Made by a program: the position numbers and the translations under genes. This document shows positions 1 to 64,000 of a stretch of DNA of 64,000 bases, piece after piece (the stretch's first letter is position 1; each line of letters opens with the position of its first letter). Under the pieces are notes generated by a model. That model did no database searches. It worked only from the letters and a program-made list of their open reading frames with translations, and had not been told where the DNA came from. This DNA is from Alphaproteobacteria bacterium (GTDB taxonomy: Bacteria; Pseudomonadota; Alphaproteobacteria; UBA2966), in contig OZ219858.1 of NCBI GenBank assembly GCA_964291395.2, positions 864,001-928,000 on the forward strand, given 5' to 3'.

Positions 1-902
1 CTGATCCGGCAGGTGGAGCAGCGACCACGGCCGCCGCACACGGACGCGTGCGGGATTCCGGCTGACCGACTCGCCTCCAGGACCGATGTTCCCTGGGTGA
101 TGGAAATCCGTCGACCTCCCGGATAGGAGACCGAGATCAGTCCCATGCGGCGGTGCCGGAAGGCGCGTCCGCCTCGGGCGGCCAGCACCAGTACCAGAAG
201 CACGGCCATTCCCGTCAACGCGGCGTCCAGGGTGCTGAGATACCACTCTAGGGCGTCATCGCCGGGCCAGTTGATGGCCTCTCGCACGTCGGCGAACCAC
301 ATTGGACTCTGCATGCGGAGAATGACCTCGCGGCCGCCCTGAGCGAATCCGAGCAGCGAGAGAATGGGTACGAGGATGGAGAGCGCGAACAGCGCCGACC
401 GCCACGTCGCAAACCAGGGCTTGAGCATGAGGTAACGCCGAAGACCCAGGGTTCCGTGTGTCCAGGCGACGATCAACGCTAGGACCTGTTGGGCGCCGAG
501 CTTGGGGTCGAAGACCCACAGATTGAGCAATACCCAGGTGTACGTGTCTTCCAGCCCGAATTTTTCGTGCAGCAGGCGGTTTCCGATCACGTGCCCCGCG
601 AGGAGCGGCGGCAGAATCAGGCCGCTGACCACCTGTGCCGCTTCGTGGAACGGCATACGCAGCGTACGGCGGCGATAAAGGGAATAGAGAGACAGTCCGG
701 CGTGGATAGCCACTGACCCGATCAGCAGCGCCGTGCCCGCGGGATTCCTCCAGACGGCCAGAAACGGTTCTCGGCCCCATTCCATGGCCTCCAGAGAGAT
801 CAGACCGAGCGCGTGATTGAGCAGGTGCATCGCTGCGTAGATGTAAAGCACCACGCCCGAATAAAGGCGCAGGCGGCTGATCGGGTCGAACTTCGTGGTC
901 AC
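1..902 (-). CDS. CyaC-like membrane protein with 2Fe-2S ferredoxin domain, probable adenylate/guanylate cyclase (partial, runs off the left edge)
   Basis: Not in the ORF track. Manual translation from GTG at 902 gives RLRLYSGVVLYIYAAMHLLNHALGLISLEAM (hydrophobic, His-bearing) and at the edge SVLEASRSAGIPHASVCGGRGRCSTCRI (2Fe-2S motif). A cyclase domain would lie outside the window. Confidence 0.8.
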   Translation of the reverse strand, partial: MTTKFDPISRLRLYSGVVLYIYAAMHLLNHALGLISLEAMEWGREPFLAVWRNPAGTALLIGSVAIHAGLSLYSLYRRRTLRMPFHEAAQVVSGLILPPLLAGHVIGNRLLHEKFGLEDTYTWVLLNLWVFDPKLGAQQVLALIVAWTHGTLGLRRYLMLKPWFATWRSALFALSILVPILSLLGFAQGGREVILRMQSPMWFADVREAINWPGDDALEWYLSTLDAALTGMAVLLVLVLAARGGRAFRHRRMGLISVSYPGGRRISITQGTSVLEASRSAGIPHASVCGGRGRCSTCRI

Positions 903-933
903 GGGGCCAGCTCGCGAGATGGCTAGCGACCGG

Positions 934-1935
934 TCACGCGATCACGCCCAACTTGCGCTTGGCCAACTCGGCAAGCGAGGTCTCGGGGCGCGCGCCCATG
1001 TGGCTGATCACTTCACTAGCGGCGATCGAACCGAGCCGACCGCAGGTGAACAGATCCAAACCCCGCGACAGCCCGAACAGGAAACCGGCCGCGTAGAGGT
1101 CTCCGGCCCCGGTCGTGTCGACGACGGACGCGACGGGCTCCGGGTCGATGACATGGATCTCATCGCCGGAGACGATGACCGATCCCTTTTCCGAGCGCGT
1201 CAGCGCCGCAATCTCGCAATGTCCCCGGACGTGCCGCAGGGCGTCGTCGAAGGAGTTCGCTTGGTAGAGGGACCTGATCTCATCCTCGTTGGCGAAGAGC
1301 ACGTCGATTTCGTGCTCCGCTAAGTGAACGAACTCCTCTCGCCAGCGACCCACGCAAAAAGAATCGGACAACGAAAACGCAATCTTCCGCCCGGACGCGT
1401 GCGCGACCGCCGACGCCTTTCGAAACGCTTCTTTCGCGGCAGGGGGGTCCCAGAGATACCCCTCCAAATACGTGATCTGCGCGCAGGCGACCTGGGCCTC
1501 GTCGACGTCGTCGGGACCGAGATCAGCGCCCGCGCCCAGGTACGTGTTCAGGGTTCTCTGGGCGTCGGGCGTGACCAGGATCAGGCAGCGTCCGGTAGGC
1601 GGTCCTTCCGTCGCGGGGGCAACATCGAACTCGACACCGAGCGCTCGCAAATCGTGGGTGAACACGGCGCCCAGCTGATCGTCACGGACTCTACCCACGA
1701 AGCCGGCTCGTCCTCCAAAGCCTGCCAGTCCGGCGACGGTGTTCGCGGCCGAGCCGCCCGATACTTCGATGGCCGGCCCCATGGAGTCATACAGGGCCTT
1801 TGCGCGGACAGTGTCGATCAAGGCCATGCTGCCCTTGACGAGGCCTTCGCGAACCAGGAATTCATCATCGGCGTGCGATAACACGTCGACAATCGCGTTT
1901 CCGATGCCTACGACATCAAGGGGACCACCGCTCAT
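934..1935 (-). CDS. PfkB-family adenosine/sugar kinase
   Basis: GIGNAIVD, GGSAANT and VVDTTGAGDLYAAGF motifs; start trimmed to ATG at 1935. Confidence 0.9.
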   Translation of the reverse strand: MSGGPLDVVGIGNAIVDVLSHADDEFLVREGLVKGSMALIDTVRAKALYDSMGPAIEVSGGSAANTVAGLAGFGGRAGFVGRVRDDQLGAVFTHDLRALGVEFDVAPATEGPPTGRCLILVTPDAQRTLNTYLGAGADLGPDDVDEAQVACAQITYLEGYLWDPPAAKEAFRKASAVAHASGRKIAFSLSDSFCVGRWREEFVHLAEHEIDVLFANEDEIRSLYQANSFDDALRHVRGHCEIAALTRSEKGSVIVSGDEIHVIDPEPVASVVDTTGAGDLYAAGFLFGLSRGLDLFTCGRLGSIAASEVISHMGARPETSLAELAKRKLGVIA

Positions 1936-2143
1936 TACCCACCACGGTTGCCAGATCGCGCCGCAAACTACCACGGCACGATTTGCGGCGACAGAGTGCA
2001 CAACCATCCGCGCGGCGGGAGGGGCAGCATGATCGTGTGCGACAAAACCGCCGGTCTCGGTTTTCGAGGTGTGCTCACGCGTGCTCTTGTCGCTGATGGA
2101 GCGAGGCGGTACACGGGGTCATCCGATTGAATGATGGTGTCTC

Positions 2144-2824
2144 GTGATCAGGTCGTTCGCGCTCGCCATACGCCAGCTGTCCGATCCCGCTTTCCGTCGG
2201 GTTCTGCTGCGCTCGCTGTCGTTGGCGGTCGCAGTGTTCACCGGCCTCGCGGTCGTGGTCTGGTTTTTCCTCGCGGGAACGGACTTCTTCACGTTTTGGC
2301 TGATCGAATGGATTGTCGGCGTCCTGGGTGGCGTGGCCGTGGCCGTGGTGACGTGGCTGCTGTTTCCTGCCGTGGTCTCTTTCTTCGTCGGTCTGTTTCT
2401 CGAGGAGATCGCGGCGGCCGTGGAGGAGCGTCATTATCCGGATGATCCGCCGGCGCGATCAGTCCCCGTCTCGACTGCAATCGTGGTCTCGCTGCGCTTC
2501 GCCGGCGTGACCCTCGTGCTCAATTTGCTGGCGCTTCCCCTCTATCTGATTACGTTCTGGTTTCCGCCGCTCGCTCTGGCGATCTTCTATTGTCTCAATG
2601 GTTACTTGCTGAGCCGCGAGTACTACGAGCTCGTCTCGCTGAGGCGGTTGGACGCGGGCGCGGCGGAGATGCTTCGCAAGGCCAACAGGCAGCGCCTGTT
2701 CCTGTCGGGGGTCGTAGTCACCTTCTTGTTCACCATACCGATCGTGAATCTGTTTGTGCCCGTCATCGGCGTGGCGGCCATGGCGCATATCTTTCGGTCG
2801 CTGCACGCGCATGAGGCGGTGTGA
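2144..2824 (+). CDS. EI24/CysZ-like membrane protein
   Basis: Multi-TM; 'IAAAVEERHYP', 'NGYLLSREY', 'IPIVNLFVPV' motifs. Confidence 0.8.
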   Translation: MIRSFALAIRQLSDPAFRRVLLRSLSLAVAVFTGLAVVVWFFLAGTDFFTFWLIEWIVGVLGGVAVAVVTWLLFPAVVSFFVGLFLEEIAAAVEERHYPDDPPARSVPVSTAIVVSLRFAGVTLVLNLLALPLYLITFWFPPLALAIFYCLNGYLLSREYYELVSLRRLDAGAAEMLRKANRQRLFLSGVVVTFLFTIPIVNLFVPVIGVAAMAHIFRSLHAHEAV

Positions 2825-3555
2825 GCGTCGGGTTGAAGAAAATCCGCCCCGTACGGACAGCGGCGCCGCGGCTCGCCCCGTGCCATGGGTGGATCCTGGC
2901 TGGCCTCGTGGCTTTGAGTACCGCGGGGTGCCTCCACACGGGAGAGGCTCCGCCGGCCGCCTCTTACGCGCCGATGCCGCGACCGGCTGTCGTGGCCGTA
3001 GGGCCGCCCCTGCCCGCGGGCCCGGCGGCACCCTCCGAACCGGAAGTAGCTGCGCTCGCGCCCGAAAAGGTGGTCGAACGGGATGAGGCCGGAACGGTCG
3101 AGAGTTCGACGGCGAGCGACATGCCGGCCGAAGCCGAAACCCGAAACGCCGCAACGGTAACGGTTGTCGCGGAGACGCCGGAACTTGACAGGCGCCCAGA
3201 GGAGAGCTCGGCTGATCAAGTGCCTCGAAGCGTCGAGACGGTATCGGTCGGGCCCAAGGAAGTGGTGTCAAAGGAACCCGACCCGGAGGTACCGCCGACT
3301 TCGCTCATCGGCGTCGGGCGCGGCGACCTCCTGGGCCGGCTCGGGACACCCGCATTGTTGCGGCGTGAACCGCCGGCGGAGTTCTGGCAGTTCTCCGGGG
3401 ACGGCTGCGTCCTGCATGTTTATCTGTATGAAAGCGCTGCGGGCGCGGACTACCAAGTGACCCATGTCGAGTTGCTGCCTCGCGGCGGGATCGATGCGGT
3501 GCCGCCCGGATGCTTTGAACGCCTGTTCCTCGATCACCGTCGCCAAGGGGGATGA
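2821..3555 (+). CDS. Hypothetical lipoprotein with Pro/Glu-rich linker
   Basis: Lipobox-like STAGC; C-terminal LG.P...RRE...E.WQF...C.L..YLY domain; 4-bp overlap with upstream gene. Confidence 0.65.
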   Translation: MSVGLKKIRPVRTAAPRLAPCHGWILAGLVALSTAGCLHTGEAPPAASYAPMPRPAVVAVGPPLPAGPAAPSEPEVAALAPEKVVERDEAGTVESSTASDMPAEAETRNAATVTVVAETPELDRRPEESSADQVPRSVETVSVGPKEVVSKEPDPEVPPTSLIGVGRGDLLGRLGTPALLRREPPAEFWQFSGDGCVLHVYLYESAAGADYQVTHVELLPRGGIDAVPPGCFERLFLDHRRQGG

Positions 3556-3566
3556 ACCCGAATGCT

Positions 3567-4202
3567 TCAGGCCATGGTTTTGGCCTTGTAGGCACACAGG
3601 TCGGCAACGGTACAGGTCGGACAATCGGGCTTTCGCGCCTTGCAGACGTAACGCCCATGCAAGATGAGCCAATGATGCGCGTGCAGCTTCCAGGTCTCGG
3701 GGACGACCTTCTCCAGCTTCTGCTCGACGGCGAGCGGTGTCTCCCCCGGCGCGAGACCGGTCCGGTTCGAAACCCGGAACACGTGGGTGTCCACCGCGAT
3801 GGTCGGCCGGTTGTAGACATTGTTGAGGATCACGTTTGCCGTCTTGCGCCCGACGCCGGGAAGCCTTTCCAGAGCCTCCCGGTCGTCCGGAACTTCGCCG
3901 CCATGCTCCTCGATCAGCATTTTGCTTAGATCGATGATGTTCCTGGCCTTCGCCTGGTACAGGCCGATGGAACGGATGTAGTTCCTGACCTCGGCCTCCC
4001 CTAGTCTGACCATCTTCTCCGGCGTGTCGGCCGCGGCGAACAGCGCCGGAGTCGCCTTGTTGACGCCGACGTCCGTGGCCTGGGCCGAGAGCACGACGGC
4101 GACCAGCATCGTGTAGGGAGAGGTGGAGACGAGTTCGGTCCTGGGTGCCGGGTTCTCGGCGGACAGCCGTTTGAACATCTCGTCGACGTTGGCGCGCCTC
4201 AT
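3567..4202 (-). CDS. nth: Endonuclease III
   Basis: VLSAQATD, HhH LPGVGRKTANV, AVDTHVFRV, C-x6-C-x2-C-x5-C 4Fe-4S motif. Confidence 0.96.
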   Translation of the reverse strand: MRRANVDEMFKRLSAENPAPRTELVSTSPYTMLVAVVLSAQATDVGVNKATPALFAAADTPEKMVRLGEAEVRNYIRSIGLYQAKARNIIDLSKMLIEEHGGEVPDDREALERLPGVGRKTANVILNNVYNRPTIAVDTHVFRVSNRTGLAPGETPLAVEQKLEKVVPETWKLHAHHWLILHGRYVCKARKPDCPTCTVADLCAYKAKTMA

Positions 4203-4310
4203 GGCGTCATCGTATATCGAGTCCCGTCGGCACCGGTAAAGGGCTGCACCTGTTCGACGGGGTATCGGTGTGGTTTGCCGACCGTACCCCGCCCAATCTA
4301 ACATCCGGAC

Positions 4311-4829
4311 ATGCATCTACCCCCGCACGTGACTCGGAACCCGAATCGTCAAAGACCGCTGTTCGACGCCGAACTGCGGCCACATCGGTCTCTGAGTCCC
4401 TTGGGGTTTTGGCTGCTGATGGCCGCGGTCTCCGCGCTCTGCTTTACGGCTGGACTGGCTTTTCTGTCAGTCGGAGCGTGGCCCGTGTTCGGGTTCTTCG
4501 GGCTCGACGTCGCGCTTCTCTACTTGGCGTTCCGCCTCAACTACCGTTCGGGACGCCTCGTGGAGACCGTGTCCCTGAGTGGCGATGAACTGATCGTGAC
4601 CCGGCGGTTTCCGAACGGGCGGCTTCGCGAGTGGCGTTTTGCGCCCTATTGGGTACGGGTGACCCTCGAATCGCCCCTTCGCCACGACAGCCGGCTCGTT
4701 CTCTCGAGCCATGGACGGCAAGTCAGTCTGGGAGGGTTCCTCACGGCCGAGGAGCGTCTGGAGTTCGCGGACGCCCTTCGGGATGCCCTGGCACGCTGGC
4801 GGGAGCTGCCGCAAGTGCGGTCACCGTGA
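4311..4829 (+). CDS. DUF2244-family membrane protein
   Basis: 'LRPHRSLS..GF', 'GAWPVFGFFGLDV', 'GGFL..EER' motifs; divergent from nth. Confidence 0.85.
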   Translation: MHLPPHVTRNPNRQRPLFDAELRPHRSLSPLGFWLLMAAVSALCFTAGLAFLSVGAWPVFGFFGLDVALLYLAFRLNYRSGRLVETVSLSGDELIVTRRFPNGRLREWRFAPYWVRVTLESPLRHDSRLVLSSHGRQVSLGGFLTAEERLEFADALRDALARWRELPQVRSP

Positions 4830-4976
4830 CGAGACATGGCTGACGGATCAGCAAGAATCGGGTGGTCGTGAGCACCGCGAACTGCCACGTTTTCCCGCAT
4901 GAGCCACGGCGACGGCACGAACGAGTCCTTGTGACCGAAGCTCGTCTCGGACGCAGGCAACGTCGCGGAATACGGG

Positions 4977-5858
4977 ATGACTGAAGTGAAACGGCAAACC
5001 TCCACGCAGAAGGCGCGGGACTATGAGCGGGTCGGCGCGGCTATCCGATACCTCGAGGACCATGTTCGCGATCAACCGGAACTGTCCGACGTCGCCGCCG
5101 CCGTGAACATGAGCGAGTTTCACTTCCAGCGGCTGTTCCGCCGTTGGGCGGGGATCACGCCCAAGCGGTTTCTGCAATACCTCACCGTCGGTTATGCGAA
5201 GGAAGCCCTGCGTGAGTCGCGCAGCGTCCTGGATGCCGCCTTCGAGGTCGGTCTGTCAGGTCCGGGGCGCTTGCACGATCTTTTCGTGTCTTGCGAGGCC
5301 ATGACGCCGGGTGAGTACAAGGAGCTCGGATCCGGCTTGATTGTCCGTTACGGGTTCCATCCGTCGCCCTTCGGCGAGTGTCTGATCTTTCTCACCGAAA
5401 AGGGGGTCTGCGGCCTCGCCTTCGTCGAGAGCGACCGCGAGGCTGCGCTCCGGGATCTCGGCGCCCAATGGTCCTTGGCCACGCTTCGACATGAGCCCCG
5501 AGCGACCTCTCCGGTGGCGGCGCGGATCTTCGGCGACGACATCGGTCGGGGACAACCGCTCCGTCTCGTCCTCAAGGGCACGAATTTCCAGATTCGGGTC
5601 TGGGAGGCATTGATGCGGATACCGCCGGGCCGCGTGACCACCTATGAAGCCTTGGGAGCCTATCTCGGGAAGCCGAACGCTTCGCGCGCGGTGGGATCGG
5701 CCGTCGGTCGCAATTCGGTTTCCTATCTCGTGCCTTGCCACCGGGTGATTCATAAATCGGGCCTGATCACCGGCTACCGCTGGGGTCATGTCCGCAAGCG
5801 CGCCCTCCTGGGGTGGGAGGCCGCCCGGCACGAGGAACGGGAGCAGACAACGGCTTGA
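4977..5858 (+). CDS. AraC-HTH / methylated-DNA--protein-cysteine methyltransferase (Ada-type, no N-terminal Zn domain)
   Basis: HFQRLFRRWAGITPK HTH; GTNFQIRVW and PCHRV active site. Confidence 0.92.
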   Translation: MTEVKRQTSTQKARDYERVGAAIRYLEDHVRDQPELSDVAAAVNMSEFHFQRLFRRWAGITPKRFLQYLTVGYAKEALRESRSVLDAAFEVGLSGPGRLHDLFVSCEAMTPGEYKELGSGLIVRYGFHPSPFGECLIFLTEKGVCGLAFVESDREAALRDLGAQWSLATLRHEPRATSPVAARIFGDDIGRGQPLRLVLKGTNFQIRVWEALMRIPPGRVTTYEALGAYLGKPNASRAVGSAVGRNSVSYLVPCHRVIHKSGLITGYRWGHVRKRALLGWEAARHEEREQTTA

Positions 5859-5987
5859 TCCGGTGTCCGCCTGGCATCGATGTCCTACCCTGCGCGCCAT
5901 GGAGTGATGTGGAGCGGCACGCTTGCCGCCCGGCTAGGCACCTGATACACACGCGCGGCCCGAGTCATCGCACCACCGTCCGCGGGG

Positions 5988-6878
5988 GTGTCGCCCATGT
6001 CCCTTCGACCGGCCCCCACCGTCAGCGACTATCTCTTGCTCGCGGCGCTCGCGCTGATGTGGGGAGCCGCTTTTCTCCTGATCAAGATCGCCGTCGCAAC
6101 CGTACCCCCATTCACGATCGTGGCAGGGCGCCTGGTGATCGCCACGGTATTCATGCTGTCCTACGTCGTGCTGCTGGGTCACCGGTTGCCGGCTACGTCG
6201 TACGATTGGACGTTGTTCGCCCTGATGGGGTTGTTCGGTAACGTCGTCCCCTTCGCTCTGATCGGGTGGGGCGAGATTCGGATCGACAGCGGGCTCGCGG
6301 CAATTCTCATCGCCACGGTACCGCTGTTCACGGCGATGTTGGCTCACGTTTTCACGGAAGACGAGCGCCTGAGCGTCCGGCGGTTTGTCGGGACTTGTCT
6401 TGGCTTGGTGGGCGTTGTCGTCCTGGTCGGCTGGGACGCCTTGGCCGGTTTGGGGATCACGGCGCTCTCCCAACTGGCCGTCGTGGGCGCGGCGCTCTCC
6501 TACGCCTGTACGAATATCCTGGCCCGCCGCGTGACCACCGGGTCATCGGTGACTGCGGCAGCCGCGGCCCTCGTCTGCGCAACCGCCTGGGCGGTGCCGG
6601 TGAGCACCGTCGTGGATCATCCGTGGGAGCTCGCGCCGTCGCAGGAGTCCGTGATCGCGATCGCGGCGCTCGGTGTGCTGAGCACGACGCTTGCCTATAT
6701 CGTCTATTTCCGGCTCGTCCGCGCGGTCGGCGCGACGTTCGTGTCGTTCGTGAACTACCTGATCCCGCCTGTCGGCGTCGGTCTCGGCGTCATGCTGGCG
6801 GGCGAGACCCCGACCCTTCGGTCCTTGTTCGCCCTGCTGATCATCCTTGCCGGAATCGTGGTAACGCGGCGACCCTGA
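5988..6878 (+). CDS. DMT/EamA-family transporter
   Basis: About 10 TM helices in two EamA-like repeats. Confidence 0.88.
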   Translation: MSPMSLRPAPTVSDYLLLAALALMWGAAFLLIKIAVATVPPFTIVAGRLVIATVFMLSYVVLLGHRLPATSYDWTLFALMGLFGNVVPFALIGWGEIRIDSGLAAILIATVPLFTAMLAHVFTEDERLSVRRFVGTCLGLVGVVVLVGWDALAGLGITALSQLAVVGAALSYACTNILARRVTTGSSVTAAAAALVCATAWAVPVSTVVDHPWELAPSQESVIAIAALGVLSTTLAYIVYFRLVRAVGATFVSFVNYLIPPVGVGLGVMLAGETPTLRSLFALLIILAGIVVTRRP

Positions 6879-6887
6879 TCATCGTTC

Positions 6888-7715
6888 TCAGGCCTCTACG
6901 CCCAAGACATCGGCCATCGAATACAGCCCCGGGGACTTGCCCTTGAGCCAGATCGCGGCAGCGAGGGCGCCGCGCGCGAATATCGCCCGGTCGGTCGCCT
7001 TATGGACGAGTTCGACGCGTTCGTTATCCGCAGCGAAGATTACAGCGTGCTCGCCCGCGACGTTTCCTCCGCGCAGTGCGGCGTACCCGATATCGCCGCG
7101 CCGGCGCTCGCCGGTGATGCCGTCGCGTCCACGATCGGCAACGTCGTCGTGGTTGACGCCGCGACCCGATGCCGCCGCGCGGCCGAGCGCCAACGCCGTG
7201 CCCGACGGTGCATCCACCTTGTGCCGGTGGTGCATCTCGAGGATTTCGATGTCGAAGTCGGATCCAAGCGTGGCGGCGACGCGCCGGGTCAGGGAGAGCA
7301 GGAGATTGACACCGACGCTCATGTTCGCGGCACGCACGATGGCCGTCTTGATGGACGCTTCCGTGACGGCCTTCTCCTGGTCGGGGTCCAGTCCCGTGGT
7401 TCCGGCCACCAAGGCGGCGCCGGTTTCCGCTGCGAGCTTCGCATGGCGAGCCGTCGCGGCCGGTGCCGTGAAATCGAGGATCACGTCCGCTGCCTCGAAC
7501 ACGGGTTTGGCACTCCGCTCCACGGTAAGTCCCAGGGTTCCGATGCCGGCAAGCTCACCGATGTCGAGGCCGATGGCCTCGTTGTCCCCGCGCTCGCTGC
7601 CGCCGACGATGGCACATCGCTCGTGTCCGGCGACCTGCCGCAGCAGCACCCGCCCCATGCGTCCCGCACAGCCGGTAATTCCGACCTTGATCTCGTTCGT
7701 CGCTTCGGTGGTCAT
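6888..7715 (-). CDS. dapB: 4-hydroxy-tetrahydrodipicolinate reductase
   Basis: GCAGRMG, GTTG, EMHHRHKVDAPSGTAL. Confidence 0.97.
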   Translation of the reverse strand: MTTEATNEIKVGITGCAGRMGRVLLRQVAGHERCAIVGGSERGDNEAIGLDIGELAGIGTLGLTVERSAKPVFEAADVILDFTAPAATARHAKLAAETGAALVAGTTGLDPDQEKAVTEASIKTAIVRAANMSVGVNLLLSLTRRVAATLGSDFDIEILEMHHRHKVDAPSGTALALGRAAASGRGVNHDDVADRGRDGITGERRRGDIGYAALRGGNVAGEHAVIFAADNERVELVHKATDRAIFARGALAAAIWLKGKSPGLYSMADVLGVEA

Positions 7716-7835
7716 TGTCCCCACTCCCCACGTCGCGTTGGTGCGGACACCTTACCGGCTCGCCAGCGCCGAGCAAACGAAGGGAAATCGAGGGGAAATC
7801 GTGGTGCTTCGAGATCGTCGCCGCGGAGTACCCAT

Positions 7836-8972
7836 TTATTCGGTGAGGTCCTCCCACATGTCCTTGACTTTGGACAGGAAGCTCTCGGATTCGGGATTGG
7901 TCTTCTCGCTGCCGCCTCTTTCGAACTCGCGCAGCAGGTCCTTCTGGCGCGAGGTCAGGTTGCGGGGTGTCTCGACGGTGGACTGGATATAAAGGTCGCC
8001 CACGCCACGGCCGCGCAAGGCTGGCATGCCCTTGCCCTTCAGGCGGTATTGCGTGCCCGTCTGCGTGCCGGCCGGGATGGACACCCGAGAGCGTCTGCCG
8101 TCGAGGGTTGGCACCTCGACTTCGCCGCCAAGTGCGGCGGTAGTCATCGGGATCGGCACCCGGCAGTGAAGATTCAAGCCATCGCGCTGGAACAGGTTGT
8201 GCGGCTGGATGGAGACAAAAATGTAGAGATCGCCCGGCGGCGCGCCCCGCGCGCCAGATTCACCCTCACCCGAGAGGCGGATTCGCGTCCCATCCTCGAC
8301 GCCTCGAGGGATGTCGACATTGAGGGTCCTCGCCTTGGCCGTCCGGCCGCTGCCGCGGCAGGTTGGGCAGGGATCCTCGATGACGTAGCCTGCGCCCTGA
8401 CAGGCCGGACAGGTGCGTTCGATCGTGAAGAAACCCTGCTGGGCACGAACCTTGCCCGTGCCCTGGCACGTGCTACAGGCTTTCGGTTCCGCAGCGTCGC
8501 GTGCTCCGGTGCCGCGGCAGCCCTCGCAGGACACGGTCGAGGGCACGTTGATCTCGGCTTTGCGGCCTTTGAAGGCGTCCTCGAGAGAAATCTCCAGGTT
8601 GTAACGGAGGTCGGTCCCTCGAGCGCCGGCGCCCCGGGGTCGCCGCTGGCCGCCCATGAACTCACCAAACAGGTCGTCGAAGACGTCGGCGAAGGATCCG
8701 CCGCCGAAGGAAAATTCGAAACCGCCCGGCCCCGGTCCCCCGGTCTGATCGAAGGCGGCATGGCCGAACTGATCGTAGGCGGCACGCTTTTGCCCGTCGG
8801 ACAGAACGTCGTAGGCTTCGCTGACTTCCTTGAATTTTTGTTCGGCGGCAGCGTCATCCGGATTCTGGTCCGGATGGTATTTCATGGCCAGCTTTCGGTA
8901 GGCCTTCTTGATGTCGTCCGGTGAGGCGCTGCGTTGGACGCCGAGCAGATCGTAGTAATCCGACTTGGCCAT
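7836..8972 (-). CDS. dnaJ: Chaperone DnaJ
   Basis: J domain HPD, G/F region, four CxxCxGxG repeats. Confidence 0.98.
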
Positions 8973-9059
8973 GCGCTAGGTTCCGGCGGGCAGCGGTTCG
9001 CGGTTCGAATACGGTCGGGGCGGGCTCGTTCCCGTCTCGGTCCGTGACACGGGTCCGGC

Positions 9060-11024
9060 CTAGGCCGACTTGTCCCGTTTTTCCTCGTCTTCGACCTCTT
9101 CGAAATCGGCGTCGACGACATTGTCACCGCCGGCCATCGACTCGCCGGATCCATCGCCCGCGTCCGCTGACGGCCCGTCGCCCATCCCGCTCATATCGGG
9201 CCCGGCGCCGGCCTCTTCGGCCTGCGCCTTGTACATGGCCTCGCCGAGTTTCATGGATGACTGGGCCAGGTTCTGGGACTTGCTTTGAATCTCCTCGGCG
9301 TCTTCGCCCTCCATCGCCGTCTTCAGGGCCTCAAGGTCGCTTTCGATCGCCGACTTCTCTTCAGCGCTGACTTGGTCACCGAATTCTTCGAGGCTTTTGT
9401 TGGTAGCGTGGATCAACGCCTCGGCCTGATTGCGGTTCTCCGCAAGCTCGCGGCGTTTCTGGTCTTCCGACGCATGCTGTTCCGCGTCCTTCACCATCTG
9501 CTCGATTTCCGAATCGGAAAGTCCGCCCGACGCCTGGATTCGAATCTGCTGCTCTTTACCCGTGCCCTTGTCCTTGGCCGAAACGTTCACGATGCCGTTG
9601 GCATCGATGTCGAACGTCACCTCGATCTGAGGGACACCACGCGGCGCTGGCGGAATGCCGACCAGGTCGAACTGGCCCAACAGCTTGTTGTCGGACGCCA
9701 TCTCCCGCTCGCCCTGGAAAACGCGAATGGTGACGGCGCTCTGACTATCCTCCGCCGTGGAGAAGACCTGACTCTTCTTCGTGGGGATGGTCGTGTTGCG
9801 TTCGATCAAGCGCGTAAACACCCCGCCGAGCGTCTCGATACCCAGCGAAAGCGGCGTGACGTCCAGGAGCAGAACGTCCTTGATATCACCCTGGAGCACG
9901 CCCGCCTGGATGGCCGCGCCGAGCGCGACGACTTCGTCGGGATTGACCCCTTTATGGGGGTCGCGGCCGAAGAAGTTCTTCACCGTCTCGATCACTTTGG
10001 GCATGCGGGTCATGCCCCCGACGAGCACGACTTCCTGGATGTCGCCGGCGGAGAGGCCGGCATCCTTGAGCGCATGCTTGCAGGGCTCCACGGTTCGCTC
10101 GACAAGGTCCTCGACCAGGGCCTCCAGCTTGGCCCGCGTCATCTTCATGGTGAGGTGCTTCGGTCCCGACTGGTCCGCCGTGATGAACGGCAGGTTCACT
10201 TCCGTCTGTGTCGCGCTGGACAGTTCGATCTTGGCCTTCTCGGCTGCTTCCTTGAGCCGTTGCAGGGCGAGTTTGTCCTGGCGGAGGTCGATGCCCTGCT
10301 CCTTCTTGAACTCGTCGGCGAGATAATCGATGACACGCTTGTCGAAGTCCTCACCGCCGAGGAAGGTATCTCCGTTCGTCGACTTGACCTCGAATACGCC
10401 GTCGCCGAGCTCGAGGATGGAGATGTCGAAGGTGCCGCCGCCCAGGTCGTAGACGGCGATGGTCCGGTTGTCGCCCTTATCCAGACCGTACGCCAGCGCC
10501 GCAGCGGTCGGCTCGTTTATGATGCGCTTGACGTCAAGCCCGGCGATCCGGCCGGCATCTTTGGTGGCCTGCCGTTGAGCGTCATTGAAGTAGGCGGGTA
10601 CCGTGATGACCGCCTCGTCCACCGTCTCGCCCACATAGGACTCGGCCGTCTCCTTCATTTTCTGCAGGATGAAGGCGCTGATCTGACTCGGCGCGTAGGT
10701 CTCGTTGCGCGCTTCGACCCAGGCATCACCACTGTCCGCCTTGGTGATCTTGTAGGGCACCATGTCGACGTCCTTCCGGGTCATCGGATCGTCGAAGGTA
10801 CGCCCGATAAGGCGCTTGATCGCAAACAGGGTGTTCTCGGGGTTCGTCACGGCTTGGCGCTTGGCGGCCTGTCCGACGAGGCGCTCACCATCCTCGGTGA
10901 AGGCGACCATGGACGGCGTCGTTCGTCCGCCCTCGGCGTTCTCTATGACTTTCGCGTCACCGCCCTCCATGACGGCGACGCAGGAGTTGGTGGTGCCGAG
11001 ATCGATACCGATGATTTTACCCAT
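9060..11024 (-). CDS. dnaK: Chaperone DnaK
   Basis: [26 protein letters not shown] tail. Confidence 0.99.
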
Positions 11025-11133
11025 GACAAACTCCTTTCGCGGCGAATTCGAGCGGCCCTGGAAGGCCCCGCCCGAAATCCCTGAGTTGTTCGAAGTTGGA
11101 TGTCCCGTGGCCTGTGCTGAAGCGCTGTGGGCT

Positions 11134-11163
11134 TATATAAGTACCAGCTTATGACCTCGCAAG
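11134..11163 (-). promoter_or_regulatory. RpoH (sigma32)-type promoter of dnaK
   Basis: Minus strand reads CTTG-N18-CTTATAT, matching the alphaproteobacterial heat-shock promoter pattern, about 110 bp upstream of dnaK. Confidence 0.7.
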
Positions 11164-11264
11164 GACTCAAGACGCTGATTTTCGCCCGAATGTCCGCCGT
11201 TTAAGCCTCTCGAACATCCGAATCAGGGTGAACGGACGTGCACTTCGGGCATAGGCCGACGGGA

Positions 11265-12146
11265 ATGATCGTCTCCGCCAGTTACCGCACGGATATACCG
11301 GCGTTTTACGGCGACTGGTTCATGAAGCGCCTCGCCGCCGGCAGGTGTCTGGTCACAAATCCATATGGTGGACCTCGATACGAGGTTTCGTTGACGGTCG
11401 ACGACGTCGATGGGTTCGTATTCTGGACACGAAACCCGGCCCCGTTCCTGCCCCATCTGGAACGCATTCGCGACCTCGGCTATCCGTTCGTGATCCAGTG
11501 CACCGTATTGGGCTACCCAGCGGCCGTCGACCGCTCCGTGCCCCTGGCCGATATCCAGATCGAGACCTTCCGGCGGCTCGCTTGCATCTATGGGCCCGGC
11601 GCTCTGGTTTGGCGTTATGACCCGGTGCTGCTGAGTTCGCTGACACCCCCCGCATTCCATCAGGACAACTTCGCGGGGCTCTGCCGGAAACTGGCCGGCT
11701 TGACCGACGAGGCCGTGATTTCCTTCGTCAATCCCTATCGCAAGTCCCGGCGGAACCTGGACGTGGCATCGCGAAAATACGGTTTCGACTGGTGGGAGGC
11801 CTCGGCGTCCGAGGCAACGGACTTGGCAAGAGAGTTCGGCCGGATTGCCGCCGCCGACGGTATGGAAGTCACCATCTGCTCGCAGCCGGATTTCCTGGTT
11901 CCATCGGTCCGCGCCGCCCGATGCATCGATGCCGAACGGCTGTCCCGAGTCGCAGGCTTCGACATCGAATCCCGGCAGAAGGGCAACAGACCGGGATGTC
12001 TTTGCCACGAGTCACGTGACATCGGCGCCTATGACACGTGTCCCCACGGTTGCGCGTACTGCTACGCCGTGAGCGACAGAGGCCAGGCAGTCAAGAGATT
12101 CACGCGGAGCGACCCGGACGCCGAAGTTCTGGGGACACCGATATAG
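11265..12146 (+). CDS. DUF1848-family protein (C-terminal CxxxCxxC motif)
   Basis: MIVSASYRTDIPAFY start, VFWTRN, WRYDP, GCLC..SRDIGAYDTCPHGCAYCYA. Confidence 0.88.
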   Translation: MIVSASYRTDIPAFYGDWFMKRLAAGRCLVTNPYGGPRYEVSLTVDDVDGFVFWTRNPAPFLPHLERIRDLGYPFVIQCTVLGYPAAVDRSVPLADIQIETFRRLACIYGPGALVWRYDPVLLSSLTPPAFHQDNFAGLCRKLAGLTDEAVISFVNPYRKSRRNLDVASRKYGFDWWEASASEATDLAREFGRIAAADGMEVTICSQPDFLVPSVRAARCIDAERLSRVAGFDIESRQKGNRPGCLCHESRDIGAYDTCPHGCAYCYAVSDRGQAVKRFTRSDPDAEVLGTPI

Positions 12147-12195
12147 TCCGATGTCGCAACGGCCCTACGGCCGTTACCGGGCCGTGGTATCGACT

Positions 12196-12918
12196 TTAGC
12201 CCCCGCTTTCCGCGTCGGGCTCGTCACCGGAACTCTCTTCCGCCACATCGGGAGGCGGCGGTTTCTTCGCAACCCCGACCATTGCGGGGCGCAACAGCCG
12301 TTCGCCAATGACATATCCGAGCTGTGCGACCTGGACGACCGTGCCCGGCTCCGCGTCGGGGCTTTCGACCTCGAACATGGCTTGGTGGAAGTTGTGGTCA
12401 AACTTTTCGCCGAGGGGGTCCACCTGCCGTATTCCGTGGCGGTCCATCGCGGTCTGCAGCTCCCGTTGCGTCAGCTCGACGCCTTGATACAGGGTTTCCA
12501 TGGCGTCGTTGCCCGCGCGCGCGTCCTCCGGCACGGCCTTGAGCGCCCGCGAGAGATTATCGCTGACGGTGAGGACGTCACGGGCGAAATTGGCGATCGC
12601 GTACTTGGCGGTGTCCTCCCTCTCCCGCCGTGCGCGGCGGCGCGTGTTCTCGACCTCGGCCAGTGCCCGCAGCAACTGATCTTTGAGGTCGCCGATCTGC
12701 TCTTGGGGTGACACCTCGGCTTCGGTCGCCTCTGTCTCGGCCTGCGCCTCGGGAGGCGGGTCCCCGTCCCCGGCGTCTGCGCTCTCGGGTTGGGCGGATG
12801 CATCCTCCGCGGCGCCTTCTTCAAGCTCTGCAGAGTCCTCTCCGCTCGCCTCGGTTTCCAGTTTCTTGTCGTTCAAGCGTTTGATCTCCATGTTGTCGTT
12901 CGCGACAGTCTCGTTCAT
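12196..12918 (-). CDS. grpE: Nucleotide exchange factor GrpE
   Basis: LRALAEVENTRRR, FDHNFHQAM, GY..GERLLRPAMVGV. Confidence 0.96.
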   Translation of the reverse strand: MNETVANDNMEIKRLNDKKLETEASGEDSAELEEGAAEDASAQPESADAGDGDPPPEAQAETEATEAEVSPQEQIGDLKDQLLRALAEVENTRRRARREREDTAKYAIANFARDVLTVSDNLSRALKAVPEDARAGNDAMETLYQGVELTQRELQTAMDRHGIRQVDPLGEKFDHNFHQAMFEVESPDAEPGTVVQVAQLGYVIGERLLRPAMVGVAKKPPPPDVAEESSGDEPDAESGG

Positions 12919-12940
12919 CGTTGAAGTCCGCTGCAACAGG

Positions 12941-13978
12941 TCAGCTCACGAGGGCTCCCACGACCTTTGCCGTGTAATCCACCATGGGAACGATGCGGGC
13001 GTAGTTGAGGCGTTTCGGGCCGATGACCCCGATCGCGCCGATCACCCTGTTGTGGGAGTTGCCGTACGGAGCGACAATCAGCGAACAGCCGGCCATGTTG
13101 AAGAGCTTGTTTTCCGCCCCGATGTAAATCTGGACACCCTCGCCACCTTCCGTGAGTTCGAGCAGGCGGATGACTTCTTTCTTGGTTTCCAGGGCATCGT
13201 AAAGCTCACGCACGCGCTCAAGGTCCTCGACCGCGCTGACATCCTCGAGCAGGCGCGCCTGTCCTCGAACGATGAGCGTCTCACGGCTGGAGTCCCCGCT
13301 CCATGTGGCGAGTCCCGCCTCCACGATCCGTGCCGTCAGCCCGTTGAGCTCGGTACGATCCGCCTCCAACTCCTCGGCAATGCCGACGCGAGCCTCGTCG
13401 AGGGTCCGGCCCAGCAGCCGCGCGCTCAGATAGTTCGAGGCCTCGACCAGCACCGAGGGCGGCAGGTCGGCTGGCGTCTCGATCACGCGGTTCTCCACGA
13501 GTCCGTCGTCGCTCACGAGAATGACCAACGCGCGTCCCGGCGAGAGGCTGACGAATTCGGCCTGTTTGAAGGCGGCATCCTTGCGTTTGGGTGCCACGAC
13601 CAGGCCCGTGTAATGGGAGAGGCCGGATAGAAGCTGTGTTGCCTCGGTCAGGACGTCCTCCGTCCCCCGTCCGGACGCGGCGCACCGCGCCTCGATGTCC
13701 GAGCGCTCCTGCTCGGTGAGGTTGCCGACTTCCAAGAGGCCGTCGACGAAAAACCGCAAACCCGCCTCCGTGGGCAGGCGGCCTGCGGAGGTATGCGGCG
13801 AAAACAGCAGGCCGAAGCGCTCCAGATCGGCCATCACGTGCCGGATCGAGGCCGGAGACAGCGTAATGGGCAGGCGGTTGGCGATCGTTTTCGATCCCAC
13901 CGGCTCACCGGTCTCCACATAGACTTCGACGATCTGGCGCAGGACCTCGCGGGAGCGTTGGCTAAGCTCCGTAATCAT
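12941..13978 (-). CDS. hrcA: Heat-inducible repressor HrcA
   Basis: YVETGEPVGS, PHTSAGRLPT, IGVIGPKRLNY. Confidence 0.97.
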   Translation of the reverse strand: MITELSQRSREVLRQIVEVYVETGEPVGSKTIANRLPITLSPASIRHVMADLERFGLLFSPHTSAGRLPTEAGLRFFVDGLLEVGNLTEQERSDIEARCAASGRGTEDVLTEATQLLSGLSHYTGLVVAPKRKDAAFKQAEFVSLSPGRALVILVSDDGLVENRVIETPADLPPSVLVEASNYLSARLLGRTLDEARVGIAEELEADRTELNGLTARIVEAGLATWSGDSSRETLIVRGQARLLEDVSAVEDLERVRELYDALETKKEVIRLLELTEGGEGVQIYIGAENKLFNMAGCSLIVAPYGNSHNRVIGAIGVIGPKRLNYARIVPMVDYTAKVVGALVS

Positions 13979-14184
13979 CTTCGTCACGAACCTCGGATGA
14001 AAGGCGGCATATGTGTTCGCCTCACGAGAAAATGAATGTAGTAATGGGGTTTCAGTCCGTCAACGCGCGGTGCGGGGTGCACGATCGATGACACCGCCGC
14101 CGCCGCTGGCGATATCTGATCGGCACGAACACGTGTTCACGGAGAGGCAACCTGTCCCAGTCGCACGATCCATGCGCGCTGTCG

Positions 14185-15561
14185 ATGACTGAGATGAGCC
14201 GGGCGCTCGCGTCGGGCGACCTGACCGCGCGAGCCCTGACCGAGGCACATCTCGAGCGTATCGAGCGTCTCCAACCGGCAATCAACTGCTTTATCGCGTG
14301 GGACGCAGCGGACGCACGTACCGCCGCAGCGCAATCGGATCGTGATAGGTCCGACGGGCGCCACCGGGGCGGGTTGCAGGGTATTCCACTCGCGCACAAG
14401 GATGTCTTTCGCCGGGCAAGCGTTCCAGTCACCTCAGGTATGCGCGTGCTCGACGCACCGGCAACCGATACGGCCACGGTGATCGATCGACTGGAACAGG
14501 CGGGTGCCGTCAATCTCGGCCGCCTCAACCTTGATGAATTTGCCGGCCTCGGGAACAACGAGCATTTCGGCCGTTGCATCAATCCGTGGAGTTCAAGGCA
14601 CATCAGCGGCGGATCCTCCAGTGGACCGGGGGCTGCGGTTGCCGCGCGGCTGGCCGGTGGTGCGCTCGGCTCCGATGCCGGCGGCTCGATACGCATGCCG
14701 GCGGCGATGTGCGGGGTTGTCGGACTCAAACCCACGTTCGGGCTGGTCAGTCGCTATGGCAATGTGCACACCACTTGGTCCGTCGACTGTCTGGGCCCGT
14801 TGACCCGTTCGGTAGAGGACTGCGCGCTGGTGCTTCAGGCGATCGCTGGCACGGATCCGGAAGATCCGACGACGGCAGAGGTTGAGATCCCGGATTACCG
14901 CCGAGCGCTCGTTGGCGACCTGCGGGGCGTCACCGTCGCTCGCGCCACGGGTTCCGTCTTCGCCGCCGTCGATGATGAGATTGCCGAGGCCATGGAGGCG
15001 GCACTGCGGGAGTTGAGAGACCTCGGGGCCCAGATCGTTGATGTCGTCGTCCCCGACGTGGAGCGCCTCAACGACCTCCAGCAGATACTGACCAAGGCCG
15101 AGCGCGCGACGATCTACAGCCGCGCGCTCAGGACTAGGCCCGACGAGGTTTCCTTCACCGCGCGCAGCGTTCTCTACGAAGGGTTCCTGATACCGGCCAC
15201 ACGCTATCTGGAAGCCCTGTCCCTTCGCGAAGTCCTGTTGCGCGATCACCTCGCCGCCGTTCACGCCGAAGCCGACGTGCTGTTCACACCCGTCATCGCA
15301 ACCCCGGTTCCCACTGTCGTCGAGATCGAAACCGCCGATGCGGACGAGTTGGAGCGAACGTTCACCGGGTCGGCCGGGTGCGTCCGTTTCGCCAGCTACC
15401 TGGGAATTCCGGGAATGTCGGTGCCTTGCGGGTTCACGAAGAATGGCTTGCCGACGGCCTTTCAGCTTCTCGGGCCACCATTCTCCGAAGATCTGCTGTT
15501 TCGCGTTGGCCATGCATACCAGCGGACGACGGATTGGCACCGTTCGGCGCCACCGCTGTGA
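14185..15561 (+). CDS. Amidase-signature (GatA/AtzE-like) amidase
   Basis: HKD, GGSSSG and GSDAGGSIRMPA catalytic-triad motifs. Confidence 0.9.
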   Translation: MTEMSRALASGDLTARALTEAHLERIERLQPAINCFIAWDAADARTAAAQSDRDRSDGRHRGGLQGIPLAHKDVFRRASVPVTSGMRVLDAPATDTATVIDRLEQAGAVNLGRLNLDEFAGLGNNEHFGRCINPWSSRHISGGSSSGPGAAVAARLAGGALGSDAGGSIRMPAAMCGVVGLKPTFGLVSRYGNVHTTWSVDCLGPLTRSVEDCALVLQAIAGTDPEDPTTAEVEIPDYRRALVGDLRGVTVARATGSVFAAVDDEIAEAMEAALRELRDLGAQIVDVVVPDVERLNDLQQILTKAERATIYSRALRTRPDEVSFTARSVLYEGFLIPATRYLEALSLREVLLRDHLAAVHAEADVLFTPVIATPVPTVVEIETADADELERTFTGSAGCVRFASYLGIPGMSVPCGFTKNGLPTAFQLLGPPFSEDLLFRVGHAYQRTTDWHRSAPPL

Positions 15562-15650
15562 CACCGCGGCGCTTCCGATCTGGACCGGCCATCGCCTAAT
15601 CTATAGAACCTCAGGCTCTGGTCACCTTGGGCAGATCGAGGGGGTGTGGC

Positions 15651-16373
15651 ATGCGTCCGTCCGGTCGCCGTGTGGACGAACTTCGGGAGGTGGTGCTCGA
15701 ACCCGGGTTCTCCAAATATGCCGAAGGATCGTGCATGGCGCGCTTTGGCGATACCCATGTCCTGTGCACCGCCAGCGTTGACGAGCGCGTGCCACCTTGG
15801 CTGCGCAACGCGGGTCGAGGCTGGATCACGGCGGAATACGGCATGTTGCCGCGCTCGACCCACGAGCGCACGGATCGGGAAGCGGCGCGTGGCCGTCAGG
15901 GGGGGAGAACGCTCGAGATCCAGAGACTGATCGGTCGCAGCCTGCGGGCGGTGTGCGACCTCACCGCCTTTGGCGAGCGTCAGATCAGAGTGGACTGCGA
16001 CGTCGTTCAAGCGGACGGCGGGACGCGCACCGCCGCGATTACCGGGGGTTTCGTGGCGCTGCACCGTGCATTCACGCGGATGAAGGCTGACGGAATCGTG
16101 ACGGCCAATCCGCTGTCGGATTACATCGCCGCCGTAAGCTGCGGCATCTTCAATGGGACACCGATCCTCGATCTCGACTATGCGGAGGACTCGAGCGCGG
16201 ATGCGGACTCCAATTTCGTGTTTACGGGCGTGGGTGCCATTGTGGAGATACAGGGCACGGCGGAAAAGAATCCATTCTCCGAGCAGCAGTTCCTTGAGCT
16301 TCTCGCCCTGGCGCGGGTGGGCTGTGGGCGGCTGGTTGAGTTGCAGCGCTCCGCGCTCCGCGGAGACACTTGA
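15651..16373 (+). CDS. rph: Ribonuclease PH
   Basis: [41 protein letters not shown]. Confidence 0.97.
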
Positions 16374-16996
16374 TTTCGGACTCTGGGGACTTGGCACGGA
16401 TCTTTCGCGACGAGCGGCTGGTGATCGCAAGCCACAACCCGGGCAAGGTTCGCGAAATCGCCGATCTGCTTCGCCCCTTCGACGTGGACGTTGTCTCGGT
16501 GGCTTCCCTCGGTCTGGACGAGCCGGAAGAGGACGGCCGATCCTTCAGCGAGAACGCCCGTATCAAGGCTTTGGCCGCGGTCGCCGCGGGCGGGATGCCC
16601 GCCCTCGCCGATGATTCCGGCTTGGTCGTACATGCGTTGAATGGCGAGCCCGGGATCCGTTCGGCGCGGTGGGCAGGGCCCGAAAAGAATTTCTCTCGTG
16701 CCATGGCCGAGGTGGAGCGCCGGCTGGTCCGGACGGACGGGGGCGACCGCACGGCGCACTTCGCGTCGGCCCTTTGTCTTGCTTGGCCCGATGGGCACGC
16801 CGAGGTGTTCGTCGGGCGTGTTGACGGCCGTCTCGTCTGGCCGCCGCGGGGGAATAACGGGTTCGGTTACGATCCCATGTTCGTGGCCGACGGGCGCCGG
16901 ATGACGTTCGGCGAGATGGATCCCCGGGACAAGCACGCCATCAGCCACCGGGCCGATGCTTTCCGCAAGCTCGTCAATGCCTGCTTCGATCGTTGA
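16370..16996 (+). CDS. rdgB: Non-canonical purine NTP pyrophosphatase
   Basis: ASHNPGK, ADDSGL, GFGYDP, SHR motifs; overlaps rph. Confidence 0.95.
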
Positions 16997-18194
16997 GTCG
17001 AGCCGTGAACATCAGGGGCGGTCCGCGGCCACCGCGGATCCGGAGTTCGCGGTCTATGTCCACTGGCCGTTCTGCGTGTCCAAGTGTCCTTACTGCGACT
17101 TCAACAGTCATGTCCGAGACGCGATCGACCAGGCGAGATGGAGTCGCGCTCTGGTCGCCGATCTCGGAAGCGCCCTGGACGAGGCCCCTGCGGGGGTCGT
17201 CCGACCCGTGGCGAGCGTGTTCTTCGGCGGCGGCACGCCGTCATTGATGGCGCCCGAGACGGTGGACAGCGTTCTCGGCGTTCTGTCGCGGCGCGGCCTC
17301 ATCGACGAAGGGTCGGAAGTGACGCTGGAAGCCAATCCCTCTTCGGCGGAAGCCGAACGGTTTGCCGACTACCGCGCCGCTGGGGTCAACCGTCTGTCCG
17401 TTGGGGTTCAGGCGCTCGACGACGAGGCGCTCCGTTTTCTCGGACGGACGCATGATGTCGCGGAGGCCATGGAAGCTGTCTCGGCCGCCCGCGAGGTGTT
17501 CGATCGCGTATCTTTCGACTTGATCTACGCCAGGGCGGGACAGACGCCCCAGTCTTGGCGCGGCGAACTCGAGCAGGTTCTGGCGCTTCGGCCAAGGCAC
17601 GTCTCCCTCTACCAACTGACGATCGAACGGGGAACGAGGTTCCACGAGGCGCACGCGCGCGGGGAACTCGTGCTGCCCGGGGAGGACGACGCGGCGCTGA
17701 TGTACGAGGAGACAGTGACCCGCTGCCGGGCCTCGGGCCTCGAAGCCTATGAGGTGTCGAATTTCGCGGCTCCGGGTGAGAAATGCCGGCATAACCTCGT
17801 CTATTGGCGATCGGGTGATTGGTTGGGGGTCGGTCCTGGCGCGCATGGCCGTCTGGGACAAGGGGAGGGCCGGACTGGGACCCGCCGATGGCGCAGCCCT
17901 GAAAAATGGTTGGGGGCCGTTGAAGGGTCGGGCTCGGGCCTCGAGGCGATGGAAGCACTTGATATGCCGACGCGCGCTGCTGAGGCACTGATGATGGGGC
18001 TTCGCCTGATGGAAGGCGTATCGGTTGAGCGTTTCGAGCGGATGGTCGGGCAGACCCCAGAGGATTACATAGGCTCCGACCGCCTACGGCGGCATGTCGG
18101 CGGCGGCTTTCTCGAGACCTCGCGGGAGGGCATGCGAACGACGCTTCGGGGTCGTGCCGTGCTTAACACGTTGCTCGCTGAACTCCTGCCTTAG
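16956..18194 (+). CDS. hemW: Radical SAM heme chaperone HemW (start uncertain)
   Basis: [31 protein letters not shown]. Confidence 0.93.
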
Positions 18195-18232
18195 AGAGGT
18201 TTTCAGTTTGGTTCGAACCGCTGGCGCTCCTC
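18192..18232 (+). repeat. Degenerate copy A of the TAG-anchored palindromic repeat
   Basis: TAGAGAGGTTTTCAGTTTGGTTCGAACCGCT, starting at the hemW stop codon. Confidence 0.55.
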
Positions 18233-18242
18233 GTCGTTCGAC

Positions 18243-19745
18243 CTATGACGCGTCCGCCGACGTGAACGCGTCCGGCGCCTTGTCGATTACTTGAAATCCC
18301 TGCGGTCTGACTTCGATCACGGACAGCCCCCGCTCGGCAATGCCGTCGTTTCGGAAACGGAATATGCCGTCCGAACCGGCAAAGCCGCTCGGTTGGGTCA
18401 ATGCGGTCTCGGAGAAGTCCGGACCTGCCGCACCTTGCATGAGAACCGCGGCGAGGGCCGTCGCGTCATAAGCCAGACTGGCTATTCGGGGCGGCGTGTA
18501 GCCATGGAGTTTCTCGAAACGTTTCGCGAAAGCCGCAGCCGCTTCCGGTGGCGGACCAGCAAACCAGCCGCCGACCAATGCAGGCTCCCGGCCCAACATG
18601 GGTTCGTCCCAGAGCCCGGTTCCGAGGAATCTGATTTCGGCGGGGTCGACGTCGTAGAAGGGAAGAAGTGGAGCGATGGCGCGCAGGCGCGCGCCCCCAT
18701 CCGCCAGCATGACGGCTTGATAATCCAGGGAACCAGCCCCATTCCGACTCTCCAAACGCCGTAGCTCGGCGTTCGCCGTAGGGTCGTCCGTGTCCGCAAG
18801 GGCTTCGCGCTGCAAGTCTAGCGGATCGTGGCGCCGTTCATAGCCGGCCACGCGCCGCACCGGTTCGAAATAATCGTCAGCGTCCGGCAGATAGCGCTCG
18901 ACTCGGGCGACTCGTCCGCCGTTTTTCTGGATTGAACTTTCAAACGCGGCGACGACGGCCTCGCCATAGGCCGTTTCGGGAGCAAGTGCGGCGAACCGCC
19001 AAATGCCGCGTTTAGCAGCGAACTCGACCACCCGCTCGACCTGCTGGTCGGGCATGAACCCGAGAAGATAGACCCCATTCCCCGCGACGAGCCGGTCTGT
19101 GGAGAACGCAACAACGTTCAAGCCCCGCTCCCGCGCCGGTTCCGCCGCAGCGGCGACGGATGCACTGAACACCGGCCCGAGCATCAGTTGGACGCCTTCC
19201 CGCAGTACAGCGGTGGCGGCGGCCCGGGCGCCTTCGGGAGTTCCCTGCGTATCCCGGGGGAGGAGGGTGAGCCGGGTGTCACCGATCTCGAACAGAGCGA
19301 TCAACGCGGCGTCGAGCAGGGCTTGTCCGAGCGACTGCTCCGTCCCCGAAAGGGGCAACAAAAGTGCGACGCGGACGGGTCCCTCGCCATCCGCAGGTGG
19401 TGTCGATGCGACGGCCGGGGAGATCTCCGGCAGCGTTTCCGTGGCGACCGGCGGAACCGGTCGCACGGGAACGGGCTCCGAGGCCTCCCGCGAACGCTGG
19501 GTTGCATCGTCGTTTTTCGGGGGTGTCTCCGGGATGATCGTCTCTTTGCCGGCGAACTGCGTGTTGGGCAAGGGGGCCGGCATGGCTTCCGGGACCGAGC
19601 CGCTCCGGCCGGGGTCTAGCCAACCGGACGAGTGGGGAGGTAGTTTCGTCTCCGCGCACGCTGATATCGCGAGGGCGGCAACAACCCATGTCACGGCAAG
19701 GATCTGGCGGGCGAACGGGCGCCCGGGCGTCGGCGGTCGGCGCAA
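18243..19745 (-). CDS. Penicillin-binding protein activator (LpoA/YraM-like lipoprotein)
   Basis: Lipobox ISAC; VALLLPLSG, LGPVF, LGTGLWD, LAYDA, F.G.DG.FRF; divergent from rsmI. Confidence 0.87.
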   Translation of the reverse strand: MRRPPTPGRPFARQILAVTWVVAALAISACAETKLPPHSSGWLDPGRSGSVPEAMPAPLPNTQFAGKETIIPETPPKNDDATQRSREASEPVPVRPVPPVATETLPEISPAVASTPPADGEGPVRVALLLPLSGTEQSLGQALLDAALIALFEIGDTRLTLLPRDTQGTPEGARAAATAVLREGVQLMLGPVFSASVAAAAEPARERGLNVVAFSTDRLVAGNGVYLLGFMPDQQVERVVEFAAKRGIWRFAALAPETAYGEAVVAAFESSIQKNGGRVARVERYLPDADDYFEPVRRVAGYERRHDPLDLQREALADTDDPTANAELRRLESRNGAGSLDYQAVMLADGGARLRAIAPLLPFYDVDPAEIRFLGTGLWDEPMLGREPALVGGWFAGPPPEAAAAFAKRFEKLHGYTPPRIASLAYDATALAAVLMQGAAGPDFSETALTQPSGFAGSDGIFRFRNDGIAERGLSVIEVRPQGFQVIDKAPDAFTSADAS

Positions 19746-20701
19746 CCGAGAGCTCCTCCGCAGTCCCTTCCCCGGATCGCAAAAGTACCCGCCGCACGTC
19801 GGCGAGTAAACGGCCGAGGCAGGGGCCGTCCGGTTCGCCGGATGCGCCGTCCGGCTTGATCGTGACCGCGACGCCGATCGGCAATCTGGGCGACATAACC
19901 GTACGGGCGCTGGAAACCCTCGAGCGGGTGGATATCATCGCCTGCGAGGACACGCGCATCACCCGCCGTCTCCTGCGCCGCTACGATATCGACACGCCGA
20001 CACTCATCTACCACGAGCACAATGCCGAACGCGTTCGGCCGAGGCTCGTCGCCCGTCTGTTGGACGGAGACTCCATTGCCCTGACGTCGGACTCGGGAAC
20101 TCCCCTGATATCCGATCCCGGGTTCAAGCTGGTTCGTGCGGCCGTTGACGCGGGCATACCGGTGACGACGCTGCCTGGGCCGACGGCCATGATCGCGGCG
20201 CTGACCGTCGGCGGGCTGCCCACGGATCGGTTCATGTTTGCCGGGTTCCTGCCGAACCGGTCTGCCGCGCGCCGGCGGGCGCTGGAGAGGCTGCGTGCCC
20301 TCGACGCCACTCTCGTGTTTTACGAATCGCCTCGCCGCCTCGCCGGGACGCTGGCGGACATGGCCGAAACACTCGGATCGCGGGAGGCTGCCGTGGCACG
20401 CGAGCTGACTAAGCGATACGAAGAGGTCGTGCGCGGTCCCCTCGGTGATCTGGCGCGACGGGCCGCAAAGGTGCCGCCGCCGCGGGGCGAGATCGTGATC
20501 TTGGTTGGCCCGCCCACGGAATGGAAGTTCGGCGAACAGGCGTTGGACGACGCGCTGCGTCAGGCGCTGGCGCAATTCAGCTTACGCGATGCCGTCGACC
20601 AAGTCGTCGCGGATACGGGTATACCCCGCCGATGCATCTATCGGCGTGCGCTGGAGCTCGAGAAGCAGCGCACGGCTGTCACCGATGCGGACGGCCCATA
20701 G
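19688..20701 (+). CDS. rsmI: 16S rRNA C1402 2'-O-methyltransferase (start uncertain)
   Basis: ATPIGNLGDIT, CEDTR, SDSGTPLISDPG, YESPRR, ARELTK. Confidence 0.95.
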   Translation: MSRQGSGGRTGARASAVGATESSSAVPSPDRKSTRRTSASKRPRQGPSGSPDAPSGLIVTATPIGNLGDITVRALETLERVDIIACEDTRITRRLLRRYDIDTPTLIYHEHNAERVRPRLVARLLDGDSIALTSDSGTPLISDPGFKLVRAAVDAGIPVTTLPGPTAMIAALTVGGLPTDRFMFAGFLPNRSAARRRALERLRALDATLVFYESPRRLAGTLADMAETLGSREAAVARELTKRYEEVVRGPLGDLARRAAKVPPPRGEIVILVGPPTEWKFGEQALDDALRQALAQFSLRDAVDQVVADTGIPRRCIYRRALELEKQRTAVTDADGP

Positions 20702-21069
20702 TGCGACGGGACACGACGGCACGTCGCAGAAGGGAGCGGGCCGGCCGTCTCGCCGAATCGCTCTGCGCATTGCATCTGAGGCTCCGGGGATACGTCGTTC
20801 TTGCCAGACGATTCCGAGGCCCGGCCGGCGAGGTCGACATCGTCGCGCGCCGGGGAAGCACCGTCGTATTCGTCGAGATCAAACTGCGGCGCACTTTGGC
20901 CGATGCGCTCGAATCCCTTGGGCCGCGGCAGCGGCGTCGAATTGCCGCAACGGCCGAGGTCTTTCTCGCTTCCCGGCCCAAGCTGTCCGAGTTGGATGCG
21001 CGCTTCGACATCATGCTCGTGGTTCCGTGGCGGCTTCCCGTGCATATCGCCAACGCATGGCATATATAG
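20701..21069 (+). CDS. yraN: YraN-family putative nuclease
   Basis: G..AE, GEVDIVA, VFVEIK, RFD motifs; GTG overlaps the rsmI stop. Confidence 0.9.
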   Translation: MRRDTTARRRRERAGRLAESLCALHLRLRGYVVLARRFRGPAGEVDIVARRGSTVVFVEIKLRRTLADALESLGPRQRRRIAATAEVFLASRPKLSELDARFDIMLVVPWRLPVHIANAWHI

Positions 21070-21144
21070 TGTGCTCAGCGTAGGAGTGGGGCGCCGCCGG
21101 CTGCGACGATCGCGTTGCGGCTCGGTCACCTGGAGCAGAACGCC

Positions 21145-21762
21145 ATGACGCCGCGTAAATCTCACCGAACTTTGATCGCTCTTATCTCTCTCCTGGTAAT
21201 GTCGGTGCTGGGTGCCTGCTCTGGACCTGTCCTCCTTGCCGGCGGCGCGGCGGGCGCGGGAATTGTCGCCGCCCAGGAACGTTCGGTGGGCGCCGCGGTC
21301 GATGACACCGCCATCCAGCTGCAGATCAAGCACCATTTGTTTCAAGCGAGCGAAGATCTTTTCAGCCGGGTGGGTAGCGAGGTCCATGAGGGACGGGTCC
21401 TGCTGACCGGTGTCGTTCCCACTCCGGAGGACCGGGTCGAAGCGGTTCGGTTGGCTTGGCAGGCCAACGGCGTGCAGGAGGTCCTCAATGAAATTCAAGT
21501 CTCTGATCGGGACGGCATCATCGACTACTTCAAGGACGCGAAGATCACCGCTCAGCTGAGATTCCAGATGCTGCGCGACCGGGATGTTTCCGACATCAAC
21601 TTCTCCGTCGAGACGGTCAATGGAATCGTCTACCTCATGGGAATCGCGCGCACCGGGTTGGAGCTTGAGAAGATTACGACGCACGCGCGGAACATCGCCG
21701 GCGTGCAAAAGGTAATCAGCCACGTGCGTCTCAGCGGTGACCGACCTCGCGAGAAGAGCTGA
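21145..21762 (+). CDS. Dual-BON-domain lipoprotein (YraP/DolP-like)
   Basis: Lipobox LGAC; two BON repeats (GRVLLTG, GIVYLMG). Confidence 0.9.
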   Translation: MTPRKSHRTLIALISLLVMSVLGACSGPVLLAGGAAGAGIVAAQERSVGAAVDDTAIQLQIKHHLFQASEDLFSRVGSEVHEGRVLLTGVVPTPEDRVEAVRLAWQANGVQEVLNEIQVSDRDGIIDYFKDAKITAQLRFQMLRDRDVSDINFSVETVNGIVYLMGIARTGLELEKITTHARNIAGVQKVISHVRLSGDRPREKS

Positions 21763-21797
21763 CGTCCGGCCGACGTCGCGATGAGCGGACGAGACCA

Positions 21798-22625
21798 TTG
21801 GACCCGAACGAGTCTGAACGGATTCTGACCGAAGCGGGAACTGGTCCGGATTCGGGCGTCGATCTCGCTCTCACGGCCTTGGCGCTCGCCGCCATCGACC
21901 GCCCGAGAGTGTCGTCGGATCGTTACTGCCGGCACCTGGATGATCTTGCCAACGACACGGCACGCCACGCCCACGAGGCGGACGACGCAGGCAAGCGCGT
22001 CGCGGTCCTGGCGGAAGTCCTGGGGACCGAATACGGATACGAAGGCGACCGGGCGACTTACGACGATCTTCAGAACGCCAACCTCATGCGCGTGATCGAT
22101 CGGCGCCGCGGACTGCCGGTAGCACTCGGCATCCTCTATATCCATGCCGGGCGGGCCCAGGGGTGGCCGGTGGTCGGCATCAATTTTCCCGGCCATTTCC
22201 TCCTACGCATGGAAGGGGACGGCGAGCGCGTGATCCTGGATCCATTCGCCTCTGGGCGCAGACTCGAGGCGAACGACCTGCGGGAACTGTTCAAGCGGCT
22301 CGCGGGCAAGGATGCGGAACTCGAAAAGCGATTCTTCGATGCCGTCGGCAATCGTGAAATCCTGTTGCGGCTGCAAAACAACATCAAATCGCGCGCCCTC
22401 AGATCCGGAGATGTCATCCGTGCCGCGAACGTCCTGAGGTCGATGATCCGGGTCGCGCCGGAACATGTGAACGCCTGGTACGAACTCGGCTTGCTCGAAG
22501 CGCAGGCGGACAATCTCGGATCGGCCATCACGGCGCTAGAGACGTTCCTGGACAAGTCCACTCACGATGCCGCCAAGCACCATGCGGCGATGTTGATTCA
22601 GGAGCTCCACGCCAAGCTGAATTGA
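21798..22625 (+). CDS. SirB1/YchA transglutaminase-like + TPR protein
   Basis: VIDRRRGLPVALGILY, FPGHFLLR, DPF, LRLQNNIK. Confidence 0.87.
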   Translation: MDPNESERILTEAGTGPDSGVDLALTALALAAIDRPRVSSDRYCRHLDDLANDTARHAHEADDAGKRVAVLAEVLGTEYGYEGDRATYDDLQNANLMRVIDRRRGLPVALGILYIHAGRAQGWPVVGINFPGHFLLRMEGDGERVILDPFASGRRLEANDLRELFKRLAGKDAELEKRFFDAVGNREILLRLQNNIKSRALRSGDVIRAANVLRSMIRVAPEHVNAWYELGLLEAQADNLGSAITALETFLDKSTHDAAKHHAAMLIQELHAKLN

Positions 22626-22738
22626 GTGGTGCTGAAGGCTGGCGTATGGTCCGTCCGTGCGGAGACCAGCATCGGTGAGTGGGACGCTCTCCCGGTCGGC
22701 ACCGCTGTCAGCCCTCGACGTTCACGATGAGGTCACGG

Positions 22739-23704
22739 ATGAGCCTAGCCGTCGCAATTCAAATGGATCCCATGGATTCCATCGATATCGCTGCGGACAG
22801 CACCTTTGCGCTGGCGATGGAAGCCCAGAAACGCGGCCACGGGCTTTATCATTATCTGCCGCGCGACCTGAGTCTCAGGGAAGGCCGGGTGATCGCTACC
22901 ATTTCTCCGCTCACCGTCCGCCGCGAAGCTGGCGATCATTTCTCTCTGGGCGGCCCCGAATCCATTGATCTCGCGACCATGGACGTGGTGCTGATGCGCC
23001 AGGATCCCCCGTTCGACATGGCTTATATTTCGGCTACCCACCTCCTCGAGCACATCCATCCCACGACCCTGGTGGTCAACGATCCCGTGCACGTGCGCAA
23101 CGCCCCCGAAAAGCTGTTCGTCACGCACTTCGACGAGTTTATGCCGCCCACCCTGATCACGACGGACGCCGAGGAAATCCACGACTTTCGAAAGAAATAC
23201 GAGGATATCGTCGTCAAGCCGCTGTTCGGGAACGGAGGTTCCGGCGTCTTCCATGTCGGCCCGGGAGACGAGAACCTCAACGCGCTCCTTGAGATGTTCA
23301 CCGAATTCTACCGCGAGCCCATCATGGTGCAGAAGTATCTGCCGGCGGTTCGCGAAGGGGACAAGCGCATCATCCTCGTGGATGGAGAGGTCGTGGGCGG
23401 TGTGACCCGGGTTCCCAAGGACGGCGAGGCTCGCGCCAACCTGCACGTGGGCGCCCGGCCGGAGAAGACCTCGATTACGGCGCGGGAGCAGGAGATCTGC
23501 GACGCCATCGGGCCCAGCCTCCGGGAGAACGGCCTCGTCTTCGTGGGGATCGACGTGATCGGCGGATTTCTTACCGAAATCAACGTCACGTCACCCACCG
23601 GGATTCAGGAAATCGACCGGTTCGACGGTGTCAATCTGTCGGGTAAGATCTGGGATGCCATCGAAGAGCGCTATCGCATCGTGCCAAAGGTCACGAGAAC
23701 CTGA
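22739..23704 (+). CDS. gshB: Glutathione synthetase
   Basis: [28 protein letters not shown]. Confidence 0.97.
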
Positions 23705-23753
23705 GCGCTTGATGCGGCGCGAGACTCGTTCGATCGAAATCGGCTGATCGGCT

Positions 23754-24209
23754 ATGGTGGTCGCCTCTGCGCTGCACGTGCTGGCTGCGGTGCTGTGGGT
23801 CGGCGGGTTCTTTTTCATCCTGGTCATTCTGCGACCCGCCTCGATTCGCATCGAGCCGCCCCAGCGATTCCGTCTCTTCGCCAAGGTGTTTCTCTGGTTC
23901 TTTCCCTGGGTTTGGGGAGCGATCATAGTGCTTCTCGTGACCGGATACTGGATGCTGTTGGGGGGCGGCGGCGGGTTCGTGGACGCGGATCTTCATGTCC
24001 ACGTCATGCAGGTGCTCGGCATCGCTATGATGCTGATCTTTGGGCACCTGTACCACGCGCCCTATAGGCGGTTTCGGGCGGCGGTCGAGCAGGAGGACTG
24101 GGCCAAGACCAATTACCAGGCGAATCGCATGCGCCGAGCGATTCGCTGGAATCTGGTGTTTGGCGTGATCGTCATCATCGTCGCATCGAGCGGTCGCCAC
24201 TGGGCCTGA
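23754..24209 (+). CDS. CopD/DUF4149-like 4-TM membrane protein
   Basis: LHVLAAVLWVGG.FF...LRPA; TGY.M. Confidence 0.75.
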   Translation: MVVASALHVLAAVLWVGGFFFILVILRPASIRIEPPQRFRLFAKVFLWFFPWVWGAIIVLLVTGYWMLLGGGGGFVDADLHVHVMQVLGIAMMLIFGHLYHAPYRRFRAAVEQEDWAKTNYQANRMRRAIRWNLVFGVIVIIVASSGRHWA

Positions 24210-24227
24210 CAATCCCGAGAATCACCG

Positions 24228-24482
24228 CGCTTCGCGGCGCGGCGCCGCCTCGGCGTCAACAAGTATCTGGCGGCGAAAACCGCCGGCAGTGCCCACGGCC
24301 CATGGCGGACCAGCAACAGCCCCGCGCTCTCCTACGCGCTGCCCAACGCCTTTTTCACCCGGCTTGGCCTCGCCTCTCTCGCGACTCATGCCGCAGCTTA
24401 AATCCGTCGAACCGCCGTGTACGGACCCGTATGCGCGGTGATGTGGGAGGGGTGGAGCCGTGAGGCTCCCCCCTATCCTGAT
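24228..24482 (+). mobile_element. 3' remnant of a class C (IIC) group II intron: maturase C-terminus plus domains V and VI
   Basis: Frame RFAARRRLGVNKYLAAKTAGSAHGPWRTSNSPALSYALPNAFFTRLGLASL...* (stop 24399-24401); DV GAACCGCCGTGTACGGACCCGTATGCGCGGTGATGTGGGAGG from 24409; DVI ending CCTATCCTGAT. Confidence 0.9.
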
Positions 24483-24728
24483 CGTGCGCCGATCAGCTCG
24501 CCGCCTTCGATTTCGTATCGGTTTCGTCGTACATCATCGCATTTCCTTCCTGAGCCTGGAGTTTGACGCGGCACGTGTGCGTGCCGCCCCGATAGGTCTT
24601 GCTTCAGGCACTCGCGCGACGCGACGATGATTCGGTGCGGAGACTGGACTATGCCCCCGTCGTCATACCGAAAATCGCCCTGATGGTTTCATTGACGAAC
24701 ATGCATTCGGGAGTCGAGGGGAACCCGC

Positions 24729-26246
24729 ATGGTTGCACGGGTGGGTACGGTAGCGTTCCAAGGCGTCGAGGTGCTCGACGTCGATGTGCAGGTACAAGTC
24801 GCCCGTGGCGTACCCGCCTTTCGCATCGTCGGGCTGCCTGACAAGGCCGTCGCGGAAAGTCGGGAGCGGGTGCGGGCGGCTTTGTCCGCCATGGGCTTGG
24901 CACTTCCGGCCAAACGCATCACCGTGAATCTCTCGCCGGCAGACCTGCTGAAGGAGGGCAGCCATTTCGATCTGCCAATCGCCCTCGGTCTGCTTACGGC
25001 CATGGACGTGATGCCGCCCGACACCTTGGACTCCCACGCGGCCCTCGGCGAACTGGCGCTGGACGGTGCGATCGCTCCCGTGGCCGGTGCCCTGCCGGCG
25101 GCCATTCACGCCGCGGCGGATGGTCGGGGCTTGGTCTGTCCGGCTCCCTGCGGCGGGGAGGCGGCGTGGGCGGGTGACGTCGATATCGTGGCTGCGCCGT
25201 CGCTGCTGGCGTTCGTCAACCACGTCAAGGGAACACAGGTCCTGCGCCGGCCCAAGCCGGTGGCGGCGGATGACGCCGCGGCGATTCCGGACCTCCGGGA
25301 TATCAAGGGCCAGGAAATCGCGAAGCGTGCCCTGGAGGTCGTGGCGGCGGGCGGTCACAACCTGCTGATGTGCGGACCGCCGGGTGCGGGCAAGTCGATG
25401 CTCGCGGCGAGATTGCCGGGCCTGTTGCCGGCGATGGACGCGCGCGAGATGCTCGAGGTCAGCGTCATCCAGTCGGTCGCCGGACTGCTCGCGGGCCGCG
25501 GTCTCACTAACCGGCGCCCGTACCGAGATCCCCATCACTCCGCCTCGTCGGCCGCCATGGTGGGGGGCGGTGTCCGGGCTCAGCCCGGGGAGGTCTCGCT
25601 CGCTCATAACGGTGTGCTCTTTCTGGACGAGCTGCCGGAGTTTCCGCGTGCCGTCCTCGAGTCGCTGCGCCAGCCGCTGGAAGTCGGACGGGTCACCGTG
25701 GCGCGCGCGAACGGCCATGTCACCTATCCCGCGCGGGTCCAGCTCGTCGCCGCCATGAATCCCTGCAAGTGTGGCTATTTCGGTGATCTGGCACAGGGAT
25801 GTTCTAGGGCCCCCGTTTGCGCCCGCGACTACCAGGCAAGGCTGTCGGGTCCGCTCTTGGATCGGATCGATCTGCAGATCGAGGTGCCGGCGGTCGAAGC
25901 CGCAGACCTCTTGCTCCCGCCTCCTGCCGAGGGAACGGATGAAGTCGCCGCGCGGGTGGCCACGGCCCGTGAGATCCAGCAGAGTCGCTTCGCGGACCTG
26001 TCGGCGGGCGCGATACGCACCAATGCGGGGATGGACGGTGAATTGCTGGAACGCGTCGCCGCGCCCGATGCCTCTGGCGCGCGGCTGTTGGCCGAAGCGG
26101 CGGAGCGCCTGCGCCTCACGGCCCGGGGCTATCACCGGGTGCTACGCGTCGCCCGCACCCTGGCTGACCTCGATGGTGCCGACGGCGTCAGACGGCTCCA
26201 CGTCGCCGAAGCGCTGAGCTATCGGCGGATCTCGGGATTTGCATAA
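24729..26246 (+). CDS. comM: YifB/ComM Mg-chelatase-like AAA ATPase
   Basis: VGLPDKAV.ESRER, KEGSHFDLPIA, GPPGAGKS, LAHNGVLFLDE, SGPLLDRID. Confidence 0.93.
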   Translation: MVARVGTVAFQGVEVLDVDVQVQVARGVPAFRIVGLPDKAVAESRERVRAALSAMGLALPAKRITVNLSPADLLKEGSHFDLPIALGLLTAMDVMPPDTLDSHAALGELALDGAIAPVAGALPAAIHAAADGRGLVCPAPCGGEAAWAGDVDIVAAPSLLAFVNHVKGTQVLRRPKPVAADDAAAIPDLRDIKGQEIAKRALEVVAAGGHNLLMCGPPGAGKSMLAARLPGLLPAMDAREMLEVSVIQSVAGLLAGRGLTNRRPYRDPHHSASSAAMVGGGVRAQPGEVSLAHNGVLFLDELPEFPRAVLESLRQPLEVGRVTVARANGHVTYPARVQLVAAMNPCKCGYFGDLAQGCSRAPVCARDYQARLSGPLLDRIDLQIEVPAVEAADLLLPPPAEGTDEVAARVATAREIQQSRFADLSAGAIRTNAGMDGELLERVAAPDASGARLLAEAAERLRLTARGYHRVLRVARTLADLDGADGVRRLHVAEALSYRRISGFA

Positions 26247-26362
26247 CTTTCAATTTGACCGCGCTCCAGCGGCCCGCAGCCAACGCCGCCTTCCGGTCCC
26301 CGAATAGTGTGAGAATTGTGCGAATTGGAGGTAGTATTCCTCAGGGGTTATGGAGAAATTCG

Positions 26363-26869
26363 ATGTCCTGCACGCTCGAAGCGTTCGCCGCCGACTGCAA
26401 GGCCAAGCTAATCGCGGAACCCGGTCCCGAGGGCCGGGAAAAGATCCGCGAAATGCTGGAACGTGTCTTGGCGGACGATGAATTCATGCGCACGCACTTC
26501 GGAACCGACCGGGACTCCGAACGCAATGTACTCTACCGGGATCCAGAGCTCGGTTTTTGCATCGTCGCGCACACCTATACGGAAGGCATTGCGGCGAGTC
26601 CGCACCATCACGGGCCGGCTTGGGCCATCTACGGCCAAGCGGAAGGGATCACGGAGATGACGGACTGGAGGCTCGTGCAGGAACCGGTGGATGGCAAAGC
26701 CGGAAAGGTCGCGGCGGAGCGGACCTATACGCTCAACCCCGGTGACGCCAAGGTCTACAACGAGGGTGACATCCACTCGCCGCAGTGGGAGGGACTGACC
26801 CGTCTGTTGCGGATCGAGGGTCAGGACATGACCACGGTCCGCCGCGATCCTCTGGAACCGATAGCCTGA
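26363..26869 (+). CDS. Cupin, cysteine-dioxygenase-like metal-dependent protein
   Basis: GGAG RBS; SPHHHG..WAIYG...G...M and GDIHS motifs. Confidence 0.7.
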   Translation: MSCTLEAFAADCKAKLIAEPGPEGREKIREMLERVLADDEFMRTHFGTDRDSERNVLYRDPELGFCIVAHTYTEGIAASPHHHGPAWAIYGQAEGITEMTDWRLVQEPVDGKAGKVAAERTYTLNPGDAKVYNEGDIHSPQWEGLTRLLRIEGQDMTTVRRDPLEPIA

Positions 26870-27013
26870 CTCGGGTTTCTGAGGGCGAACGATCCGCCGA
26901 TGATCGCCCCGTCTTGACTCCAGAGCGCCGGCTGTCGCGTGGGCGCATCGCCTCGCGCACGGTTCGTTGAGCGCGCTGGTTCAGCGCCGTTCCCATGGGT
27001 ATGCTTTGGGCTG

Positions 27014-28387
27014 ATGCAGTCCTGGCTCGCCGCCGCCGCCGTCTATCGGCATCCTCGAGTTGTTGCGATCCTGTTCCTTGGGTTCTCGAGCGGGCTGCCG
27101 CTGGCGCTGACGGGCCAGACGTTGTCTCTGTGGCTCAAGGACGAAGGGCTCTCGCTCACGGCCATCGGGCTGTTCGCGGCGGCCGGTACACCCTACGCGC
27201 TCAAGTTTCTCTGGGCGCCCGTGATGGACAAGGCACGTCTTCCGGGCCTCACCGTGCTGCTCGGCCGCCGCCGCTCCTGGTTGATCGTCACCCAGTTCAC
27301 CCTGATTGCCGTGACGCTCGCGCTCGGCTTCAGTGGTCCCGCGACGAACGTGGGCCTCACCGCCGTCCTGGCGCTGGCGGTGGCGTTCGCTTCGGCGAGT
27401 CAGGATATCGTCATCGACGCTTATCGGGTCGAAATCCTTGAGGAACATCAGTTCGCCGCCGGTGCTGCCGCCATAGTGTTCGGCTATCGCATCGGCATGC
27501 TCGTGTCCGGGGCAGGTGCTCTTTATCTAGCCAGCGCCGTCGCGTGGCCCGTGGTCTACGCGGCGATGGCCGTCCTGATTCTCGTGGGGGTCGCTACGGC
27601 GCTGCTCAATCCCGAGCCGGCCGTGCGGACAACACCCGAATCCCTCGCGCGGGAGGCGGAGGTCGGCGCATGGCTTGCCGACCAGCCTAACCTGTCGGGG
27701 CGGCTGGGTGCCGCCCTCGGCTGGCTCTACGTTGCGGTCATCTGCCCGTTCTCCGAGTTCATGGCCCGTCCGGCGTGGATCGCGATCCTCCTGTTCGTGG
27801 TGTTCTACAAGTTCGGCGATTCACTGGCCGGCGTAATGACCTTTCCCTTTCTCGACGACGTAGGATTTACGAAGATCGACATCGCCAATGTGGCGAAGGT
27901 GTTCGGCTTCGCGGCGACGCTCGCAGGCCTGGCTCTCGGCGGCGCCCTCATGGCGGGCGCTGGCCTATACAGAAGCCTGTGGATCTGCGGCGTTCTGCAA
28001 TTGGCGTCGAATCTGATGTTCGCGGTGCAGGCGATGGTGGGCGCCGATCTGACGCTGCTGGCGGTTACCATCGGCCTCGAGAATCTTGCCGGCGGCATGG
28101 GGACGGCCGTGTTCGTCGCCTACCTTTCGTCATTGTGCAATGTCGCCTACACCGCGACGCAGTACGCGCTGCTCTCCTCCTTCATGGTGGTCGCCCGCAC
28201 GTGGCTGTCCTCGTCGGGGGGCGCGCTGGCCGAGTGGCTCGACTGGGTCGGCTTCTTCGTTCTCACGACCGGGGCGGCCGTCCCCGGCTTGATCCTGTTG
28301 TGGTGGCTTGGCCGGACGGGAATGCGGACGCGACCGGGGCCTCGAGGCGATGCCGAGGCGACGGGGGCGGCGGAACCGGGAAACTAG
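27014..28387 (+). CDS. ampG: AmpG-family muropeptide MFS permease
   Basis: LGFSSGLP, KFLWAP, ASQDIVIDAYRVE, YTATQYALLSS. Confidence 0.93.
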   Translation: MQSWLAAAAVYRHPRVVAILFLGFSSGLPLALTGQTLSLWLKDEGLSLTAIGLFAAAGTPYALKFLWAPVMDKARLPGLTVLLGRRRSWLIVTQFTLIAVTLALGFSGPATNVGLTAVLALAVAFASASQDIVIDAYRVEILEEHQFAAGAAAIVFGYRIGMLVSGAGALYLASAVAWPVVYAAMAVLILVGVATALLNPEPAVRTTPESLAREAEVGAWLADQPNLSGRLGAALGWLYVAVICPFSEFMARPAWIAILLFVVFYKFGDSLAGVMTFPFLDDVGFTKIDIANVAKVFGFAATLAGLALGGALMAGAGLYRSLWICGVLQLASNLMFAVQAMVGADLTLLAVTIGLENLAGGMGTAVFVAYLSSLCNVAYTATQYALLSSFMVVARTWLSSSGGALAEWLDWVGFFVLTTGAAVPGLILLWWLGRTGMRTRPGPRGDAEATGAAEPGN

Positions 28388-28442
28388 AGCGGTTACGGCG
28401 AAACCGGAAACAATTCGGCATTCCTTGCCGCTCGCGGCGAGG
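28385..28442 (+). repeat. Copy B of the TAG-anchored palindromic repeat
   Basis: TAGAGCGGTT...CCGGAA...CGGCATTCCTTGCCGCTCGC starting at the ampG stop; 20-bp identity with copy C. Confidence 0.75.
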
Positions 28443-28579
28443 AATCGGTTGTGTCCTCTCATTACCGGTTTGATGGTCAAGATTGCCGCCTCGTTCTTCG
28501 CGGGCCCGTTCTTCACGTGACTCGATGGCGGCGCTACCCTTCATCATCCATGACAGGAACCCCGTACGGAGAAGACGCC

Positions 28580-29101
28580 ATGCGCGAGCGAATAGAGATA
28601 TTCGAGGGCGATATCACCACGTTGTCGGTCGATGCCATCGTCAACGCGGCGAACAATGCGCTGTTGGGGGGCGGCGGTGTGGACGGCGCAATCCACCGGG
28701 CTGCGGGACCCCGTCTCCTGGAGGAATGCCGTACTCTCGGTGGCTGTGAGACGGGAGGTGCCAAGATCACCGGCGGCTATGATCTGCCGGCGAAGTACGT
28801 GATTCATACCGTCGGGCCGGTGTGGCGGGGGGGTGGCCAGGGGGAACCGGGCCTGCTGGCGAGCTGTTATCGCCGCTGCTTCGAGATCGTCGACGACGAG
28901 GGAATTACGTCGATCGCGTTTCCCGCCATCAGCGCGGGCGTGTACGGCTACCCGCTGGAACAGGCCACCCGTATCGCCGTCATCGAAACCAAAAACCATC
29001 TCGAGCGGGGAAGTCCCCTTGCCAAGGTCACGTTTGCGTGTTTCGGTGCGGAGGCGAGGGATGTGTATACAGCAGTGGTCGGTGACATCGTTGCGGGTTG
29101 A
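28580..29101 (+). CDS. Macrodomain O-acetyl-ADP-ribose deacetylase (YmdB-like)
   Basis: [44 protein letters not shown]. Confidence 0.93.
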
Positions 29102-29176
29102 TGATCACGTGAATTGACCGCTGGCCGTGGCCTCGCATACAGTCGACTCGATACCCCCTACTCTTGGAGGCGGAAC

Positions 29177-29395
29177 ATGAAGAGACTGGCCATTCTCGCG
29201 ATCGCGGCGGGCGCGTTTGCTCTTTCCGTGCCGGCGTCCGCCGAGGGCTTGGGCGGCTGTAGTTACGGGTACACCAAAACCCAGACCGTGAAGATCCAGG
29301 ACGGCGCGCATTCCGTGAAGTCCACGGTACCGACCAAGGAAGCCAAGGCAGCGGCTCAGAGGGCGTTGAAGTCCGATACCGACGAGCAGAGCTGA
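29177..29395 (+). CDS. Small secreted hypothetical protein (72 aa)
   Basis: GGAGG RBS; signal peptide MKRLAILAIAAGAFALSVPASA. Confidence 0.7.
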   Translation: MKRLAILAIAAGAFALSVPASAEGLGGCSYGYTKTQTVKIQDGAHSVKSTVPTKEAKAAAQRALKSDTDEQS

Positions 29396-29574
29396 CGCCT
29401 CGGCTGATTTTGAGTAAGGGCCGCGGTCCTTGAGGGCCGCAGCGAGTGGGTCGCTTTCAGAGGATTGCCGGCAACTGCGGGCGCGGAATCCGTTTGCCTG
29501 ATCGGTACCCCGATTTCATGCAATTGTTGCCTCTTGGTAACGCGAACGACGCACAGTTCTGATTCATTTCCCGC

Positions 29575-30423
29575 GTGACCGACGTTCTCACAGCGCCGGA
29601 AAAAACATCGCCGGAGTGCGCTTTCAGGGAGTCTCAGGGATTTTCTCCCGCCGCATCGGGCAGTTTGGAGGTCCGCTTCGCCCAGGACCGGGATGAGGTC
29701 GCTGCCGCACAGGCGCTTCGGTTCCGCGTATTCTACGAAGAGATGGATGCCCACCCCGATCCGGTCGCGCGGGTAACTCGCCGGGACGTGGATCCGTTCG
29801 ACGAGGTCTGTGACCACCTGTTGGTCGTCGATCACGACCTGCCGGCCTCCGACGCCGTCGTCGGAACCTATCGGTTGCTCCGGGAGGATGTCGCGGCCCG
29901 TCGCGGCGGCTTCTATTCGGCGGCCGAATATGATCTGAGTCCGCTGACGGACGGGCCGTCGCGGCGCGGCAGTTTTCTGGAGCTCGGGCGCAGTTGCGTG
30001 CACCCCGCCTATCGCACGAACGCGACGATCCAGCTCCTCTGGCGTGGCATAGCCCGGTACCTGGACGTCTACGGCATCGCGGTCATGTTCGGCTGCGCCA
30101 GCTTTCCGGGAACGTGCCCGGAGGAACACCAGGTTGCCTTGAGCTATCTCCACGGTAATCACCTGGCGCCGGTCGATTGCCGTGTGCGGGCCCGTGCTGG
30201 CCGGTTCGTGGCGATGGACGCGAGCCTGCCCGACGCATACGCCCTTCGCAAGGCTCTCCGCAGGCTGCCGCCTCTCATCAGGGCCTATCTCCGCCTCGGA
30301 GCCTTCGTCGGTGACGGCGCCGTGGTCGACCATGCCTTCGGGACGACCGACGTCTTTATTCTTCTGTTCGTGGATCGGATCGCGCCGCGCTACCTCAATC
30401 GCTTCGACCGGCACCCGGCCTAG
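29575..30423 (+). CDS. OlsB-like GNAT acyltransferase (ornithine lipid synthesis)
   Basis: AQALRFRVFYEE, D.FD..CDHLLV, VVGTYRL, ELGRSCV, PPLIRAYLRLGA. Confidence 0.87.
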   Translation: MTDVLTAPEKTSPECAFRESQGFSPAASGSLEVRFAQDRDEVAAAQALRFRVFYEEMDAHPDPVARVTRRDVDPFDEVCDHLLVVDHDLPASDAVVGTYRLLREDVAARRGGFYSAAEYDLSPLTDGPSRRGSFLELGRSCVHPAYRTNATIQLLWRGIARYLDVYGIAVMFGCASFPGTCPEEHQVALSYLHGNHLAPVDCRVRARAGRFVAMDASLPDAYALRKALRRLPPLIRAYLRLGAFVGDGAVVDHAFGTTDVFILLFVDRIAPRYLNRFDRHPA

Positions 30424-30516
30424 CGGACTGTTGGGCAAGTGAACGAGGTTGAAGGCCACGATAGCCGAGATGAAGGACGCATCCACCCGTCGTCGCCCCG
30501 GCCATACAGGCCGCGA

Positions 30517-30587
30517 CGTGGCCTGCCGGTCCGCTGCAGCGAGCGGCAAGGAATGCCGGAGCGGTTCCGGTCAAACGAACCGCTCTA
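30517..30587 (-). repeat. Copy C of the TAG-anchored palindromic repeat
   Basis: Minus strand TAGAGCGGTTCGTTTGACCGGAACCGCTCCGGCATTCCTTGCCGCTCGC...GCGGACCGGCAGGCCACG from the ettA stop. Confidence 0.8.
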
Positions 30588-32267
30588 TGTCCGGTGCAGG
30601 GGCTTGTACTTGATGCGATGCGGCTGGTCGGCCTGATCGCCGAGCCGTTTGCGGCGGTCTTCTTCGTACGCCTCGTAGTTGCCCTCGAACCATTCAACGT
30701 GGCTGTCGCCCTCAAAAGCCAGAATGTGGGTGGCCGTTCGGTCCAGGAACCAGCGATCATGGCTGATTACCATGGCGCAACCCGCGAATTCCAGGAGGGC
30801 CTCCTCCAACGCCCGCAGTGTGTCGACATCGAGATCGTTGGTTGGCTCGTCCAATAAAATGAAGTTCGCTCCCGACTTGAGGATTTTCGCGAGATGGACC
30901 CGGTTGCGTTCGCCGCCCGAGAGCTGACCCACCTTCTTCTGCTGGTCGGTGCCGCGGAAATTGAAGGCTCCGACGTAGGCACGACTCGCCATTTTCCGTT
31001 TTCCGAGTTCGAGCTCGTGGAGCCCGCCGGATATCTCCTCCCAAACCGTGTGATTGGGCTCGAGCACGTCGCGACACTGATCGACGTAACCCAGCGCTAC
31101 CGAGTCGCCCAGGCGCAGGTTGCCGGAGTCCGCGGTTTCATCGCCGGTAATCATACGGAACAAGGTGGTTTTGCCGGCTCCGTTCGACCCGATGAGTCCC
31201 ACGATGGCCCCCGGGGGAACGCGAAAGGAGAGGTCGTCGATCAAAAGGCGGTCGTCGAAGCCCTTGGAGATGCCTTCGGCATCCAGGACGAGATCGCCAA
31301 GGCGAGGACCGGCGGGAATCATGATCTGGGCCTTTTCACGGGACTTTTCGAATTCTTCGGAATGCAAGGCCTCGTAGGCATTGATCCGCGCCTTACTCTT
31401 CGCCTGGCGCGCCCGGGGCGCCTGGCGGATCCAATCGAGCTCACGCGCGAGCGTACGCTGGCGTGCCTCCTCCTGTTTGCCTTCGCGCTCGAGACGCGCC
31501 TGCTTCTGTTCGAGCCATGACGAGTAGTTGCCCTTGAAGGGCAAACCGTGACCTCGGTCCAGTTCCAGGATCCAGCCGGCGACATTATCGAGGAAATAGC
31601 GATCGTGGGTGACGGCGACGACCGTGCCTGGATAGTCGTGGAGAAAGCGTTCGAGCCAAGCTACCGACTCTGCATCCAAATGATTCGTTGGCTCGTCCAG
31701 AAGCAGCAAGTCGGGGTGCGACAGCAAGAGACGGCATAGCGCTACCCGCCGCCGCTCGCCGCCGGAGAGCGTCGAAACGTGGGCATCTCCGGGCGGACAG
31801 CGAAGTGCGTCCATGGCAATGTCGATATGGCGGTCGAGTTCCCAGGCGTCCGCGACATCGATCTGTTCCTGTAATGCGCCCTGTTCCTCGATCAGAGCCT
31901 GCATCTCGTCGTCGTCGAGGGGTTCGGCGAATCGCGCGCTGACCTCTTCAAATTGATCGAGCAGCCCCTTGATCTCCGCCACGCCTTCCATGATGTTGCC
32001 AAGTACGTCCTTCGTTGCGTCGAGTTCCGGTTCCTGAGGCAGATATCCCACCTTCGCGCCTTCCGCGGCCCAAGCTTCACCTGCGAACTCGGTCTCAACT
32101 CCGGCCATGATGCGTAGCAGGGTGGATTTTCCCGCGCCGTTGTATCCCAGGACACCGATTTTGGCGCCGGGGAGAAACGACAAACGGATGTTCTTGAGGA
32201 TCTCACGACCTCCCGGATAGGACTTCGTTAGGCCGTTCATCGTGTAGATGTATTGGTAGGAGGCCAT
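30585..32267 (-). CDS. ettA: Energy-dependent translational throttle ABC-F protein
   Basis: [10 protein letters not shown] start, two ABC cassettes, [10 protein letters not shown] linker. Confidence 0.96.
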
Positions 32268-32435
32268 GTATTTTCCCGAGGCGATCAGCTGTTGGGGACG
32301 CCACCCGTCCAGGTTTTTAAGCAATCGTCTTTGCGCCCGCAATGAACTGCACCTGGGTTCGGCAAGGAACTCGATGTAGTGTCCCGAGACCATTCCCGTC
32401 ACGGCAGCCTCTGACTCTCCCACGGATCGATCCTC

Positions 32436-33323
32436 ATGCCCGTCTCCGCCCTGATCCTGGCGTCGGCCTTCTGGGCATCGACGATGATTGCGAACAAATC
32501 CATCGTGGACGACTTGGTGATATCGGAGATCGCGATAGGGCGTTTCGCCATCGGGGCCCTGGTGATGTGGTCGATCGCCGTACTGGCGGGGCAAGGCCGT
32601 AGACTAAAGGAAATCGGGTGGGGGCCGGTGCTGCTGGGCATTTTGGATCCCGGTATCGCGGCGATTTTCATCATCTGGGGTTTGACGCTGAGCAGCGCCG
32701 TGAGCGGCGTGGTCCTTCTCAGCACGCAGCCCATCTTGATGCCGTTGCTGGGCTGGCTGGTGCTTCGGGAGTCGATTCGGGGCAGCGTCGTCGCGGGGGC
32801 CGCGGTCGCTTTCGCCGGTGCGATTCTGCTCGTCCATGGGCAGGAGGATCACGGCGGCGGCTCGATGCTTGGCGATGTGTTTCTCGCGATCGGTGTCCTG
32901 ATCATTTGCGGCGCGCAATTGATCGCACGACGAATCGCTCAGGTTCACGGCCGCGCCATGGCGGTCACCAGCATTCAGTTGACGATGGCGGCGCTGGTTG
33001 GATTGTTCGTGATGGTCGCCGTCGAACGACCGGCATCACCCTTCGCGGACATGGATCCGAAGGTCGTTCTGACGCTACTCTATCTCGGTGTCATCGGCAG
33101 CACGGGGCCGTTTTTCCTCTACAACTACGCACTGCGCTTTTTGACGGTCGGCATGGTCAGCCTGATTTTGACGTTGATCGGTCCGCTCGGCGCACTGATG
33201 TCCTGGCTCTACCTCGGGACGGAAGTAACGCTGCTGGATTGGATCGCCATATCGATCGTCGTCTTCGGAGTGCTTCTGCCAACCATCTCGGAGTACCGGC
33301 TGTCGGGTCGGCGCAGCTTTTAG
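32436..33323 (+). CDS. DMT/EamA-family transporter
   Basis: About 10 TM helices, EamA pattern. Confidence 0.82.
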
Positions 33324-33485
33324 CGCGGTCCATCCCAGGTGATGGCGTCTGTAGCCGCCGATGCCCATGCTGTGGTATCTCCCTTGCGGTCTATTCCGGA
33401 ACTCGCCCCGCCTTGTGGCACGTAACCCGGCCCGGATACGATTCGCGGGCACGCCGGACGCCCCCACCACACAGGAAGGGATACG

Positions 33486-34439
33486 ATGTCGCGCATAGCG
33501 GTTCTTGACGATTATCAAGGCGTCGCCCTCGATATGGCCGACTGGAGCCGAGTGGCCGCGCAAGCGGAGGTCGTGGTATTCAATGACCACATCTCCGAGG
33601 CCGATGCCGTCGCCGACCGCCTGAGGGGGTTCGATATCGTCTGCGCCATGCGGGAGCGCACGCCCTTTTCCCGCGGTCTCCTCGCTAAATTGCCGGATCT
33701 GAAGCTGCTGATCACGACGGGACCGCGGAACGCCTCCATCGACGTCGCCGCGGCCAACGAGCGGGGGATCACGGTATGTCATACGGCTTCCCTGCCGACC
33801 GGCACACCCGAGCTGACTTGGGCCCTGATACTTGCGCTGGCCCGGCGCATTCCGCTTGAGTTCGCGAACATGCGCGACGGACGCTGGCAGACCACCGTGG
33901 GTGCGGATCTCGCGGGAAAGACCCTCGGCATCCTGGGTCTCGGCAGGCTCGGTTCCCGTGTGGCGCGCGTGGCGACCGCGTTTGGAATGTCCGTAATCTC
34001 CTGGAGCCAGAACCTGACCGATGAACGAGCCGACGAATGCGGTGCCGTGCGGGTGGGCAAGGAAGAGCTCCTGACCCGGTCCGACTTCATAACGATTCAT
34101 TTGGTATTGAGCGAGCGCACCCGCGGCCTGATCGGCGCCGAACAGCTCGCCCGCATGAAGGCGAGCGCTTACCTGGTCAACACTTCACGAGGACCGATCG
34201 TCCGGGAATCGGCTCTAGTGGACGCCATCCGACAGGGCGTCATCGCCGGCGCGGGCCTTGATGTGTATGACGTCGAGCCGTTGCCGACGGACCATCCGTA
34301 TCGGAACCTGCCCAACGTGGTGCTCACGCCGCACATCGGCTACGTCACCGGGGAAAGTTATCGGCTGTTCTACGGCGAGGTCGTGGAGAACATCGAAGCG
34401 TGGCTGGACGGCAACCCGATCCGTATCCTGAATTCCTGA
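33486..34439 (+). CDS. D-2-hydroxyacid dehydrogenase family protein
   Basis: LDDYQ, MRERT, GLGRLG, VNTSRG, TPHIGY. Confidence 0.92.
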   Translation: MSRIAVLDDYQGVALDMADWSRVAAQAEVVVFNDHISEADAVADRLRGFDIVCAMRERTPFSRGLLAKLPDLKLLITTGPRNASIDVAAANERGITVCHTASLPTGTPELTWALILALARRIPLEFANMRDGRWQTTVGADLAGKTLGILGLGRLGSRVARVATAFGMSVISWSQNLTDERADECGAVRVGKEELLTRSDFITIHLVLSERTRGLIGAEQLARMKASAYLVNTSRGPIVRESALVDAIRQGVIAGAGLDVYDVEPLPTDHPYRNLPNVVLTPHIGYVTGESYRLFYGEVVENIEAWLDGNPIRILNS

Positions 34440-34459
34440 TCCGCGGACGGGAGACTGCC

Positions 34460-35011
34460 ATGGCTCGCCTTCCGGAACTCGATCCCGACACCATGTCGCC
34501 GGAGCAACGCCAAGTCTACGACGACATCGTCAACGGCCCACGCGGCAAGGTCCAGGGACCTTTCCACGCTTGGTTGAGGAGTCCCGATCTTTGCGGGCGC
34601 GCCCAGAAGCTGGGCGCCTTCTGTCGCTTCGGCTCGTCGCTGCCGCCGCGTCTCTCCGAACTCGCGATCCTGACCGTCGCGCGCCACGCGACATGCCAGG
34701 TGGAGTGGTACCTCCACGAACCGATCGCCCGGGACGCCGGTATCGCGGACGACGTAATCGAGGACATCAGAAATGGCCGCGTGCCCGAGTTTGCCAACGA
34801 AGACGAAGGCGCGGTCTACGCGGCGGTCACGGACCTGCTGGGAACGCACTGCCTGTCCAACGAGGCCTATGCCGATGCGCTGGCGCTGCTCGGCGAGCGG
34901 GGCGTCGTCGATCTGGTGGGTATTGTCGGCTACTACATCCTGGTGGCGTTGACCTTGAACGGTTTTGAAGTTCCAGTCCCCGACGGTGCGCCTCCGCCTC
35001 TATCGGACTGA
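34460..35011 (+). CDS. Carboxymuconolactone decarboxylase (AhpD-like) family protein
   Basis: GPRG...GPF..WL.SP, ELAIL..AR, EW..H. Confidence 0.85.
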   Translation: MARLPELDPDTMSPEQRQVYDDIVNGPRGKVQGPFHAWLRSPDLCGRAQKLGAFCRFGSSLPPRLSELAILTVARHATCQVEWYLHEPIARDAGIADDVIEDIRNGRVPEFANEDEGAVYAAVTDLLGTHCLSNEAYADALALLGERGVVDLVGIVGYYILVALTLNGFEVPVPDGAPPPLSD

Positions 35012-35020
35012 CGTTGCGGC

Positions 35021-36163
35021 CTATGCGATTTCGACGTGCATGACCTGCATGTCGCGGACCGCGGCCAAGTCGGGCTCGACACCGAGCCCCGGGGCATCGC
35101 TGAGCACAAACGCGCCGTCGACAAGTTCGGGGTATGGCTCGGCCAATCCCTCCCGCAAGGGGTTGGCATTGAAGTCCACTTCGAGCAGCCCGTCCCCGTT
35201 GGCCGCCGCGAGCAGATGCGCGGCGGCCATGAGGCCGATGCCGCCAGCCAGAAAATGGGGACAATAGGTCAGGCCCGCATCGGCGATCATCCGTACGACA
35301 CGCCAGCAACCGGTGATCCCACCCCACTTGCAGGCGTCCGGTTGCACGAAACGGCACCAGCCTGACTTGACGAGATTCCGGTAGGCCGCTTCGCCTCGCA
35401 GGTTTTCACCGCCGGCCAACGCGATCTCCGAACTCTCGCACAGAGTCCGCCATTCTTGCGCCGGCCGGTCCGCGGGCAGCGGCTCTTCCAGCCACGTCAG
35501 AGGCATTCCCGCCATCCGGCGCGCCATGTCGGCCGCCGTGGTGAGATCCCAGGCTTGGTTGGCGTCGACCATGAAGCGCTCACCGTCGGCGAGTTCACCA
35601 GCGATCTCCCTCATGTTGTCGAGATCCCTGTCTTCGCCGAACCCGATCTTGAGCTTGAAATTCCGAAATCCCGCGTCGCGGGCGCGCTCCACCGTCTCGT
35701 ACGCACCGTCCGGATTGATTCCGCTCGCGTAGGCGGGTACCGCTCCCAAGGCGGAGGGCGACAACAGGTCTCGAAGAGGCGTGCCCTGTCGCCTGGAAAC
35801 CAAGTCCCACAATGCGATGTCGAGCCCTCCCAGGCATTGCGAAATCGTGCCCGGTTCACCGGATTGGAGCGTCCAGACGTGTGTCTCCGCCGTCAGCGTG
35901 TCGAAGGCGTCTTCGGGAGACCCGAAGGACCGGTCGATGATCCGAGGCGCCAGAAGCGTCTCGAGCCAGCGGGCGCGATGCTCGGCGCCGCTATTTGGGA
36001 AATTGCACCAGACTTCACCCCAGCCAAAAGCGCCATCCCGGTCCTCGAGGCGGACGAGAACGACGGGGCGGTCATGGAACGTCCCGAAGGCGGCGACAAC
36101 GGGCACGTCGACCGGTGCTCGAAAGACGTAACATTCCACGCGCCGGATATTGATCTCGTTCAT
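35021..36163 (-). CDS. Mandelate racemase/muconate lactonizing enzyme family protein
   Basis: GWGE, DIALWDL, KLKIG, MVDANQ, WLEEP, GEN, QPD. Confidence 0.9.
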   Translation of the reverse strand: MNEINIRRVECYVFRAPVDVPVVAAFGTFHDRPVVLVRLEDRDGAFGWGEVWCNFPNSGAEHRARWLETLLAPRIIDRSFGSPEDAFDTLTAETHVWTLQSGEPGTISQCLGGLDIALWDLVSRRQGTPLRDLLSPSALGAVPAYASGINPDGAYETVERARDAGFRNFKLKIGFGEDRDLDNMREIAGELADGERFMVDANQAWDLTTAADMARRMAGMPLTWLEEPLPADRPAQEWRTLCESSEIALAGGENLRGEAAYRNLVKSGWCRFVQPDACKWGGITGCWRVVRMIADAGLTYCPHFLAGGIGLMAAAHLLAAANGDGLLEVDFNANPLREGLAEPYPELVDGAFVLSDAPGLGVEPDLAAVRDMQVMHVEIA

Positions 36164-36330
36164 GCTGCGTCTCTGGATCTGTTGCTGTCAGGGCAGGACG
36201 TTTCAACCTGCCACATCGGTTCGGACCACGCAGCCCCGTATCGGGAGCGTGATCAATCGTGCTATGGCCGGAGCCGTTCCCATTTTCCCTTGACGAGCCG
36301 CCAAACGTTGAAGAGTCGCGATAACCTGCC

Positions 36331-37233
36331 GTGCTGACTGCCGTCCGCTATTGGTTCCATTCCCTGCCCCATCTTCCCCGTGCCATCGGACTGATGATCA
36401 TGGCGACGTTTCTGCTGTCCGTGATGCTCGGCCTCATCCGCTTCGTGTCCTTCGAGCTGCATCCGTTTGAAGTGGTGTTCTTTCGCAACCTGTTCGGCCT
36501 GGGAATATTGCTCCCGGTCTTGTTGAAAGCGGGAATAGAGCCCCTTCGGACCAAGCGGATCGGATTGCACAGCATCAGGGGGTTCCTGCAATCCGCCTCC
36601 ATGTGCCTATTTTTCTACGGGCTGAGCCTGACGACCCTGGCCAAGGTTGCCGCACTCAACTTCACGGCACCGCTGTTCGCTTCGGTCGCCGCGGTCCTGT
36701 TACTGCGCGAGCCTCTTGGGTTCAACCGGGCATCCGCTCTGGTCGTCGGTTTTTTCGGGGCCTTGGTGATCCTCCGTCCGGGACTCGCGATCTTCAACGT
36801 CGGCGCGGGCATGATCCTGACATCGGCCATGATCTGGGGGGTGGTCCTGATCATCATCAAGCGCCTTGCCGTCACGGAATCGAGCCTGACGATCACGCTT
36901 TACATGATGCTGTACCTGACCCCGTTGACGCTCATCGCCGCCATCTTCGTGTGGGAGTGGCCGACGCTCGTGCAACTCGGCTGGCTGATGGCGGTGGGTA
37001 GCTGCGGCACCGCCGGGCACCTGTGCATGGCGCAAGCGCTCAAGGATGCCGACACCACGGCTGTCATGCCGTTCGACTTCGGCCGGCTCATTTGGGCCGG
37101 TCTCATCGGATTCCTGTTCTTCGCCGAAATTCCGGATGTCTGGACCCTGATCGGTGCGGTGGTGATCTTCTCTGCCGCGATGTACCTTGCCGTTCAGGAG
37201 TCACGCCGGAACGCGTCCATTGCTCCCACGTGA
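36331..37233 (+). CDS. DMT/EamA-family transporter
   Basis: FFRNLFG, FTAPLF, LVILRPG motifs. Confidence 0.87.
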
Positions 37234-37259
37234 TCGCGATTGGAGGCACAGGGGTCAGC

Positions 37260-38009
37260 ATGACGAAGACAGCTCTGGTAACCGGCGGCGGTTCGGGAAT
37301 CGGCCGCCATGCGGCATTGGCATTGCTAAAGGCTGGCTACAGGGTTGTCATTTGTGGCCGAAGGGAAGAGGCGCTTCGGGAAACGATTTCCCTGGCGGGT
37401 GCCGGAAGCGACGGCATCGAGTCCATTCGATGCGACGTCTCCGATCCGCAGGCCGTCGCGGCGATGTTCCGGGAGATCGAAAGCATCTACGGTCGGCTCG
37501 ACGTGTTGTTCAACAACGCTGGTGCGAATACGCCATCGACCAACTTCGGTGACCTGTCTTATGAGCAGTGGAGGCAGGTGCTCGACGTAAATCTGACCGG
37601 GGTCTTTCTCTGCGCCCAGCGCGCGTTCGAGCTCATGCGCCGCCAGGAACCCCAGGGCGGTCGCATCATCAACAACGGCTCGATCTCGGCGCATGCGCCT
37701 CGCCCGGGGTCGGCGCCCTACACGTCGTCGAAGCACGCGGTCACGGGGCTGACCAAGTCGATCTCGCTCGATGGACGGGCCTACAACATCGCCTGTGGCC
37801 AGATCGACATCGGTAACGCGCTGACCCCGCTGACGGAGAGGATGGCGAAGGGCGTGCCGCAGGCCGACGGGAGCATCAGGCCGGAGGACACGATGGACGT
37901 GGAGCATGCGGCGAACGCCGTGGTCTCCATGGCTGAACTCCCCCTCACCGCCAACGTCCAGTTCATGACGATCATGGCAACGAACATTCCCTTCATCGGC
38001 CGCGGTTAG
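37260..38009 (+). CDS. SDR-family oxidoreductase
   Basis: [17 protein letters not shown]. Confidence 0.92.
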
Positions 38010-38125
38010 GATTCACCACGGAAGCACTTGGCTGCAGAGGGGTTGTGCATGGGAGCGTGAGTCGTAGACAACAGGCTTGCGGCACTCTCTCTGCGCCTCC
38101 GCGGCGCTGTGCTTAAATCCCCGAT

Positions 38126-39058
38126 ATGCCGGAGCTCCCCGACATCACCGTCTACATCGAGGCGCTCGAGAAGCGGACCGTCGGTCAGCGGCTCATGCAG
38201 GTTCGCGTCACCCACCCGTTCCTCGTGCGATCGGTCGATCCGCCGATGTCGAAGATCCGAGGCAAGATGGTCAACGGTTATCGCCGGATCGGAAAGCGCA
38301 TCGTCATGGCATTGGAGGACGAGCTCTTTCTGGTCTTGCATCTGATGATCGCCGGCCGGCTGCAGTGGAAGACGTCGAGCGACGCCAAACCACCCGGTCG
38401 TCGCGGTTTGGCGGCGTTCGGCTTCGAGTCCGGCACCCTTATCCTCACAGAGGCGGGCGGCAAACGGCGGGCGTCGCTGCACGCCGTGCGAGGCGAACAA
38501 GAACTTGTCGAGCATGATCCGGGCGGGTTGGAGGTTCTCGATCTCGACCTGGAGGCGTTCCGAGGGGTCCTTTTGCGCGAGAACCATTCCGTCAAACGCG
38601 CGCTGACGGATCCCCGAATTTTGAGCGGAATCGGCAACGCCTACTCGGACGAGATCCTGCACCGAGCGCGGCTATCTCCCGTGAAATGGACGGAACGCCT
38701 CACGGACGATGAATTTTCACGCCTTCACGATGCCACGCAAACCGTCCTGTCGGAGTGGATCGGGCGCCTTCGAGAAGAAATGGGAGACGGGTTTCCGGAA
38801 AAGGTGACGGCCTTCCGGCCCGAGATGGCGGTGCACGGCAAGTATCGCGAACCCTGCCCGGTATGTGACTCTCCGGTACAACGAATCGTCTATGCGTCGA
38901 ACGAATCCAACTACTGCCCGACCTGCCAGACGGACGGAAAACTCCTGGCCGATCGCGCGCTATCCAAGTTGCTCAAGGGCAACTGGCCGAAGACCCTGGA
39001 AGAGATGGAGGAACGTCGCGTGATGGCGCGAAGCCATGGTGGTTCAAATTGGACCTGA
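38126..39058 (+). CDS. Fpg/Nei-family DNA glycosylase
   Basis: MPELP start, HLMIAG, GIGNAYSDEIL, CPVC...CPTCQ zinc finger. Confidence 0.92.
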   Translation: MPELPDITVYIEALEKRTVGQRLMQVRVTHPFLVRSVDPPMSKIRGKMVNGYRRIGKRIVMALEDELFLVLHLMIAGRLQWKTSSDAKPPGRRGLAAFGFESGTLILTEAGGKRRASLHAVRGEQELVEHDPGGLEVLDLDLEAFRGVLLRENHSVKRALTDPRILSGIGNAYSDEILHRARLSPVKWTERLTDDEFSRLHDATQTVLSEWIGRLREEMGDGFPEKVTAFRPEMAVHGKYREPCPVCDSPVQRIVYASNESNYCPTCQTDGKLLADRALSKLLKGNWPKTLEEMEERRVMARSHGGSNWT

Positions 39059-40549
39059 ACCGCCATGGGCCGCTTCGCACGCTTTCTTCACGGCGCTCAG
39101 CCCGCCACGAAAGGCATAGGCCTCGTATCCCGCCTGCTGCATGATCTCGACGAAGTACGGCGCCTGAGTGCCATAGGTGCAGTAAAGGACGTACGGCTTC
39201 CCCTTGTCCAAATTCCGCAGACCATCGGAAAATGACGCGGGATTGAGATGCACCGCATTTGGGGCGTGCCAAGCCTCGAACATATGACGCGGCTGACAGT
39301 CGACCAGAACCGTGTCGTCCGAAATCTCCTCGGTAAACAGATAAGGTGTTCGCAAATCCGAGGCGTCCAACTTCTTGAGATCGAACACCCGCCGCCCCGC
39401 GGCCGCAGTATCCAAGGTCGCTGGGTCGAGCTTCTTCGCCTCGTCGGCGACGCGCTCGGCCGACGTCGCGGTGACAGGGCGTGCGTCGGTCAGCGCGCAG
39501 TATTCCCGCACGCGCGCGGAGAGAGGCGCCGTCCCGATACGCTCTGCTTCGGCCACGATTTCTCGCTTGTCGTAAGTGATGAGGGGGCGAATGATCGGCA
39601 GCTTGACGGTACCGTCAATGCTGGCCAGGTTCTTCAGCGTTTGTGACGACACTTGGCCGATCGACTCGCCGGTGGCGATGACCTCGAGTCCTTCCGCAAC
39701 GGCGATGCGTTCGGCAACGCCGTACATCTGCCGCTTCAACAGAATTTGCAGATAGGTTTCGCGCGCCTTCTCCCGAAGCTCCTCTACGACCGCTCCGAAA
39801 TCGACGACGAACAGGCGGGGACGCTGACCGTGCGCCCACAACTCGGCGAGCATCTTGGCAACCTGGAGTACCAGGCGCTCGTAAGCGCCACCTCCGAGAT
39901 TGCAGAGCGCGAAGTCCGTGGCCACACCCCGCTTCATCAGTTGCCAGGCCGCTACGGCGGAATCGAATCCGCCGGAAAGCAGCGTCAGGGCGCGGCCTTG
40001 GACGCCGAGGGGCAGTCCCCCGGGGCCCGGCATTCGCGTCGAATACATAGAGGCTTGCGCCAGATCGACTTCCACCTCGACGGCGACTTCCGGCGAATCG
40101 AGGTCGACCCTGCCGAATCGATTGAGGGCGGCCCCCAGTCGCTCGGCCACGTCGGTGCTGGTGAATCCCATCTTGTCCTTGCCGTGTCCGGAGCGCTTGG
40201 CCCGGACCGCGAAGCTCCGGTGCCGGACGGCGTCGGCGAATACGGTCTCTCCCCGCGCGACGATTGCGTCGAGATCACAGTCCGTGGTTGCTTCGATGAT
40301 GGAATACGAGCTGATACCGAAAATCTTGGACAGTATGCTGCACGCCGCTTCTCCCGAATCGGTGGACAGCACGATACGCGCGCCGCTCATCCGCAATTCG
40401 CAGGCGATCCCTCGGGCTCGCAGGGCATCGGCGATATTTGCCCGCAACGTCTCTTGAAAACGCCGCCGCGCTCGTGCCGCTTTCAGCGCGATTTCGCCCG
40501 TAGGCCGAATGACGATGCGTTCGGCCCGGCCCGAAGATTGACCTTCCAT
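39044..40549 (-). CDS. thiI: tRNA 4-thiouridine(8) synthase with C-terminal rhodanese domain
   Basis: GEIALK, THUMP region, GGLPLG, PP-loop SGGFDS, GESIGQVSSQT, EYCA, rhodanese YCTYG. Confidence 0.92.
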   Translation of the reverse strand: MEGQSSGRAERIVIRPTGEIALKAARARRRFQETLRANIADALRARGIACELRMSGARIVLSTDSGEAACSILSKIFGISSYSIIEATTDCDLDAIVARGETVFADAVRHRSFAVRAKRSGHGKDKMGFTSTDVAERLGAALNRFGRVDLDSPEVAVEVEVDLAQASMYSTRMPGPGGLPLGVQGRALTLLSGGFDSAVAAWQLMKRGVATDFALCNLGGGAYERLVLQVAKMLAELWAHGQRPRLFVVDFGAVVEELREKARETYLQILLKRQMYGVAERIAVAEGLEVIATGESIGQVSSQTLKNLASIDGTVKLPIIRPLITYDKREIVAEAERIGTAPLSARVREYCALTDARPVTATSAERVADEAKKLDPATLDTAAAGRRVFDLKKLDASDLRTPYLFTEEISDDTVLVDCQPRHMFEAWHAPNAVHLNPASFSDGLRNLDKGKPYVLYCTYGTQAPYFVEIMQQAGYEAYAFRGGLSAVKKACEAAHGGSGPI

Positions 40550-40641
40550 CTCGATCCGGTCGCGCTCGTTGTCCCGATCGGCGCGTTTATAGCGCGGATC
40601 GTCCGGTCCGACTATCGCTGCGGGTTCGCCATGGGTTCGCG

Positions 40642-42249
40642 TTACGCCGCCTTCAGCGCGACGGCGCGTACGCCATCATCCACGTAGTCTTCAAACTGCT
40701 CGAAGTTGCGGTTGAACCGATCCAGAAGATCCGTCGCCGTCGCGTCATAGGCAGTCTGATCCGTCCAGGTGTTGCGCGCGTTGAGGATCTCGCCGGGCAC
40801 ATCGGGGCAGGATTGCGGAATCTCCAAATTGAAGAACGGGTCGGGTGAATAATTCGCCGTGTCGAGGGTCCCGTCGAGCGCGGCATTGAGCAAGGCGCGG
40901 GTATACTTGATCGGCATTCGTTCGCCGACCCCGAACGTCCCTCCAGACCACCCGGTGTTGACCAACCAGCATTTCGATCCGTACTTGGTGATGCGCTCGC
41001 CCAACAGTCGTGCGTAGGTGGATGGATGACGGGGCATGAACGGCGCGCCGAAACACGTCGAGAACGTCGCCTGTGGTTCGCTGCCGAGGCCCATCTCGGT
41101 TCCCGCCACCTTCGCGGTGTAGCCGGAGATGAAATGGTACATCGCTTGCTCGGCCGTCAGCCTGGAAATCGGCGGTAGCACACCGAAGGCATCCGCCGTC
41201 AGCATAACGATATTGGCGGGGTGGCCGGCCGTGCCGTCTTCGACCACGTTCGGAATGAAATCGATGGGATATGACGCCCGCGTGTTTTCGGTGTGCCGTG
41301 CATCGTCGAGATCGAGTACCCTTGCGTCCTCGTCATAGACGACGTTTTCGAGAATGGTTCCGAAGCGGCCCGTGGTCGCATAGATCTGCGGCTCGGCTTC
41401 GGGGCTCAGTCGAATGACTTTGGCGTAACACCCGCCTTCGAAATTGAAGAGTCCCGCGTCGCCCCAACCGTGCTCATCGTCGCCGACGAGTTTTCGATTG
41501 GGATCCGCGGATAGTGTCGTCTTACCCGTCCCGGACAGGCCGAAGAAGACGGCGGCATCACCCGCGGCACCGACATTGACCGAGCAATGCATGGGCAGAA
41601 CGTCGAGCGCCGGCAGGAGATAGTTCAGCACCGTGAAGATCGCCTTCTTTACCTCACCGGCGTACGACGTGCCGCCGATGATCACCGTGCGATCTGCGAA
41701 ACTGATGATGATGATGGTACCCGACCGTGTACCGTCGCGGGTCGGGTCCGCTTGGAAAGCCGGTGCATGTATCACCGTGAACTCGGGATCGAATCCGTCG
41801 AGTTCTCCATCCGTCGGCTGGATGAACATGTTGCGGGCAAACAGACTGTGCCACGCTGACTCGGCGATGACGCGAATGCCAAGGCGATACTTGCTCGAGG
41901 AACCTGCCCAGCAATCCTGTACGAAGACATCGCGGTCATCGAAGTAGGCGAGGACGAGGGCCTTGAGCGCGGCATATTGTTCTTGCTCGATGGGAACGTT
42001 GGTGCCGCTCCACCAGATACTGCCTTCGCTCTCCGGCTCTCTGACAAAATACTTGTCGTTGGCCGAGCGCCCCGTATGCTCACCCGTGAGCACGACAAGT
42101 GGCCCGCCGTCCGCTATGACCCCCTCGCTGCGACGAAGGGATTCCTCGTAAAGATGCGGCGCGTGCAGATTCCAGTAGACCGTACGGGGGTTCGCGATCC
42201 CCTGCTGTTCTATCCCCAGTCTGCTCCTCCGGGGCCCTACATGTTGCAT
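40642..42249 (-). CDS. pckA: PEP carboxykinase (ATP)
   Basis: HTGRS, YAGE.KK, GLSGTGKTT, GDDEHGW, NFEGGCYAK. Confidence 0.97.
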   Translation of the reverse strand: MQHVGPRRSRLGIEQQGIANPRTVYWNLHAPHLYEESLRRSEGVIADGGPLVVLTGEHTGRSANDKYFVREPESEGSIWWSGTNVPIEQEQYAALKALVLAYFDDRDVFVQDCWAGSSSKYRLGIRVIAESAWHSLFARNMFIQPTDGELDGFDPEFTVIHAPAFQADPTRDGTRSGTIIIISFADRTVIIGGTSYAGEVKKAIFTVLNYLLPALDVLPMHCSVNVGAAGDAAVFFGLSGTGKTTLSADPNRKLVGDDEHGWGDAGLFNFEGGCYAKVIRLSPEAEPQIYATTGRFGTILENVVYDEDARVLDLDDARHTENTRASYPIDFIPNVVEDGTAGHPANIVMLTADAFGVLPPISRLTAEQAMYHFISGYTAKVAGTEMGLGSEPQATFSTCFGAPFMPRHPSTYARLLGERITKYGSKCWLVNTGWSGGTFGVGERMPIKYTRALLNAALDGTLDTANYSPDPFFNLEIPQSCPDVPGEILNARNTWTDQTAYDATATDLLDRFNRNFEQFEDYVDDGVRAVALKAA

Positions 42250-42387
42250 CCGCCAACCCCGAACCCGATAACCACTCCGTGACGCCACGGTAACGACTCC
42301 GTGAAGTCTGCTCAACAGCCTGATACTACTAAATTCGAAGCATCCGCTTGGATGCGAGCGCGTCGCGTCCTGCGCTGTGGAGGCCGA

Positions 42388-42463
42388 GGCGCGGACCGGC
42401 GGTCCGCCCGCCGCAGGCGGATTGGGAATGCCGGAGCGGTTCCAGTCAAACTGGAACCGGCTA
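42388..42463 (-). repeat. Copy D of the TAG-anchored palindromic repeat
   Basis: Minus strand TAGCCGGTTCCAGTTTGACTGGAACCGCTCCGGCATTCC...GCGGACCGCCGGTCCGC from the LLM gene stop. Confidence 0.8.
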
Positions 42464-43339
42464 GAATTCCTTCATCGCGTCGGCGAACTCCTTCATTGCA
42501 TCGAGATGCTCATCGAACGAGCTGTAGCCGCCCTCTGTCGTCCTGAACACGAGTTGCGTGGCCCCGAGATCAACCCAGGCCCGGGCATCGGCGATCCACT
42601 CGTCGGGCCCACCCAGCTTCGAGTACACCATCGACTCGACACCCAACGAGTCCGGATTGCGACCGGCCTCCTCCGCGGCGTCACGGAACACCTGAACCAC
42701 GCGTCGTGACTCGTCGTCGGGCTTGAGACGCGCGATCATGAAGAAGCCGTCGCCAAGTCGGCCAGCGCGGCGCACGGCGACGTCGCTCACCGCGCCGAAC
42801 CAGATTTCCGGCGGCCGTTGGATCGGCATGGGCGCGAGACCGGCCTCGTTGATCGTGTGCCACTTGCCGTGGAAGGTGACGAATTCCTGAGTCCACAAGA
42901 GGCGCAGCACCTGGACCTGCTCCTCGACACGCTTGCCGCGGTTGTTGAAATCCATGTCGAGCGCTTCAAATTCGAGCTCGTTCCAACCGATGCCCACCCC
43001 GAACCTGAGGCGCCCACCGCACAGCACGTCGATCTCCGCCGCCTGCTTGGCCACGAGTACGGCCTGACGCTGGGGCAGGATCACGATGGCGGGGTTGATG
43101 CCGATGGTCTCGGTCACGCCGGCGATGAAGGCCATCATGGTCATTGGCTCGTGGTGCGGGAAATCCTTGGTATAGTGCACCGACATCGCCTCGGGACCAC
43201 GCGGCGTCGCGGCCTGGATCACATGATCTGGCACGGAGATGTGGTTGTAGCCCATATCCTCAGCGGCTTGCGCGAAGTCGCGAATGACGATCCTGTCCGT
43301 TCCGATTTCGGCCTGCGGGAAAGAGATACCGAATTTCAT
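42461..43339 (-). CDS. LLM-class, putatively F420-dependent oxidoreductase
   Basis: MKFG, DHV, ILPQRQ...VAKQAA..D.L.GGR...GVGIGWN..EF. Confidence 0.85.
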   Translation of the reverse strand: MKFGISFPQAEIGTDRIVIRDFAQAAEDMGYNHISVPDHVIQAATPRGPEAMSVHYTKDFPHHEPMTMMAFIAGVTETIGINPAIVILPQRQAVLVAKQAAEIDVLCGGRLRFGVGIGWNELEFEALDMDFNNRGKRVEEQVQVLRLLWTQEFVTFHGKWHTINEAGLAPMPIQRPPEIWFGAVSDVAVRRAGRLGDGFFMIARLKPDDESRRVVQVFRDAAEEAGRNPDSLGVESMVYSKLGGPDEWIADARAWVDLGATQLVFRTTEGGYSSFDEHLDAMKEFADAMKEF

Positions 43340-43412
43340 GCGGGTGGCCTCCGTATGTCCGCCGAGCATGATAGTCGCTGCAACCGGGCCACGCACGGTC
43401 TCGACCGAACCA

Positions 43413-43545
43413 TTACGATTCGTGCCAGACATCGTCGAAGCGATTTGCGTCGGTAAGCAGCCCATTGATCTGAACGTTGAGCGGTTAAAGAGAATTGGCC
43501 CGATTCCTTTGGATTGGGCGCGACAAAGACGCATTCTTGAGCTTC
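43413..43545 (+). pseudogene. C-terminal fragment of a large serine recombinase (integrative-element relic)
   Basis: Frame LRFVPDIVEAICVGKQPIDLNVERLKRIGPIPLDWARQRRILEL resembles the PDIVEAI..G.QP..L....L....LP.DW..Q tail of alphaproteobacterial recombinases; lies 3' of a tRNA. Confidence 0.7.
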
Positions 43546-43749
43546 GGAGATATCGCCTGATTGCATCGGAACCCCAAAAGTTCTGGTCGTCGACATTCGT
43601 CTGCAGAGACTGTTTGCAGTAACCCACATTGGCCGTCACAAACCGTCTGTCTGTCCATGGCGGATTGCCTCCAGCAACGCCCGCAAAACCCCGAAAACCA
43701 AGGGATTCTACGAGACCGTGTTCTGATCGACGGTTCGAATAGGACTGGG

Positions 43750-43826
43750 TGGTGGGCCCGGCAGGACTCGAACCTGCAACCAGACCGTTATGAGCGGCCG
43801 GCTCTAACCAGTTGAGCTACGGGCCC
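43750..43826 (-). tRNA. tRNA-Ile2 (CAT anticodon; lysidine type, Met less likely)
   Basis: GGGCCCGTAGCTCAACTGGTTAGAGCCGGCCGCTCATAACGGTCTGGTTGCAGGTTCGAGTCCTGCCGGGCCCACCA, 77-nt cloverleaf with encoded CCA. Confidence 0.93.
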
Positions 43827-43846
43827 CCCGAGAAGGCATTGGGGGC

Positions 43847-45799
43847 TCAGGTGTCCAGGAAGCTCCTGAGCTTGCGCGATCGGCTCGGGTGCTTGAGCTT
43901 ACGCAAAGCCTTGGCCTCGATCTGACGTATGCGCTCGCGCGTGACCGAGAACTGCTGCCCGACCTCCTCCAGCGTGTGGTCGGTGTTCATGCCGATACCG
44001 AAACGCATGCGCAGCACCCGTTCCTCACGGGGCGTCAGGCTGGCGAGCACGCGCGTTGCCGTCTCGCGCAGGTTCGAGTGGATCGCCGCGTCGACCGGCA
44101 GCACTGCGTTGCGGTCTTCGATGAAGTCGCCGAGGTGACTGTCCTCCTCGTCCCCGATGGGCGTTTCCAGGCTGATCGGTTCCTTGGCGATCTTGAGGAC
44201 CTTGCGCACCTTGTCGAGCGGCATGTTGAGTTTCTCGGCCAACTCCTCGGGCGTCGGCTCGCGACCGATCTCGTGGAGCATCTGGCGCGAGGTGCGGACG
44301 AGCTTGTTGATGGTTTCGATCATGTGCACGGGAATGCGAATGGTTCGAGCCTGGTCGGCGATCGAACGCGTGATCGCCTGGCGGATCCACCACGTGGCGT
44401 AGGTCGAGAACTTGTAGCCGCGACGGTACTCGAACTTGTCGACGGCCTTCATCAAGCCGATGTTCCCCTCCTGGATGAGGTCCAGGAACTGCAGGCCGCG
44501 GTTCGTGTATTTCTTGGCGATGGAGATGACGAGCCGCAGATTGGCCTCGACCATTTCCTTCTTGGCCCGGCTGGCCTCCCGTTCACCCCTCTGAACCGTA
44601 TGGACGATGCGGCGAAACTCCCGGATGTCCAATCCGATGTCGATGCAGATGTCGGCGAACTCCTTGCGGATCAGTTTGATCTCGTCGCCGTCCTTCTTGG
44701 CGAATTCAGTCCACCCTTTTTCCTTCAGGCGCCGGACGCGCGACAACCAGCGCGGGTCGAGTTCCCGCCCCTGATAGTACTTGACGAAGCTGTCACGCGG
44801 AATCCTGTGTTTTTCGGCAAGCCGCAGAAGACGACCTTCGAGAGAATGGAGGCGACGGTTGATGCCATAGAGTTGATCGACGAGCTCTTCGATGCGGCCG
44901 TTGTTCAGGCGAATCGAGTTCATGCGATGGGCCAGTTGCACCTTGAGCTTCGCGTAGCGCTTCTCCTGTGCCGGGCTCAGGGAGCCGTTTTTCAACCCCG
45001 CCTGGACGCGCAGATCCTGCAGGCGTTTGACTTTCTTGTAGGTGGCAGCGATGTCATCGAACGTGTCGAGCACGTGAGGTTTCAGGACGGCTTCCATCGC
45101 GGCCAGTGACAGCACCACCTCGTCGTCGTCATCCTCGCCGCCTTCTTCTCCTTCCGTCGACTTGTCCGCGCTCTCCTCCTCCATTTCTTCAGAGGGTGCT
45201 TCCGTCTCGGCGCCTTCTCCCTCACCCCCCTCGTCGTCGTCCCGTCCGCCGAACGTAGCGTCGAGGTCGACGATCTCGCGCAGAAGCACGCTCTCCGAGG
45301 TCAGGTCGTCGCGCCATTGGACGATCGCGCGCATGGTCAGCGGGCTTTCGCAGATCCCGCCGATCATGGTCTCGCGCCCTTTCTCGATGCGCTTGGCGAT
45401 TTCGATCTCGCCCTGACGCGAGAGAAGTTCGATCGACCCCATTTCCCTCAGGTACATGCGGACAGGATCATCGGTTCGCTCGTACTCGGTTTCCTCGGCC
45501 TTCACGACGGCTACGGGAGCCGGCGGCTTGTCGGCCTTGTCTTCGCCGGACGAGGCATCCTCGGCCTCATCACCTTCGATAACGTTGACGCCCATTTCGG
45601 ACAGCATCGCCATGGTGTCCTCGATCTGCTCTGAAGACACTTGGTCCTGGGGCAGAACCTCGTTCAGCTCGTCATAGGTGACGTAGCCGCGCTCTTTGGC
45701 GCGGGCGACCATCTTCTTGATCGCCTGGTTGGAGGCGTCGATAAGCGGGCTGTCTGTCGACTCTTCTGTTGTTTCTTCAGTCTCTGCCGCGTTGGCCAT
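43847..45799 (-). CDS. rpoD: RNA polymerase sigma factor RpoD
   Basis: [48 protein letters not shown]. Confidence 0.99.
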
Positions 45800-45878
45800 A
45801 TTCGTCGCCGTGATGGTTGATGTCGCTGCGCGATCGTTACGCGCCCGGCAGAAGGTTCCTGGCGCGCAGATCTGTCCC

Positions 45879-47738
45879 TCAGGATGACCTGGTGCTTGTC
45901 GGATCCGTCGCTACCGCTTCCGTCCTATTGCTTCGCTCCGCTTCGCCAAGAAACGCTTTCAGGCGATTGAATCCCTCGTCGGTGAAGTCAAACTCCTCGA
46001 TGTATGCGCTTTTCTCCGCCGGCAATGTCACGGCCAGGCGATGTACGGAAAGCGCGTTCTCCCACCCTTCCTGGGCGGTTTCCAGTGGTACGTCCGGGCG
46101 CACGAACGACGCGAGCGGCGCGACCCTCGCCTCGGCGATGTCATCCAACGTCGCCGTAAATCCCTTTTCACGGAGGTGTTGCTTCAATGTCGCGCTGTCA
46201 AGACCCGGGTTGCCCCGCGCTATCTCTATGATTTCGTTTCGCAACCTGTCAAGCGCGAGGTTGCTGAACTCGATGTCCGCAAACTCCTCCGACTTCTGCT
46301 CCAAAAGGTCGGGGTGGACGACGATCGTGGCAACCAGAACGCGCTCGCGGCGGTCCGTAATGCCGGCTTTCCCGAGACCCAGTCCGTGATGCCGCGACAA
46401 GCGGCGCTCCCGAGGAACACCTCGTTTCCCGCGCCCCCGAGGAGTCATCCGTGCGTCCGTCGTCCGTCCGTCCGCGCCGAACAGCTCTTCCAGCCGTGCG
46501 CGAAAATGACGCTCATAGAACGCCTTGACCTGTCGATCTTCGATCCGCGAGACCAGGGCGCGGATGTCATTGGCGAACCCGGCACGCCGCTCGGGCGTGT
46601 CGAGGGTCCGGTCCTGCATGGCGATCTGCCACAGCAGATCCGAAAGTGGCGTGGCGTTCAAGAGCAGTTGCCGAAACGCTTCCGCGCCCTTCGACGTCAC
46701 CAAGCTGTCCGGGTCCTCACCAGTCGGGAGCAGGGCAAAGCGGAGCGAGTGCCCGGAGCGCAAAAGCGGCAGCGCACGGTCCGCGACACGTCCGGCCGCA
46801 TTCCATCCGGCCGCGTCGCCGTCAAAACACAAAATCGGTTCAGGCGCAAAGCGCCACAGCAGGCCGAGTTGATCCTCTGTCACCGCCGTTCCCAATGGAG
46901 CCACGGCGTTCGCGAAGCCCGCCTGATGCAGGGCGATGACGTCCATGTAGCCTTCCGCGACGATGACCGACTCGCAATCCCTTATCGCCGAGCGCGCATG
47001 AGCGAGGTTGTAGAGCAAGCGGCCTTTCTGGAAGAGTGGCGTCTCGGGCGAGTTCAGATATTTGGCACGTGACTCGCCCAAGGCCCTTCCGCCAAAGGCC
47101 ACGACGTGGCCTCGAGTATCCGTAATGGGGAACGTGATCCGATCGCGAAATCGATCGAACGTCTCGCCGCCGTCCCGGGGCGTGACTAGGAGCCCGCAGT
47201 CAATGAGCTGTTTCTCGGCAAAACTCCTGGCGAGCGACGCTTCCTTGAACGTCGTGCGGCCCTTCGGTGCGTAGCCCAGACGAAACTCCTTGATCGTCTC
47301 ATCCGTGAGTCCCCGACCCTTCAAATACTCCTTTGCGTCCCGGCCGGAACCGGTTGCGAGCCGTCCCTCGAACCATTCGGCGGCAAACGCCATCGCGTCG
47401 AACAACGTGGCCCGCGCTTCTTCCCGCGCCTCCGCCTCGGGCGAACGCACCGGCACCTGCACCCCGGCTTCGGCGGCAAGCTTCTCGACAGCCTCCGGAA
47501 AGCTGAGGCCTTCTTGCTGCATGACGAAATCGAACACGCTGCCGTGCGCTTGGCAGCCGAAACAGTGATAGAAGCCCTTCTCCTCGTTCACCGTGAACGA
47601 TGGGGTCTTTTCGTTATGGAATGGACACAGGCCCAGCCATTCGCGCCCGCGACGCGTGAGCTTCACACGTCGGCCGATGATATCGGCTAAGGAAACGCGG
47701 GTACGGATTTCGTCGAGGAAATGACTAGGAAAGGCCAT
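45879..47738 (-). CDS. dnaG: DNA primase
   Basis: CPFH..KTPSF...[21 protein letters not shown]. Confidence 0.97.
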
Positions 47739-47896
47739 CGGCCGTACCGCGTGTTCGTCCATCCGAACCTGCAGTTGCCCCACCCTACAGGTGTCCCCAG
47801 CGCAACATGCGCTGCTCAAATTTACGACCTTACGGAACGGATGTGAAGCTGGTGGAAGCGCCGTCGAACCAGTCGCCGAGAAGGCAGGTCCCGGTC

Positions 47897-48352
47897 CTAC
47901 GACAACAAGCCCTTGACGACCTGGCTGGCTTTACCGAAATCCATCCGCCCGGCGTAGCGGGACCTGAGCTCTCCCATGACCCGTCCCATGTCTTTGATGC
48001 TGCTGGCGCCGAGTTCCTCGATCACCTCGCGGCTGGCGGTCGAGGCTTCGTCCTCCGACATCTGCTTGGGTAGGAACTCCTCGATGATCCCGATCTCGCT
48101 CTCCTCCTGCTCCACCAGGTCGTCGCGCCGACCCTTCTTGTACATTTCGATCGAGTCTCGCCTTTGGCGGATCATCGTCTGCATCATGTTCAGGATTTCG
48201 TCCTCGCTCAGGCCTTCCGATTTGCCCGAGCTCCGTGCGGTGATGTCACGATCCTTCAGGGCAGCCAAAATCAATCGCACGGTCGCGGAACGCCGCGCGT
48301 CCTTGGCCTTCATCGCGCTCTTGAGGGAGTCGGAAAGGCGCTCGCGTAACAT
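47897..48352 (-). CDS. GatB/YqeY-domain protein
   Basis: LK.AMKAKD, RQRRDSI..Y..G.R, DMGRVMG. Confidence 0.92.
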   Translation of the reverse strand: MLRERLSDSLKSAMKAKDARRSATVRLILAALKDRDITARSSGKSEGLSEDEILNMMQTMIRQRRDSIEMYKKGRRDDLVEQEESEIGIIEEFLPKQMSEDEASTASREVIEELGASSIKDMGRVMGELRSRYAGRMDFGKASQVVKGLLS

Positions 48353-48472
48353 ACCCCGCCCGGTATGGCCCATCTGGAAACCTCAAGTCTAGTTGACGCG
48401 GGCCAGAATAGCAAAACCCATTTCTTCGTCTAACTTATTGAAATGTAACATGAATATACCGCGGCAGTAGGG

Positions 48473-48501
48473 TTGACGACGGCATGAATCTTGCGTAGGT
48501 T
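48473..48501 (+). promoter_or_regulatory. Putative sigma70 promoter of carAB
   Basis: TTGACG-N17-TAGGTT downstream of an AT-rich tract. Confidence 0.5.
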
Positions 48502-48638
48502 CCGCCGGACTTTACGTCCATGCCGAGTGTCCTGGAGCGTTCGGCCAGCGCGGACGGTTTGGTTCAGAACATTTCCGCCACGATGTTCAAGGTCCCGCGT
48601 CCGCAGCACAACAACACGATGTTCGCGATCGACCCTCA

Positions 48639-49832
48639 TTGATGGCTTGGCCCAACTCGACTGACGCCACGTCCCGTATCGCGGGGGCGTCGGCAGTCTT
48701 GGTGCTGGACGATGGCTCGGTTCTCTGGGGTCAAGGGGTTGGGTGCACCGGCACCGTGGTTGGGGAGGTTTGCTTCAATACCTCCATGACCGGGTATCAA
48801 GAGATCGTGTCCGATCCATCCTACGCCGGCCAGATCATAACCTTTACCTTCCCTCATATCGGCAACGTCGGCACCAACGACGAGGATATTGAGACGCTGA
48901 ACCCTGCTGCCCGTGGGGTCGTCCTGAAGGCGTCGATCACGGATCCATCGAACTTCCGGGCCCTGTCTCACCTGGACGGTTGGCTGAAGTGTCAGGGCCT
49001 CGTCGGAATTGCGGGGGTGGACACTCGCCGCCTCACTCGTCGCATTCGGGACGGTGGGGCGCCCACCGGACTTCTTCGTCATGCGCCCGACGGCGGCTTC
49101 GACCTCGCGGCGTTGCGCGAGCAGGCAAAGGCCTGGCCAGGGTTGGAAGGCATGGATCTGGCCAGGGAGGTTTCCTGCGCTCAGACCTATGCGTGGGATG
49201 AAACCAAGTGGGCTCTGGGGCGCGACGTCAGGACCACGGGATACGGAAAACTGACGGACTCCCGCTTTCATGTGATCGCGGTCGATTTCGGCATAAAGCG
49301 GAACATTCTGCGTTGCCTTGCGTCTCTCGGCTGTGCGGTCACCGTCGTACCCGCCACGGCGACGGCAGACGACATTTTGGGATGGAGGCCCGATGGTGTG
49401 TTCTTGTCAAACGGTCCGGGCGACCCGGCCGCAACGGGCGAGTATGCGGTACCCGCCATCAGGGGCGTGCTGGACTCGGGGCTTCCCCTCTTCGGCATCT
49501 GTCTCGGACACCAGATCCTGGCGCTCGCGCTGGGTGCGCGAACCGGCAAGATGCACATGGGCCACCGCGGGGCCAATCATCCGGTGAAGGATTTGGCCAC
49601 GGGCAAGGTGGAGATCACCAGCCAGAATCACGGTTTTGTCGTCGACGCGGAGTCGTTGCCGTCGGGTGTGTCGGCAAGCCACGTGTCCTTGTTCGACGGC
49701 TCGCTGGAAGGTCTCTCCGTCGACGGCGTGCCCGTCTTCTCGGTCCAGTATCATCCCGAGGCCTCGCCGGGTCCTCAGGATAGTCACTATCTGTTCGACC
49801 GCTTTGTGGCGCTGATGGAAGCCAATGCCTAG
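48639..49832 (+). CDS. carA: Carbamoyl-phosphate synthase small subunit
   Basis: [29 protein letters not shown]. Confidence 0.98.
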
Positions 49833-52800
49833 GCGTGCGGACATCGAGTCGATCCTGATCATCGGTGCTGGTCCCATCGTCATCGGCCAAGCCTGCGAGT
49901 TCGACTATTCCGGCACTCAGGCGTGCCGAGCCCTGAAGTCCGAAGGCTATCGGACCGTGCTCGTCAACTCGAATCCCGCCACCATCATGACCGATCCGGG
50001 CATGGCTGATGCGACGTATGTAGAGCCGATCACGCCGGATTTCGTCACCAAGATCATCGAGAAGGAACGGCCCGATGCCTTGCTGCCTACAATGGGCGGT
50101 CAAACCGGGCTGAATACGGCTATGGCGGTCGCCGACGCAGGCGTCCTCGATGCACACGGTGTGGAGATGATCGGGGCCGACCGTAACGCCATCCGCAAGG
50201 CAGAAGACCGTAAGCTGTTCCGCAAGGCGATGGAGAACATCGGCCTCGAATGTCCACGCAGCCTGACGGCACACTCCGTCGACGAAGCCCGCGTGGCGCT
50301 CAGCGACATCGGGTTGCCGCTGATAATCCGCCCATCCTTCACCTTGGGCGGCACCGGGTCCGGTGTCGCCTCTAACCGCGAGGAATTCGAGCACATCGTC
50401 GCGAATGGCCTCGATGCCTCCCCGATCACCGAGGTCCTGATCGAACAGTCCGTTCTGGGGTGGAAGGAGTACGAGATGGAGGTCGTTCGCGACAGGAACG
50501 ACAACTGCATCATCGTCTGCTCGATCGAGAACGTCGATCCGATGGGCGTGCACACCGGCGACTCGATCACGGTCGCGCCGGCGCTGACCCTCACCGACAA
50601 GGAATACCAGATCATGCGCAACGCCTCGATCGCAGTGCTGCGCGAGATCGGGGTGGAAACCGGCGGCTCGAACGTGCAATTCGCGGTCGATCCGTCCAGC
50701 GGCCGGCTCGTGATCATCGAGATGAATCCGCGTGTGTCCCGTTCTTCGGCGTTGGCCTCCAAGGCCACCGGATTTCCCATCGCGAAGGTGGCTGCGCGGC
50801 TCGCTGTCGGATATACGCTTGACGAACTCGGCAACGACATCACGGGCGTAACGCCGGCCTCTTTCGAGCCGACCATCGACTATGTGGTTACGAAAATTCC
50901 GCGCTTCGCCTTCGAGAAATTCCCGGGCGCGGCGCCGCTGCTGACGACCTCGATGAAATCCGTTGGCGAAGCCATGTCCATCGGGCGGTGTTTTGCGGAG
51001 TCGTTGCAAAAGGCGCTTCGTTCGATGGAAACGGGACTGACGGGCCTCAACGAGGTCGCAATCCCAGGTGCCGAAGATCCGGCCGCCGCGAACACCCCCG
51101 CGTATCGTCACGCGATTGCCGCCGCGCTCGCAGAGCAGTCACCAGAGCGGTTGTTGGTGATCGCCCAGGCGCTGCGTGTAGGTTTTACCACCGATGAGAT
51201 ACACGGACCCACTGGCTACGACCACTGGTTCGTCGAACAGATTCGCGCCATCGTGGACACCGAGACCGGCGTTCGGGAAAAGGGATTGCCCGACACTCGG
51301 GAAGGGCTGCTCCAGTTGAAGCAAATGGGGTTTTCCGATGCGCGCTTGGCCGAGCTTTCGGGACTGACCGAGTCCGACGTCGCTGCCGCGCGATCCCGTC
51401 TCGACGTGCATCCTGTGTTCAAGCGCGTCGATACCTGCGCGGCCGAGTATGAATCCCGAACCCCATACCTGTACTCGAGTTACGAATCGGACACTTGGCT
51501 CGGTCTCGACCAGGCACCCGATATGGAGTCCGAGGCGCAGCCGAGCGACCGGACCAAGGTCATCGTCCTGGGGGGCGGCCCCAACCGTATCGGACAGGGA
51601 ATCGAGTTCGACTATTGCTGTTGTCACGCCGCATACGCGCTGACCGACGCCGGGCACGAAACCGTCATGGTCAACTGCAATCCGGAAACGGTGTCGACCG
51701 ATTACGATACGTCCGACCGCCTGTATTTCGAGCCGCTCACCGTCGAGGACGTGTTGGAGATCGTCCGCACGGAGCAGTCCAGGGGCATCCTGCTCGGTGT
51801 CATCGTGCAGTTCGGTGGACAAACCCCCCTCAAGCTCGCGCAGGGGCTCGGAGAGGCCGGCGTACCGATCCTCGGCACGTCGCCGGATGCGATCGATCTC
51901 GCCGAAGATCGCAAGCGGTTTCAGCAACTGCTTTCGCGCCTCGGCCTGCGTCAGCCCGCGAACGGGATCGCCACCAGCACTGAAGAAGCGAAGGAAATCG
52001 CGGCGTCCATCGGATATCCAGTCCTCATCCGACCCTCATATGTCTTGGGTGGTCGGGCCATGGAGATCGTGTACGACGGCGCAGCTCTGGAGCGGTACAT
52101 GCGCGCCGCCGTCGAAGTGTCCGGTACCAGTCCGGTTCTCATTGACGCGTATCTACGAGACGCGATCGAAGTGGATGTCGATGCGCTTTGCGACGGCGAA
52201 GAGGTGTTCGTCGCCGGCGTCATGGAGCACATAGAAGAGGCCGGCGTTCATTCGGGCGACTCGGCGTGCGTCCTTCCGCCACACACCCTCTCGCCAACGA
52301 CGTTGGACGATATCCGCCGGCAGACTGCCGCTCTTGCCGGGGAGCTCGACGTCGTCGGTCTGATGAACGTTCAGTACGCCGTAAAGGACGAGGATGTTTA
52401 CATCCTTGAGGTCAATCCTCGCGCGAGCCGTACGGTACCTTTCGTCGCCAAAGCCACGGGTAGGCCCATCGCGAACGTCGCCGCGCGCGTCATGGCGGGT
52501 GCGAAACTGAAAGGACTGGTCGACGAAGGAGACGAGGGGCAGAACGGCCGGGTCGCGGTCAAGGAGGCCGTATTTCCATTTGCCCGGTTCCCCGGCGTCG
52601 ACGTCATGCTGGGACCGGAGATGCGATCAACGGGTGAGGTCATGGGAATCGATACGGACTTCGCGCGGGCCTTCGCCAAGTCCCAGCTTGCTAGCGGCGT
52701 GTGTCTGCCCGAGTCGGGAAAGGTGTTCATCTCGGTGAAGGATGACGACAAGGAGACCATGGCCGCGCCTGCGCGGAAGCTCGTGGAGTTGGGCTACGAG

Positions 52801-53118
52801 ATCGTGGCGACCAGCGGCACGGCGCGGTTTCTGCGCTCTGCCGGTGTAGCTTGCAGTGAAACGAGAAAGGTGCTGGAAGGCAGCCCTCACATTGTCGACT
52901 CCATCAAGAACGGAGAAATCGCTTTGGTCCTCAACACCACCGAGGGCGCACAGGCGATCGCCGACAGTTTTTCCCTCCGCCGGGCCGCCCTGACCGAGCA
53001 CGTGCCTTACTATACAACTGTGGCCGGCTCGCTCGCGGCCGTTGAGGCGATGGAAACTCTTCTCACGGGTAGCCTTGATGTCAGTTCCTTGCAAACCTAT
53101 TCTAAATCCTCGTCATGA
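49825..53118 (+). CDS. carB: Carbamoyl-phosphate synthase large subunit
   Basis: [28 protein letters not shown], two ATP-grasp domains. Confidence 0.99.
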
Positions 53119-53195
53119 GAGTTACGCTTGGTCGTCAGCACGCAACCGTTGGAAGGTGATGCTGTTCCGGCTTTGAACGGGCAGAACGAGAAGTT

Positions 53196-53669
53196 ATGGA
53201 AAAGGTCCCGATGACCTCGGCGGGCTATAGTCGCCTGCAGGATGAACTCAAGCGTCTCAAAACGATTGAACGGCCGTCGATCGTGAAAGCACTAGAGGCG
53301 GCGCGGGAACACGGCGATCTCGCGGAGAACGCTGAATTTCACGCGGCTAAGGAGCGTCAAGGTTTCGTCGAAACTCGCGTCATGGAACTCGAGGACAAGC
53401 TGCGGCGTGCAGACGTTATTGACGTGAGCGCCCTGTCGGGAAATCGTGTCCAGTTCGGGGCGACTGTCCGTCTGGCGGATGAGGATACCGACGAAAAGGT
53501 GACCTACACGATCGTCGGAACCGATGAAGCCGACATCAAGGAAGGCCTGCTATCGGTGACATCGCCTTTGGCGCGCGCGATCATCGGTAAAAGCAAAGGC
53601 GATACGGCTGAGGTCAACACGCCGGGCGGCCTTAAGTACTACGAGATCGTCGGCGTCAAATACAAATAG
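53196..53669 (+). CDS. greA: Transcription elongation factor GreA
   Basis: AREHGDLAENAEFHAAKE, SPLARA. Confidence 0.97.
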   Translation: MEKVPMTSAGYSRLQDELKRLKTIERPSIVKALEAAREHGDLAENAEFHAAKERQGFVETRVMELEDKLRRADVIDVSALSGNRVQFGATVRLADEDTDEKVTYTIVGTDEADIKEGLLSVTSPLARAIIGKSKGDTAEVNTPGGLKYYEIVGVKYK

Positions 53670-53704
53670 GCGCCTCTTCTATCGGTGGACACGAACTGGC
53701 GCCG

Positions 53705-54196
53705 TCAAGTATCGGCCAGAATCTCGATGTCGATGGGAACGCCGGGTTCGGACTTCGATGGCCGGATCGCCAGGGCGCTCTTCACTTGGGCGACGTTAGG
53801 GGCGGTCGTCAACTCCGTTGTCAGGAATGTTTGATACGCGTCCCAATCGGTTGCCACGATTTTCAACAGGAAGTCGACCTCGCCCGCGAGCATGAAACAC
53901 TCCCGCACCATAGGCCAGCTCGCCACGAGTTCTTCGAACCCGGCCAGATCCTGTTCCGCCTGGCTTTCCAACCCGACCTGGGCGAACACCGTAACGCCAA
54001 ATCCCAAGGTCTCCGTGTTGAGGTCGGCATGGTAACCACGAATGTATCCGGCTGCTTCCAGCGCGCGCACGCGTCGCAGGCACGGCGGGGCGGAGATCCC
54101 CACCGTCTTGGCAAGCTTCACATTGGTGATCCTACCGTCCGCCTGCAGCGTCTGCAGGATATGTCGATCGATACGGTCGAGTTTGACCCGAGCCAT
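53705..54196 (-). CDS. Lrp/AsnC-family regulator
   Basis: LDRID..IL..LQ.DGR, SAPPCLRRVR. Confidence 0.93.
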   Translation of the reverse strand: MARVKLDRIDRHILQTLQADGRITNVKLAKTVGISAPPCLRRVRALEAAGYIRGYHADLNTETLGFGVTVFAQVGLESQAEQDLAGFEELVASWPMVRECFMLAGEVDFLLKIVATDWDAYQTFLTTELTTAPNVAQVKSALAIRPSKSEPGVPIDIEILADT

Positions 54197-54257
54197 CGCG
54201 ACCTCTTGCCTCTCGTTGCCGTCTGCTCGATTGGCGGCCTCGACTGTGAGGCCGCGC

Positions 54258-54296
54258 AATATTGTTTCGCAGGGTAATATTATTTCGCATATGCGA
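54258..54296. promoter_or_regulatory. Candidate operator: 14-bp direct repeat plus palindrome
   Basis: AATATTGTTTCGCA (54258) and AATATTATTTCGCA (54276), then TCGCATATGCGA (54285-54296), between divergent genes. Confidence 0.5.
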
Positions 54297-54384
54297 CAAG
54301 CTGACCGGAACATGGGCTTCTGCCGATGCAATGACCGGCGCCTGCGATATTGATTTGCTTCGAACCACACCGGCAAATTCTCCC

Positions 54385-55398
54385 ATGCCCCGTTCGACAT
54401 CCCAAATAACCGGGGGTTCGCCCACGCCGGTATGCTGGGTCGTGACCGAGGGCGCCATCGGCATGGAAAATCAAGCGCTCGGATTGGCGGAGGCCATCGG
54501 TTTGCCCACCGTCATCAAGCGGGTGATGGTTCGTGCGCCGTGGATCCACCTCCCGGCCCAACTCTGGCCGCGTCCATTGAGCTTGATTGCCGAGGGCAGC
54601 GACCGGCTGGACGGACCCTGGCCTCGCCTGTTGATCACCTGTGGGCGGCGCAGTGTTCCCTTCAGCATGGCGATCCGACATGCCAGCGGCGGCGACTGTT
54701 TCACGGTCCATGTCCAAGACCCCAAAGTGCGCTTGAGCAACTTCGACCTCGTCGTGCCGCCCCGGCACGACGGGTTGTCCGGTCCCAACGTCATCGCGTC
54801 ACGCGGCGCACTCAACCGGGTGACCCCGCAGAAACTCGCTGAAGGGGTTCGGCGTCTCGCGCCACAGATAGCGGCGTTGCCTCACCCTGTGGTCGCGGTA
54901 CTGCTGGGTGGTACCAGTAACGGCTTCCGGTTGACTCCCGTCCGGACCAGCCGTCTTGCCGATCAACTGCTCGAATTGGTGCAGTCGACTGGCGCGGGCC
55001 TGGCCGTCACGCCATCACGGCGAACGGGTGAGGAAAACATCGCCGAACTTCGTCGGAAACTCTCAGGCAGCGGGGTTTTTCTCTGGAACGGCACGGGTCC
55101 AAACCCTTATTTCGGGCTTCTCGGTCTGGCGGATGCCATCGCGGTGACCTGCGACTCCGTCAGCATGGTGTCCGAGGCGGTCACCACGGGAAAGCCGACT
55201 TATGTGATCGATCTCGACGGCGGTTCGCGGCGCCTTCGCAGGTTTCATGACTCCTTGCGCGCCGACGGTGTCACCCGGCCCTTCGACGGAGGCCTGGAGC
55301 AATGGGTTTACGCGCCCCTGGATGACACCACGACGGTTGCCGCAGCCGTTCGCCAGAGACTAGGATTGGCCGTGCAGGAGCCCACCGAATGTCACTGA
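54385..55398 (+). CDS. ELM1/GtrOC1 (DUF1022)-family putative glycosyltransferase
   Basis: G..G..NQA.GLAE, FDLVV.P.HD, LLGG, TPSRRT, NPY...L...D...VT.DSVSMVSEA..TGKP. Confidence 0.87.
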   Translation: MPRSTSQITGGSPTPVCWVVTEGAIGMENQALGLAEAIGLPTVIKRVMVRAPWIHLPAQLWPRPLSLIAEGSDRLDGPWPRLLITCGRRSVPFSMAIRHASGGDCFTVHVQDPKVRLSNFDLVVPPRHDGLSGPNVIASRGALNRVTPQKLAEGVRRLAPQIAALPHPVVAVLLGGTSNGFRLTPVRTSRLADQLLELVQSTGAGLAVTPSRRTGEENIAELRRKLSGSGVFLWNGTGPNPYFGLLGLADAIAVTCDSVSMVSEAVTTGKPTYVIDLDGGSRRLRRFHDSLRADGVTRPFDGGLEQWVYAPLDDTTTVAAAVRQRLGLAVQEPTECH

Positions 55399-57323
55399 AC
55401 ATAGAGACGTTCAAGAACCAGGGTTGGCGCCCCGGTGGCAATTTCGGTGGCACGACCCTATTCAAGGCCCTCGGACATCCCCATGCCACGGAACGGGGGC
55501 AGGCGATGATTCAGCGACTGCGGCAGGCAGGTCCGGTCGCCGTCTACGATCCGTTGGGACAGGCCTCTGATTTTGAGGTGCTCTATTCGCTCGATGGCTG
55601 CAACGTTGTGGCCGCCTTCGTTCAGAACATCGACGAGGTCGGCACGAACGTGGCGGGTTGCGATGCCAGGCCGGTCACCGAGTTGCGAGGCTGTGCGGCG
55701 GCGACGCTTTTGATCGCCGCATTCGATGCGGACCGGCTCTTGGATCATATCCGTCATCTTTTGCCCGAGGGGATGAGCGTCGTCTCCCTCGACGAAATGC
55801 GCCTGCCCGAGGATTGGCTCAGCAATCGCCGCAAATATCTTGATCCCTTGAATTTTGCGACCAACTTCGCCTTTTTCCGTGACACGCAGGATCTGCACAC
55901 GTCCGTTCGTACCGCGAATTACTGGGCCGGATACGGCGCTCGGGATGTAGAGTTGTGGCTCTGCCTGTTCGACGAGTCCGGCTCCGTGTTGGCGAGTTGG
56001 AACGAACCGCTGACCGACGCGTGTTCCTCCATCACGATCGACAGCGCCGCAGTTCGGAGCCGGTTCGCTCTCGATGACTATTGCGGCTCTCTGTTCATTC
56101 ATGCGTTGCGCGTTCGCGGGCACGACGTCGTCAAGTACGCGCTGGACGTCCACGGGAATGACGCCGGCACGCTTTCTTGCACGCATGACGCCAATGCCTG
56201 GCCGGCGGATCTCTATGGCGGCACGCCGGCTCCGGACGAGGGTGAGCGCGTCGTGCTTTGGATTCAGAACAGCCACCCGCTCGCGATTCCCAGGGGCGGG
56301 GTCGGACTGAACGCCATGGGCTCACAGGATATCGCGTGGCTGGATCAGGAAATTCCTGCTTTCGGCACCCATGCACTCGATGTCGCCACTCTTCTTCCCG
56401 ATCTCCACTGGCCCGGCCAAATCGAAGTCCAGGCGGGGCGCTACTTCGTCCGGCCTCGATACGAGATCGAAGGCCCCGGCGGTCGGCGAAGGATCGCCCA
56501 CGCCAACGTCGAGCGCACCGATCTTGAGCCTGATCCACGAATTCCGGACCTTGCACCGCTCATGGGCAAGGGGTACATCCTGCCCTTTCCGGTATTGCCG
56601 GTGAGCGAATTCAGGAGCCTCGCTCTTCCGACGCCCATGGCGGCCACTCAGCGGGAGCTGCCCATCAAGTGCGCTCTGATGGACGCGGCCGGAGAGCGCG
56701 TCTCCGAGAAGTTTCTCGGACGCATCGCGCGGCGCGACAGCGTGGTCGTCGATGTCGACTCATGGATGCGGGATGAGGCCATTGACCTGCCGTCCGGCTA
56801 CGGGCACATCGAACTGCTCTATGACTTCAGGGACGGCGGCGAGGCGGACGGCTGGTTGCACGGCATCGGGCGCTACCGCCGCCGCGACAGCGAGTACGCG
56901 GCGGAAACGAGCTTCGGTGCTCACATCTTCAACACGCCCGTCGTGTATCGGGACGAACCGCAATCTTACGCGTCCAACCCTCCCGGATTGTCGACCCGCC
57001 TGTTTCTCAGGGTTGGTGGCCATGGTCTCCAGACCATGTGCCACCTCATCTACCCCGCCTCGCAGCCCTGGAAAGACTTTTCGGACACACAGTTCATCCT
57101 CCATGACGGAAACGGGGAAATCGTGGATACGGTCTCCGTCAAGATCCCTTGTAGCGGATCTCTGCACTGGCGCTACCACGAGACATTCGACGCGGATGCC
57201 GTGAGCCGCGCCGGCGACGGTGCCTACATTCTGGTCCGTGATGCGACATGCCGTCTTTTCGGTTATCACGGGCTGCTCTCGAACGACGACGCCTTTTGCC
57301 TCGACCATATGTTCGGTTTCTGA
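55389..57323 (+). CDS. Hypothetical protein (644 aa): Rossmann-like N-terminus plus four beta-rich modules
   Basis: Long uninterrupted ORF with AGGAG RBS, overlapping the upstream stop; no family recognised. Confidence 0.8.
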   Translation: MSLNIETFKNQGWRPGGNFGGTTLFKALGHPHATERGQAMIQRLRQAGPVAVYDPLGQASDFEVLYSLDGCNVVAAFVQNIDEVGTNVAGCDARPVTELRGCAAATLLIAAFDADRLLDHIRHLLPEGMSVVSLDEMRLPEDWLSNRRKYLDPLNFATNFAFFRDTQDLHTSVRTANYWAGYGARDVELWLCLFDESGSVLASWNEPLTDACSSITIDSAAVRSRFALDDYCGSLFIHALRVRGHDVVKYALDVHGNDAGTLSCTHDANAWPADLYGGTPAPDEGERVVLWIQNSHPLAIPRGGVGLNAMGSQDIAWLDQEIPAFGTHALDVATLLPDLHWPGQIEVQAGRYFVRPRYEIEGPGGRRRIAHANVERTDLEPDPRIPDLAPLMGKGYILPFPVLPVSEFRSLALPTPMAATQRELPIKCALMDAAGERVSEKFLGRIARRDSVVVDVDSWMRDEAIDLPSGYGHIELLYDFRDGGEADGWLHGIGRYRRRDSEYAAETSFGAHIFNTPVVYRDEPQSYASNPPGLSTRLFLRVGGHGLQTMCHLIYPASQPWKDFSDTQFILHDGNGEIVDTVSVKIPCSGSLHWRYHETFDADAVSRAGDGAYILVRDATCRLFGYHGLLSNDDAFCLDHMFGF

Positions 57324-57422
57324 CGGCGGTTCACGCCGCCGTGTCTTGCGCGACCGCCACCGGCTTCATAAATACGGGAGGCCGTCCTCGGCCACGAGAC
57401 GTTGCTGCATGAGGAGTGCCGT

Positions 57423-58391
57423 ATGAGCGAGCGCAAACATAGCCGAGTCCTGATCGTCGGGTCCGGCCCTGCAGGGTACACCGCCGCGATCTATGCAGCC
57501 CGGGCGAGCTTGGCGCCGATGGTGGTTCGCGGGTTGGAGCCCGGCGGGCAGATGACCATCACCACCGATGTGGAGAACTATCCGGGATTCTCCGAGATCA
57601 TCCAGGGACCCTGGCTCATGGAGCAGATGGCGGAACAGGCCCGTAGCGTCGATGCCGAACTGATCGATGACATGATCACGGAGATCGACCTCTCGTCCCG
57701 TCCCTTCAGCGCCAAAGGTGATTCCGGAAACGCCTACAGCGGCGATTCGGTGATTATTGCGACGGGCGCGCAGGCGCGCTGGCTTGGCCTGCCCAGCGAG
57801 GAGAGGTTCAAGGGCTTTGGCGTGTCCGCCTGCGCGACATGTGACGGATTCTTCTTCCGCCAGAAACAGGTCATCGTCGTGGGCGGCGGGAACACGGCGG
57901 TGGAGGAGGCGATCTATCTCACCAACCACGCCAGCAAGGTGACGCTGGTCCATCGCCGGGATGAGCTCAGAGCGGAGAAGATTCTCCAGAAGCGGCTGTT
58001 CGACAATGAGAAAATCGCAATCCTGTGGAACCACGTCCTCGAGGAAGTCCTAGGCGAGCAGGAGCCCCCGGGCGTGACCGGAGTCAGGCTCCGGCATGTC
58101 CGAACCAACGAGAGCCGGGAGATGGCCGTCGACGGCGTATTCATCGCCATCGGCCATACGCCCTCCACGGAATTGTTCCGGGGCCAGGTCGAGATGGACG
58201 ACGAGGGGTACATCGCGACGGCCGCAGATTCGACGGCAACGAACATCCCTGGCGTCTTCGCGGCCGGAGACGTTCAGGACAAGATATACCGCCAGGCTGT
58301 AACGGCCGCAGGCACCGGATGCATGGCCGCACTGGAAGCCGAAAAGTTCCTCGCGGAGCATGACGCCACGGCACGCAAGGCTGCGGAGTAA
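57423..58391 (+). CDS. trxB: Thioredoxin reductase
   Basis: GSGPAGY, CATCDG, GGGNTA, FAAGDV. Confidence 0.98.
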
Positions 58392-58412
58392 GGGCGACCG
58401 CCGGGCCAGACC

Positions 58413-59306
58413 ATGGACTGGGACAAACTCAGGATATTCCACAGTGTCGCTGATGCGGGTAGCTTCACCCACGCGGGCGAAACGCTGAACCTCAGTCAAT
58501 CCGCCGTCAGCCGGCAGATCGGCGCGCTGGAGGAGAACCTCGGCGTCATGCTGTTCCATCGCCATGCGCGGGGACTCATCCTGACCGAGCAGGGCGAGAC
58601 GCTCTATCGCACCGCGCACGACGTGTCCGCGCGTTTGGCGATGACCGAAGCCATGATCACGGACGCCGCCGAAAAGCCCCGGGGCGAACTCAAGGTGACG
58701 ACGACCGTGGGGTTCGGCTCAACTTGGCTGACACCCCGAATTCGCGAGTTCACCGAACATTACCCGGATGTCACGCTCCACCTCATCCTCGATGATCGTG
58801 AACTCGACCTCGGTATGCGGGAGGCAGACATCGCGATCCGCATGCACGAGCCGGTTCAGGGTGATCTCGTGAAACGGAAGCTCGTCAGGGTGCATCGCCA
58901 TATCTATGCCTCGCCGGAATATCTCTCCCGCAACGGAACGCCCGCGACGATCGAGGATTTGGCAGATCACAAGCTCATCGTATATGGCGAGGAAGCCCCG
59001 ACGGTTCTGGCCGACGTGAACTGGCTTCTCACGCTAGGCGACAAGGGAAGCAAGAAGCGGCTAAATCCGACATTGAAGGTGAACAACATCTACGGCACGC
59101 TCCTCGCGGTCGAATCCGGCGTGGGTATCGCGGGACTGCCCGACTACATAGTTCAGGGTCACTCGCGGGTGACGCGGATCATTCCCGAGGTCGAGGGGCC
59201 GGCGTTCGACACCTTTTTCGTCTATCCCGAAGAACTTAGGCATTCGAAGCGAGTCGCCATTTTCCGCGACTTTCTTGTTCGAAAGGTTCAAGGGGAGCGA
59301 TTTTAG
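58413..59306 (+). CDS. LysR-family regulator, LsrB/VtlR-like
   Basis: MDWDKLRIFH..A.AGSFTHA, LFHRHARGLILTEQGE; directly downstream of trxB, as lsrB/vtlR are. Confidence 0.9.
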   Translation: MDWDKLRIFHSVADAGSFTHAGETLNLSQSAVSRQIGALEENLGVMLFHRHARGLILTEQGETLYRTAHDVSARLAMTEAMITDAAEKPRGELKVTTTVGFGSTWLTPRIREFTEHYPDVTLHLILDDRELDLGMREADIAIRMHEPVQGDLVKRKLVRVHRHIYASPEYLSRNGTPATIEDLADHKLIVYGEEAPTVLADVNWLLTLGDKGSKKRLNPTLKVNNIYGTLLAVESGVGIAGLPDYIVQGHSRVTRIIPEVEGPAFDTFFVYPEELRHSKRVAIFRDFLVRKVQGERF

Positions 59307-59375
59307 AGTCTCAGTTTGGCTGGAACCGCTCCAGCGTTCCTTGTTGGTCAGGGCGGGGGACCTTCGGCCCGCTCC
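59304..59375 (+). repeat. Copy E of the TAG-anchored palindromic repeat
   Basis: TAGAGTCTCAGTTTGGCTGGAACCGCTCCAGCGTTCCTTG...GCGGGGGACCTTCGGCCCGC from the LysR stop. Confidence 0.7.
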
Positions 59376-59382
59376 ACAAGCC

Positions 59383-59397
59383 ATGCAAAAAACGCAT
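59383..59397. promoter_or_regulatory. LysR-type box upstream of the sRNA candidate
   Basis: ATGC-N7-GCAT (contains T-N11-A), about 45 bp before the -10-like CATATAT at 59443. Confidence 0.65.
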
Positions 59398-59454
59398 AGC
59401 TGGTCTGAACATTTGGGCCTACCGGCGCTCTTCCGTTACGACCATATATGACGG

Positions 59455-59605
59455 GACTGAGTATTGCGTCCGCAATACTCACGACGCTTCGAGCGCTTCG
59501 CTCGAAGCGGGTCGAATTTGGCCCCCCACATTCGACCGATCTACGTCTCCCAGACGTAATGCCTCCCTGTTACAGTTGCCGGGCCCAAGTGGCCCGGCTT
59601 TTTTT
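59455..59605 (+). ncRNA. Candidate AbcR-like anti-SD small RNA
   Basis: Five consecutive hairpins, CTCCCA and CCTCCC motifs, intrinsic terminator, position after the lsrB/vtlR-like gene; 5' end estimated. Confidence 0.72.
59578..59605 (+). terminator. Rho-independent terminator
   Basis: GCCGGGCC-CAAGT-GGCCCGGC followed by T7. Confidence 0.9.
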
Positions 59606-59644
59606 GTTTTACTTCCGCACGTCATGCGCTGATTGGAGACGTAG

Positions 59645-60265
59645 ATGAAGACTCTGGACTGGTATTTCGACTTTTTGTCGGGTTTCGCCTATCTGCAATT
59701 GAAGCAGCTGAAAGACCTGCCCGGCGATGTATCGATCTCTTACCATCCCATGCTGTTCGCAGGGTTGCTGCGGCACCACGAGACCAAGGGCCCGGCTCAG
59801 ATTCCGCGGAAGCGCGTATACACCTACCGCCATTGGATCTGGCAGGCGAAACAGGCGAACATCCCGTTCCGCATGCCGCCCAATCATCCGTTTCCGCCCT
59901 TGCCGCCGCTGCGCCTGGCCATCGCCCTCGAGAACGACGGTTCGGCGATCGAGACGATATTCGATCACATCTGGCAGCGAGGAGAGGACGTGGGCGACCC
60001 CCAGGGGTGGACCCGGTTGACGGACAGGCTGGGCATCGCCGATGCCGAGACGCTGATTGAAGATCAGGGGGTCAAGGACCAGCTCCGCGCGAACACGGAG
60101 GCCGCCGTCGAGCTCGGCCTTTTCGGCGTGCCGACGGCCATCGTCGACGACGAGCTCTTCTGGGGCCAGGACTCGACGTCGATGCTGTTCGCCTATCTCG
60201 AGGATCCGGAACTGTTTCAGGACGACGAGATGGTCAGGGCGGCGAACCTGCCGACGGGCATTTAG
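59645..60265 (+). CDS. 2-hydroxychromene-2-carboxylate isomerase / DsbA-like (GST-kappa) protein
   Basis: WYFDFLS..AYL, HPF, GLFGVPT, LFWGQD. Confidence 0.88.
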   Translation: MKTLDWYFDFLSGFAYLQLKQLKDLPGDVSISYHPMLFAGLLRHHETKGPAQIPRKRVYTYRHWIWQAKQANIPFRMPPNHPFPPLPPLRLAIALENDGSAIETIFDHIWQRGEDVGDPQGWTRLTDRLGIADAETLIEDQGVKDQLRANTEAAVELGLFGVPTAIVDDELFWGQDSTSMLFAYLEDPELFQDDEMVRAANLPTGI

Positions 60266-60292
60266 AGCGGGGGGAGGTCTCGGCGACCGACG

Positions 60293-60608
60293 CTACATGA
60301 ACAGCCGTTTGCCTTCCATGCCGTCATACAGTTGGGCAACGAACTTGCCGTAACCGTTGTAAATCACCGTCGGAATTCTGTCGTTCGTCCCGAGCACGCG
60401 TTCCGTCGCTTGGCTCCATCGGGGGTGGGGAACTTCCGGATTGACATTCGCCCAGAAGCCATACTTCCACGGGGCCGCAAGCCGGAGCGGCGCGCCGTGC
60501 TGCTTTGCCAGCGGTTTGCCATAAGCGCCCGTTACCATGAACGCGAGATCGTGCCGCCTCGGCAATGGTCAGTCCTTCGAGATAGGGCCAGGGATACCAG
60601 AACTGCCG
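60293..60608 (-). pseudogene. msrP: msrP (yedY) 3' remnant, frameshifted and internally deleted
   Basis: [18 protein letters not shown] [frameshift] [32 protein letters not shown]|[24 protein letters not shown]; Tat signal and N-terminal half absent. Confidence 0.85.
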
Positions 60609-60745
60609 CGGATGCGGACCCGTCAGGCCCGGCGCTCCGCCGCTATCCGCGGCCTGACCCAGCTGCCGACCCCGGCCGCCGCTTCCTCGGCGCGTTGGCG
60701 GGACGGCCCGGCAAGAGGCCCTGAACGTTCGGTCCTTGATCGATC

Positions 60746-61507
60746 CTATGAAGGCCCGGCCGAATCGTGGAGCGCGATCGCGGACCCCACCCTTGAGGCG
60801 AGCTGCATGAGGTGCACGCCCACCCGGGCGCGATGTGCGCCCGTGAACCTGCGAATGGGCCCGATCGCGCCGACGCTGAACATGGCCCCGAGGTCGCCGG
60901 TCTGTACCGGCGCGGCCACGCTCGCTACGCCGACCTCGATCTCTTCGACGCATTCCGCGTATCCCCGCGTGCGAATGCCCGCGAATTCCGCCCGCAGCTC
61001 GTCGCGCGTGATCTTCGTCCGCGCCGTGTAGGCCTTGAGCGGGCCGTCGAGAATCTCCTCGCGAAAATCCTCCTCCGCGAATGCCGCAATCGCCTTGGAG
61101 CACGAACAGGCATGCATCGGGCGATGGCCGAGGCCCGGATGGATGTAGGCCCGCGCCGGATCGGCCGGCGTCTCTACGTGAATGATCTCGACGTTCCTGT
61201 TCCGCAGCCGGGACAGGAAGACGGCTTCGCCGAAATCCATGGCGGCATCCTTCAGCGTCGGCGCGACCGCATTACGCACGTCGGCGTCCGGTCTGCCGAG
61301 CAGGGCGATCCGGATCAGCCGCCCGCCGATCAGATACCGGGACGTCCCCTCGGGATCGTCCAGCAGGCGGTGATCCGCCAGGGTCTGCAGCAGCCGATAG
61401 CAGGTCGGGCGCGGCAAGCCGGTCGCCCGCTGAAGCTCCGGCGCGGAGAGCGGCCGCCCGGCGACGGCGACCGTCTCGAGCACGGATACGACCCGGTCTA
61501 GATGCAT
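60746..61507 (-). CDS. IclR-family regulator
   Basis: HTH LPRPTCYRLLQTL; IclR effector domain (R.RGYA...EE...GV.SVA.P). Confidence 0.9.
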   Translation of the reverse strand: MHLDRVVSVLETVAVAGRPLSAPELQRATGLPRPTCYRLLQTLADHRLLDDPEGTSRYLIGGRLIRIALLGRPDADVRNAVAPTLKDAAMDFGEAVFLSRLRNRNVEIIHVETPADPARAYIHPGLGHRPMHACSCSKAIAAFAEEDFREEILDGPLKAYTARTKITRDELRAEFAGIRTRGYAECVEEIEVGVASVAAPVQTGDLGAMFSVGAIGPIRRFTGAHRARVGVHLMQLASRVGSAIALHDSAGPS

Positions 61508-61636
61508 GATCGTCTCATTCTACGGACATTTATATCATGAAATGCTATTCAAGCCATGGGTTTTTCGCTAGACTCGGATCGTCCGGACAACTGCAACGTC
61601 CGCCTCGGGCGGACCGCGCATCGGGAGGGAGACGAC

Positions 61637-63001
61637 ATGACCGGGAACGGCGGTTCGGAGTGTTGCGGCCCCGGCTACGCCTCGCCCGAGGAGGCCATGA
61701 AGGCGCCGCGCGAGACGCTGCTCTACACGGTAGCGCTGTACATCGGCACCGGCATCCAGAAGCCAGACTATCTGGCCACCATCGACGCGGACCCAGAAAG
61801 CCCCACCTACTCGCAGGTCGTCAGCCGGCTGGAAATGCCCGGCATCGGCGACGAGCTCCATCATACGGGGTGGAATGCATGCTCCTCCTGCCATCACGAT
61901 CCCACGAAGGAGCGGCGCTACCTGATCGTGCCCGGCGTGCGCAGCTCCAACCTGCACATCGTGGATTGCGCGAGCGACCCGCGGCGCCCGCGGCTGCACA
62001 AGGTGATTGACGGCGCCGAGATCAAGCGGAAGACCGATCTTTCGGCGCCGCACACGGTGCATTGCCTGGGCTCCGACATCATCATTTCCATGCTGGGCGA
62101 CGCCGGGGGCGAGGCCCCCGGCGGCTATCTCCACCTCGACCAGGACTTCGAGATCGTGGGGCGTTGGGAGAACGGCCTCGGCGGCATGAAGTTCAATTAC
62201 GACTTCTGGTACCAGCCGCGCCACAACGTCATGGTCTCCAGCGAGTGGGCCGCGCCCAACACCTTCATGCCGGGCTTCGACCTCGAGGAGGTGGGCCACC
62301 TGAAGTACGGCCGCGAGCTTCACTTCTGGAACTTCAGGGAGAAGCGTGTCGAGAACACGATCTACCTGGGCGAGGACGGCCTGATCCCGCTGGAGGTCCG
62401 TTTCCATCACAACCCGGATTCGAGCCATGGCTTCGTCGGCGCGGCGCTCTCGTCGAACATCCTCCACTGGTACAAGAAGAACGACGAGTGGATCGTCGAG
62501 AAGATCATCGACGTGGAGAACGAGCGGCATCCGGACTGGCCGATCCCGATACCCGGCGTGATCAGCGTGATCCTGCTGTCGATGGACGATCGGTTTCTCT
62601 ACTTCTCGAACTGGCTTCACGGAGACTTGCGCCAGTACGACATCTCCGATCCCTCCGATCCCAGGCTCACCGGTCAAGTCTGGATGGGCGGCCTTCTCGG
62701 CAGAGCCCCGGAGGTGAACGGCCGCCGCATCACGGGCGGACCGCAGATGCTTCAGCTCTCGCTCGACGGGAGGCGTCTCTACGTGACCACTTCCCTGTTT
62801 TCGACCTGGGACAACCAGTTCTACCCGGGCATCCGCGAGAATGGCGGTTGCATGCTGATGGTCGACTGCGACACCGAGGGGGGCGGCATGTCGATCAATC
62901 CCGACTTCTTCGTCGACTTCGGCAAGGAGCCCCACGGGCCGGCGCGTTGCCACGAAACGCGCTATCCCGGCGGCGACTGCACCTCCGACATCTGGACATA
63001 G
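61637..63001 (+). CDS. SBP56/SELENBP1-family protein (methanethiol oxidase-like)
   Basis: CCGPGYASP.EAM..PRE, GDELHHTGWNACSSC, PHTVHC, YDFWYQPRHNVMVSSEW, GGPQMLQLSLDGRRLYVT, HETRYPGGDCTSDIW; GGGAGGGAG RBS. Confidence 0.93.
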   Translation: MTGNGGSECCGPGYASPEEAMKAPRETLLYTVALYIGTGIQKPDYLATIDADPESPTYSQVVSRLEMPGIGDELHHTGWNACSSCHHDPTKERRYLIVPGVRSSNLHIVDCASDPRRPRLHKVIDGAEIKRKTDLSAPHTVHCLGSDIIISMLGDAGGEAPGGYLHLDQDFEIVGRWENGLGGMKFNYDFWYQPRHNVMVSSEWAAPNTFMPGFDLEEVGHLKYGRELHFWNFREKRVENTIYLGEDGLIPLEVRFHHNPDSSHGFVGAALSSNILHWYKKNDEWIVEKIIDVENERHPDWPIPIPGVISVILLSMDDRFLYFSNWLHGDLRQYDISDPSDPRLTGQVWMGGLLGRAPEVNGRRITGGPQMLQLSLDGRRLYVTTSLFSTWDNQFYPGIRENGGCMLMVDCDTEGGGMSINPDFFVDFGKEPHGPARCHETRYPGGDCTSDIWT

Positions 63002-63013
63002 GGCGCGGCGGCG

Positions 63014-63427
63014 ATGCCGGGAACCACGAAGCCGGGTGGCGGCGGGCCAGAGCGCTTCACTGTCACGCTAGCCAACCGCGGCGGGCGCTCCTACGCGGTC
63101 GACGGGAACAGGCCGCTGCTCGACGCTCTCGAACGGCGCGGTGAGTCCCTGCCCTACGGCTGCCGCTACGGCGGGTGCATCTCGTGCGCCGCCAAGCTGC
63201 TTGCAGGCGAGGTCGATCAGAGCGCGGGCGTCGCTCTCAACGGCCGCCAGCTGGCGCACGGCTACGTGTTGCTCTGCGTGGCGCAGCCCCGAAGCGATTG
63301 CACGCTCGACGTCGGGGTCGAAAGCCACGACAGGTTGTACCGCAACCCCTTCCAGAGCCCGCTCCGGCCGGACGAACTCAAGCCCGGCATCCTGACAAAG
63401 CCGACGACCGCGGAGGCTCCGCCATGA
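63014..63427 (+). CDS. Plant-type 2Fe-2S ferredoxin
   Basis: LPYGCRYGGCISC...LLCVA.PRSD. Confidence 0.9.
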   Translation: MPGTTKPGGGGPERFTVTLANRGGRSYAVDGNRPLLDALERRGESLPYGCRYGGCISCAAKLLAGEVDQSAGVALNGRQLAHGYVLLCVAQPRSDCTLDVGVESHDRLYRNPFQSPLRPDELKPGILTKPTTAEAPP

Positions 63428-63873
63428 ATCACGATGAAGACTATCCGGCGGAATACTTGGCCGGAATCCTGAGCACGGTGAAAACCATCGCCATGGTCGG
63501 CGCGAGTGCCGACCCGACGAAATTCAGTTACGGCGTGCTGCGGGTCCTGCACGAAACGGGCTACGACATGATCCCCGTCAATCCCCGTGAGGCTGGCAAC
63601 AAGATCCGCGGCCTCGAATGCCGCGAATCCCTGTCCACGATCAGGCGGCCCGTCGACATGGTGCAGATCTTCCGGTCGTCCGAGGCGGCCTACGGCGTCA
63701 CCGAGGAGGCGATCGACATCGGCGCCAAGGTGGTCTGGATGCAGCTCGGCGTGCGCAATGACGCGGCGGCTCGCCTGGCGGAAGGGGCCGGCCTCAAGGT
63801 GGTGATGAACCGCTGCCCGAAGATCGAGCTGTTCCGCCCGTTCTGGACGCCCCGCCTCAACCGGAAGATATAG
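63424..63873 (+). CDS. CoA-binding domain protein (YccU-like)
   Basis: IAMVGAS, PVNP, VDMVQIFR, VWMQLG, VVMNRCPKIE; ATGA overlap with the ferredoxin. Confidence 0.9.
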   Translation: MNHDEDYPAEYLAGILSTVKTIAMVGASADPTKFSYGVLRVLHETGYDMIPVNPREAGNKIRGLECRESLSTIRRPVDMVQIFRSSEAAYGVTEEAIDIGAKVVWMQLGVRNDAAARLAEGAGLKVVMNRCPKIELFRPFWTPRLNRKI

Positions 63874-63966
63874 ACGGCGCCCGGCCAGAGGCCGTGTCAA
63901 TCGCTCCGGGCAGGCGCTAGAATCGTTGCACTGTTCCTCACAAGGTCCGGAGCAGGGAGGTTTTCT

Positions 63967-64000
63967 ATGGCGCAGCTCTACGACCACGAAGGCATGAAGC
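63967..64000 (+). CDS. Start of an unidentified gene (partial)
   Basis: GGGAGG RBS then MAQLYDHEGMK. Confidence 0.5.
   Translation, partial: MAQLYDHEGMK

What the first reader, a model, noticed from the sequence alone, without database searches (positions are those of the whole stretch)
60746..64000. IclR-linked operon: human-SELENBP1-like methanethiol oxidase homologue + 2Fe-2S ferredoxin + CoA-binding protein
Seen: the SBP56 protein has no signal peptide and carries eukaryote-like termini (CCGPGYASP; RYPGGDCTSDIW), DELHH/PHTVHC His motifs and Trp motifs (SSEWAAP, STWDNQFYP). It is followed at 12 bp by a ferredoxin that overlaps a CoA-binding gene, and another gene starts at the edge. Established: human SELENBP1 and Hyphomicrobium MtoX oxidise methanethiol, and the periplasmic bacterial MtoX is encoded with MauG- and SCO-like maturation genes, none of which is seen in the window. 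Inference: a distinct cytoplasmic organosulfur module in which the ferredoxin may mature the cofactor or take electrons, a tractable model for SELENBP1 activation.
Basis: partly seen in the sequence, partly recalled or inferred. Interest (0 to 1): 0.7.

Follow-up and report, generated by a model that had tools for sequence, protein, structure and literature searches.

The report
Methanethiol oxidase with docking ferredoxin partner
A likely sponge-dwelling bacterium carries a known type of copper enzyme, the bacterial counterpart of human SELENBP1, that likely destroys the sulfur gas methanethiol, and in its branch of the family the gene travels with its own small iron-sulfur protein, which is predicted to dock over the active site and would activate or repair it, a partner that published assays left out.

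Summary
Observation confirmed. The SBP56 protein is a leaderless SELENBP1/RdMTO-type copper thiol oxidase. That enzyme type is already characterised and is active from E. coli with copper alone, so the ferredoxin is not strictly required. The accessory genes are real: ferredoxin beside 74 of 80 closest homologues, CoA-binding gene beside 68. In 401 class genomes this ferredoxin subfamily occurs only next to this enzyme clade (5 of 5). A complex prediction docks it on the enzyme (0.93, best control 0.01), its cluster loop beside the copper-histidine motif and its tail beside Trp391. Best reading (0.5): a low-flux reductive activator or repair partner, like XylT or YfaE. The CoA-binding protein is often fused to the ferredoxin, and its parent family is tied to O-acetylhomoserine sulfhydrylase, another thiol-using enzyme. 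The divergent IclR resembles the regulator gene beside methanethiol-induced mtoX. No mauG or sco nearby; the contig continues with AhpD-like and soeABC-like genes that are not conserved partners. Against: related enzymes in Chloroflexota and Planctomycetota lack the ferredoxin. This scan noted the trio before in at least 8 other genomes; ten literature searches found no description of it.

The parts
60289..60609 (-). Remnant of the 3' part of msrP with an internal deletion; 95-96% identical to the intact msrP about 9.1 kb downstream, so the two copies bracket the iclR-to-soeC block
60746..61507 (-). IclR-family regulator, divergent; 42% identical to the Ruegeria pomeroyi IclR gene directly upstream of mtoX (SPOA0268)
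61533..61547 (.). Candidate IclR operator, imperfect palindrome TMTCA-N5-TGAKA (1 mismatch)
   Evidence: 19 of 20 iclR-linked intergenic regions, 1 of 56 without iclR; the pattern was read off these same regions; not significant in the window alone
61637..63001 (+). SBP56 protein, 454 aa, leaderless SELENBP1/RdMTO type; copper-ligand residues H75, H76, H139, H142, D189, E253, plus H439, C448, W391
63014..63427 (+). Stand-alone plant-type [2Fe-2S] ferredoxin of a private subfamily, near-neutral charge, with invariant GV..LY.NPF tail; predicted to dock on the SBP56 protein
63424..63873 (+). Single-domain CoA-binding protein (CoA_binding_2, TT1466/PH1109 type) of a distinct subfamily; fused to the ferredoxin in many bacteria
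63968..64000 (+). Start of an AhpD/CMD-like gene (197 aa); beyond the window come SoeABC-like genes (G000:C3:928574-933135). Local to this genome, not a conserved partner

Best explanation
The three genes encode a leaderless SELENBP1-type copper enzyme that likely oxidises methanethiol in the cytoplasm, a private plant-type ferredoxin that is predicted to dock over the enzyme's active-site face and likely feeds it occasional electrons to activate or repair the copper/tryptophan site, and a CoA-binding protein that likely works with the ferredoxin on the thiol side. Shown: gene content, copper-ligand residues, linkage, fusions, absence of mauG/sco. Predicted: the ferredoxin-enzyme interface. 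Inferred: methanethiol oxidase activity (from RdMTO); direction of electron flow from ferredoxin to enzyme, at low flux as for XylT or YfaE, perhaps doing in the cytoplasm what MauG is proposed to do for periplasmic MtoX; capture or release of CoA-bound methanethiol or sulfide by the CoA-binding protein (weakest step); induction by methanethiol through the IclR.
For: Residue numbers H75/76, C82, C85, H139/142, C143, D189, E253, C448 equal those given for RdMTO (PMC13603461). Ferredoxin beside 74 of 80 closest loci, 74 of 78 with room; 78 of 80 rows of one tree clade with support 100, the window's row included. Reciprocal test: ferredoxin profile scores 155-198 bits only in the 5 of 401 class genomes with this enzyme clade, each time adjacent; the next hit (91 bits) is a plastid contaminant. 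The pair is also adjacent in 4 of 9 haloarchaeal species whose plasmids carry SBP56. Complex prediction: score 0.93, best of 3 controls 0.01, runs agree in at least 99% of contacts, partner pLDDT at least 93; the mark was reached by 116 of 157 solved complexes and 2 of 215 mismatched pairs, counts holding only roughly here. The PDB search shows only the lone chain 2ECE as an SBP56 relative, so a like complex is unlikely to be remembered. Cluster loop C50-C58 touches G71-E73, R102 and N208, next to H75/H76 and W204; the tail touches T390-F395 around W391. Ferredoxin core charge median +1 against -10 for the PetF control, enzyme median -24; reactivating ferredoxins are described as basic (PMC2590616). 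No reductase family recurs in most neighbourhoods, which fits low flux. DmdA-like genes in 9 of 80 loci. Three consecutive IMG ids with these three annotations shift together in ocean transcripts (PMC10203303).
Against: RdMTO and human SELENBP1 made alone in E. coli are active once copper is added, so the ferredoxin is not essential in vitro. 12 of 13 rows in the sister group have no adjacent ferredoxin, and 8 of 8 such genomes searched had no member of the subfamily, completeness unknown. Interface residues are only slightly more conserved than the rest (0.93 against 0.87). One ferredoxin copy has no SBP56 within 1.5 kb (L201). No Fpr-type reductase was found in this genome, so the electron source is unidentified. 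No tryptophan cofactor has been shown for this enzyme type in the papers read, and W204 aligns three residues off the proposed MtoX tryptophan. The CoA-binding gene is missing from the basal Fd-linked branch that likely holds RdMTO.
Confidence: 0.5

Rival explanations
1. The ferredoxin is a stoichiometric donor: in the cell the complex works as a copper monooxygenase (methanethiol + O2 + 2 electrons to formaldehyde, sulfide and water), so no hydrogen peroxide is released in the cytoplasm; the oxidase activity seen in vitro is the uncoupled mode.
For: Tight predicted docking of the cluster loop beside the copper-histidine motif; near-obligate linkage; the two RdMTO papers disagree on products, H2S plus H2O2 against sulfane sulfur without H2O2.
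Against: No reductase recurs with the operon and no Fpr was found in this genome; the copper-loaded enzyme alone gives all three oxidase products.
Confidence: 0.15
2. The ferredoxin and CoA-binding protein form a reductive thiol-handling unit that frees methanethiol or sulfide from CoA mixed disulfides or persulfides; docking only tethers it to the oxidase for substrate delivery or product removal.
For: Ferredoxin-CoA-binding fusions are 43 of 47 long hits, in several lengths. The parent CoA-binding family precedes OAH sulfhydrylase in 23 of 28 loci and is fused to its Pfam domain in 60 of the 120 long hits listed. Cys131 is near-invariant in both subfamilies.
Against: The ferredoxin occurs with SBP56 but without the CoA gene in the basal branch and in haloarchaea, and its cluster loop is predicted to face SBP56 itself.
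Confidence: 0.15
3. The enzyme acts as a methanethiol dehydrogenase that passes substrate electrons to the ferredoxin, as thiocyanate dehydrogenase does with a cytochrome.
For: Predicted docking; thiocyanate dehydrogenase is among the structural neighbours and has a cytochrome c552 partner (PMC9456337, search listing only).
Against: My estimate from recalled formation energies puts the methanethiol/(formaldehyde + H2S) couple near 0 V, far above typical plant-type ferredoxins (about -0.3 to -0.45 V, recalled); no call measured either value.
Confidence: 0.07
4. The genes are co-inherited as a mobile sulfur cassette without direct interaction.
For: The block here sits between msrP repeats, two same-family genomes lack SBP56, and the tree mixes phyla.
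Against: Gene order swaps in 23 of 68 loci while linkage is kept; fusions; reciprocal occurrence; strong complex score against controls.
Confidence: 0.05

Closest known systems
RdMTO (Roseobacter denitrificans, 'cluster 1' MTO; PMC10936201, PMC13603461) and human SELENBP1
   Same: Leaderless SBP56 propeller with the same copper-ligand residues and C-terminal cysteine at identical positions. RdMTO's residue spacing is found in 58 rows, all Fd-linked or at a contig edge, and its primer-encoded motifs match the Paracoccus seriniphilus locus, which has the ferredoxin.
   Different: Those studies expressed the enzyme alone; the word ferredoxin does not occur in either main text. RdMTO's own gene neighbourhood was not checked here.
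Periplasmic MtoX of Hyphomicrobium sp. VS and Ruegeria pomeroyi (PMC5739008)
   Same: Same family; H75/H76/H139/H439/W391 match RpMTO H88/H89/H141/H424/W386; a related IclR gene lies beside both.
   Different: 26% identity, NCBIfam MtoX model 138 bits against cut-off 650; no signal peptide; no sco or mauG in 0 of 80 neighbourhoods.
XylT-type and YfaE reactivating ferredoxins
   Same: Small stand-alone plant-type ferredoxin encoded beside an O2-using metalloenzyme, without its own reductase, less acidic than PetF.
   Different: Different partner (copper propeller, not iron enzyme); not a sequence member (YfaE model 33 bits, cut-off 75); has its own C-terminal docking tail; reactivation untested.
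Single-domain CoA-binding proteins TT1466, PH1109, 2DUW
   Same: Same family, shared NRCP motif.
   Different: Subfamily-specific residues 30-41 and C-terminal tail; linked or fused to a ferredoxin rather than to OAH sulfhydrylase.

Membership tests
SBP56 family (PF05694) | Profile score above cut-off, beta-propeller fold like 2ECE | tested here: met
   699 bits against 34; model TM-score 0.91 to 2ECE
SELENBP1/RdMTO-type copper thiol oxidase | Copper-ligand His/His/Asp/Glu set and C-terminal Cys | tested here: met
   H75, H76, H139, H142, D189, E253 in 87 of 87 clade-A rows, C448 in 84 of 87
SELENBP1/RdMTO-type copper thiol oxidase | No signal peptide | tested here: met
   (hydrophobicity screen with three MtoX controls, not a trained predictor)
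SELENBP1/RdMTO-type copper thiol oxidase | Copper-dependent oxidation of methanethiol | not testable with these tools
   inferred from RdMTO
Periplasmic MtoX (NF052453) | Equivalog score, signal peptide, adjacent sco and mauG | tested here: not met
   138 against 650 bits
Proposed TTQ-bearing MTO | Both proposed tryptophans conserved | tested here: inconclusive
   W391 equals RpMTO W386; RpMTO W223 aligns to P207, three residues after W204, and is Leu in 2 of 5 MtoX rows
Proposed TTQ-bearing MTO | Cross-linked quinone in the mature protein | not testable with these tools
   needs mass spectrometry
XylT/YfaE-type reactivating ferredoxin | Stand-alone plant-type [2Fe-2S] protein beside its target, no dedicated reductase | tested here: met
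XylT/YfaE-type reactivating ferredoxin | Net positive charge | tested here: inconclusive
   core net charge above 0 in 45 of 71, median +1; this copy +1, pI 8.3
XylT/YfaE-type reactivating ferredoxin | Sequence membership (YfaE model; no XylT model among the hits) | tested here: not met
   33 against 75 bits
XylT/YfaE-type reactivating ferredoxin | Reductive reactivation of the partner enzyme | not testable with these tools
   docking predicted only
CoA_binding_2 single-domain proteins (PF13380) | Profile score above cut-off | tested here: met
   128 against 22.8 bits; CoA binding itself untested
SoeABC sulfite-oxidising enzyme (downstream genes) | Leaderless molybdopterin subunit, 4Fe-4S subunit, DmsC-type anchor | tested here: inconclusive
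   architecture fits; no named SoeA model among the hits, so the label is recalled

The most novel reading that the evidence does not exclude
Cytoplasmic SELENBP1-type enzymes are ferredoxin-driven in the cell: the docked ferredoxin either builds a tryptophan-derived cofactor in place of MauG or turns the enzyme into a peroxide-free monooxygenase, a CoA-binding partner feeds it CoA-bound thiol, and all published assays, human included, measured an incompletely matured enzyme.
Probability: 0.2. Interest if true: 0.85.

Novelty: new variant of a known kind. Interest (0 to 1): 0.62.

Why it matters
Methanethiol oxidation is a main sink in the marine sulfur cycle, and the human enzyme is medically studied, yet its maturation, cofactor and even its products are disputed: recombinant RdMTO holds only about 0.17 copper per chain, and two groups report different products. 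A dedicated ferredoxin with a residue-level docking model gives a direct experiment on those questions. The survey also suggests that each of three bacterial SBP56 clades has its own accessory gene: sco/mauG, an unnamed membrane protein, or this ferredoxin.

Tried and rejected
SBP56-ferredoxin fusions P0152, P0164, P0167 are frameshift read-throughs: rejected. The triple fusion in L077 rests on one MAG: weak. W231 as a cofactor tryptophan, my own interim idea, is withdrawn: it equals RpMTO W250, not a proposed site. AhpD-like and soeABC-like genes as module members: no orthologue in 80 loci, only two 24-27% molybdopterin hits. mauG in this genome: best hit 112 bits against 444, 345 kb away. 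DmdA in this genome: best hits 325 and 319 bits, below the 410 cut-off; SoxB 151 against 550. The palindrome is not upstream of the R. pomeroyi IclR gene and is not enriched in the window alone (4 matches, 2.3 expected). Promoter and terminator scans were at chance level. RNA run X20 gave only short contigs and cannot show transcription. Planctomycetota sample: 1 of 201 genomes over cut-off, the centre itself. The IQ-TREE run timed out; the tree is FastTree only, with no eukaryote rows, no clade test, and 15 partial or duplicate loci left out. Eukaryote-like representatives kept part of the predicted surface but were mostly unnamed: inconclusive. The P212-versus-ferredoxin recount was not run. 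Pol et al. 2018 was not held.
Full report
Observation. The window is G000:C3:864001-928000. The SBP56 protein most likely starts at 61637 (454 aa). Extending the contig shows an AhpD/CMD-like gene, three genes with SoeABC-like architecture (label recalled), a 114-nt duplicate of part of the soeA-like gene, and an intact msrP. A deleted 3' copy of msrP lies left of iclR, so the block sits between msrP repeats; two genomes of the same family have no SBP56 match. I infer acquisition by recombination. Of 20 public runs holding part of the stretch, 12 are labelled sponge metagenome; one of them (X3), laid here, has a single contig from iclR to the AhpD-like gene.

The enzyme. It matches PF05694 and folds like 2ECE but fails the periplasmic MtoX model. 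PMC13603461 (parts 1-4 of 6 read; supplement not seen) reports that RdMTO is 53% identical to human SELENBP1, lists its copper residues and cysteines, and shows copper-dependent H2S, H2O2 and formaldehyde formation by protein made alone in E. coli, at 0.17 copper per chain. The window protein has those residues at the same numbers from H75 on. PMC10936201 (part 1 of 6, passages, supplement part 1 of 26 and one term search) reports sulfane sulfur and no H2O2 for the same enzyme. Its primers give RdMTO ends and a motif that match the Paracoccus seriniphilus locus, where SBP56 is followed by the ferredoxin and a PF09948 'copper chaperone' gene. So the enzyme type is known and RdMTO likely belongs to the ferredoxin-linked clade; its own neighbourhood was not checked. 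PMC10362175 (passages) has no mention of TTQ in its main text; PMC5739008 (passages; supplements including Table S7 not seen) proposes TTQ for MtoX and reports about 14-fold induction of mtoX by methanethiol, with an IclR gene upstream. W391 matches one proposed tryptophan; the other is three residues off W204 and not invariant.

Conservation of the partners. Hosts include Alpha-, Beta- and Gammaproteobacteria, Acidobacteriota, Chloroflexota, Actinomycetota and Gemmatimonadota by record title. sco and mauG queries hit 0 of 80, DmdA-like genes 9 of 80. A Phaeobacter inhibens plasmid has iclR, the trio, rhodanese, a Blh-like dioxygenase, enoyl-CoA hydratase, acyl-CoA synthetase and a DmdA-like gene in a row. 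In an even sample of 401 class genomes, 26 have an SBP56 match: 5 of this clade, 9 of a 40-47% clade, 10 MtoX-type, 2 weak. The ferredoxin profile scores high only in those 5, always adjacent; the next hit is a plastid fragment. All 9 of the second clade are followed by an unnamed membrane protein. On the FastTree tree, 78 of 80 rows of one clade (support 100) have the ferredoxin. Haloarchaeal plasmids show the pair in 4 of 9 species. In PMC10203303 (passages) three consecutive IMG ids annotated CoA-binding, ferredoxin and selenium-binding protein have expression ratios 0.42, 0.34, 0.47; that they are this trio is my inference.

Results against an essential role. Of 30 Chloroflexota loci examined (46 of 251 genomes matched), 13 eukaryote-like ones have no ferredoxin within 1.5 kb, and 8 genomes with Fd-less enzymes of this kind had no member of the subfamily anywhere, completeness unknown. 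The lone enzyme is active in vitro. The ferredoxin is therefore an accessory of one clade, not a universal maturase.

How the ferredoxin likely acts. The complex prediction scored 0.93 against a best control of 0.01, with at least 99% agreement of contacts and partner pLDDT of at least 93; 116 of 157 solved and 2 of 215 mismatched pairs reached the mark, and these counts hold only roughly because my own alignments and a ligand were used. It supports binding and does not show it; close cousins were not among the controls. The cluster loop contacts residues 71-73, 102-103 and 208-212; the invariant tail contacts 390-395 and 303-304. These are the loops beside H75/H76, W204 and W391. P212 is present in 79 of 79 Fd-linked rows, while Asp and Gly are the commonest residues there in the 12 Fd-less sister rows; overall the interface is only modestly more conserved than the rest. 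The ferredoxin is near neutral and the enzyme strongly acidic. Small ferredoxins that reactivate a neighbouring oxygenase are established (PMC2590616 passages; YfaE seen only as a reference title in PMC8463856). No reductase recurs in most neighbourhoods; an OsmC gene and a flavin oxidoreductase gene each occur in 12 of 80; no Fpr was found in this genome (two other NAD_binding_1 proteins exist). My estimate from recalled values makes electron flow from methanethiol to a plant-type ferredoxin uphill. I therefore favour low-flux donation for activation or repair.

The CoA-binding protein. It is fused to the ferredoxin in 43 of 47 long hits and in L019. Its paralogue in this genome precedes an OAH sulfhydrylase above cut-off; the same adjacency holds in 23 of 28 loci, taken from the best of 54 matches in 121 genomes, and 60 of the 120 long hits listed are fusions to that enzyme's Pfam domain (my count from the table). 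OAH sulfhydrylase can fix methanethiol into methionine (bioRxiv 10.64898/2025.12.05.692484, passages). The family thus accompanies two unrelated thiol-using enzymes, which points to thiol handling; no function was found in print (search listings).

Regulation. The IclR's best plasmid hits are the P. inhibens copy (45%) and the R. pomeroyi gene before mtoX (42%, E 2e-44); the third is 31%. A palindrome occurs in 19 of 20 iclR-linked intergenic regions (shuffle mean 0.6) and 1 of 56 others; the pattern was derived from these regions, so only the second figure is an independent control.

Novelty. Ten searches of the held library gave no paper describing the ferredoxin or CoA-binding partner; subscription journals are mostly missing, and unseen supplements could list these genes. 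PMC10277263 (passages) has no mention of ferredoxin or neighbourhood. The scan's own index shows the trio noted in at least 8 other genomes; a word search for the fusion, sulfhydrylase and operator points returned nothing. Verdict: known enzyme, undescribed accessory system, new variant of a known kind, interest 0.62.

Noticed in passing
L086-L094, L115-L118, L140-L158: A second cytoplasmic SBP56 clade (RlMTO-like) is followed by an unnamed ~210-aa membrane protein with conserved His/Met motifs in 27 of 30 tree rows; no Pfam or NCBIfam hit, nearest named Atlas clusters are DsbD_2/NicO (scores under 0.9, a lead only). Possibly a copper or reductant supplier.
   Followed up: partly
G000:C1:2021215-2023120 and L169-L196: Housekeeping CoA-binding gene directly before OAH sulfhydrylase in 23 of 28 class loci, often fused; no function found in print.
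   Followed up: partly
window 60289-60609 and L001:11188-11756: msrP 3' remnant and a 114-nt soeA-like duplicate bracket the block; a decayed copy of the AhpD-like gene lies at G000:C1:1717235-1717484 (88% DNA identity).
   Followed up: partly
L061:6536-9362: Tandem SBP56 genes of two different clades in an Actinomycetota MAG, followed by ferredoxin and CoA-binding genes; G856 has two SBP56 genes and two ferredoxin copies.
   Followed up: no
L077:7992-10121: SBP56, ferredoxin and CoA-binding protein in one 709-aa frame in a Burkholderiales MAG; single record, could be an assembly error.
   Followed up: partly
clade B rows: W391 is replaced by Ile or Val in 5 of 13 clade B proteins, which would rule out a tryptophan quinone there.
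   Followed up: no
L007, L008, L010, L011, L014, L016, L017, L020, L028 and others: OsmC-like and MSMEG_0569-like flavoprotein genes each recur near the trio in 12 of 80 loci; a close pair also exists at G000:C1:2244460-2246243. Candidate reductase link.
   Followed up: no
window 55389-57323: 644-aa ORF between an ELM1-family gene and a thioredoxin-reductase-like gene with no Pfam or NCBIfam match.
   Followed up: no
L124 (G097:C103): Plastid-like contig (tufA, rps10, petF, dnaB) inside an alphaproteobacterial genome bin.
   Followed up: no
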